A DNA stretch of 44,217 nucleotides from Microbacteriaceae bacterium BACL25 MAG-120322-bin65 (GTDB lineage: Bacteria > Actinomycetota > Actinomycetes > Actinomycetales > Microbacteriaceae), in the NCBI GenBank assembly GCA_001438965.1, contig LIAY01000001.1:1-44217 (forward strand), in the 5' to 3' direction. The translations under genes and the position numbers were made by a program. Positions 1-44,217 of this stretch are shown piece after piece; the stretch's first letter is position 1; every line of letters starts with the position of its first letter. Below the pieces are notes generated by a model that saw only the letters and a list, made by a program, of their open reading frames with translations, did not search any database and was not told the DNA's origin.

Positions 1-2
1 CG

Positions 3-521
3 AGCTCGGGTAAGTTCCTAGAAATCAACCGCAACCTGGTCGAGGCACTGCGTGAGCGTGGCCTGTGGGAGTCCACTCGTGAGGACATCCTCCGTAGCCA
101 GGGAGACATCCAGGGCATCGAATCAATTCCTCAGGAGCTCAAAGACATCTATAAGACAAGCTTCCAGCTTTCCTCATTCGCGTTCTTGGAGGTTGCAGCG
201 AGGGCTCAGAAGTGGATTGATCAGGCCATTAGCCGCAACATGTATTTAGAAACCCGGGATATCGATGACCTCATGTCGATTTACTCCGGTGCCTGGAAAC
301 GCGGCGTCAAGACCACCTATTACCTGCACATGAAGCCTCGCCACACTGCCGAGCAGTCGACAGTGAAGGTTAATAAGTCTGCGCAGGTTAATGATTCAGG
401 AGCGTCCACCCCGAGAAAAGGTTTCGGGGCAGCGCCCAAGACAACACAAGAGCCCCTCGCCGCCGCAGCCACCCCCAAAAAGGGCTTTGGTTTCGGTTCC
501 ACACCTCAGGCAGGGGAGTAA
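3..521 (+). CDS. nrdA: Ribonucleoside-diphosphate reductase alpha subunit, 3' part (5' end outside window)
   Basis: Frame open from base 3 (SSGKFLEINRNL...) to TAA 519-521. Contains QKWIDQAISRN and RGVKTTYYL (tandem Tyr of the radical pathway) and lies directly upstream of nrdB. No Cys in the visible C-terminal 172 aa. Confidence 0.95.
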   Translation, partial: SSGKFLEINRNLVEALRERGLWESTREDILRSQGDIQGIESIPQELKDIYKTSFQLSSFAFLEVAARAQKWIDQAISRNMYLETRDIDDLMSIYSGAWKRGVKTTYYLHMKPRHTAEQSTVKVNKSAQVNDSGASTPRKGFGAAPKTTQEPLAAAATPKKGFGFGSTPQAGE

Positions 522-526
522 GCACG

Positions 527-613
527 ATGAACTCTCTCGCCACAGACACGGTTGACGGTTACGCCGTTCCCACAGACCCAATGGAACTACTGCAGTGCGA
601 TAGCTGCCAGTAG
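527..613 (+). CDS. 28-aa acidic peptide ending in CDSCQ; resembles the NrdA C-terminal redox-active CxxC tail encoded as a separate ORF
   Basis: ATG 527 to TAG 611-613, hand-translated as MNSLATDTVDGYAVPTDPMELLQCDSCQ. GGGGAG at 513-518 lies 8 nt before the ATG. Too short to appear in the ORF track. Confidence 0.8.
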   Translation: MNSLATDTVDGYAVPTDPMELLQCDSCQ

Positions 614-655
614 GCCACAACCCCTAAAAAACGACTCGAAAGTAAAGGAAAAACG

Positions 656-1639
656 ATGGGAATTCTCGGACAAGGAGTACAAGAAGGTCTCCTTCTGAAG
701 CCAGTGAAGTACAAGTGGGCAATGGATCTCTACGAACAGGCGGTGGCTAACACCTGGTTCCCCAACGAAATTCAGTTGGGTGAAGACATTGCTGATTTCA
801 AAAAGATGACCGATGAAGAGCGTCACGCGATCACTTTCTTGATGAGCTACTTCAACCCCAGTGAACTGCTGGTCAATAAAGCTCTCGCCTTTGGCGTTTA
901 CCCCTACATCAATGCCCCCGAGGCGCACCTCTACCTGGCCAAGCAGATGTGGGAAGAAGCCAACCACTGCATGAGCTTCGAGTATGTCTTGGAGACGTTC
1001 CCGATTGACCGTGAGGCCGCCTACGCACAGCACGTGGATGTGCCCTCGATGGCCAGGAAAGAAGAATTTGAAGTCGGCTTCATCCGTCGCATGACGGAGG
1101 AAACCATCGACATCACCACCACTGAGGGCAAGCAAGACTTTGTGCGCAACCTGGTTGCTTACAACGTCATCCTCGAAGGTATTTGGTTCTATTCGGGCTT
1201 CATGGTCGCGTTGAGCTTCCGCCAGCGCAACCTGTTGCGTAACTTCGGATCCCTCGTGGACTGGATTGTTCGAGACGAGAGCCTGCACTTGAAGTTTGGA
1301 ATGAACCTGATTCTTACTGTCTTGGAAGAAAACGAAGACCTGCAAACGCCGGAGTTCGCTAGTGAGATTCGCCAGATGATTATTGATGCTGTCGAAATGG
1401 AAGAGCAGTACAACCACGATCTGCTCCCCAACGGAATCTTGGGCCTCAATGCCAACTACATCAACCAGTACGTGAAGTATTTGGCTGATCGCCGTTTGGA
1501 AGAACTCGGCTTTGAAACCGAATACAACGTGAGCAACCCGGCTAAATGGATGGCCACAGCCAATGACACGTTGCAGTTGGTGAACTTCTTTGAGTCGACC
1601 AATACTTCTTATGAAGTAAACGCCACGTCAACGAAGTAG
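656..1639 (+). CDS. nrdB: Ribonucleotide reductase beta subunit, class Ic (R2c)-type
   Basis: Ferritin-like ligands E70, E101-x2-H104, E174, D207-E208-x2-H211. F108 occupies the radical-Tyr position. C-terminal NFFE...Y319. AAAGGA RBS. Confidence 0.95.
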   Translation: MGILGQGVQEGLLLKPVKYKWAMDLYEQAVANTWFPNEIQLGEDIADFKKMTDEERHAITFLMSYFNPSELLVNKALAFGVYPYINAPEAHLYLAKQMWEEANHCMSFEYVLETFPIDREAAYAQHVDVPSMARKEEFEVGFIRRMTEETIDITTTEGKQDFVRNLVAYNVILEGIWFYSGFMVALSFRQRNLLRNFGSLVDWIVRDESLHLKFGMNLILTVLEENEDLQTPEFASEIRQMIIDAVEMEEQYNHDLLPNGILGLNANYINQYVKYLADRRLEELGFETEYNVSNPAKWMATANDTLQLVNFFESTNTSYEVNATSTK

Positions 1640-1669
1640 GTTCGCTAGAACTTAGGCAAAACAGCATTG

Positions 1670-1711
1670 CAGTGGGAGAAGCCAGCGACGGAGGCTTCTC
1701 CCACTGTTTTT
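1670..1711 (+). terminator. Rho-independent terminator of the nrdAB operon
   Basis: 14-bp stem CAGTGGGAGAAGCC (1670-1683) / GGCTTCTCCCACTG (1693-1706) followed by TTTTT. Confidence 0.9.
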
Positions 1712-1745
1712 GCCACCTAAGCCAACGAAGTGTGAGGATGGGCAT

Positions 1746-2588
1746 ATGAAAACTCCTGCGAACCAGCCTTCCCGGATGCTCAACACGGGGGACTCCATTC
1801 CTCAGCTAGGAATTGGTGTCTTCAAAGTTGATGACGATGAATGCGAACGTGTTGTCTTAGAGGCACTCGAGGTTGGCTATCGCCATATCGATACGGCCAT
1901 GATCTACCGCAATGAGGCAGCCGTGGGCCGGGCTATCGCCCACAGCGGTATTCCCCGCGAGGAACTCTTTGTCACCACCAAACTCTGGAATGCCGACCAA
2001 GGTGCGGATGCGACCGCTGGTGGGTTAGCAACAAGTTTGGAACTTCTAGGCCTGGAGTATGTCGACTTGTATCTCATTCACTGGCCAGCGCCGCTTCGTG
2101 ACGTGTACGTCGAGACCTGGTTGGCCTTGGAAGAGCTCTATGCCACGGGAGTAACTAAAGCCATTGGGGTGTCAAATTTTGAACCTGCTCACCTCGAGAG
2201 GATCTTAGAAGCGGGTTCGGTGGTTCCCGCAATCAACCAGGTCGAGCTTCACCCCGCGTTCCAACAGCGCACTCTGCGCGCCTTCCAGGAGCCTTTGGGT
2301 ATCCTCACTGAAGCCTGGGGGCCTCTGGGCCAGGGTAAATACGACCTAGCCGAGATTGCCGGTCTAGGCGAGATTGCCCAGGCACACGGAAAGAGCATCC
2401 AGCAGGTTGTCCTGCGTTGGCATCTGCAAGAAGGGGTCATTGTGTTCCCCAAGACGGTGCGCAAGCAACGCATGATCGAAAACCTTTCTGTTTTCGACTG
2501 GGAACTCAGTGACGAAGAAATGGTGCTGATGAAATCCATGGATGCAGATCGCAGGGTTGGCACACATCCTGAGGATGGCAACTGGTAG
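1746..2588 (+). CDS. Aldo/keto reductase (DkgA-like)
   Basis: [31 protein letters not shown] and NQVELHP motifs. ATG 1746 preferred over TTG 1710, which lies in the terminator tail. Confidence 0.92.
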
Positions 2589-2592
2589 GCAG

Positions 2593-4419
2593 ATGAACCG
2601 CTTGGATGGGTCGCAAAGCCCCTACTTGCAGTCCCATTCCGATCAGCCTGTGGACTGGTACCCCTGGGGCGAGGAGGCTTTCGCGGAAGCCGCCAGACGG
2701 GATTTACCCGTCTTTATCTCTATTGGCTACCAAACCTGCCACTGGTGTCATGTCATGGCGAGGGAGACCTTTAGTAACCCCCTCGTTGGGGAATACATCA
2801 ACAAACGCTTTATCTCCATCAAGGTCGACCGGGAAGAACACCCTGATGTGGATGCCGCCTATTTGGCTCAGGCGGTGGCCTTTGGGGACAAATTGGGGTG
2901 GCCGCTCAACGTCTTTGCTGACTCTCAGGGCGTGGCCTATTTTGCTGCCACTTATTTACCTCCTGTTACGAGAATGAAGCAGCCGTCTTTTCTCGAAGTG
3001 GCTAAGACGCTCTCGCGAGCGTGGAACAAGAAACGTAGTGAAGTTCGAGCCAGTACTCGAGCGCTCAAAGAAGCCGTGCACGAAGCAGCGCTGGTTAATG
3101 CCAGAACCGGTATTGAGCAGTTTCCAGACCAAGCACGTCTGGCCAAAGCGGCTATGGAGCTAATGAGTCAAGAAGATAAGATGTATGGCGGTTTGGGAAC
3201 GGGCCCCAAGTTTCCGATGGCTCCAGCCCTCCGATTTCTGCTGAGCCAAGAAGGCCTTGGCAATGAAGAAGCCGGCTTAGCGGGCAGGCGCATTCTTGCC
3301 AGTTATGCGCCGTCACCGCTTCGAGACCCCGTTGAGGGTGGATTTTTTCGATATGCCACAAACCGGGATTTCACCTCCCCTCACCACGAGCGCATGCTGA
3401 ACGACAATGCCAGCTTGCTCACTGCGTATGCGATGGCGGGTTCACTTGATGTTGCTGCCGGGATTGTGTCGTTTTTTCGCAACCAGTTGCTTGGTGAGGG
3501 CGCTCTCGCGTCGGCTCAGGATAGTGAAAGCTCCGTTGATGGCCAACCCAACGATGGCGGCTATTACGAAGCAGACGCTTCCACTCGGAGCACCCTAGAG
3601 CCACCTCAGCTGGACGACAAAGTCGTTACCGCGTGGAATGGGTTGGCTCTAGAGGCGCTAGCCCATGCCCATCGGGGCGGAGTGGCTGGTGACCCTGGTG
3701 GTTTAGGCACGGATATTGCAACCTGGTTGATCGATCACCACATCAAGGACGATGGCAGTGTGATTCGCATGTCCAGAAACGGTGCCCACAGCTCTGCTGT
3801 TGCCACCTTGGCTGATTATGGTGGACTCGCACTGGGACTCATTGAGTTGGGGTTAGCCACCCAGCGTGCCGATTTTGTAGCGAAAGGCCGCGACGTTCTC
3901 GACTATGTGATGGTCCGCGGCACCAACATCGAGCAGGACCCTGTTTTAGCGGCTCGAGGTTTGGGGTGGACTCCTGATATTTCTGAAGGCGTCAACCCCA
4001 ATGGCCTCTCACTTTTGGCCCTTGCGAGCATTCGCTTGGCGGCACTGACGGGTAAAGAGGCTTATCGCGAGTATGCATGGTTCCTCGTTTCACCTTTGAT
4101 GAAGCAGGCCTTGGCCATGCCACAAGGCATGGGTGCTCTGCTCTCAGCACTGAGCGAGCTTGCGACCAGGGCGCGCGAAGTCATTGTCATTGATGATGGT
4201 GACTCCACGCTTTCTGACATGGCAAAGAATTACCAACGGACGGGAACGGTGGTCGTCACCGCCAATTCTGCTCAGGCACAACAATTCTTGGATTCTGGAT
4301 TCAATCTTTTTGAATCCAGAACGTCCGGCTTGAGGGCCACGGCCTATGTGTGCACCGAAGGCGTGTGTGCGCTTCCGGCAACGACACCCGAAGAGTTTGC
4401 CCGGCAATTAGAGGACTAA
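2593..4419 (+). CDS. Thioredoxin domain-containing protein (YyaL/SSP411, DUF255 family)
   Basis: [61 protein letters not shown]. Confidence 0.9.
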
Positions 4420-4509
4420 GGAACCCAAGCTTTTCGACACAACTGCCCCTTGGCGCCATAATGCTGTGCCCCAAGTGCTCTTTGTGGCTAAGACTGCGAC
4501 AATGACTGG

Positions 4510-5322
4510 GTGCTCATTCTCGCTGCGACACCCATCGGCAATTTGGGCGATGCTAGCCCTCGTTTGGCTCAGGCCCTCGCTAGTGCCGATCTGATCGTGG
4601 CGGAAGACACCCGCATGGTTATTAAGTTGATGCGAGCTCTGGGAATAACGACCGAGGCGAACATCATGGCCGCCAATGAACACACTGAGGCGTCGGTGGC
4701 AAAAGTGGTGTTGGATACGGCGCTCACGGAATCCGTCGTGGTAGTCAGTGATGCGGGGATGCCGGCCATTAGCGATCCTGGTTATGTTCTCGCCTCCGGC
4801 GCACGCCAGCGCAATATTCCCATCACGGTCATCCCGGGCCCCAGTGCGGGGCTTTCGGCGCTTGCCGCCAGTGGGCTACCCACTGATCGTTTTGTGCATG
4901 AAGGGTTTATTCCCAAAAAGGGTCGCCAAGGGTATTTTCGCTCGTTAGAAAACCAAACCCGGACCATGATTTTCTTTGAATCCCCCCACCGGCTCGCGGC
5001 CTCGTTGCGTGATGCAGCAGAAGTGTTTGGGCGAGAGCGTGAAGCCTGCGTGGCACGGGAGATCACCAAAATGTTTGAAGAGATTGCTCGGGGAACACTC
5101 GCTGAGCTAGCTTTGCACTTTGCCGAGGGCACTAAAGGCGAAGTGGTGGTGGTGATCGCCGGTAGGGCAGCCGATTCGATGAGCCTGGATGATGGTGTTG
5201 CCGAGGTGGCACGGCTAGTGGCCGAAGGGATGAAGCTCACCGCAGCCTGCGCACAGGTGGCAAAAGACTCCGGTTTAGCTAAGGGCGAGCTCTATCGGGC
5301 AAGCATTCCCTCGGGTGCGTAG
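4510..5322 (+). CDS. rsmI: 16S rRNA (cytidine1402-2'-O)-methyltransferase
   Basis: LAATPIGNLGD, AEDTR, VSDAGMPAISDPG, FFESPHR, REITKMFEE. Confidence 0.95.
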   Translation: MLILAATPIGNLGDASPRLAQALASADLIVAEDTRMVIKLMRALGITTEANIMAANEHTEASVAKVVLDTALTESVVVVSDAGMPAISDPGYVLASGARQRNIPITVIPGPSAGLSALAASGLPTDRFVHEGFIPKKGRQGYFRSLENQTRTMIFFESPHRLAASLRDAAEVFGREREACVAREITKMFEEIARGTLAELALHFAEGTKGEVVVVIAGRAADSMSLDDGVAEVARLVAEGMKLTAACAQVAKDSGLAKGELYRASIPSGA

Positions 5323-5334
5323 AATTGACCACCG

Positions 5335-6912
5335 ATGGCTACTTCTGCGAATGACTCCTTTTTTATTGCGACACCCATTTTCTATGTAAATGACGTGCCG
5401 CATATTGGCCACGCCTACACCGAGGTGGCAGCTGATGCTCTGTCTCGGTGGATGCGCCAAAGCGGAATGGACACCTGGTTTCTCACCGGGACCGATGAGC
5501 ATGGACAGAAGATCATGCGCACCGCCTTAGCCAATGGGGTAAGTCCGAAAGAGTGGGCCGATCGCCTGGTGGAGCAATCCTGGAAGCCACTGCTCCAGAC
5601 GCTGGACCTGGCTAATGACGACTTTATTCGCACCACCGAGGCCCGCCACGAAGTGGCGGTCACAAAGTTTCTGACCCTGCTGCATGACAAAGGCTTTATT
5701 TATCAGGGTGAGTATGAAGGTTTCTATTGCGTTGGCTGTGAAGAATATAAGCCGGCAGCCGACTTGGTCGATGGCGTTGGTGAGTTTGAAGGCCAGAAAG
5801 TGTGCCAAATCCACGGACGACCTGTGGAGGTTTTGAAGGAAGAAAACTATTTCTTCAAAATGAGTGATTTCCAGCAGGATCTGCTGGACCTGTATCAATC
5901 TCAGCCCGATTTCATTCAACCGCCCAGCGTGCGCAACGAAATTATTGCTTTTGTGAATCGTGGCCTGGACGACCTTTCGATTTCGCGCTCCAACATCGAC
6001 TGGGGTATTGAGGTGCCCTTCGATAAGAGCCACGTGACCTATGTGTGGTTTGAAGCACTGCTTAACTACATCACTGCCACCGGGTGGGGTTCTGATGAGG
6101 AAACGTTTGCCAGGCGGTGGCCTGCCATCCAACTGGTTGGAAAAGACATTGCCCGTTTTCACGCGGTGATTTGGCCGGCCATGTTGATGGCCGCTGGTTT
6201 AGCTCCGCCTAAGAGGGTCTTCGCTCACGGTTGGTTGCTTGTTGGTGGCGAAAAAATGTCCAAATCGAAGCTCACCGGTATTGCCCCGACCGATATCACC
6301 AGCGTCTTTGGCTCGGATGCCTTTCGCTATTACTTCCTTCGCGCCATCACCTTTGGTTCTGATGGTTCCTTTAGCTGGGAGGACCTCTCTGCCCGCTATG
6401 AAGCGGAGTTAGCTAACGGCTTAGGAAACTTGGCCTCACGCGTGATCGCCATGATTACGAGGTATCGAGACGGTGTGATACCCGATGGTGCACCAGGTTC
6501 CGCTCCAGCTGAAGCCGCTCTGCAAGCGGTCATGGCAGAGGCTGTGCCGGCAGCCGATGCGGCAATGAATGCCTTTGCCCCCCATGAGGCCTTGGGGCAG
6601 TTATGGCGGATTGTGGATGCCACTAATGGCTATATCACCGAACAAGAACCGTGGGTCTTAGCCAAGGATCCGCAGGAGGCGCAGCGCTTGGATGCGGTGC
6701 TCTATAACGCTGCCGATGCTTTGCGCTGCCTTGCTGTGACACTCTCACCCTTTATGCCCCAGGCCACTCACAAGCTCTGGGTCGCACTCGGTATGCCGGG
6801 GTCGCTACAAGATCAGAACATCCCCGACGCGGGCTTCGCGGGAGGCTTGACTCCCGGTGTGAGCGTTGGGGAATTACTACCGCTGTTTCCTCGCATTGAC
6901 CCAGAAGCCTAA
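5335..6912 (+). CDS. metG: Methionine--tRNA ligase
   Basis: HIGH (PHIGHAY) and KMSKS motifs, TGTDEHGQK. Confidence 0.97.
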   Translation: MATSANDSFFIATPIFYVNDVPHIGHAYTEVAADALSRWMRQSGMDTWFLTGTDEHGQKIMRTALANGVSPKEWADRLVEQSWKPLLQTLDLANDDFIRTTEARHEVAVTKFLTLLHDKGFIYQGEYEGFYCVGCEEYKPAADLVDGVGEFEGQKVCQIHGRPVEVLKEENYFFKMSDFQQDLLDLYQSQPDFIQPPSVRNEIIAFVNRGLDDLSISRSNIDWGIEVPFDKSHVTYVWFEALLNYITATGWGSDEETFARRWPAIQLVGKDIARFHAVIWPAMLMAAGLAPPKRVFAHGWLLVGGEKMSKSKLTGIAPTDITSVFGSDAFRYYFLRAITFGSDGSFSWEDLSARYEAELANGLGNLASRVIAMITRYRDGVIPDGAPGSAPAEAALQAVMAEAVPAADAAMNAFAPHEALGQLWRIVDATNGYITEQEPWVLAKDPQEAQRLDAVLYNAADALRCLAVTLSPFMPQATHKLWVALGMPGSLQDQNIPDAGFAGGLTPGVSVGELLPLFPRIDPEA

Positions 6913-6917
6913 AAGTC

Positions 6918-7859
6918 ATGGCGAATTCTGGCGACTCGCTACCTGCTCACCTTCGCCAACGAAGGGATGGGTCCTCCGGTGATCGCACCAGTTCCTATCC
7001 GCCAGCACCACCAGCACTGTCGGTAGGGGTTTATGACAATCACGCCCACCTGGAATTTGCAGCTGGTGATAATCCGATGGATTACAGCACGCATCTCGAT
7101 CAGGCCGGTGCCGTGGGAGTGCTCGGTGTGGTTCAAGTGGGCACGGATGTGGAAACATCGCAGTGGTCTGCAGCATTAGCCAGCAGGGAACCTCGAGTGC
7201 TAGCAGCAGTGGCTATTCACCCGAATGAGGCTCCGCTTTTGGCTCAGGCAGGAAAACTGGATGAGGCGATGGCGGCTCTTGATGAGCTAGCTTCGATGCC
7301 ACGAGTTGTGGCCATTGGCGAGACTGGCCTAGATTTTTTCCGCACCGCAGAGCCACTGCGCGAAGCCCAGAAAGAGGCTTTTCGTGAGCACATCGCTCTG
7401 GCTAAAAAACATGACCTAGCTCTGCAGATTCATGACCGGGATGCGCATCAGGCCGTAGTGGAGGTGTTGCTCGAGGTGGGCGCCCCTGATCGAACTGTCT
7501 TTCACTGTTTTAGCGGTGATCGGGAACTAGCTGGAATCTTGACCGAGCACGGCTGGTATGCCTCTTTTTCCGGCACGGTGACGTTCAAAAATTCTCACGA
7601 CCTGCGTGAGGCGCTGCAGGTTATGCCCCGCTCTCACATTCTGGTGGAGACCGATACGCCGTTTTTGACACCAGATCCCTTTAGAGGCAGACCCAATAGC
7701 CCTTATATGGTGCCCTACAGCGTCCTATCCATGGCTGCCACCTTGGGGATGGAACCTAGCTTGTTGGCCGCTCAGCTCACCAGTAATACCCATGATGTTT
7801 ATGGTGGCTGGGGCGATATGCCACTGGACCCGTTGGGATCTGTCCTTGATGGCCGATAA
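6918..7859 (+). CDS. tatD: TatD family hydrolase
   Basis: DNHAH, IHPNE, IGETGLD, IHDRDA, VFHCFSG, LVETDTPFL. Confidence 0.92.
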   Translation: MANSGDSLPAHLRQRRDGSSGDRTSSYPPAPPALSVGVYDNHAHLEFAAGDNPMDYSTHLDQAGAVGVLGVVQVGTDVETSQWSAALASREPRVLAAVAIHPNEAPLLAQAGKLDEAMAALDELASMPRVVAIGETGLDFFRTAEPLREAQKEAFREHIALAKKHDLALQIHDRDAHQAVVEVLLEVGAPDRTVFHCFSGDRELAGILTEHGWYASFSGTVTFKNSHDLREALQVMPRSHILVETDTPFLTPDPFRGRPNSPYMVPYSVLSMAATLGMEPSLLAAQLTSNTHDVYGGWGDMPLDPLGSVLDGR

Positions 7860-8694
7860 AGCTCGGTTACTCGGTGCGAGCGAACTGCGAGCGCTCGCGG
7901 TCGAAATTGGTATGGTTCCCACAAAAAAACTGGGCCAAAACTTTGTTCATGATGCCAACACAATCAGACGCATTGTTTCCTTGGCCCATGTGACAGCCAG
8001 CGAGCACGTGTTGGAAGTGGGCCCAGGGCTTGGCTCACTAACGCTTGGATTAGTCGAAACCGGTGCGATGGTGACCGCGGTGGAAATTGATCCACGCTTG
8101 GCAACATTGCTGCCGCGCACCGTGGCCGCTCACGTGCCCGAGGCCAGGCTGAATGTGGTGTGTGCAGATGCTTTGGCGATTGTGGATTTACCCGCGGATA
8201 TTTCGGTGGTGGTCGCCAATCTTCCCTACAACACGTCTGTGCCGATTGTGTTGCACCTGCTGCGCTCGCTTTCCTCTATCGAGCGCGTGATGGTGATGGT
8301 GCAAGCTGAGGTAGCCCAGAGATTGGCAGCCACGCCGGGATCGAAAGCATACGGTGGCCCCAGTGTGAAGGCGGCCTGGTTTGGCCAGTGGTCTGTTGCC
8401 GGCCCCGTCTCGAGGCAAGTTTTCTGGCCGATTCCCAATGTTGATTCACTCTTAGTGGGCATGATCGCAAGGCCCAACCCTGGCGATGAAGCACTCAGAA
8501 AAATCGTGTGGGATTTAGTCGATCACGCTTTTGCCACCAGGCGAAAGATGGCGCGAGGAGCGCTCGCTCAGTATGTCGGCAACGAGCGCGTTAGTCATGT
8601 GATTACCGAGGCTGGGCTCAACCCTGAGGACCGTGGTGAGCAGTGGAACTTGGATGATTTTGTGGCTTTAGCCAAAGTTGTGGCTTCGTTGTAG
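7849..8694 (+). CDS. rsmA: 16S rRNA (adenine1518/1519-N6)-dimethyltransferase
   Basis: KKLGQNF, LEVGPGLGSLT, VANLPYN, MVQAEVA. Start ATG 7849 overlaps the tatD end. Confidence 0.95.
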   Translation: MADKARLLGASELRALAVEIGMVPTKKLGQNFVHDANTIRRIVSLAHVTASEHVLEVGPGLGSLTLGLVETGAMVTAVEIDPRLATLLPRTVAAHVPEARLNVVCADALAIVDLPADISVVVANLPYNTSVPIVLHLLRSLSSIERVMVMVQAEVAQRLAATPGSKAYGGPSVKAAWFGQWSVAGPVSRQVFWPIPNVDSLLVGMIARPNPGDEALRKIVWDLVDHAFATRRKMARGALAQYVGNERVSHVITEAGLNPEDRGEQWNLDDFVALAKVVASL

Positions 8695-8722
8695 CCAAAC
8701 GCTCGCAAAGTTCCACCTCGTT

Positions 8723-8754
8723 ATGGCCCCTGGGCGGGTAACCCGCCCCGCCAT
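8723..8754. other. GC-rich hairpin between rsmA and ispE (possible terminator without U-tract)
   Basis: GGGCGGG-TAA-CCCGCCC (8732-8748) flanked by ATGGC/GCCAT. Confidence 0.45.
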
Positions 8755-8769
8755 CGATACGCTTGGGGG

Positions 8770-9675
8770 ATGGTGGACTCGGTCACGGTTAAAGCGCCGG
8801 GAAAAATCAACCTGATTTTGCGAGTGGGTGCACCTGGTCCTGATGGCTATCACGACCTGGTGACCTGTTTTCATGCTGTTGATATCAGCGAAACCATTAC
8901 TGTCGCTCACGCCGACGAGTTCTCACTCAGTGTTGCTGGCAGTGTCTCGCTAGATGAAATTCCCCTGGGTGGCGACAATCTGGCCATTCGGGCCGCAAAA
9001 GCGCTTGCAGCACTGAGTGGCTATCAAGGTGGCGCCAAAATAACTATTGATAAGCAAGTTCCCGTGGGTGGGGGAATGGGCGGGGGCTCCGCTGATGCGG
9101 CCGGGGCACTTGTCGCGCTCAACGAGCTTTGGGAAACCGGGCATGACATAGCGGAACTATTGGCTGTGGCAGCACCACTGGGTGCCGATGTTCCTTTTGC
9201 CCTTCTGGGTGGCAGCGCGGTAGGGCGGGGCCGAGGGGATCAGCTCACCTCCGTGCCATCGGGCGTTTTCAACTGGGTTCTTGTTCCCAGTGCGGTTCAT
9301 CTTTCGACACCTCAGGTGTATGCCACACTCGACGTGCTTCGAGGCGACGAGGCTGTAGTGGCCCCACGCGAGCCCTCCGAAGAATTTTTTGCAGCGATGG
9401 CCTCAGGCGACGCAACAGCGTTAGCGCCCTTACTGGTGAACGATCTAGCCCCGGCAAGCCTGGAACTCCATCCTGATCTGGCCAGAACCTTGTCCCAGGG
9501 CAAGGGCTTAGGCGCGCTGGCTGGCATGGTCTCCGGTTCGGGGCCAACGCTCGTGTTTTTAGCAGCGGATGCGCAGGGAGCCGAGCACTTAGCCCTGGGT
9601 CTTGAAGCCGGCGGTCACCGTGCGCTGAGGGTTACTTCACCGGTTCAGGGAGCTCATCTGGTGGAGTCTCGCTGA
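8770..9675 (+). CDS. ispE: 4-(CDP)-2-C-methyl-D-erythritol kinase
   Basis: APGKINL, GYHDL, PVGGGMGGGSADAA, GADVPF, VSGSGPT. Confidence 0.95.
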   Translation: MVDSVTVKAPGKINLILRVGAPGPDGYHDLVTCFHAVDISETITVAHADEFSLSVAGSVSLDEIPLGGDNLAIRAAKALAALSGYQGGAKITIDKQVPVGGGMGGGSADAAGALVALNELWETGHDIAELLAVAAPLGADVPFALLGGSAVGRGRGDQLTSVPSGVFNWVLVPSAVHLSTPQVYATLDVLRGDEAVVAPREPSEEFFAAMASGDATALAPLLVNDLAPASLELHPDLARTLSQGKGLGALAGMVSGSGPTLVFLAADAQGAEHLALGLEAGGHRALRVTSPVQGAHLVESR

Positions 9676-10156
9676 CATCTTTTTGGAAGATGCTGAGCAA
9701 CACCAAATAGATGGCGCCGAGTACTAAGAAAATATCGGCGACGTTACCCACAAAAAAACCGGAGTAGTCGATGAAATCGACAATGTGGCCCCTGCCAAAT
9801 CCCGGTTCGCGTAGAACCCGATCACCTAGGTGACTAATCGCTCCACCCAGTAGAGCAGCGATTCCAACACCCCACGAGATTTTGGCATTACGGTAAGCAA
9901 AAATTGTGAGCCCCACGACGGCGAGACCGGCAAATATGGTCAAAATCCAGGTGAAGTCAGAGGCCAAGCCAAAAGCTGCGCCCGGGTTATAGACCAGGCG
10001 CCAACCCAGAACCTCGCCTAAAACGGGAGGATATTCGCGAAGTACCAGTGTTGATTCTGCCCACCATTTGGTGGCCTGGTCGAACCCCACAATCACAACG
10101 GCTGCCAATCCAACCCAGATTCGGAGCTTTCGTGATGGCGTAGCGGTCGTGGTCAC
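9632..10156 (-). CDS. lspA: Lipoprotein signal peptidase (signal peptidase II)
   Basis: DQATK, YNPGAAFG, GGAISHLGDR, GHIVDFI, GNVADI. AAGGAG RBS upstream of the GTG. Confidence 0.88.
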   Translation of the reverse strand: MTTTATPSRKLRIWVGLAAVVIVGFDQATKWWAESTLVLREYPPVLGEVLGWRLVYNPGAAFGLASDFTWILTIFAGLAVVGLTIFAYRNAKISWGVGIAALLGGAISHLGDRVLREPGFGRGHIVDFIDYSGFFVGNVADIFLVLGAIYLVLLSIFQKDVSETPPDELPEPVK

Positions 10157-10230
10157 AGAGACTCCTTGGCCAGTTCGATGCTGGCAGTTCGGGCAAGCTT
10201 GGCTAAAAAGAGTATTCCACGCCTAGCTTG

Positions 10231-10740
10231 CTAGCGAGGTTCGCGGCTTTCCACATCGAGGCTGAGCACTCGCAGGGCGCTAGCCATAATGGCTTGTTCT
10301 TCCTTAGTGACCGCGCTTAAGAGATCCTGTTCGGCCTCGACCAGGGTCGCAAAAGCAGTGTCGACGGCTTTGAGTCCGGCGGTGGTGATCCGCACTACGA
10401 CCCCACGACCGTCATCGGGGTCAGAGGATCGGGTGACCAATCCGCGCGTTTCAAGCTTGGTCAACCGGTGGGTCATCGCGCCCGAGCTGATTAAGGCTTG
10501 GGCCATGAGAGCACCGGGGCTTTGTTGATATGGCTTGCCCGCTCTTCTGAGAGCCGCCAAAACATCGAATTCCCACGATTCCAGACCAGAAGATTTGAAA
10601 GCTTCTCTGCGGAAACGATCCACCCTTTTTGCAATGCGGGTGACCCGAGATAGGACTTCCAGTGGGGAAACATCCAGATCGGGTCGTTCCCGGCGCCACG
10701 CAGAAACAATGTGATCTACATCATCTCCGGGCGAGCTCAT
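10231..10740 (-). CDS. MarR family transcriptional regulator (TamR-like)
   Basis: DDVDHIVSAWRRERPDLD, EFDVLAALRRAG, SGAMTHRLTKLE, DGRGVVVRIT. The upstream extension in the ORF track overlaps the tRNA, so ATG 10740 was chosen. Confidence 0.88.
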   Translation of the reverse strand: MSSPGDDVDHIVSAWRRERPDLDVSPLEVLSRVTRIAKRVDRFRREAFKSSGLESWEFDVLAALRRAGKPYQQSPGALMAQALISSGAMTHRLTKLETRGLVTRSSDPDDGRGVVVRITTAGLKAVDTAFATLVEAEQDLLSAVTKEEQAIMASALRVLSLDVESREPR

Positions 10741-10788
10741 CACACCATTATCCGTCCTCTGGCACAATAGGGGAGGCCCTTGGGTCAT

Positions 10789-10860
10789 TCCGCCTTGGTG
10801 TAACGGCAGCACGACAGCCTTTGGAGCTGTTAGGTCTAGGTTCGAATCCTGGGGGCGGAG
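10789..10860 (+). tRNA. tRNA-Gln(TTG)
   Basis: Acceptor TCCGCCT/GGGCGGA, anticodon stem ACAGC/GCTGT with TTG at 10821-10823, T-loop TTCGAAT. CCA not encoded. Usual position before glmU. Confidence 0.95.
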
Positions 10861-10919
10861 CTACGGTGACCATGTGTTTGGTCACCACAATCGTGGCCGG
10901 ATGGGCTTAAATGGTGGGT

Positions 10920-12353
10920 ATGACCGATCAGGCGCTCGCAGTCGTGGTCCTGGCCGCAGGTGCCGGAACCCGGATGAAATCAGCAACCCCCAAGGTGTTG
11001 CACCAACTTAGTGGCGTCCCCCTCATCGGTCACGTACTCTCCACGGCTATCGCACTCGAGCCCGAACACATCGCAGTGGTAGTTCGACACGAACGCGATG
11101 AGGTCGCTCGGGTTGTTGCTGAGTATGCACCCGATGCCCTCATTGTTGATCAAGACGATGCGCCCGGCACCGGTCGCGCCGTGGAAGTGGCCTGTGACGC
11201 CCTGCCGGATTCTTTTAGCGGAGTCGTGGTGGTCATCAGCGGCGATGTCCCGTTGCTTGATTCCGATACCTTGCGTGCCGTGATCGCTCATCATCGAGAG
11301 CAACAGGTCGCAGCGACACTCATCTCAACCCTGCCGGAGGACCCCACCGGCTATGGCCGGATCATTCGCGACGATGATGGCCAGGTGATTCGTGTTGTCG
11401 AGCACAGCGATGCAAGCGATGAAGAACGAGCGATCCAAGAGGTCAACGCCGGAAGCTACGTATTCGATAGGAAACTTGTTCACTCGGCGCTGGGCACGCT
11501 GGCCACCCACAACGCTCAAGGAGAAAAATATCTCACCGATGTGATCGAAGCTCTTTGGGCCGCAGGCTTGGGTGTTCACGCTATTCGGGTGGAAGACGAT
11601 TGGCTCCTCCAAGGCATCAACGACCGAGTTCAACTCAGCGATGTGCAGTCCCGGCTCAACCGGATGATTGTTCGCGGCTGGCAGCTCGCCGGTGTGACCG
11701 TACAAGACCCGGGGAGCACCTGGATTGAATTAGGTGTGGAGTTAGCCCCAGATGTAGAAATTTTGCCAGGAGTCCAACTGCGCGGTCAGACCCGGGTGGA
11801 AACCGGCGCCATCATTGGCCCTGATTCCACGTTGCTCGACACGGTGGTCGAATCCGGTGCTCATGTTGTGCGCACTCACGCCCAGGGAGCACACATTGAG
11901 GCGGGAGCCACTGTTGGTCCCTTTAGTTTTCTCCGACCCGAGGCACATGTTGGCCCTGATGCCAAAGTTGGCGCGTTTGTGGAAATCAAGAACTCGCACT
12001 TACACCGTGGCGCGAAAGTGCCCCACCTGAGTTACATAGGCGATGCCGATATTGGAGAGGGCGCCAATATTGGCGCTGGGGCTATCACGGCAAATTATGA
12101 CGGTGTGAGTAAAAACCGCACCGTCATCGGCGCACAGTCCAAGACCGGCTCACACACAGTTTTTGTTGCACCCGTGCAGCTAGGAGATGGTTCTTACACC
12201 GCAGCTGGAGCGGTAGTGCGCCGCGACGTGCCCCCGGGGGCTCTCGCCATGAGCGTCTCCCCTCAGCGCAACCTGGAAGGTTGGGTTGAAGCTAACCGCC
12301 AAGGCTCGCCGTCTGCCAGCGCCGCATCCAAGGCTAAGGACGCTAAACATTAA
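10920..12353 (+). CDS. glmU: Bifunctional UDP-GlcNAc pyrophosphorylase / glucosamine-1-phosphate N-acetyltransferase
   Basis: LAAGAGTRMKS, PKVLH, GDVPLL, GYGRI, EKYLTD, hexapeptide repeats, PHLSYIGDA, NYDG. Confidence 0.96.
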   Translation: MTDQALAVVVLAAGAGTRMKSATPKVLHQLSGVPLIGHVLSTAIALEPEHIAVVVRHERDEVARVVAEYAPDALIVDQDDAPGTGRAVEVACDALPDSFSGVVVVISGDVPLLDSDTLRAVIAHHREQQVAATLISTLPEDPTGYGRIIRDDDGQVIRVVEHSDASDEERAIQEVNAGSYVFDRKLVHSALGTLATHNAQGEKYLTDVIEALWAAGLGVHAIRVEDDWLLQGINDRVQLSDVQSRLNRMIVRGWQLAGVTVQDPGSTWIELGVELAPDVEILPGVQLRGQTRVETGAIIGPDSTLLDTVVESGAHVVRTHAQGAHIEAGATVGPFSFLRPEAHVGPDAKVGAFVEIKNSHLHRGAKVPHLSYIGDADIGEGANIGAGAITANYDGVSKNRTVIGAQSKTGSHTVFVAPVQLGDGSYTAAGAVVRRDVPPGALAMSVSPQRNLEGWVEANRQGSPSASAASKAKDAKH

Positions 12354-12402
12354 CTAATGAAATCTCTCCACCAAGGTCGACGATCGATAAGGCGATAATC
12401 TC

Positions 12403-13380
12403 GTGAGCATGATCACCACCACGTCGAAGAAAAAGCTTGTGCTTGTCAGCGGGAGGGCTCACCCGGAACTGGCCAGACAGGTCGCTGCGGAGCTTGACAC
12501 GGAGCTGGTTCCCACCGAGGCTCGCACTTTTTCCAACGGGGAAATTTATGCCCGCTATGGGGAAAGCGTTCGAGGCTGCGATGCTTTTGTGCTTCAATCT
12601 CACACCCGGCCGATCAACGAATGGCTGATGGAGCAACTCATTATGGTCGATGCCCTCAAGCGCGCAAGCGCAAAGCGCATCACTGTTGTGGCACCGTTTT
12701 ATCCCTATGCTCGCCAGGATAAGAAGGGCCGAGGGCGTGAACCTATTTCGGCAAGGCTCGTGGCGGACATGTTCAAAGCCGCTGGTGCTGATCGAATCAT
12801 GAGTGTTGATTTACACGCCGCTCAAATTCAGGGTTTCTTTGATGGCCCTGTCGATCACTTGTTCGCGATGCCGGTATTGCTGGAGCATTTCCAGAAGCAG
12901 TTGGATCCGGCAACCCTGACCGTGGTTAGCCCGGATATGGGCCGCGTGCGAGTGGCCGATACTTGGAGTGACAAACTGGGCGTTCCACTCGCCATCATTC
13001 ACAAGCGTCGCGACCCGCGGGTTCCCAATGAGGTCTCGGTGCACGAAATTGTGGGTGAGGTAGAAGGCCGCGTCTGTTTGCTCGTTGATGACATGATCGA
13101 CACCGGTCGCACTATTGCCAAGGGTGCCCAGGCTTTGAAAAACAGTGGCGCCACCTCCGTGGTGGTTGCGGCCACACACGCTGTTTTTTCTGACCCAGCC
13201 ACCGAGGTGTTGCAATCGGAGTGGATTGATCAGGTTGTCGTCACCGACACTCTGCCCCTGGCCGCGGAGAAGAGATGGGACCGCTTGACCGTGTTGCCTA
13301 TTGCACCTTTGTTAGCGCGCGCCATTCGTGAAGTGTTCGAAGATGGATCTGTGACATCCATGTTTGATGGAGCCGCTTAA
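12403..13380 (+). CDS. prs: Ribose-phosphate diphosphokinase
   Basis: FSNGE, YARQDKK, DLHAAQIQGFF, VSPDMG, VDDMIDTG. Confidence 0.97.
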   Translation: MSMITTTSKKKLVLVSGRAHPELARQVAAELDTELVPTEARTFSNGEIYARYGESVRGCDAFVLQSHTRPINEWLMEQLIMVDALKRASAKRITVVAPFYPYARQDKKGRGREPISARLVADMFKAAGADRIMSVDLHAAQIQGFFDGPVDHLFAMPVLLEHFQKQLDPATLTVVSPDMGRVRVADTWSDKLGVPLAIIHKRRDPRVPNEVSVHEIVGEVEGRVCLLVDDMIDTGRTIAKGAQALKNSGATSVVVAATHAVFSDPATEVLQSEWIDQVVVTDTLPLAAEKRWDRLTVLPIAPLLARAIREVFEDGSVTSMFDGAA

Positions 13381-13724
13381 GTCCCCGTTAGTGGAATTAG
13401 GCGCGGTGCGCCGGGGATGATGCCCAAGTGGGCAACAAAGGTTTCTTCCCCATTGAACATTCCTGCATAACAGTTCCAACCGATCAGGCTGGGACGCGTG
13501 ATATTAAAGCGGGCGTAAGCGTCTGTGGCGCCGGGGGCATAGTAAGCAACGGCGATGCTGCACGCGTAGGCAGCGGTTCGAGCTTGGGTGGTCCAGGTGA
13601 TGAGAACCCCGGGTAGCACCAAGGCAGCAATGGCCAAACTGACAACAATGCGCATCCACAGTTGGCGCCGTGGCGAGCGCAGTGGGCGCTGGTCCTCTTC
13701 GAAGTCTTCTGCGTTAATACTCAT
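13377..13724 (-). CDS. Small hypothetical membrane protein
   Basis: Acidic/basic N-terminus, one TM segment (IVVSLAIAALVLPGVLI) and two Cys. Fills the gap between prs and the permease. Confidence 0.7.
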   Translation of the reverse strand: MSINAEDFEEDQRPLRSPRRQLWMRIVVSLAIAALVLPGVLITWTTQARTAAYACSIAVAYYAPGATDAYARFNITRPSLIGWNCYAGMFNGEETFVAHLGIIPGAPRLIPLTGT

Positions 13725-13763
13725 GTTCACCCCACAGTCTTTCATGCTGGCTATAGTGTCGCC

Positions 13764-14984
13764 GTGGCGAGGTTAGTACGGACACTGGGGCCTACCGGGG
13801 CAATCGGTATTGGCGCAGCATCCATGGTCGGTGCTGGTGTTTTTTATGTCTGGGCGCCGGCGGCCGCACTGGCTGGATCCTGGCTACTGGTGTCGTTGAT
13901 GATCGCGGGCAGTGTTGCCCTCGTTAACGCAGTGACCATGGCGCAACTGGCGCTGCATAACCCGGTATCGGGTGGGGCTTACCAATTTGGTCGAAAATAT
14001 GTGTCACCTCGGGCGGGGTTTCTTGCGGGCTGGATGTTTCTCACCGGTAAGACAGCTTCGGCCGCCGCGATTGCCGTCATTGCCGCTCGTTATCTGGCAC
14101 CGGATTACGCAACCATCCTTGCTGTGGGGTTGCTCGCTGTTTTTGCCCTGGCCAACCTGAGTGGGCTGCGCACTACTGCGGGGATGAGTATCGCCATTGT
14201 CACTCTGGTGGTGGCCATGTTGGTGGCGATTATTTTCCAGTCAGGATTTGCTGGCGGCAATGCTGAGACCTCACACTTTGGCGGTGTCTATGGGGTGGCG
14301 CAGGCTGCAGGTTTGATGTTTTTTGCCTTTGCCGGGTACGCCCGCATGGCCACACTGGGCGAAGAAGTGAGAAACCCGACGGTCGTGTTGCCTCGGGTGA
14401 TTGTGGGGACACTCGTGGGTGTCTTAGTTCTCTATGCCGTTCTCGGTGCGGCCTTGATTGGCAACCTTGGTGTGGGCGCGCTCGCCACCAGTGTTGCCCC
14501 GATAGCAGATCTGGCACCGGATTCTTGGCGCGTTGTGGTGATCGCCTTCGCGAGTCTTGCCAGCCTGGGATCCTTGGCAGCAATTTTGGCTGGATTATCC
14601 AGAACGTCGATGGCCATGGCCCGACAGGGAGATTTGCCGATTTTTCTGGCCCGCGTGTGGCCTCGGACATCGTCACCGGCGGTGGCGGAGATAACCATGG
14701 CCATCATCGCTATCGTCCTCGCTGTGTTGGTTGATCCCGTGTGGTTGGTGGGGGCGTCTTCCAGTGCGGTGTTGAGCTATTACGCCATTGCTCACCTCAG
14801 TGCGATCGGCCAGCCAGAGCGCGAGCGGCTGATTCCCCGGGTGGTGCCGTGGGTGGGTTTAGTGGCGTGTGTGGCGTTGGTGGCAACCCTTCCGTGGCAA
14901 TCTATTGCCGTTGGCGGGGTATCCGCAGCCCTTGGGCTGACCATCTGGGGGCGCGTTGAAAGGCGTCGGCGTAACCACAGTTAG
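13764..14984 (+). CDS. APC family amino acid permease
   Basis: GAASMVGAGVF, SGGAY, FFAFAGY, GEEVRNP and many TM segments. GTG 13764 follows TATAGT by 6 nt. Confidence 0.9.
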   Translation: MARLVRTLGPTGAIGIGAASMVGAGVFYVWAPAAALAGSWLLVSLMIAGSVALVNAVTMAQLALHNPVSGGAYQFGRKYVSPRAGFLAGWMFLTGKTASAAAIAVIAARYLAPDYATILAVGLLAVFALANLSGLRTTAGMSIAIVTLVVAMLVAIIFQSGFAGGNAETSHFGGVYGVAQAAGLMFFAFAGYARMATLGEEVRNPTVVLPRVIVGTLVGVLVLYAVLGAALIGNLGVGALATSVAPIADLAPDSWRVVVIAFASLASLGSLAAILAGLSRTSMAMARQGDLPIFLARVWPRTSSPAVAEITMAIIAIVLAVLVDPVWLVGASSSAVLSYYAIAHLSAIGQPERERLIPRVVPWVGLVACVALVATLPWQSIAVGGVSAALGLTIWGRVERRRRNHS

Positions 14985-15005
14985 ACGAGTAGGCCTAGTC
15001 CGGGG

Positions 15006-15149
15006 TAGCATTACTAGGTACTTCGGCGAGGAAGTGTTGTCAAGACTCACTTCGTAATCGACGCGGTGGAGTGGGCTCCCAAGGTCTCTCCTCACGCTAG
15101 GGCGTTCGAGTTGCAGAAATCTTAACCACTAAAGGGAGCACTATTTATC
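15006..15149 (+). promoter_or_regulatory. rplY promoter (-10 TAGCAT) and structured 5' leader
   Basis: TAGCAT 15006-15011, hairpin GAAGTG/CACTTC (15031-15053), a second imperfect hairpin at about 15063-15097, and AGGGAG SD-like sequence. Confidence 0.5.
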
Positions 15150-15779
15150 ATGGCCGACAATCTTCTTGATGCGGACGTCCGCACTTCTTTCGGAAAAGGC
15201 GCTGCACGTAAGTTGCGCGCTGCTGGCAAAATCCCCGCCGTTATTTACGGTCACGGTAGCGAACCAGTTCACGTGGCGCTTCCCGCCCACGAGACGACGC
15301 TGATTGCTCGTCGCGCGAACGCGTTGCTTGATCTCAAAATGCCAGAAGATCAGCAGTTGGTGCTGATTAAAGACATTCAGCGCGACCCCGTGCGCCAGAT
15401 TATTGAACACCTTGACTTGGTCATCGTCCGTAAGGGTGAGAAAGTCACCGTTGATATTGCCGTTCACGTAGAGGGCGAGCCTTACCCCGGCACCATGGTT
15501 CAGCTAGAGAACAACACGGTCAGCGTGGAAGCCGAAGCTACCCACATTCCTGAATCGGTTTCCGTCAGCGTTGAGGGCATGGAAGAGGGCACCCAGGTTC
15601 ACGCTGGCGAGCTCGAGCTCCCTGCTGGATCAACCTTGGTCAGTGTCCCCGAGATGCTCATTCTCAGTATCCAGCAGCCTCCTAAGGCCGAGGAAGAAAC
15701 ACCCGTTGTTGCTGAGGAATCTGACGCGCCTGCTGCCGGTGACTCAGAAGACTCTGGCGCTAATGCGGGTGGCGAATAG
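15150..15779 (+). CDS. rplY: 50S ribosomal protein L25 / general stress protein Ctc
   Basis: RTSFGKGAARKLR..GKIPAVIYGHG, IQRDPV, HLDL, acidic tail. Confidence 0.96.
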   Translation: MADNLLDADVRTSFGKGAARKLRAAGKIPAVIYGHGSEPVHVALPAHETTLIARRANALLDLKMPEDQQLVLIKDIQRDPVRQIIEHLDLVIVRKGEKVTVDIAVHVEGEPYPGTMVQLENNTVSVEAEATHIPESVSVSVEGMEEGTQVHAGELELPAGSTLVSVPEMLILSIQQPPKAEEETPVVAEESDAPAAGDSEDSGANAGGE

Positions 15780-15781
15780 TC

Positions 15782-16411
15782 CTGTTTGGGCGATTCTCAC
15801 CCAAGCGCGAGGGCCTAGGGCCCCAGTGGCTCATTGTGGGGCTAGGTAATCCCGGCCCGCAATACGAGCGAACGCGCCACAATGTTGGCCACCGGGTCAT
15901 CACCGGGTGCGCACACAGTGCGGGCGTGAGTTTTACCAAGTTCAAAAGCCATGGGATGACGGCGAGCATCACTCACCCCGCGGGGTTGACGATGCGTTTG
16001 GCCACACTCTCAAGTTTTATGAACCGATCCGGTAACCCAGTTCAAGCGATGATGGCGTTTCATAAAATTCCCGCGGGGAACCTCGTCGTGGTTCACGATG
16101 AGCTCGATTTAGCTCCCGGCGTTGTGCGCCTGAAATTTGGTGGCGGTCACGCTGGGCACAATGGTTTACGCGATATTGCTCAGGCGCTAGGCACCGGTGA
16201 TTTTTTTCGCATTCGGGTGGGCATTGGTCGCCCCGAAACGAGGCAGCCCACTGCTGACTATGTTTTAGGCCGTTTCAGTGCTGATGCCGAGGCCGCATTA
16301 CCTCAGACGATTGCGCTGTGTTGTGAGGCAATAGAAGCTCTGGTGACCAAGGGGTTAGAGCCTGCACAAGGGCTGATTCACCCCCAGACTGGCAAGTCCC
16401 CAGCGTCCTAG
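15782..16411 (+). CDS. pth: Peptidyl-tRNA hydrolase (start uncertain: CTG 15782 or GTG 15836)
   Basis: WLIVGLGNPG, TRHNVG, FMNRSG, VVHDELDL, GGGHAGHNGLR, RIRVGIGRP, DYVL. Confidence 0.92.
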   Translation: MFGRFSPKREGLGPQWLIVGLGNPGPQYERTRHNVGHRVITGCAHSAGVSFTKFKSHGMTASITHPAGLTMRLATLSSFMNRSGNPVQAMMAFHKIPAGNLVVVHDELDLAPGVVRLKFGGGHAGHNGLRDIAQALGTGDFFRIRVGIGRPETRQPTADYVLGRFSADAEAALPQTIALCCEAIEALVTKGLEPAQGLIHPQTGKSPAS

Positions 16412-16421
16412 ACTTGCTCGA

Positions 16422-19400
16422 GTGACTCTGCGCTTTGTTTCCACCTGGTTAGCCGGTGATGAGGGTTTTCATAAGGCCTTAGAGGCCACCGATCGTGGTG
16501 GGTCGGTTGTCTTGCCCACGGGGGCTCAGGCTCCCTTTATCGCTGCGGCCCTGGCCAAGGCGGGATCGGGTTCGACCATGGTGGTCGTGTGCGCGACGGG
16601 TCGCGAATCTGATGGTCTGCGGGACCAGCTGCGCTCGGTAGTGGGACCAGGCACTGAGGTGCTGGATTTTCCAGCATGGGAAACGTTGCCTCATGAGCGC
16701 CTGAGCCCGCACGCGGAAACTGTCGCTAGACGGCGTTGCGCTCTGCGTGCTCTATATCAAGCAGGCGAGCATCCCCGCGATACGTCGTTGATTGTGGTGG
16801 CCTCGATTAGGGCTTTGGTGCAACCGATCAACCCTGAGATTGCCCACTTTGAGCCGTGGGTGGCCACCAAAGATGCCAGCGATCATTCTCTCGATGAGTG
16901 GGTTTCCTACCTCGTCCACGCTGCGTATTCGCGAGTTGACTTGGTTACTCGACGTGGTGAGTTCGCTCTGCGCGGTGGAATCTTGGATGTTTTTCCACCT
17001 CTTGCGGATCACCCGGTGCGCCTAGATTTCTTTGGCAACACGATTGATCAGATGACCTTTTTCAACGTTTCTGATCAACGATCCCTGCCCGGTGATGTGG
17101 AATCGGTGTCTTTGGAACCAGCGCGCGAAATGCTCATTACGGACTCCGTGAAATCCAGGGCCTCTCAACTGGTGAGTGAATATCCAGGACTGGGTCAGCT
17201 GTTAGAAAAAATTGCAGCGGGAATCCCTGCTGAGGGGATGGAATCACTGCAACCTTTGCTTGTTCCTGGCCTGGTGTCACCGCTAAGCCTGAGCCCGGCT
17301 AGCACCATGATCGTGGAAGTCTCTGCCCAAAAAGTTGCCGCCCGGGCGGAAATACTCCACCACACCAATCGCGAGTTTCTCCATGCCGCCTGGGAAGCTG
17401 CGGCCATGGCCGGTACTAGTGCACCGATTGATCTAGCCTTGGGCGATTTTCTCTCCCGCGATGATGTGGTCGCTGGCGCGGCCCCCAGGCCATGGGTGTC
17501 CCTGGATGCTCTGGATACTGGTGACGGCGCAGCGCTGCGCCCCAAGGTTTCCCCACTACCCGTGGGGGCAGGGGGAGTGGACGAGGTTTGGGAGTTTGTG
17601 GCCGAGCGCGCTGCTGCTGGCGATCGCGTGGTGTGTGTGGCAGCAGGAGCTGGCCTTATCGAGCGAACCGGTGACGTTTTAGGTGAGCGGGATATTCCCC
17701 ACCGCGTTGTTGACAGTGATGACCCCGAAGTGACCCCCGGTGTCGTGTTGGTCGCCCAGGGTGGCTTGGTGGATGGTTTTTGGTTGCCTGAGGCAGGCCT
17801 GGTGGTGGTGTGCGAGAAGGAGCTCTATGGCAAAGCGGTGAGTGCCTCGCGTCGCAGTAATCGCACGCTCGCCACCAAACGCACCCGGGTGGTTGACCCG
17901 TTGCAACTGAGTTCCGGGGACTATGTCGTTCATGACACCCACGGGGTGGGACGCTTTGTGGAACTTGTCACCCGGGAAATCTCAACTGGTGGCCGAAATG
18001 CGATGACCAGCCAGCGTGAGTTTGTGGTCTTGGAATACGCACCCAGCAAACGTGGGGGACCATCAGATCGGCTCTATGTTCCCACCGATCAGCTCAATCA
18101 GCTCAGCCACTATGTCGGTAGCGATCAGCCTGCACTGTCAAAAATGGGTGGATCGGATTGGTCCTCAACTAAGGGCAAAGCTAGAAGAGCTGTTCGCGAG
18201 CTTGCCGTTGACTTAGTCACGCTGTATTCGGCCCGCATGGCGGCGCCCGGCTACGCATTTTCGCCCGATACACCGTGGCAAAGAGAGCTCGAAGAGGCAT
18301 TCCCGTTTGTGGAAACCCCCGATCAGGTGACCACGATCGATGAGGTCAAAGCCGATATGGAGCGCCCCATCCCGATGGATCGTCTCATCGCCGGCGATGT
18401 GGGTTTTGGTAAGACCGAGATTGCCGTGCGGGCGGCTTTCAAAGCCGTTCAAGATAGCAAACAGGTTGCCGTTATTGCGCCCACCACCTTGCTGGTCAAG
18501 CAGCATATGGAAACTTTCCAGGAACGCTACGCGCCCTTCCCGGTGAGAGTGCGAGCCCTGTCCCGTTTTCAAACAGATTCTGAAGCCAAAGATGTCATTG
18601 CGGGTCTCGCCGATGGCAGCGTTGATGTGGTGATCGGAACCCACCGTTTGCTTGCTAAAACGGTGAGCTTTAAAGATTTGGGCCTGATCATCATCGATGA
18701 GGAACAGCGCTTTGGCGTGGAGCACAAAGATTCCTTGAAAGCACTGAAAACCAATGTTGATGTGTTGGCGATGAGTGCCACCCCGATTCCTCGAACACTG
18801 GAGATGGCGGTTACGGGTATTAGGGAAATGTCGACACTGGCAACCCCGCCGGAACAGCGCCACCCCATTTTGACTTTCGTAGGGCCCTACAACGACGCGC
18901 AGGCGGTGGCGGCGATTCGTCGCGAGCTGTTGCGCGAAGGCCAAGTGTTCTTTGTCCATAACCGGGTTTCGAGTATCAATCGTGTTGCTGCCCGGATAGC
19001 CGAACTGGTGCCCGAAGCTCGCGTTGGCGTGGCGCATGGCCAGATGCCCGAATCTGAACTTGAGGCCACCATGGTCGATTTCTGGGAGCGACGCTTTGAT
19101 GTCCTGGTTTCCACCACGATTATTGAAACCGGCCTGGATGTGACCAACGCGAACACGCTGATCATTGATCGAGCAGAGCGTTATGGCTTATCCCAGCTGC
19201 ACCAGCTTCGCGGTCGGGTGGGACGCGGCCGGGAGCGCGGGTATGCCTATTTGCTTTATGACGCCGAGGCTCCAATGGGCGAAAACGCCCACGATCGCTT
19301 AGCAACCTTGGCCGCCACTACAGATTTGGGTGGCGGAACACGGATAGCTCTCAAAGACCTGGAAATGCGCGGTGCGGGAAATATGCTGGGCGCCGAACAA

Positions 19401-19964
19401 GCGGGACACATCCAGGGCGTGGGATTTGATTTGTATTTGCGCATGGTGGGTGAAGCCATTGCCACCTTCCGTGATGAAGTTGCTCCGGGGGTGACCGAAT
19501 TGCGTCTTGAGCTGCCCGTGGACGCTCGAATTCCCTTGAGCTACATCGATAGTGAGCGTTTGCGTTTAGAGATCTATCAAAAGCTTTCTGGTGCCGCTGC
19601 GCCGAGTGCCGCCAAGGATGCTATTGATGAGGTGGTCGAGGAAATGAGAGACCGCTACGGCGAGCTTCCTTCCGAGGTTGAAACGTTGGTTCGGGTGACC
19701 AGACTGCGACGTCAGGCTATGGCTAGCGGGCTCAGCGAGGTCATCGTTATCGGCCACAAGCTTCGTGTGGTGGGACCGCCGCTGCCCGATTCGCTCAAAG
19801 TACGACTAGCCCGCTTGTATCCCAAAGCAACCTATATGGCCCCAGCAAGAGTCGCCCTGATTCCGGTGCCCGAGGATTACACGGATCACGCCATGGTCAC
19901 TTTCGTAGAGGGCGTGCTGGAGGCTTTGTTTCCTGCAGCGGTAGCCCAAAAAACGGCAGACTAG
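16422..19964 (+). CDS. mfd: Transcription-repair coupling factor
   Basis: WETLPHERLSP, RGGILDVF, GDYVVHDTHGVG, GDVGFGKTE, DEEQRFGV, SATPIPRTL, QLRGRVGR, TRCF domain. Confidence 0.97.
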   Translation: MTLRFVSTWLAGDEGFHKALEATDRGGSVVLPTGAQAPFIAAALAKAGSGSTMVVVCATGRESDGLRDQLRSVVGPGTEVLDFPAWETLPHERLSPHAETVARRRCALRALYQAGEHPRDTSLIVVASIRALVQPINPEIAHFEPWVATKDASDHSLDEWVSYLVHAAYSRVDLVTRRGEFALRGGILDVFPPLADHPVRLDFFGNTIDQMTFFNVSDQRSLPGDVESVSLEPAREMLITDSVKSRASQLVSEYPGLGQLLEKIAAGIPAEGMESLQPLLVPGLVSPLSLSPASTMIVEVSAQKVAARAEILHHTNREFLHAAWEAAAMAGTSAPIDLALGDFLSRDDVVAGAAPRPWVSLDALDTGDGAALRPKVSPLPVGAGGVDEVWEFVAERAAAGDRVVCVAAGAGLIERTGDVLGERDIPHRVVDSDDPEVTPGVVLVAQGGLVDGFWLPEAGLVVVCEKELYGKAVSASRRSNRTLATKRTRVVDPLQLSSGDYVVHDTHGVGRFVELVTREISTGGRNAMTSQREFVVLEYAPSKRGGPSDRLYVPTDQLNQLSHYVGSDQPALSKMGGSDWSSTKGKARRAVRELAVDLVTLYSARMAAPGYAFSPDTPWQRELEEAFPFVETPDQVTTIDEVKADMERPIPMDRLIAGDVGFGKTEIAVRAAFKAVQDSKQVAVIAPTTLLVKQHMETFQERYAPFPVRVRALSRFQTDSEAKDVIAGLADGSVDVVIGTHRLLAKTVSFKDLGLIIIDEEQRFGVEHKDSLKALKTNVDVLAMSATPIPRTLEMAVTGIREMSTLATPPEQRHPILTFVGPYNDAQAVAAIRRELLREGQVFFVHNRVSSINRVAARIAELVPEARVGVAHGQMPESELEATMVDFWERRFDVLVSTTIIETGLDVTNANTLIIDRAERYGLSQLHQLRGRVGRGRERGYAYLLYDAEAPMGENAHDRLATLAATTDLGGGTRIALKDLEMRGAGNMLGAEQAGHIQGVGFDLYLRMVGEAIATFRDEVAPGVTELRLELPVDARIPLSYIDSERLRLEIYQKLSGAAAPSAAKDAIDEVVEEMRDRYGELPSEVETLVRVTRLRRQAMASGLSEVIVIGHKLRVVGPPLPDSLKVRLARLYPKATYMAPARVALIPVPEDYTDHAMVTFVEGVLEALFPAAVAQKTAD

Positions 19965-19968
19965 GGTC

Positions 19969-20634
19969 ATGCCACAACATGAGGGCCTTTCGGGGCTCAT
20001 TGCCACCATGGCCACTCTGCGCTCACCTGGGGGATGCCCGTGGGATTTAGAACAAACCCACGAGAGTCTTGTGCCCTATCTCCTCGAAGAAGTCTTTGAA
20101 CTTATCGAGGCTCTGGAAGCCGGGACTCGGGCCGACGTCAAAGAAGAACTGGGCGACGTGTTGTATCAGCTTCTTTTTCATGCCGATATCGCCAGTGCTG
20201 ATCCCCTAGACCCCTTCGACATTGATGAGATTGCCCAGTTGGTGGATCAGAAAATGCGCACCCGTCACCCCCACGTTTTTGCCTCAGGTGATGCCACCAC
20301 CGTTGCCGAAGTGAGTGCCCGGTGGGAAGAAATTAAGGCGGAAGAAAAAGCGCAGCGAACCAGCGTGTTAGAGGGCATTCCGGACAAACTCTCCGCACTT
20401 GCTAGGGCTGCCAGCGTGGTGAAGCGATCACAAGCAGTTCTTGCTTCACACGACACTTCAGAAGGGGCGACATATCAGGGCGAAGCGGAGCTAGGCGAGG
20501 TGCTCTTAGCCCTAGTTGCCAGTGCGCGCGCTCAAGGCTTTGACCCTGAGCGCGCGTTGCGAGTGGCAACCCGGTCTTATGAGGACAAGGTGATCGAAGC
20601 TGAGCGCGCCCAGAAGCTAGCTAAAGGCCACTAG
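19969..20634 (+). CDS. mazG: MazG family nucleotide pyrophosphohydrolase
   Basis: LRSPGGCPWD..QTHESL, EEVFE, EELGDVL, RHPHVF. Confidence 0.92.
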   Translation: MPQHEGLSGLIATMATLRSPGGCPWDLEQTHESLVPYLLEEVFELIEALEAGTRADVKEELGDVLYQLLFHADIASADPLDPFDIDEIAQLVDQKMRTRHPHVFASGDATTVAEVSARWEEIKAEEKAQRTSVLEGIPDKLSALARAASVVKRSQAVLASHDTSEGATYQGEAELGEVLLALVASARAQGFDPERALRVATRSYEDKVIEAERAQKLAKGH

Positions 20635-20661
20635 GCCAACACTTAGTGAGAGAATTGAACA

Positions 20662-21930
20662 ATGGCGGTGACTTCGGCGCGAGGCATGCGGGATTTTCTT
20701 CCCCGAGATAAAGAGCGGCGCGATGGCGTCCTTGCGGTTATTGCCGAGACGTATTTGCGCCACGGTTTTGAACCCATCGAAACCCCTGCTTTGGAAGATC
20801 TCGAGCGTTTGCACTCTGGTTTGGGCGGCGACAATGAGAAGCTGAGTTTTCAGGTTCACAAGCGCGGTCTGACGGCAGAGGACATCGCCCAGGCGTCCAC
20901 GCCGGAAGAATTAAGTGATCTCGGGCTTCGCTTTGACCTCACGGTTCCCCTGGCCCGTTTTTATGCATCCAACCACGGAGCGTTACCTCCCGTATTTCGC
21001 TCCTTTCATGTGGGGCCAGTGTGGCGAGCAGAGCGGCCACAAAAAGGTCGCTACCGACAGTTTGTGCAATGCGATATCGACATTGTGGGCCAATCCGAGA
21101 TTCTGGCTGAAGTGGAAACCATGCTGGCGGCAGCTGATGTCTTAGATCGCCTAGGGGTTGCGGGTTGGAGCATGCGGGTCAATGATCGACGCCTACTGCT
21201 GGAGCTTCTTGCCTCTGCCGGTATCAACAAAGATCACCACAACACCGCTTTGATTACTTTGGATAAGTTGGACAAAATTGGCGCAGAGGGCGTGCTCCAA
21301 GAGCTCAAGGAGAGACTCCCTGAAGGTTTTTCCACTGAAGTGTTAACACCGGTTCTCTCCGGAGTGACACCGGGTTTCGACCCAGAAGCCATCGCCGCAG
21401 TGATGGGGGGCTCACTGGCAGCTCTCGATGCGGCAACTCAGTTGTGTTCGTGGGTGGGTGTGGTGGAAGACATTCGTGGCCAAGGAGAGTTTGTTTGGGA
21501 TCCCACTCTGGTACGCGGTATGGGTTACTACACCGGCTCCATTATGGAAGCTACCCATCCCAACCTGGGGGTCTCTCTCGGTGGCGGCGGACGCTACGAC
21601 GGGATGATCGGGCGATTCCTTGGTACTGAGGTCCCTGCCGTCGGGTTCTCGCTAGGTTTTGAAAGACTCGTTGAGATTTTGCCCACCGATTCTGTTGCGT
21701 CGCCTACTCGAGTTGCTTTGGTCTATGAAGCCGGTAGTGACGTTTCGCACGTGATGAAACTGAAAATGCAGTTGGTTTCGACCGGTCACACCGTTCGGCT
21801 TGTTGCTGGGACCAAAAATCGCCGAGCGCTCTATGAGCGCCTCGTCGTGGATGGTTTTTCTCGAGCCGCAGAGGTGGATGATTCCCACCTTGATGCAGAA
21901 CACCTGCCGTGGCGGGAATTAGACGCCTAG
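20662..21930 (+). CDS. hisS: Histidine--tRNA ligase
   Basis: RGMRDFLP, LRFDLTVP, WRAERPQKGRYRQFVQCDID, LVRGMGYYTG, GGGRYDG, GFSLGFERL. Confidence 0.95.
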   Translation: MAVTSARGMRDFLPRDKERRDGVLAVIAETYLRHGFEPIETPALEDLERLHSGLGGDNEKLSFQVHKRGLTAEDIAQASTPEELSDLGLRFDLTVPLARFYASNHGALPPVFRSFHVGPVWRAERPQKGRYRQFVQCDIDIVGQSEILAEVETMLAAADVLDRLGVAGWSMRVNDRRLLLELLASAGINKDHHNTALITLDKLDKIGAEGVLQELKERLPEGFSTEVLTPVLSGVTPGFDPEAIAAVMGGSLAALDAATQLCSWVGVVEDIRGQGEFVWDPTLVRGMGYYTGSIMEATHPNLGVSLGGGGRYDGMIGRFLGTEVPAVGFSLGFERLVEILPTDSVASPTRVALVYEAGSDVSHVMKLKMQLVSTGHTVRLVAGTKNRRALYERLVVDGFSRAAEVDDSHLDAEHLPWRELDA

Positions 21931-21966
21931 TTACTCACTGGCAACGAAGGCCTTACTAAGATTTAG

Positions 21967-23301
<1,335 letters not shown>

Positions 23302-23353
23302 CCATTGGCCTGCGAGCCCATGGGTATAGCTAACATCCAAGTTCTAAACTGAA

Positions 23354-23872
23354 GTGGTGGCTAGAGAAAAAAAGCGAAAAAAGCCGGCAGGGGCTGCGTC
23401 AGCTGCCTCTGTGCTGTTATCGCTTCAGGCATCAGGCTTTGCTGTGACCATTCTGATTTTGTTGGTCGCTGGTGTCGTAATTCTTTCCCCCGCCCTGCGG
23501 GTGTTAGCTGAGCAACAGCAGGAGATTTCTCAACTAGAAGACACTCTGGCGGCTAGCAGCTTGGAAGTAGTTCAACTCGAAGAGCAACGCGAACGCTGGA
23601 AAGACCCAGCGTATGTCGAAACCCAGGCCAGAGAACGGCTAATGTTTGTCTACCCCGGCGATATCACCTACCTCGTCATTGATGATCTCGAGAGTGATCT
23701 AGACAACAGCGAGCGGGATATTTCTCCCGAACTGGTGCACGCAAGCACCGACTGGCGAGAGTCCTTGCTGGCCTCATACCTGATTGCCGCGACAACTAGT
23801 AGAAGCGCCGAAGCCTTGGAGCCCGAAACTTCCCCACTGATTCCTTCACCCGATCTTGGCGCCACGCAGTGA
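23354..23872 (+). CDS. Septum formation initiator (FtsB/DivIC family)
   Basis: TM helix, coiled coil and WKDPAYVETQARERL. Conserved position after eno. Confidence 0.85.
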   Translation: MVAREKKRKKPAGAASAASVLLSLQASGFAVTILILLVAGVVILSPALRVLAEQQQEISQLEDTLAASSLEVVQLEEQRERWKDPAYVETQARERLMFVYPGDITYLVIDDLESDLDNSERDISPELVHASTDWRESLLASYLIAATTSRSAEALEPETSPLIPSPDLGATQ

Positions 23873-24363
23873 CGAGCGCGCATGATCTTCCCACCCCTCG
23901 CGATATTGAGGTGGTGAGCGACCAGTTGGGTCGACCAGCTAGAGACATCGTGGCGGTGTCTGCCAGGTGCGTGTGTGGCAATCCGGTTGTGGTGATGACA
24001 AAACCTCGCCTGGAGGATGGCACCCCTTTCCCTACGGTGTATTACTTGACCCAGCCTGCTGCCACCCAGGCGGCTTCTCGTTTAGAAGCAGAAGCCAAAA
24101 TGGCCGAATATCAACAACGTTTGGCTGAGGATCCCGAAGCGCTATTTGCCTACCAGAGCGCTCATGAATCCTTTATTGCCACTAGGGAGGCCCTAGCGGT
24201 TGTGGAAGAAATCGCTGGGATATCTGCTGGCGGGATGCCCACTCGAGTGAAGTGCCTGCACTCGCTAATGGCTCACGCGCTCTCTGTCGGCCCTGGTGTT
24301 AACCCGGTAGGGGATTGGGCGCTTGGCGATACCAACTGGAGTGTCACAACATGTCGTTGCTAA
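23869..24363 (+). CDS. DUF501 domain protein
   Basis: QLGRPAR, PRLEDGTPFPTVYYLT, ISAGGMPTRVKCLH, GVNPVGD. Confidence 0.9.
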   Translation: MTSAHDLPTPRDIEVVSDQLGRPARDIVAVSARCVCGNPVVVMTKPRLEDGTPFPTVYYLTQPAATQAASRLEAEAKMAEYQQRLAEDPEALFAYQSAHESFIATREALAVVEEIAGISAGGMPTRVKCLHSLMAHALSVGPGVNPVGDWALGDTNWSVTTCRC

Positions 24364-25592
24364 GAGTGCGACCTCTTCTCGCGGTGGCACTAGCTGGTGC
24401 CCTACTGGGCCTACCGGCAACAGTCTCGCCAGTGGGCCCCGCACAGGCTGATCAGGTGCGCGAGCGAGAATATTGGCTGGCTGATTATGGAATTGAAAAT
24501 GCGTGGAGTCTTACCCGAGGCGCTGGGGTGCGCATCGCCATTATTGATACCGGCGTTGACGGCACCCACCCTGATTTAGTGGGTGCCGTAGTTGGTGGAG
24601 CCGACTTCTCAGGACTGGGGAGTACCAATGGGCAAACCCCGGTGGGATATGAGCGCCGCCACGGCACCATGGTCGCCTCCTTGGCTGCCGGGCGCGGCAA
24701 TAACGGCAGTGATGGTGTGCTCGGTAGTGCACCTGAGGCCGAAATATTGAGTTTGTCGGTGAGCTTTACCGGCGGAGTGATTTCCTCTGATGAACAGATT
24801 GCTCATGCAGTTCGATTCGCCGTGGATAACGGAGCTGACATTATTTCTCTCTCGCTGACCAGAAACACCAGGGATTGGCCAGAATCGTGGGATGACGCCT
24901 TTGGTTATGCCGAAGACAACGATGTGGTCGTCATTGCTGCTGCTGGTAATCGCGGCAGTGGCACGTTGTCGGTGGGGGCGCCGGCCACCATGCCCGGTGT
25001 GCTCACCGTCGGTGGTGTGACCCAAGCGGGTGAAGCAAGCGATAGCGCCTCATCACAGGGCATCACTATTGGTGTGATGGCACCCAGTGAAGGCCTGGTC
25101 GGCGCCATTCCTGAAGGCGGTTATGTTGCCTGGTCGGGGACAAGCGGGGCCACGCCGATTGTGGCGGGCATTGTGGCACTTGTTCGAGCTCGCTACCCCG
25201 ACATGAATGCTGCCAATGTAATCAATCGAATTTTGGCGAGCGCTAGACCAGTGGGTAATACGACTCCAGATCCACTCTATGGCTATGGATTGGTCGATGC
25301 TTATGCTGCGTTAGTGGATGACGTGCCCACTGTTAGTGCCAATCCCCTGGGCACCATTGATGATTGGGTCACCTTGCATCGACGCCAAGAGGGAACAGCA
25401 ATTGTGGTGCCCTTAGGGCCCAGCAACGTCATCGAGGAACCCTCCGGCCCCCCACCCTCCGTGGTTTTAGCAACACCGGATACCGTGGGAGATGTTGTGC
25501 CCTATCTACTCACCGGCGCCTTCGCGGTGGCTCTCCTGGTGGTTTTAGCCAGTGGGGGTGCTCTTGCATTGGTGAGGTGGCGAAAGAGGTAG
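24351..25592 (+). CDS. S8 (subtilisin/mycosin-like) serine peptidase, secreted with a C-terminal membrane anchor
   Basis: Signal peptide, catalytic D (IIDTG), H (HGTMVA) and S (GTSGATP), oxyanion AAAGN, C-terminal TM followed by RWRKR. Confidence 0.9.
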   Translation: MSLLRVRPLLAVALAGALLGLPATVSPVGPAQADQVREREYWLADYGIENAWSLTRGAGVRIAIIDTGVDGTHPDLVGAVVGGADFSGLGSTNGQTPVGYERRHGTMVASLAAGRGNNGSDGVLGSAPEAEILSLSVSFTGGVISSDEQIAHAVRFAVDNGADIISLSLTRNTRDWPESWDDAFGYAEDNDVVVIAAAGNRGSGTLSVGAPATMPGVLTVGGVTQAGEASDSASSQGITIGVMAPSEGLVGAIPEGGYVAWSGTSGATPIVAGIVALVRARYPDMNAANVINRILASARPVGNTTPDPLYGYGLVDAYAALVDDVPTVSANPLGTIDDWVTLHRRQEGTAIVVPLGPSNVIEEPSGPPPSVVLATPDTVGDVVPYLLTGAFAVALLVVLASGGALALVRWRKR

Positions 25593-25632
25593 GTTTGAAC
25601 CTGTTCTTTATTGAGAAAAACATAGGTGGCAC

Positions 25633-26982
25633 GTGACTCGAATAGTAATTGTCGGCGGAGGTTACGCCGGTTTTTATACCGCTTTTAAGCTCGAAAGACT
25701 CTTACGTCGAGGTGAAGCGGAAGTTGTCGTCATCGACCCGCTTCCCTATATGACCTACCAGCCATTTTTGCCAGAGGTGGCAGCAGGCTCGATTGAGTCC
25801 CGCCACGCCATCATTCCCTTGCGACGCCACTTGCCTAAAACCAGGGTTATCAACGCGCGGGTGACCGGTATCAATCATGTCAAGAAGACCGTGACGGTGA
25901 CCCCTGAAGGTTTGGATGATTTCACTCTGGATTATGACCACGTGGTCATTACTGCTGGCGCTGTATCGAGAACGTTCCCCATTCCTGGTGTCGCCGATTT
26001 TGCAATCGGGATGAAGACCATCGAAGAGGCTGTTTCGGTTCGTGATCGGCTCATCGACAACATGCACGTCGCCGCTGATATGCCCCCTGGCCCTGCCCGG
26101 GATCGCATGTTAACGCTCGTTGTCGTGGGGGGTGGTTTTGCGGGGATTGAAGCTTTTGCTGAACTACGCAGTTTGGTTTCCTCGATGTTGAAAGAGTTCC
26201 CCACGCTCACCATCGATGACACCCACTTCCACTTGATTGAAGCGATGGATCGCATCATGCCAGAAGTGTCGCTCAAGAGCTCGTTGTGGGTGATTAAGAA
26301 CCTAGAACGACGCCAGGCCCATATTCACTTGAATACCCAGCTCACTAGCGCGGTTGGTGGCAAACTCGAGCTTTCTAACGGCATGACTCTCGAAACAGAC
26401 ATCGTTATTTGGACTGCCGGTGTGAAAGCCCAGTCGATGCTCGGAGGTACAGGTATTCCTTTGGATGATCGTGACCGGATCTGTGCCGGCGCGGATTTGC
26501 GTGTGCTGGATGGCGAGACGGTGCTGGAGGGCATGTGGAGCGCCGGAGACGTTGCGAGGGTACCTGATCTCAGCGGCGGGGGAGTGGGCGGTTACTGCGT
26601 TCCTAACGCCCAGCATGCTGTTCGCCAAGGAAAGATTTTGGCAAAAAACTTGGCGGCCGTATTGCGCGATGAGAACACTAAAGACTACGTTCACAAGAAT
26701 TTGGGTGCTGTTGCGGGCCTGGGTGTGGGCTATGGAGTGTTCCAAAGTGGCAACTTCGCGGTGACTGGCCTGTTGGGATGGATTATGCATCGCGTCTATC
26801 ACGGCTTCGCTATTCCCACTTTTGAGCGCAAAGCACGAGTGTTTACCAACTGGGCGCTCCACCTTATCTGGGGTCGCGACTTTGCCAGTGTGCGCAAAGT
26901 GCAGCGCCCCCGCGAATTCTTTGAAGAATTTGCGACCCGGCCAGCGCCGGTGGGCAAGAAAGCAAAGGCGCCCTCTCGCTAA
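25633..26982 (+). CDS. ndh: Type II NADH dehydrogenase family FAD-dependent oxidoreductase
   Basis: IVIVGGGYAG, YQPFLPEVAAG, VVGGGFAGIE, WTAGV, AGD, PNAQHAVRQG. Confidence 0.85.
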   Translation: MTRIVIVGGGYAGFYTAFKLERLLRRGEAEVVVIDPLPYMTYQPFLPEVAAGSIESRHAIIPLRRHLPKTRVINARVTGINHVKKTVTVTPEGLDDFTLDYDHVVITAGAVSRTFPIPGVADFAIGMKTIEEAVSVRDRLIDNMHVAADMPPGPARDRMLTLVVVGGGFAGIEAFAELRSLVSSMLKEFPTLTIDDTHFHLIEAMDRIMPEVSLKSSLWVIKNLERRQAHIHLNTQLTSAVGGKLELSNGMTLETDIVIWTAGVKAQSMLGGTGIPLDDRDRICAGADLRVLDGETVLEGMWSAGDVARVPDLSGGGVGGYCVPNAQHAVRQGKILAKNLAAVLRDENTKDYVHKNLGAVAGLGVGYGVFQSGNFAVTGLLGWIMHRVYHGFAIPTFERKARVFTNWALHLIWGRDFASVRKVQRPREFFEEFATRPAPVGKKAKAPSR

Positions 26983-26994
26983 CATGGTGAGCTA

Positions 26995-27068
26995 GCCCCG
27001 GTAGCCCAATCGGCAGAGGCAGACGACTTAAAATCGTCCCAGTCAGGGTTCGAGTCCCTGCCGGGGCA
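26995..27068 (+). tRNA. tRNA-Leu(TAA), short variable loop
   Basis: Acceptor GCCCCGG/CCGGGGC, anticodon stem GACGA/TCGTC with TAA at 27029-27031, T-arm CAGGG-TTCGAGT-CCCTG, discriminator A. Confidence 0.95.
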
Positions 27069-27109
27069 CCCTCACCAAATTCCAGATTGACCGGAGTAGT
27101 GTTATGGCT

Positions 27110-27676
27110 ATGGATGGACTCATAATTCTCGGTGGAATCGTTTTGATCGTTGCCGTAATAGGAATTTACCTGTGGGCGACCTACAACGCTTTGGTGACAC
27201 TCAACGTTCGCGTTGATGAGGCCTGGAGTGACATTACGGTGCAGCTCAAGCGCCGAGCAGATTTAATTCCGAACCTTATTGAAACCGTCAAAGGCTACGC
27301 AAGTCATGAAAGCCAAGTTTTTGAGCAAGTCACCAAAGCCCGAGCGGCGGCATTAGGCGCGAGCGGCCCGGCTGGCGCTGCCGAAGCCGAAAACATGATG
27401 CAGAGTGCCCTGAAAAGCATTTTTGCTGTGGCTGAGGCCTACCCACAACTGCAGGCAAGCCAAAACTTCTTACAGTTGCAGGCGGAACTAGTTGACACGG
27501 AAGACAAAATTCAGGCCTCGAGGCGCTTCTATAACGGTGGCGTTCGAGAACTCAACACCAAGATTCAGCTCTTCCCCAACACACTTTTTGCCAAGAACTT
27601 GGGCTTTAGCGCAAGAGATTTCTTCGAAGTAGAAGACCCCTCCGCCATTGCCCAGGCGCCTCGCGTTCAGTTCTAG
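27110..27676 (+). CDS. lemA: LemA family protein
   Basis: N-terminal TM, YNALV, AWSDITVQLKRRADLIPNL, AEAYPQL, RRFYN. Alternative start at 27104. Confidence 0.94.
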   Translation: MDGLIILGGIVLIVAVIGIYLWATYNALVTLNVRVDEAWSDITVQLKRRADLIPNLIETVKGYASHESQVFEQVTKARAAALGASGPAGAAEAENMMQSALKSIFAVAEAYPQLQASQNFLQLQAELVDTEDKIQASRRFYNGGVRELNTKIQLFPNTLFAKNLGFSARDFFEVEDPSAIAQAPRVQF

Positions 27677-27693
27677 TTCTTTAGGCGGGTTAC

Positions 27694-28581
27694 ATGTATC
27701 GGGCTATTGGCGCGAATAAGCGGAACACCTGGGTCATCATGGCCTTTTTTCTGATCCTCATTGGCGCTTTGGGCTATGCCGCTGATCTCTACATCAGCGG
27801 AGGAACCGGAGTGGTGTTTTTCGCCGTTCTTATCGGTGCCACCGCCTATGTCGTCATCCAGTACTACGCATCGGGGTCCCAAGCCCTCTCTCTGGCCGGC
27901 GCCCAACAGATCCAGAAGGCCGATAACCCCAGGCTTTATCGCATTGTGGAAAATCTGGCCATCACCACCGGTATGCCCATGCCTAAGGTATATCTCGTCG
28001 ACGACCCGGCGCCCAATGCTTTTGCCACCGGACGAGACCCCGAGCACGCATCGGTCGCAGCCACCACCGGGTTGCTTGAAATTATGGACGATTCGGAACT
28101 CGAAGGTGTCATGGCGCACGAAATGGCCCACGTAAAAAACTTTGATATTCGCGTCACCACCATCGTCTTTGGCTTAGTTGTGGTGGTGGGCGTCGTTGCC
28201 GACATTTTGGCGCGGATGGCCTTTTTTGGTGGAATGCGACGCAATAACAATGGCGGAAACCCGCTCATCATTGTGGTGGGGATTTTGGCCATGATTTTGG
28301 CCCCCTTGCTGGCGGCTCTTATTCAGGCAGCGGTGTCCCGCCAGAGGGAGTATTTAGCTGATGCCACCGGTGCGCTGACTACGCGCCATCCGGAAGCCTT
28401 GGCTAGCGCGCTGGAAAAACTTGGCGAGTACGGCAGGCCCCTAAAAAAGCAGCAGGCATCGATGGCGCACCTGTGGATGGCCGACCCCATCAAGCCAGGG
28501 GCGATTGATCGCATGTTTCAAACCCACCCGCCTATCCAAGACCGGGTCGATCGGCTACGGGAAAACCAGGCTCGCTTTTAG
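27694..28581 (+). CDS. htpX: M48 family zinc metalloprotease HtpX
   Basis: PNAFATG, HEMAH zinc motif, SRQREYLADA, THPP. Confidence 0.93.
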   Translation: MYRAIGANKRNTWVIMAFFLILIGALGYAADLYISGGTGVVFFAVLIGATAYVVIQYYASGSQALSLAGAQQIQKADNPRLYRIVENLAITTGMPMPKVYLVDDPAPNAFATGRDPEHASVAATTGLLEIMDDSELEGVMAHEMAHVKNFDIRVTTIVFGLVVVVGVVADILARMAFFGGMRRNNNGGNPLIIVVGILAMILAPLLAALIQAAVSRQREYLADATGALTTRHPEALASALEKLGEYGRPLKKQQASMAHLWMADPIKPGAIDRMFQTHPPIQDRVDRLRENQARF

Positions 28582-28616
28582 GCCTGCTGCGAAGCGCAAC
28601 AACCTAGACTGTGTGA

Positions 28617-29744
28617 ATGTTGAGCCTTCGTAAATCCACCGCAAAAACTGGTTCCCGTGTTGTGCTCCCGGTTGGTGTCGAACGTGTAACCGAATGGTCC
28701 TGGCGTTTTTTGGTCATTGCTGCAGCTTTTGCGGTGGGGCTTTTCCTCGTCATTCAGCTCCACTTTTTGATTGTCCCCCTCCTTATTTCCGTGCTCCTGG
28801 CCGCGCTCGCGGCTCCCTTGTCTATCGCTTTGCGCGCCATACACTTCCCCCGGTGGCTTGCCACCTTGACCACCATGGTGGTGTTTCTCTCCGTGGTCAC
28901 TGGCCTGGTATGGCTGGTAGTCGGCGAGCTGGTGCGGGGTTGGGGGTCACTGCGTGATCGCACGATTATTGCCTATGACGACTTTGTTCTTTTTTTGCTC
29001 GATTCGCCCCTGGAGGTTTCTGAGGCGCAGCTCAACACCTGGTTTTCAGCGCTCGTGGTGGAATCGAATATTGATTCCTCGTGGGTGCTCAGCGGAGCGC
29101 TCTCCGTCACCTCGTCGGTCGGCTCCTGGCTCGTGGGCACAGGTATCGCCCTGTTCGCCTTGGTGTTTTTCATCCACGATGGTGCCCGTATTTGGGAATA
29201 CCTTGTCTCCTGGTTCCCGCGTTTAGCCAGGCCGGCCGTTTTAGGCTCAGGTCGTGCGGGATGGGAGACACTCTTGAGCTATGTCAAAGTCCAGATTTTT
29301 GTGGCCTTTATTGATGCCGTGGGTATTGGCTTAGGCGCATACTTCCTTGGCCTACCCCTGGTGGCGCCGATTGCTATTGCTGTTTTCCTCGGAGCTTTCG
29401 TTCCCATTGTGGGTGGGACGGTCGCTGCCGCTTTGGCGATATTGGTCGCCTTGGTATACGAGGGACCGGTGACGGCGCTGATTATGTTGATCATCGTCTT
29501 GGCCGTCCAACAACTAGAAGGTCAGGTTTTGCAACCACTGGTCATGGGCGCCGCTGTTCGCATCCACCCTCTTGCTGTGGTCTTAGCTGTGGCAGCGGGT
29601 GGCTATTTGGCGGGCGTCCCGGGCGTCCTCTTTGCCGTTCCTGTAGTGGCTTTTATTAACGTGGTGGTCAAATATTTGGCAGCGGGTGAGTGGCGCGGTG
29701 ACCCTGCTGCCGTACCCGGGACCGCGGTTGGAGCAGGTTCATGA
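28617..29744 (+). CDS. AI-2E (PerM) family transporter
   Basis: Multi-TM protein with FFIHDG, AFVPIVG, QQLEGQVLQPLVMG, HPLAV, FAVP. Confidence 0.9.
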   Translation: MLSLRKSTAKTGSRVVLPVGVERVTEWSWRFLVIAAAFAVGLFLVIQLHFLIVPLLISVLLAALAAPLSIALRAIHFPRWLATLTTMVVFLSVVTGLVWLVVGELVRGWGSLRDRTIIAYDDFVLFLLDSPLEVSEAQLNTWFSALVVESNIDSSWVLSGALSVTSSVGSWLVGTGIALFALVFFIHDGARIWEYLVSWFPRLARPAVLGSGRAGWETLLSYVKVQIFVAFIDAVGIGLGAYFLGLPLVAPIAIAVFLGAFVPIVGGTVAAALAILVALVYEGPVTALIMLIIVLAVQQLEGQVLQPLVMGAAVRIHPLAVVLAVAAGGYLAGVPGVLFAVPVVAFINVVVKYLAAGEWRGDPAAVPGTAVGAGS

Positions 29745-30997
29745 GAAAAAAAGCCAGCAAGAAAGATCTTGTGATTCCTGGACCTACTCTGGAAGATTTT
29801 GCGGATGCCAGGCGGGTACTCACCGGTGTGGCTCAAATAACGCCGATGGAGCTCTCTCGCTACTTAAGTGAAGAGCTTGGTCAGCCGGTCTATCTCAAGT
29901 GCGAAAACTTGCAGCGAACCGGTTCCTACAAAATCCGCGGCGCGTATTACCGAATGTCTAAGCTCACCGAAGAAGAAAAATCACTCGGTGTGGTTGCCGC
30001 TAGTGCCGGCAATCATGCTCAAGGTGTTGCCTTTGCCGCACAAGAGCAAGGTATCAAGGCCACCATCTTTACTCCCATTGGAGTTGCTCTGCCGAAGCTC
30101 CAGGCCACCCGTTCGTACGGGGCGGATGTGGTCCTCGGTGGGGACACCATACAGGAACCGTTTCGTGAAGCAAAACTTTTTGCCCAGCGCACCGGGGCCA
30201 TCCGGATTCCACCTTTTGACCACCCCGATGTGATCGCAGGCCAGGCCACTGTGGGGCTAGAGATTTTAGAACAGACCCCCGATGTTGCCACTGTGATTGT
30301 CCCCATCGGTGGCGGCGGTTTGATGGCTGGTGTTGCCAGCGCACTTAAGCAAACCGCTGCAGCGCAGGGACGCGAGATTCGGGTCATTGGCGTTCAAGCA
30401 GAAAACGCCGCTTCCTACCCGCCCTCCATGGCCGCTGGTCATCCCGTTGAAATTGAGTTGAGGTCGACCATTTCTGACGGTATTGCTGTGGGCAAGCCGG
30501 GTGAATTGAATTTCGAGATCATCCGCAACGCCGTTGATGAGATTGTCACCGTCAGCGACGATGAAACCGCATCCGCCATTTTGGTTCTTTTGGAGCGGGC
30601 AAAAATGGTGGTGGAGCCCTCAGGGGCCGCTGGGGTCGCAGCTATTCTGGCCGGCAAGATTAAGGCCACTGGCCCTACCGTCGTGATTCTCAGTGGGGGA
30701 AACATTGACCCGATGATTTTGGAGCGGGTCATTTCTCGCGGAATGGTGGCTGCAGGGCGCTATATGAAAATTCGGATTCCGCTACCGGATCGTCCCGGGC
30801 AGCTGGCTAGAACCTCGCAAATAGTGTCTGATCAAAACGCTAACGTGGTCGAGGTCTTGCACACAAGGCACGGCACTGGTTTGCAGATTAGCCAAGTCGA
30901 ACTAGAACTTCACATAGAAACTAGGGGACCTGAGCACGCTCAGGCGGTCTTAGAGGCGCTTCGCGCGGATGGTTATGAACCGCGAGTGGACTTTTAG
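29741..30997 (+). CDS. ilvA: Threonine ammonia-lyase with C-terminal ACT domain
   Basis: KCENLQRTGSYKIRGA, ASAGNHAQG, PIGGGGL, EPSGA, SGGNID, DRPGQL. Confidence 0.93.
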   Translation: MRKKASKKDLVIPGPTLEDFADARRVLTGVAQITPMELSRYLSEELGQPVYLKCENLQRTGSYKIRGAYYRMSKLTEEEKSLGVVAASAGNHAQGVAFAAQEQGIKATIFTPIGVALPKLQATRSYGADVVLGGDTIQEPFREAKLFAQRTGAIRIPPFDHPDVIAGQATVGLEILEQTPDVATVIVPIGGGGLMAGVASALKQTAAAQGREIRVIGVQAENAASYPPSMAAGHPVEIELRSTISDGIAVGKPGELNFEIIRNAVDEIVTVSDDETASAILVLLERAKMVVEPSGAAGVAAILAGKIKATGPTVVILSGGNIDPMILERVISRGMVAAGRYMKIRIPLPDRPGQLARTSQIVSDQNANVVEVLHTRHGTGLQISQVELELHIETRGPEHAQAVLEALRADGYEPRVDF

Positions 30998-31488
30998 GGA
31001 ATAAACGTTTCGACGCCAAGAATTTCTACGGCGATTTCGGCCCCGTTGGGCGCGGTGTAGGTTCCGCTCTCGCCCACTTTGAGGCCGATGATGGCCTGTC
31101 CCAGGGGGCTTTGCTCGGAGTACACGTCCAAGTCGGTGTCTCCACCGAGCTCTCGTGAGCCTAATAAAAACTTTTCTTGATCGCCGTGAATATGAGCGGT
31201 GACCACGGTGCCGGGCTCCACCACACCCGAGCTTGCGGGAATCTCGCCCACTACCGCGTGCTTCAGCATGGTCGTGAGGGTGCGAATCCGGTTTTCCATT
31301 TTCGCTTGCTCTTCTTTGGCAGCGTGGTAGCCACCGTTTTCTTTGAGGTCGCCCTCTTCGCGGGCAATTTCGATTCGGTGAGAGATTTCTTTGCGACCCG
31401 CGGTAGTCAGCTCTTTGAGTTCCAACGCCAAGCGGTCATACGCTTCTTGGGTCAGCCATACCGTGTCCTGCTCGCTAGATGCGGCCAT
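30994..31488 (-). CDS. greA: Transcription elongation factor GreA
   Basis: WLTQEAYDRL, AREEGDLKENGGYHAAKEEQ, SEQSPLG. Confidence 0.97.
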   Translation of the reverse strand: MAASSEQDTVWLTQEAYDRLALELKELTTAGRKEISHRIEIAREEGDLKENGGYHAAKEEQAKMENRIRTLTTMLKHAVVGEIPASSGVVEPGTVVTAHIHGDQEKFLLGSRELGGDTDLDVYSEQSPLGQAIIGLKVGESGTYTAPNGAEIAVEILGVETFIP

Positions 31489-31511
31489 GGTGAAATCTCC
31501 CTCATACGCAC

Positions 31512-31540
31512 AAAACCGGCCACCCTAGAGGGCCGGTTTA
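31512..31540 (-). terminator. Intrinsic terminator-like hairpin between the DUF4307 gene and greA
   Basis: AAACCGGCC (31513-31521) / GGCCGGTTT (31531-31539). On the minus strand the GC stem is followed by TTTTG. Confidence 0.6.
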
Positions 31541-31552
31541 CTTGAGGAAAGT

Positions 31553-31987
31553 TTAGGGCAACCAACACTGGTAGAGCAAGCCGGTTACCGCGCTTTCACT
31601 GGTGTTGAGCGTTGTTTGGAACACTCTGGTCCACTCACTAGAAGGGTCAATTTCCACCACCTGCCACCCGACGATTCCAAAGCTTGAGTTGAGGGCTTGG
31701 AGCGCACAGCTCACCCTTGTTCCTGGGGCTGTGGTGATTTCATATTGGGTCTCAACGCTGGTGTCACTGATGATGGTGTGGCCGATATCTCGGTACTGCA
31801 ATTGTGCGGGAGTTTCTAGCACCCCACCCCACCACAGCCAGGCTCCCAGGACTGCGGCAAAGACTAGCCCCGCGAGGACACCCATGCTCCGTCGTGAAAG
31901 CTGTGAGCGCTTGGTGCGACCATAGCGGGTCGCCAACCGGGTGTCATTGTCTGAGACTGGGGGTTGGGCTATCGGGCTTTGCGGCAT
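31553..31987 (-). CDS. DUF4307 domain membrane protein
   Basis: LATRYGR, one TM, CALQALNSSFGIVGW, C-terminal CWLP. Typical neighbour of greA. Confidence 0.8.
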   Translation of the reverse strand: MPQSPIAQPPVSDNDTRLATRYGRTKRSQLSRRSMGVLAGLVFAAVLGAWLWWGGVLETPAQLQYRDIGHTIISDTSVETQYEITTAPGTRVSCALQALNSSFGIVGWQVVEIDPSSEWTRVFQTTLNTSESAVTGLLYQCWLP

Positions 31988-32059
31988 TGTCACGGCTTCT
32001 CTCGCTACGCTGGGACAAGCGTATCTATTTGGAGTGTGAACAAAGCGAGAGGTTCCATA

Positions 32060-32299
32060 GTGGGTCTGGTAATTCAAGGGTGGTTGAGTGTTGTTCCCCT
32101 CGAAGGCGACCCTTTGATCCCCGCCATTGAGGTGGATCCCAACTCCGTCACTCCCGGGGTTCTAGGTTTTGTGTTCACCTTTGCTCTGGCCGTAGCAGTG
32201 ATATTGCTCATCATCGATATGGTTCGCCGGGTTCGCCGGGTTCGCTACCGAAGTGAAATCAACGAAAAGTTAGACAACGAAGCTAAACCAGGAAGCTAA
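32060..32299 (+). CDS. Small conserved actinobacterial membrane protein
   Basis: DPNSVTPGVLGF-TM-DMVRRVRRVRYR. GAGAGG SD lies 7 nt before GTG 32060. Confidence 0.75.
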   Translation: MGLVIQGWLSVVPLEGDPLIPAIEVDPNSVTPGVLGFVFTFALAVAVILLIIDMVRRVRRVRYRSEINEKLDNEAKPGS

Positions 32300-32316
32300 A
32301 CCAGGAAGCTAAACCA
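32279..32316. repeat. 13-bp tandem repeat GAAGCTAAACCAG, about 2.9 copies
   Basis: Copies at 32279-32291, 32292-32304 and 32305-32316 (last one incomplete). Confidence 0.95.
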
Positions 32317-33025
32317 CTGTCGGTGGGTTAACAGCGATCAGCAACACCGCGCTCCAGTGGCACAGGTAGGCCACCACGGTGAGCGCGTGGAATATCTCGT
32401 GGAAGCCAAAAGTTTTCGGTGCCGGGTTAGGCCATTTTGTGCCATAGACAATGGCACCCAAGGAATAGGCAAGCCCACCGGCGATGACGAGGATCATCAT
32501 CGCCAGGTTTGCCACAAAGAGGTCCCCCATGTACATCACGGCGGCCCAACCAAGTGCTAAATACAACAGTACGTAGAGCCAGCGGGGCGCTCCCACCCAG
32601 AGCACCCTAAATCCGATGCCCACCAGAGTCCCTGCCCAAATGACCACCAGGAGGCGCAGTGCTTTGTCAGCGGGCAGAGCTAACACCGCGATCGGCGTAT
32701 AGGTGCCGGCGATGAGTAAAAAGATATTGGCATGATCGAGTCGTTTGAGGGTTTTCTTCGTCGCGGTACTCCAGTTGAAGCGGTGATACGTGCCGGAGAC
32801 GCCAAACATCAACACTGAGGTGGTGGCAAATACGGCACTAGAGAGAGTTGCTGGTGTGCCCTTGGCGAGAACAACAAGGACAACGCCCGCCACTATCGCC
32901 AGAGGCAACATCACCAAGTGAATCCAGCCGCGCCAGGATGGCTTGGGCTCCTCACGGTGGTGCTCAAGCGTTGCCTCTAATAGAGGCAGGTGCAGCGCAC
33001 CGCTGGAGGTAGGCAATTTCGTCAT
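32309..33025 (-). CDS. Hemolysin III family / PAQR membrane protein (TrhA)
   Basis: KPSWRGWIH, SGTYH, RLDHANIFLLIAGTYTP, FGFHEIFH. Confidence 0.92.
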   Translation of the reverse strand: MTKLPTSSGALHLPLLEATLEHHREEPKPSWRGWIHLVMLPLAIVAGVVLVVLAKGTPATLSSAVFATTSVLMFGVSGTYHRFNWSTATKKTLKRLDHANIFLLIAGTYTPIAVLALPADKALRLLVVIWAGTLVGIGFRVLWVGAPRWLYVLLYLALGWAAVMYMGDLFVANLAMMILVIAGGLAYSLGAIVYGTKWPNPAPKTFGFHEIFHALTVVAYLCHWSAVLLIAVNPPTVV

Positions 33026-33111
33026 AGCTTCAGCCTAGGGTTGCGACCAGCTAATGTGCCCTCTCGTTGTAGGAAACCTCCTATGCCTCCAAGTAGGACT
33101 AACGTAGTTTT

Positions 33112-33897
33112 GTGCGATGGATCAAATGGCTCTTAGGCGAAGGGCTTCTCTACCGTCTTTACCGCCGAAGGATCGTTAAAGAGCTTGCGACTTTGGCTAG
33201 GCCAAGCCATGTGGCGATGATTCTTGATGGCAACCGACGCTGGGCCAAAGCTCGCGCATTGGAATCTAGCGCCCATGGCCATCGAGCCGGGGCAGACAAG
33301 ATTCACGAGTTTCTCACCTGGAGCGAAGAACAAGGCGTACCGCGAGTTACGCTCTATTTGCTCTCCACCGATAATCTCACCGGCCGAGAATCGAGAGAGC
33401 TTGATGATTTGGCGGGGATCATTGAGGGTTTAGCAGATCAGCTTTCACGTTTCTCCAACTGGCGAGTAAAACACGTAGGCCAAGCCGATGCGTTACCCGC
33501 TCACCTGCGTGACACCCTCAAGGGTGCTGAAGAGCGAAGTTCACGAAACTCCGGTTTGCACATCAATTTGGCGGTGGGCTACGGCGGTAGAGCTGAAATT
33601 ACCGGTGCGGTGCGTCGACTGGTCCAAGAACACCATGCTGGCGGCCACACGTTAGAAGATTTGCCGGAGAGCATCAGCGTTCAGGCGATCGCTGATCACC
33701 TTGATACGGTCGGACAGCCTGATCCTGACCTGGTGATTAGAACCTCAGGCGAGCAGCGACTGAGTGATTTCATGCTCTGGCAGAGCGCCCACAGCGAGTT
33801 CTATTTTGTTGAAGCGCTCGGCCCTGATCTTCGCGAGATTGATTTTTTGCGGGCACTTCGTGATTTTGGCACGAGGCAAAGGCGCTACGGGCAATAA
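33112..33897 (+). CDS. cis-Isoprenyl transferase (UppS family, short-chain Z-isoprenyl diphosphate synthase type)
   Basis: HVAMILDGNRRWA, YLLSTDN, VGYGGRAEI, PDLVIRTSGEQRLSDFMLWQ, RRYG. Confidence 0.92.
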   Translation: MRWIKWLLGEGLLYRLYRRRIVKELATLARPSHVAMILDGNRRWAKARALESSAHGHRAGADKIHEFLTWSEEQGVPRVTLYLLSTDNLTGRESRELDDLAGIIEGLADQLSRFSNWRVKHVGQADALPAHLRDTLKGAEERSSRNSGLHINLAVGYGGRAEITGAVRRLVQEHHAGGHTLEDLPESISVQAIADHLDTVGQPDPDLVIRTSGEQRLSDFMLWQSAHSEFYFVEALGPDLREIDFLRALRDFGTRQRRYGQ

Positions 33898-34013
33898 GGT
33901 CACCATCGAATTCACCTCGATGTAACGTGCGTGGGCGTGTCATTCACCGGTGAGGGTAATGCCCTGACGTAGTTTCATGACTACCCCCTTCTTTCCTGCA
34001 TTAAGGAGATTTT

Positions 34014-35363
34014 GTGGAAAAATCCGCTTCCACCGCTACTTCCCGTTCGAGCTCTCGCAGGAAGGAAACGAAGGAGCGGACGTATGTTCTCGACACGTCA
34101 GTGTTGCTCAGCGATCCCCGCGCACTCTTTCGTTTCGCCGAGCACCATGTGGTGCTCCCAGTGGTGGTGATCTCCGAGCTAGAAAAGAAGCGGCACGACC
34201 CGGAGATTGGTTTTTTTGCCAGGCAGGCACTTCGCCATTTGGATGATTTGCGCTCCGAGCACGAGCGTTTAGATTTCCCCATCGCTGTGGGGGAGGGTGG
34301 CACTCTAAGGGTTGAGCTCAACCACTCCAATCAGGCCATCTTGCCCAGTGGCCTTCAGCTAGGCGATAACGATGCACGCATCCTCGCTGTTGCACTAAAT
34401 CTTGCCAACGATGGTTTAGCTGTCACCGTGGTGTCAAAAGATTTACCCATGCGTGTTAAGGCAGCATCCATTGGATTAGCCGCTGAGGAATATCGGGCCG
34501 AACTCGCTCCCGAGTCTGGCTGGACAGGCATGGCCGAGATTGCGATGAGCGCACAGGACATGGCGACCCTCTATGACGCCGAGGTGATCAGTTCTGATGC
34601 TGTTGCCGACATGCCCGTGAACACTTCACTAGTGATTAGCTCCGAGCGTGGTTCCGCTCTTGGCCGCGTGAGCGCGCCAGGGAAAATTGCGGTGGTGCGT
34701 GGTGATCGCGAGCTGTTTGGTTTGAATGGGAGATCAGCTGAGCAGCGCCTCGCGATAGATCTCCTGCTCGATCCCACCATCGGCATCATTTCCCTCGGTG
34801 GTCGTGCCGGTACGGGTAAATCTGCTCTAGCGCTATGTGCCGGTCTTGAGGCGGTACTGGAAAAACAGCAGCACCGCAAAATTATGGTGTTTCGCCCTCT
34901 GTACGCCGTCGGTGGGCAAGACCTGGGCTATCTACCCGGTGACGCCAAGGAGAAAATGAATCCTTGGGCTGAAGCAACATTTGACACCCTGTCCTCTGTG
35001 GTGTCCCACCACGTGGTGGAAGAGGTTATGGACCGGGGGCTTCTCGAGGTTCTGCCGCTTACCCACATTCGTGGCCGTTCGCTCCACGATGCGTTTGTGA
35101 TCGTCGATGAAGCACAATCGCTTGAGCGCAACGTGTTGTTGACGATGCTTTCTCGTATTGGCCAAAACTCCCGGGTTGTGCTCACCCACGATATTGCCCA
35201 GAGGGACAATCTCCGCGTGGGTCGACACGATGGTGTGTTCAGCGTGATTGAGGCCCTCAAAGGACAGCCCCTTTTCGGGCATATCACGCTCATGCGCTCC
35301 GAGCGCAGTGCGATTGCCGCCCTGGTTACCGACTTATTAGAAGAGGGTTACCCGGCTGCTTAG
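34014..35363 (+). CDS. phoH2: PIN-PhoH protein (PhoH2)
   Basis: PIN domain ([25 protein letters not shown]) fused to a PhoH ATPase ([22 protein letters not shown]). AAGGAG SD. Confidence 0.9.
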
Positions 35364-35384
35364 TGGGGGATATCAAATAGTTGA

Positions 35385-36785
35385 TTACAGCCCTGGGGAT
35401 GTCATTTTGAGAACATCCAGAGCGGCATCAAGTGCTTCGAGGGTAATTTCCCCGCGTTCGACAAACCCCAGTTCGATCACCGATTCACGCACAGTTTTCT
35501 GGTGCTCGACGGCGTGCTTAGCGACCTTGGCGGCTGATTCATAACCAATCACGCGATTGAGTGGAGTCACAATGGCGGGGGATGATTCTGCCAGTGCGCG
35601 GGCACGGTCTTCCCGGGCTTCGAGGCCAACGATGGTCTTATCGGCTAAGAGCCTGGTGGAGTTAGCTAAGAGTCGAATAGATTCCAGCAAGGAAGTTCCC
35701 ATCACAGGGATAGCGACATTGAGCTCAAAGTTTCCTGATGCCCCACCCCAGGCAATGGTCTGATCATTACCGATCACGCGAGCACAGACCATGAGGACAG
35801 CTTCGGGGATTACCGGGTTCACCTTGCCCGGCATGATGGAACTGCCTGGCTGCAAATCGGGGATGTGGATTTCGGCAAGGCCCGCATTGGGTCCTGAACC
35901 CATCCAGCGGATGTCGTTGCAAATCTTTGTCAGCGACACCGCAAGGATGCGAAGCGCCCCAGAGGCTTCCACCAGTCCGTCTCTGGCCCCTTGGGCCTCA
36001 AAGTGATCCAGCGCCTCCGTGATGGGCAATCCGGTGGCGGCGGCCAACTCGGCGATGACTTTTTTTGAGAAACCAGGGGGAGTGTTGATTCCGGTGCCGG
36101 TTGCCGTCCCACCAAGTGGAACTTCAGCCACGCGAACAATGGTCGCGTTGACGCGCTCAATACCGAGTCGGATTTGACGGGCGAAACCAGAAAATTCTTG
36201 GCCCAGGGTCACCGGGGTGGCATCCATCAGGTGGGTGCGACCAGCTTTCACAACCTGGCTCCAGGCGGCTGCTTTGTCCTCAAGCGCACGCGCTAAGTGA
36301 TCAAGGGCGGGCATCAAAGAGTTAAGCAAGGCCTCAGTAACAGCCAGATGCACAGAGGTGGGGAAGACGTCATTGGAAGACTGTGAAGCATTCACATGGT
36401 CATTGGGGTGAACATCAGTGCCACCTGCGGTGGTGGCCAAGGTGGCGAGCACCTCGTTCATGTTCATATTCGATGAGGTACCAGAACCTGTTTGATACGT
36501 ATCTACAGGGAAATGGTCATGGTGCTCACCCGCAATAATCTGATCCGCTGCGGCCACAATGGAAGCGGCGATAGGGGCATCGACAATGCCAAGTTCTTGG
36601 TTGACCAAGGCTGCGGCGCGTTTGACGTGAGCGAGGGCAACAATCTGGGCAGGTTCGAGACCGCGGCCAGAAATGGGAAAGTTTTCGATGGCACGTTGGG
36701 TTTGTGCACGATAGAGGGCATTGATGGGGACACGAACTTCACCCATAGTGTCGTGTTCGATTCGGTAGTCGTTCTCAGCGTTCAT
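35385..36785 (-). CDS. fumC: Class II fumarate hydratase
   Basis: [59 protein letters not shown] fits ATG 36785. Confidence 0.96.
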
Positions 36786-36795
36786 GCCCATTTCC

Positions 36796-37470
36796 TCAAT
36801 TTTGAGAGTTAACCGACGCCAAGGGGTCCTCAGCAATCGAGCCGATGATGACATCGGGGGTTACGCGACCTTCGGCCAGCGTGTAGTTCGCCCCGACAAT
36901 GGCCAGTTTACCCTCGGCCACCGCCAGGCTAATAAGTTCGCTTGAGGCCAACAAACCAGAGACGGTGTCGCGCAAGTGTTCCCGACCGATCACACTGGAG
37001 TCGAGTTCTTCGCCCCGCTTTTTTCCCCCAGCCAAGCGCACGCGGGTGACCGCGGGCTCAATCGATTCAATAATCGAGTAAATATGCGGTGGCAAGGGTG
37101 GGGCATCCTCGCGGTCTTGATCAATAGCCACACCCACCGCTCCACAGTCATCGTGGGAGAGCACCACAATCAGGGGAACTCCTAAAGTGTTCACGGCGTA
37201 TTCGAGCGAGCCAACGACTGAGGACGACATGACCTGGCCAGCATTTCGCACCACGAAGAGGTCCCCAAGACCACAATCAAAAATGATCTCAGCGGAGAGC
37301 CTCGAATCAGCACACCCAAAGAGTGCCGCTTGAGGGAACTGTGCGATGGCAGTTTCTGCTCGTCGCTCCACATCTTGGCGAGGGTGCTCGGGTGCACCAT
37401 GGATGAAGTGGTCGTTACCCATTTTCATGCGAGCCCACGCACTCGCCGGCGTCATAGCAATATCATTCAT
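36796..37470 (-). CDS. Beta-class carbonic anhydrase
   Basis: [29 protein letters not shown] zinc ligands. Confidence 0.93.
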
Positions 37471-38117
37471 GATCGACCCCTCGAGAGTTGGTAGGACACT
37501 TCATCGGCCACTTCGCTAACGGCCCGCTTAGAGGTGCCGCCGATGATGATGGTCGATGATGAGTCCTCATAGACGATGACATAAGCATTGTTTGCCCCAG
37601 GGTCAGCTTCACTGCGATCGTATTCCTCCCAGCTCAGGGTGGAATCTGCCCCATAGCCAAAGGTGACCTCCCCAGTAGAGGCCGAGCGCTCAGTACGAAG
37701 CGACACCCAGGAGGCATCGGCTTCAAAACCCTGATCGATGAACACGTAGCTGGATTCCGGGCCAAGAAGGCCAATCGACCAAGTGATTTCCGCCCCGGGT
37801 TCGCGGCTAATTTCAGCGCGATTGGCACTCCATAATTCAGAGAGCTGCGGGGTGATGGGTTCACTGGGGACTTCGCTAGAAATCTCTTTCGCCACCGCTT
37901 GATAGTCAACGCTCTCAATCAGGTTTGCATCCGGTCTGACCACGACGATGATCAGTAACGCAACAATGCCCAAAGAACTCAACAGTGACCACACCAGGTT
38001 TCTGGTGGTCTGGCGGGCACGACGCTCAGCACGGGCTTTAGTGACTCGCTCGTTTTTCTCAGCGGGGGTTTCGGGGCGCCCTAGCCCGGCAACCTCACGC
38101 GGTTCTGTGCCGGCCAC
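37467..38117 (-). CDS. DUF4245-like membrane-anchored protein
   Basis: LGRPETPAE, RNLVWSL followed by a TM, WSANRA. Usual position downstream of xseB. Confidence 0.75.
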   Translation of the reverse strand: MAGTEPREVAGLGRPETPAEKNERVTKARAERRARQTTRNLVWSLLSSLGIVALLIIVVVRPDANLIESVDYQAVAKEISSEVPSEPITPQLSELWSANRAEISREPGAEITWSIGLLGPESSYVFIDQGFEADASWVSLRTERSASTGEVTFGYGADSTLSWEEYDRSEADPGANNAYVIVYEDSSSTIIIGGTSKRAVSEVADEVSYQLSRGRS

Positions 38118-38120
38118 CGG

Positions 38121-38345
38121 TTACTCTTCGCGCGCTTTTCTGGCAGCGTCCAAGCGCTCCTTGGCTCCTTCGAGCCATTGTTCACACCGTTTCGCTAAGG
38201 CCTCGCCACGCTCCCAGAGCGTGATGGATTCCTCTAAAGAGATTCCGCCTGTTTCAAGTCGAGAGACAATGTCGACTAGTTGGTCGCGCGCTTGCTCATA
38301 GTTCAATTCGCCAACATCGGCCAAAGGATCTTTCTGCGTGCTCAC
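38121..38345 (-). CDS. xseB: Exodeoxyribonuclease VII small subunit
   Basis: LNYEQARDQL..IVSRLETG..SLEESITLWERGE. GTG 38345 follows TAGACT by 7 nt. Confidence 0.93.
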   Translation of the reverse strand: MSTQKDPLADVGELNYEQARDQLVDIVSRLETGGISLEESITLWERGEALAKRCEQWLEGAKERLDAARKAREE

Positions 38346-38373
38346 GTGCTCAAGTCTAGTAATGCCCAGGGAA

Positions 38374-39582
38374 CTAGTCGACGTGAGTGTCGATAGTGCC
38401 ATCACCGACGACCAGTGTGAGAGCATCACCACGGGACACTGATTTCACGCTGCGCAGCAGCTCACCACTGGCAAGGCGGGCAATGGCGTAACCGCGGTCG
38501 AGAGTTTTCTGCGGTGAAAGCCCTCGCAAAGCGCCGCCTAGCTGATTGATGTCAGCTACGGCTCGCTCCGTTAAGCGCTGAGACAAATCAACCCCGCGGG
38601 CAACGAACTGCAAAATCTCTTCGGACCGGATATCAATCAGGGTGTCAGGTTCGGCGATGCTGGGCCTAGATCGCACACTGGCTAAACGTTCTGCCTCATA
38701 ATCGAGGATGCCGAGCAGGCGGTTATCCAGGCGAGTGCGGGCCTGAGCAATTATTCCGCGTTCATTTTCCACATCGGGCACGACCCGTTTGGCAGCATCG
38801 GTGGGCGTTGAGGCGCGAAGATCTGCCACCTCATCCAGAAGTGGTCGGTCTGCTTCGTGACCGATAGCGCTCACCAGAGGTGTGGTGAGCGCTGCAGCGG
38901 CACGCACCAGGGTTTCATCGCTAAAGGGCAACAGGTTGAGAAAATCTCCACCACCGCGCGCCACGATAATCACGTCAACGCTTGGGTCGCTATCGAGAAT
39001 CTCTAAGGCTTTGATAACTTCTGGCACGCAGCGTTCACCCTGAACTGCGGCGTATTCGATACGAAAGGAAACATCAGGCCAGCGAAGCGTGGCATTGGTG
39101 ATGACATCTTTTTCCGCATCAGAATCTTTACCGGTGATGAGGCCAATTTTTCCCGGAAGAAACGGCAGCGCTTTCTTAGATTCGGGGGCAAACAGGCCCT
39201 CAGCGGCGAGGGTGGCGCGAAGTTTCTCCAGTTTTTCTAAGATCTCACCCAAACCGGTGTGGCGCATCTGCAAAACGTTCATGCTCAGAGTGCCGCCCTT
39301 AACCCACCAGCTGGGCTTAACCTGCGCAACGACACGATCTCCCCGGGATATGCCCTCCGGGATGTTGGCTTGGGACCGACGCCAGATTGTGATCGCCACT
39401 GATGCGTCAGAATCTAGGTCGGTGAGCTTGCCATAAATGTTTCCCGCCGATTGCCCCCACTGCGTAACCTCGGCTTCAACCCACACCGCACCAAGCCGGT
39501 CAATGTATCCACCCAATAATTCCGAGAGCTGGTGAAGTGGCCACGGGGCTTCGGGGGAGGAATCGTTGGTGGAGGAAGTCAT
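38374..39582 (-). CDS. xseA: Exodeoxyribonuclease VII large subunit
   Basis: VWVEAE, LAAEGLF, IGLITG, ARGGG, SAIGHEAD, ADLRASTPTDAA, LSPQKTLDRGYA. Confidence 0.95.
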   Translation of the reverse strand: MTSSTNDSSPEAPWPLHQLSELLGGYIDRLGAVWVEAEVTQWGQSAGNIYGKLTDLDSDASVAITIWRRSQANIPEGISRGDRVVAQVKPSWWVKGGTLSMNVLQMRHTGLGEILEKLEKLRATLAAEGLFAPESKKALPFLPGKIGLITGKDSDAEKDVITNATLRWPDVSFRIEYAAVQGERCVPEVIKALEILDSDPSVDVIIVARGGGDFLNLLPFSDETLVRAAAALTTPLVSAIGHEADRPLLDEVADLRASTPTDAAKRVVPDVENERGIIAQARTRLDNRLLGILDYEAERLASVRSRPSIAEPDTLIDIRSEEILQFVARGVDLSQRLTERAVADINQLGGALRGLSPQKTLDRGYAIARLASGELLRSVKSVSRGDALTLVVGDGTIDTHVD

Positions 39583-39641
39583 GATGACTCAGGCTAGAAC
39601 ACTCAGGCTGTATCCGGAAAGCGCACCATACACTGGGACCC

Positions 39642-40715
39642 GTGAGTATAAGCAATGGCAGCGGCGGCACACTCTTAGAGACCCCGCTCATCCCTACCCG
39701 GGCAAAGAAATTGCACCCTGAATCTGTGGAAGGGGAGCGCAAGATTCTTTTGGCGGCCCCTCGCGGATATTGCGCTGGGGTGGATCGCGCCGTTATCGCC
39801 GTGGAGAAAGCGCTCGAGCGCTATGGCGCACCTGTCTACGTTCGCAAGCAAATCGTTCACAACATTCACGTAGTGCGCCAGCTCGAAGCCAGTGGCGTCA
39901 TCTTTGTTGACGAGCTAACCGAGGTCCCGACCGGATCCAACATTGTCTTCTCCGCTCACGGTGTCTCGCCGATGGTTGTTGCTGAGGCAGCTGAGCGCGG
40001 ACTCAATGCCATTGATGCAACCTGCCCGCTGGTGACCAAAGTGCACCGGGAAGCGATTCGTTTCTCCGGTCAGGATTACCACATCCTCCTGATTGGCCAC
40101 GAAGGCCATGAAGAGGTTGAGGGCACGATGGGTCACGCGCCAGATAACACGACCTTGGTTAACGACCCAGAAGAAGCATCCAGGGTCAATCCGCCCGAAA
40201 CAGAAAACCTCATTTGGCTTTCTCAAACCACGCTGAGCGTGGATGAAACCATGGAAACAGTGCGCCGCCTGCGTGAGCGGTTCCCCCACTTGAAAGACCC
40301 ACCCAGTGACGATATTTGTTACGCCACCCAAAACCGTCAGGTTGCCATCAAGAAGATTGCGCGTGAGTGCGACTTGGTCATTGTGGTGGGCTCGCCCAAC
40401 TCTTCCAACAGCGTTCGTTTAGTCGAGGTCGCACTCGAATACGGAGCGAAAGCCTCCTATCGAGTGGACTATGCCAGCGAGATTGAGCAAGCCTGGCTTG
40501 TGGGCGTGAAAACTATTGGGATTACCTCAGGCGCTTCCGTGCCCGAGGTGCTGATTGATCACACCCTGGCTGATCTTGCTGACGCTGGGTTTGTCACGGT
40601 GGAAGAAATTCGCACAGCCGAAGAGGACTTGCAGTTCTCTCTGCCTAAAGAGCTTCGTAAAGATGCCAATGGCGAGATTGACCGTTCCACGCTCGGTGGA
40701 CGTAACAGCTCTTAG
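39642..40715 (+). CDS. ispH: 4-hydroxy-3-methylbut-2-enyl diphosphate reductase
   Basis: [49 protein letters not shown]. Confidence 0.97.
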
Positions 40716-40740
40716 CCTTTGGGCGCAGGTAGTTCTCGCT

Positions 40741-41763
40741 CTAGATTTTCTTTCCCGCTGAACCCAGCTGCTGAGTGGCCTCGATCACTCGCTGGGCCAT
40801 GGAGTTTTCTGCAACTTTGCCCCAAGCTCTGGGGTCATAAGTTTTCTTGTTGCCCACTTCGCCATCAATGCGGAGGACACCGTCGTAGTTACTCAACATG
40901 TGTCCGGCAACCCCCCTGGTGTAGGCGTATTGGGTGTCAGTATCGATGTTCATCTTGATCACACCGTTGCTCACAGCTTCTGAAATCTCAGCATCGGAAC
41001 TTCCCGAGCCACCGTGGAAAACCAAATCCAGAGGTTTTTCGGCGGTTGAATACTTGGCCTTTAGACCTTGTTGAATTTCTGCAAGAAGTTCGGGACGCAA
41101 CTTTACGTTCCCTGGCTTATAGAAGCCATGCACGTTGCCGAAGGTGAGAGCTGCCATATAGCGGCCCTGCTCACCCCAGCCCAAAGCCTCCACAGTGGCA
41201 ATGGCATCATCCAGGGTTGTATACAAGCTGTCGTTGATGTCGTGGCTGACACCATCTTCTTCGCCACCGACCACACCGATCTCCACTTCAAGGATGGAGT
41301 GGATTGCCTTCATTCGTGGCAGTAGCTCCTGGGCGATCTGGAGGTTCTCTTTGAGTGGCACTGCTGACCCATCCCACATGTGGGATTGAAAAATCGGGTT
41401 ACGACCGGCCTTGACAGCTTCTTCGCTGGCCGCGATCAGCGGTAACACAAAACTATCGAGTGCGTCTTTGGGGCAGTGATCGGTGTGGAGGGCAACTTTT
41501 ACCGGGTAATTCTTGGCAACCTCGGTGACGAAAGCTGCGAAAGCGAGGGCACCGGATGCTCGGGCTTTAACGCTTTGGCCAGCAAAGAAGTCAGCACCAC
41601 CGGTGCTCACTTGAATGATCCCATCGGAGCCTGCTTCACTAAGCCCCTGCAAAACCGCGTTGATGGTCGACGAGGATGACACATTGATGGCAGGAAAGGC
41701 GAAACCCTTTTCTTTAGCCTCATCCAGCATCTGGGCGTACTCATCAGGCGTTGCAACAGGCAT
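40741..41763 (-). CDS. fbaA: Class II fructose-bisphosphate aldolase
   Basis: FPAINV, LHTDHC, SHMWDGS, EIGVVGGEEDG, FGNVHG, VFHGGSGS, KMNIDTD, YDPRAW. Confidence 0.96.
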   Translation of the reverse strand: MPVATPDEYAQMLDEAKEKGFAFPAINVSSSSTINAVLQGLSEAGSDGIIQVSTGGADFFAGQSVKARASGALAFAAFVTEVAKNYPVKVALHTDHCPKDALDSFVLPLIAASEEAVKAGRNPIFQSHMWDGSAVPLKENLQIAQELLPRMKAIHSILEVEIGVVGGEEDGVSHDINDSLYTTLDDAIATVEALGWGEQGRYMAALTFGNVHGFYKPGNVKLRPELLAEIQQGLKAKYSTAEKPLDLVFHGGSGSSDAEISEAVSNGVIKMNIDTDTQYAYTRGVAGHMLSNYDGVLRIDGEVGNKKTYDPRAWGKVAENSMAQRVIEATQQLGSAGKKI

Positions 41764-41875
41764 TTTCATCTCCAGGTCTGAGGGCGGTGGAATTTTAAGA
41801 ATATCCCCGAAAGCCTCCAGCCGGCCACGCCACTAGTCTTAAGCCACGAACGCTCCATCGCACAAAGGGTAGGCA

Positions 41876-42868
41876 ATGTCTGAGCTGGAACCAGGGGAAC
41901 TCTTCGAACATCCTGATCGCAACCTTGCTATGGAGCTGGTGAGGGCCACGGAGGCCGCCGCTATTCGCGCCACACCCTTTATTGGTCGCGGTGACAAGAA
42001 TGCTGCTGATGGTGCGGCAGTGGATGCGATGCGGAAGTTTCTCGCCACCGTCAACTTTTCTGGCCTGGTCGTCATCGGTGAAGGTGAAAAAGATGATGCC
42101 CCCATGCTTTTCAATGGCGAGCTTGTGGGCACAGGCAATGGACCCCAATGCGATATTGCGGTGGATCCCATTGATGGGACTTCGCTGACTGCTGCCGGGC
42201 GCTCGCACGCGATTTCGATGATTGCGGTAGCTGATCGAGGCAGCATGCTCGATGCGTCCAGTGTTTTTTATATGAGCAAAATTGTGACCTCCCATGAGGG
42301 CATCGGTGTGGTTGATATTCATCGCCCAATTGGCGAAAATATTCGCGCCCTCGCCAAGGCCAAAGGTAAATCGGTGGAGGAAATGCGGATCGCGGTGTTG
42401 GATCGCCCCCGCCACGAGCAACTCATTGCCGATATTCGCGAAGCGGGTGCTGGGACGCGCTTGATCCTCGATGGTGATGTCGCAGGTGGCATTAATGCCG
42501 CCCGCCATGACACCCGCATCGATATGTGTGTCGGTATTGGTGGAAGCCCCGAAGGTGTTGCCACGGCGTGTGCGATCAAGGCCCTGGGTGGTTTCATGCA
42601 GGGTGTTTTGCACCCGATGAGCGATGAGGAAAGACAGAGAGGCCTAGACGCCGGCCTCGATTTTGACACCGTCTATGGACTAGATGGCCTCGTGGCCAGC
42701 GACAACACGTTCTTTGTCGCCACCGGTGTCACCGATGGCGAACTGGTGCGTGGGGTGCGAAGGGCAGGGCCGATTATTTCGACAGAGAGCGTCGTGTTGC
42801 GATCTCGTTCGGGGACGCTGCGTCGCGTCTCAGCGGATCATCAAGCCAGCAAATGGCTTGAGCACTAG
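41876..42868 (+). CDS. glpX: Class II fructose-1,6-bisphosphatase
   Basis: DRNLAMELVRATEAAA, VIGEGEKDDAPML, VDPIDGT, LDRPRH, DGDV, ATGVTDG. Confidence 0.96.
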   Translation: MSELEPGELFEHPDRNLAMELVRATEAAAIRATPFIGRGDKNAADGAAVDAMRKFLATVNFSGLVVIGEGEKDDAPMLFNGELVGTGNGPQCDIAVDPIDGTSLTAAGRSHAISMIAVADRGSMLDASSVFYMSKIVTSHEGIGVVDIHRPIGENIRALAKAKGKSVEEMRIAVLDRPRHEQLIADIREAGAGTRLILDGDVAGGINAARHDTRIDMCVGIGGSPEGVATACAIKALGGFMQGVLHPMSDEERQRGLDAGLDFDTVYGLDGLVASDNTFFVATGVTDGELVRGVRRAGPIISTESVVLRSRSGTLRRVSADHQASKWLEH

Positions 42869-44025
42869 TCCTCTTTTTCCTCGTTCAACTCGGGAGCTTG
42901 CAACTCACGGGGAACCATGTCGATCACTTCGAAGTGCTCGGGTAGCTCTGATTCTGAGCCCAGCCCGCTGAGTTTTCTAGCGCTGGGGAAAACGCGGGAT
43001 TCGAGCGAGCCCACGAAGGAGTTATAGCCCTTGACGGTGCTGGTGATAGATCGACCGAGTGTGTCTAGGTGCTTCGACATGGCACCGAGGCGTTGTAAAA
43101 GCTCGCGACCCACATCAAAGAGTTTGGCGGCGTCTTCGGTTAACACATCTTGCTGCCATGAGAACGCCACCGTTTTGAGCACTGACCAGAGCGTGACCGG
43201 TGAGGCCAGTGCCACCTTCTTACTAAAGGCGTAATCCATCAAGGAGGGGTCTGCTTCGATGGCACTAGAAATAAGTGCTTCACTGGGAATGAAACAGATC
43301 ACCAGCTCTGGGGAGGCTGCTAACCCATCCCAGTAAGACTTCTTTCCCAGCGCATCGATGTGTGCTCGCACGGCACTGACGTGCTTTTTCAACAGCGTCT
43401 CTCGCCGCGCTGCTTCCTCGCCGGTGGCGGTGAAAGGAATTTGGCTGGCCTCTAGATAAGCGTTAAACGGAACTTTGGCGTCGACAGCAATGTTTTTGCC
43501 ACCGGGTAGATGAACCACCATGTCGGGTTTTCCTACCCCGGCATCAGAAGATATCTGCGATTGAACATCGAAGTCCACACGTTCGATCAACCCGGCGGCT
43601 TCGACTACCCGGCGCAGTTGGACTTCACCCCAAACCCCACGAACGTTGTTGGAGCGCAGGGCGCTGGCAAGCTGTTCGGTTGTGCCGCGCAGGAGTTCAT
43701 CGCTATCAACTGCGGCACGCAACTGTTGGCTTATTTGGCCGTGTTGTTCATGGCGCTGTTTTTCTAATTCTTGGACGGTGCGCTGCATGTCGCTCAGGCG
43801 CTGCGAAACCGGTGCGAGGGCTTGTAAAACCTTGTTTTCGGTCTCATGGGAACCGCGAAGATCGTTGTATTGCTGCTGAACCAAATCCAGCTGCGCTCGC
43901 AAGGACAGCGCGTTCTCGCCGCCGGCGGCTATTTGGTTTCGGCTTTTGAGTAGATAGCCGATGGTGAAACCCAGCGCGAGAGCCAATACGACAGCAATAA
44001 GAAGCGTTATCAGTGCTTGATCCAT
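42865..44025 (-). CDS. rmuC: DNA recombination protein RmuC
   Basis: N-terminal TM, coiled coil, RGVWGEVQL, KPDMVVHLP, VDAKVP, FIPSE, SPVTL. Confidence 0.93.
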   Translation of the reverse strand: MDQALITLLIAVVLALALGFTIGYLLKSRNQIAAGGENALSLRAQLDLVQQQYNDLRGSHETENKVLQALAPVSQRLSDMQRTVQELEKQRHEQHGQISQQLRAAVDSDELLRGTTEQLASALRSNNVRGVWGEVQLRRVVEAAGLIERVDFDVQSQISSDAGVGKPDMVVHLPGGKNIAVDAKVPFNAYLEASQIPFTATGEEAARRETLLKKHVSAVRAHIDALGKKSYWDGLAASPELVICFIPSEALISSAIEADPSLMDYAFSKKVALASPVTLWSVLKTVAFSWQQDVLTEDAAKLFDVGRELLQRLGAMSKHLDTLGRSITSTVKGYNSFVGSLESRVFPSARKLSGLGSESELPEHFEVIDMVPRELQAPELNEEKED

Positions 44026-44103
44026 GCCCACAGTCTGCCATTCACCCCCGACGCCAGCCCCTAGGCCACACAAGGTCGTTGGCCTGCAGTAGGCTTCCTA
44101 GCC

Positions 44104-44217
44104 GTGGCTCTCACTATTGGAATCGTCGGTCTGCCCAATGTGGGCAAGTCCACCCTCTTTAACGCCCTCACCAAGAACTCCGTGTTGGCGGCGAACTATC
44201 CTTTTGCCACCATTGAG
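44104..44217 (+). CDS. ychF: Redox-regulated ATPase YchF, 5' part (runs off the window)
   Basis: GTG 44104 gives [38 protein letters not shown]. Confidence 0.93.

Follow-up and report, generated by a model that had tools for sequence, protein, structure and literature searches.

A Putative Cysteine-Pair Tail of Class I Ribonucleotide Reductase Encoded as a Separate Peptide in Microbacteriaceae

The two-Cys active site of class I ribonucleotide reductase (RNR) alpha subunits is described as being re-reduced by a flexible tail that shuttles to the thioredoxin TrxA (available text of PMC11903788). In the window, i.e., the whole 44,217-nt stretch of DNA analyzed here, the nrdA gene ends without any such cysteines and is followed by an open reading frame (ORF) for a 28-aa peptide, which the first-pass annotation took for the missing Cys-pair arm. 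This locus raises the question of whether the tail of this NrdA could indeed be supplied as a separate, trans-acting peptide.

The nrdA-nrdB junction

The 3′ end of nrdA, encoding a class I RNR alpha subunit, occupies positions 3 to 521 of the forward strand; the contig starts inside the gene, and only the last 172 amino acids of the NrdA of this genome have been assembled. This part of the protein matches PRK06539 (E value, 8e-74) and is 86% identical to the full-length NrdA of a relative (G014); its nearest named relatives, mostly Pontimonas MAGs (Microbacteriaceae), are 91 to 93% identical. The frame is open from the contig start to the TAA at positions 519 to 521 and, as had been noted in the first-pass annotation, the 172 visible residues do not include a single Cys. 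The KTTYYLH sequence (309 to 329, forward strand) aligns with the TTYY motif of PDB entry 5im3, which closes the catalytic barrel; the Tyr-Tyr pair of this motif is responsible for radical transfer in class I RNR alpha subunits. The residual end of the protein (414 to 497, forward strand) is of low complexity and carries two basic-aromatic motifs, RKGFG (414 to 428) and KKGFGFG (477 to 497); it possibly serves as a docking arm. One or two copies of this basic-aromatic (GFG) motif are present in all 117 split NrdA ends, as well as in 20 of 25 fused ones.

Since only the last 172 residues are available from this genome, the active site was checked in its relatives. Full-length tail-less NrdAs retain both redox Cys residues, the Asn, the Glu, and the Tyr-Tyr pair in all 40 aligned sequences and the thiyl-radical Cys in 39 of them. 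One MAG-derived NrdA (L236:1048-3537) has Ser at the thiyl-radical position and appears to be either an error or an inactive copy. In all five genomes tested, two of them single-contig, the tail-less NrdA is the only class I or class II alpha subunit found, with no NrdD.

The small ORF starts with the ATG at position 527, 5 nt after the nrdA stop codon, and ends with the TAG at 611 to 613 of the same strand. It is preceded by a Shine-Dalgarno-like GGGGAG (513 to 518, forward strand) that lies within the last nrdA codons, 8 nt before the ATG. That this separate ORF, with its ribosome-binding site, fits between nrdA and nrdB had been claimed before and is confirmed by the sequence; among the relatives, a Shine-Dalgarno-like word is found ahead of 80 of the 109 peptide starts, compared with 142 of the 746 windows taken as controls from within nrdA. 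The predicted product is an acidic peptide (net charge of −5), homologous to the C-terminal tail of NrdA, with the conserved core Y-x-V-P-x-D-P-M-x-x-L-Q-C-[DE]-S-C-Q at positions 560 to 610, Cys24 at 596 to 598, and Cys27 at 605 to 607; its C terminus reads C24-D-S-C27-Q-stop. The peptide has no match in Pfam, NCBIfam, or PHROG, so its identity with a redoxin or with any known family has been rejected.

The nrdB gene (656 to 1639, forward strand), encoding the RNR beta subunit, has its own Shine-Dalgarno-like AAGGA at 645 to 649 (forward strand). Its product contains Glu70 and has Phe108 at the position of the radical Tyr, a class Ic-type signature. Phe at the corresponding His+4 position was seen in all 246 motif occurrences, with loci not de-duplicated. 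The closest PDB entry is 1syy, the Chlamydia class Ic protein, and Glu70 aligns with its Glu; Glu as the first metal ligand is a class Ic criterion. A redox-inert residue at the radical-Tyr position is likewise described as a class Ic feature of beta subunits (available text of PMC9531940). The host enzyme is of class Ic type across the clade, probably with an Mn/Fe cofactor. Downstream of nrdB, the window encodes an aldo/keto reductase (1710 to 2588) and a DUF255 protein with a thioredoxin domain (2542 to 4419). A search of positions 300 to 1800 found no promoter and no forward-strand terminator.

The junction has been traced in other data. Contigs of four DNA runs show no variant letter and no indel at positions 505 to 530; two of these runs, X10 and X11, hardly differ from the window and may have been its source. 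X12 and X13 belong to two studies, and a difference at positions 455 and 456 marks X13 as another strain. Contigs of four RNA-library runs (three samples, two studies) also span nrdA, the peptide ORF, and nrdB with the junction unchanged. In these contigs, both differences within the ORF (at 544 and 550) are synonymous, and indels (at 627 and 648) are confined to the spacer; these contigs speak to the junction and not to transcription. The same split is seen in all 19 same-genus nrdA ends (18 relatives plus the window), so the small ORF did not arise by chance. Neither the reads nor the close relatives therefore contain the continuous nrdA ORF that would have pointed to an assembly error or a strain-specific lesion, and both of these are excluded by the contigs of the eight runs together with the split relatives.

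Distribution and origin of the peptide

The family survey covered an even sample of 301 Microbacteriaceae genomes, in which the co-occurrence of the peptide with Cys-less NrdA, proposed in the first-pass annotation as a check, is clearly seen; these counts include kin and are not independent. The peptide is encoded in 141 genomes, the same number by DNA pattern and by profile. NrdA of this type, with its end, was found in 137 genomes (129 by motif and 8 by protein search), all of them among the 141, and in none of the 160 peptide-free genomes, with a query that gave E values of 3e-61 or lower in the positive ones. Three peptide-free genomes searched at a low threshold yielded distant alpha subunits only. 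Among the 137 NrdA ends, 136 are Cys-free and one is fused to the peptide; the peptide gene lies directly behind nrdA in 129 cases, and in 7 there is none there. The trait also tracks within the mixed genera g73 and g91. As for the other four peptide-positive genomes, in two of them (G173 and G149) NrdA is cut at a contig end, its N-terminal part being 88 to 89% identical, and one (G290; 88% complete, 550 contigs) has no alpha subunit in the assembly. The true exception is G221, which combines a mobile peptide copy with only a distant alpha subunit that ends in its own Cys pair.

A similar picture emerges from 80 named loci: the split form with a peptide copy next to nrdA accounts for 74, three (two from Gryllotalpicola and one from Amnibacterium) have none adjacent, two are fused, and one is cut off. 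In one genome (G068, locus L096), the adjacent copy is present, with a lost stop and an extended end. The fused NrdAs in the family are those of G294 (locus L463), which is part of the sample, and of L262, a MAG with an upstream frameshift. In G294, the peptide in its two-Cys form is fused in frame to NrdA at the point where the stop codon of its relatives overlaps the peptide start. Both fusions could reflect natural re-fusion or an assembly indel; with these two, the split has exceptions.

Outside the family, the same sequence is part of NrdA itself. All 25 NrdA loci from seven sister families end in the peptide sequence, fused, and the peptide shares 15 of 22 residues with the end of one fused protein (P0084). 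In more distant relatives, the Cys-pair end is fused in 114 of the 123 proteins with a readable end (27 of 150 were unreadable). A phylum-wide sample of 400 contained this NrdA type, at an E value of 1e-30 or lower, in four other genomes; leaving aside the unpublished G480, the three that were examined are fused. The fused NrdAs of one sister family (L172 and L413 to L428) have very long Ala/Pro-rich linkers of ∼190 to 240 aa between the barrel and the tail; such a tail would be close to a free one on a leash. In a tree built with a quick method, 42 cellular split NrdAs form one branch (SH-aLRT support of 86, not starred), so split NrdA may have had a single origin; this tree left out L262 and L148 because of their short sequences, and the long-branched phage protein L400 was not placed.

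The free peptide varies in length from 21 to 41 aa, with a gene of roughly 80 bp, and has a median charge of −6, compared with +2 for the arm at the NrdA end. Both Cys residues and the terminal Gln are invariant in 41 aligned copies that were found by position. The third Cys of the fused tails (C-P-x-D-P), present in all 25 sister-family proteins, is replaced by Val or Ile in every one of the 103 host operon cores. In 103 distinct operon copies of the 17-codon core, pS is 0.67 and pN is 0.11; for the 10 core codons that are not fixed by the search pattern, these values are 0.60 and 0.18. By this measure (pN/pS of 0.11/0.67), the predicted peptide is under purifying selection. In the databases, some copies have been named “subunit beta” by NCBI, an automatic label, and others are listed as hypothetical. 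Judging by these genomes, about half of the Microbacteriaceae encode the putative Cys-pair tail of NrdA as a separate peptide.

Distant, phage, and plasmid copies

Most genomes encode a distant second copy of the peptide behind tandem NrdR boxes. In the seven genomes without an adjacent copy, nrdA runs directly into nrdB (down to ∼6 nt), and the peptide gene is found at another site, preceded by NrdR-type boxes; this distant boxed copy is the sole one in six of them, and G302 has one more. Three of three phage contigs that carry this tail-less nrdA have the peptide gene upstream of it. Since the peptide is also encoded far from nrdA, any action of it has to be in trans, and its predicted function cannot depend on being joined in cis to NrdA.

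The NrdR-type motif is a 16-bp palindrome learned from 51 nrdA promoters only, with a spacing of 32 in 47 of them. It carries all six published NrdR box positions, C4, A6, A8, T9, T11, and G13, which are given together with a searched linker range of 14 to 17 bp and a usual linker of 15 to 16 bp in the available text of PMC13584703. Of the 44 copies that stand alone in bacterial genomes, 33 have such palindromes in tandem in front of them (pair scores of at least 13.4, with 400 random windows scoring at most 5.5). In 27 of these 33, the boxes, mostly 33 apart, have a 17-bp linker, within the searched range and off the main 15 to 16 bp. The 11 unboxed stand-alone copies are mostly found in many-copy genomes with mobile-looking surroundings. 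The nrdR gene is present in all five genomes tested. Genome G297, which has up to eight peptide copies, includes several mobile-looking ones (L174 to L177) in which the motif closes a longer ORF of 115 to 136 codons, stop to stop.

In 10 of 24 same-genus genomes, the second copy precedes an APH-like gene and two MaoC-like genes and has its own Shine-Dalgarno sequence and hairpin. A search of the genome of the window by pattern, profile, and NrdR-pair scan found no second copy; the usual neighbors of that copy are also missing from this 83%-complete assembly.

Peptide genes are also found in mobile elements. A strict pattern applied to one-third of IMG/VR gave 120 viral loci (about 370 estimated in all), none of which is fused to NrdA. 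Among 45 carrier records (40 IMG/VR contigs picked for length, 3 phages, and 2 plasmids), one was found to encode RNR alpha, and none of 18 near-complete peptide-carrying phages has NrdA. Named carriers are Pontimonas phage phiPsal1, Clavibacter phage CMP1, phage Pan2, and 19 plasmids. In phiPsal1, the peptide ORF is unannotated and lies behind the holin gene; in plasmid pCM2, it is located between an ArdC-like gene and ssb. In phages of ∼16 kb (L281, L288, L289, L296, L297, and similar IMG/VR loci), the ORF is found between the terminase and portal genes, and in other phages right after holin or endolysin genes. The identified phage neighbors are thus mostly late genes, not those of DNA metabolism, so the idea of a dNTP booster fits them less neatly. 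Only 1 of 76 phage copies has NrdR boxes scoring above controls. A motif scan around 380 pattern matches for redoxin genes beside the peptide gave one convincing case, L182:446-828, where a mobile peptide ORF overlaps the start of a gene for a 93-aa glutaredoxin-family protein (CVQC, NrdH-like). Phage Pan2 (L196, ON968453.1) is recorded on Pseudanabaena and carries a peptide of the actinobacterial family (Pan2_27); this host label may deserve a check.

Predicted function and relation to known systems

The 28-aa peptide most likely works in trans, as a dithiol shuttle that links thioredoxin to the active site of NrdA. This was also the central proposal of the first-pass annotation, and it gains support from the tail homology, the co-occurrence with Cys-free NrdA, and the copies far from nrdA. 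Electrons would pass from thioredoxin, or a redoxin like it, to the free peptide, which at the end of each turnover would reduce the disulfide in the active site of the tail-less NrdA; the oxidized peptide would then be re-reduced by TrxA and thioredoxin reductase (TrxR). Its ORF is likely translated mostly through coupling to the nrdA stop codon, and the conserved Y-x-V-P-x-D-P-M-x-x-L stretch could give the free peptide enough affinity for NrdA. The basic GFG arm of NrdA (charge of +2) could hold the acidic peptide (−6) in a docked form, but most fused relatives share the GFG motif. The NrdR-boxed second copy could be expected to furnish more peptide than NrdA at times of dNTP shortage, and a gene of roughly 80 bp would offer phages and plasmids the cheapest route to a raised dNTP output of the host.

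As for the electron donors, four of the five genomes tested encode both TrxA and TrxR; one of them, G000, has TrxA, TrxR, a glutaredoxin-family gene, and nrdR. In the fifth one, G052 (0.9 Mb, one contig, 98% complete; loci L148 and L188), which encodes the tail-less NrdA and one distant NrdR-boxed peptide, the searches found no TrxA above the cutoff, no TrxR, and no glutaredoxin. Since this genome keeps the system, thioredoxin is not a universal donor. Complex prediction for one NrdA-peptide pair (L239, from Microcella alkalica) gave a score of 0.40, compared with 0.01 for the best control, with no interface in the output; contact agreement between runs was at least 58%, and the partner pLDDT was at least 53. 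For calibration, 116 of 157 solved complexes and 2 of 215 mismatches attained the mark, and the range up to 0.60 holds 18 of the 157 solved complexes and both mismatches. This score lends weak support to an NrdA-peptide complex and may reflect likeness to solved tail-bound RNR structures.

Three other explanations have been weighed against the trans-acting shuttle. If thioredoxin or a small thiol reduced the tail-less NrdA directly, the peptide would be a dispensable modulator, e.g., a redox-sensitive plug of the active site. Dithiothreitol is reported to reduce the class II protein NrdJa directly with low efficiency (available text of PMC4520616), and the lack of TrxA and TrxR in G052 can also be cited in favor of this option. 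However, this NrdA never occurs without the peptide among the 160 peptide-free genomes, both Cys residues are invariant in the aligned copies, and NrdR boxes would raise the peptide level under demand for RNR output, as befits an activator; direct reduction is accordingly considered unlikely. It is more doubtful still that the acidic CxxC peptide binds a metal, Zn or the Mn/Fe of a class Ic-type NrdB, in cofactor assembly or sensing and takes no part in disulfide exchange. The net charge of about −6 next to a CxxC motif, the class Ic signature of NrdB, the automatic “subunit beta” labels, and a 117-kb viral contig (L337, from G762; 68% complete), where the peptide gene lies directly before nrdB and no alpha subunit was found, would all agree with metal binding. 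Yet the peptide has the sequence of an NrdA tail and is fused to the alpha subunit in all 25 sister loci, the third Cys of those tails is missing from every host operon core, and the NrdA disulfide would be left without a shuttle.

The least credible of the three is recoding, whereby a frameshift, readthrough, or hop would join the tail to NrdA and yield an ordinary working enzyme. In its favor, 92 of the 109 adjacent copies are in the −1 frame; in the window, this frame stays open over the 124 nt leading up to the nrdA stop, with C-AAA-AAG at 476 to 482. Nevertheless, the remaining copies are in the other two frames (12 and 5), the distance between nrdA and the peptide ORF varies from −4 to 58 nt, only 1 of the 109 has a canonical slippery heptamer, and the open overlap is five codons or less in 42. 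The overlaps of −1 and −4 are those of the usual stop-start coupling, and recoding would not work in the seven genomes without an adjacent copy or in the three phage contigs with the copy upstream. With mixed frames, variable gaps, and no shared slippery site, recoding has been rejected.

Beyond the trans-acting shuttle itself, a wider proposal can be considered plausible on balance. About half of the Microbacteriaceae would have a three-component class I RNR with a freely diffusing micropeptide arm, produced in excess from a second, NrdR-controlled gene, so that the peptide level sets the dNTP flux; the gene would be carried by itself in conjugative plasmids and in hundreds of phages, some as small as 16 kb, and serve there as a minimal auxiliary metabolic gene for tuning the host enzyme. 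If so, few phage or plasmid genes that act on the host nucleotide supply would be this small. The peptide accounts for one group of class I enzymes that seemingly lack C-terminal cysteines and exposes an unannotated or misnamed family of small genes that common bacteria of freshwater, marine, soil, and plant habitats probably cannot do without. The usual tail is disordered and tethered, which makes it difficult to investigate how the RNR active site is re-reduced. A tail that is free by nature can be synthesized, titrated, trapped, and crystallized with the enzyme, so that its binding, half-site asymmetry, and the step that limits the turnover rate become open to direct tests. No description of a free class I RNR tail peptide was found in the literature searched, with most subscription journals and supplements outside its scope; the sequence tables of RNR phylogeny papers could list these Cys-less NrdAs.

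The closest precedent, by analogy, is the class II NrdJa-NrdJb system of Pseudomonas aeruginosa, in which the catalytic chain likewise lacks C-terminal cysteines. NrdJb is described as a separate gene product that mediates thiol-disulfide exchange, is needed in vivo, and forms a tight 1:1 complex (available text of PMC4520616); it has folded IscU-like and zinc finger domains (available text of bioRxiv 2022.04.23.489257). In contrast, NrdJa is an adenosylcobalamin-dependent class II enzyme, whereas the system described here has a class I alpha subunit, with PRK06539 and PDB entry 5im3 as the best matches, and nrdB; its predicted peptide is a bare tail of ∼27 aa with no family match, duplicated and mobile. 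This precedent, as well as the NrdR-boxed second copy and the phage and plasmid copies, is absent from the first-pass annotation.

The yeast R1 subunit has a CX2C tail that reportedly acts between subunits, regenerating the active site on another chain (Zhang et al., PNAS, 2007), which would make action in trans chemically plausible. That study is cited for the role of CX2C in the available text of PMC6382339. That tail stays covalently attached to the R1 chain and there is no free peptide, whereas the peptide described here is separate.

The class I alpha tails themselves, such as those of E. coli NrdA and Bacillus subtilis NrdE (C695/C698), share with the peptide the terminal C-x-x-C-Q and a D-P motif, and CXXC ends are reported for 1737 of 2022 class I sequences (available text of PMC9531940); the nearest fused tails are those of the sister-family NrdAs (L412 to L436, L191, L192, and L271). 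Unlike them, the peptide is not a covalent part of the alpha subunit, 136 of 137 NrdA ends in the family stopping before it, and it has its own gene, often in two or more copies, with an NrdR-boxed promoter and with homologs in phages and plasmids. Finally, the redoxins of RNR operons, NrdH and glutaredoxin, are, similarly to the peptide, small CxxC proteins encoded in nrd operons, and they feed electrons to RNR; a glutaredoxin-NrdB fusion is described in Facklamia ignava (available text of PMC6187632). In contrast to the peptide, which shows no fold match, has a terminal CxxC, and would be the tail itself, these redoxins have a thioredoxin fold of ∼80 aa with an N-proximal CxxC and act on the tail, one step upstream.
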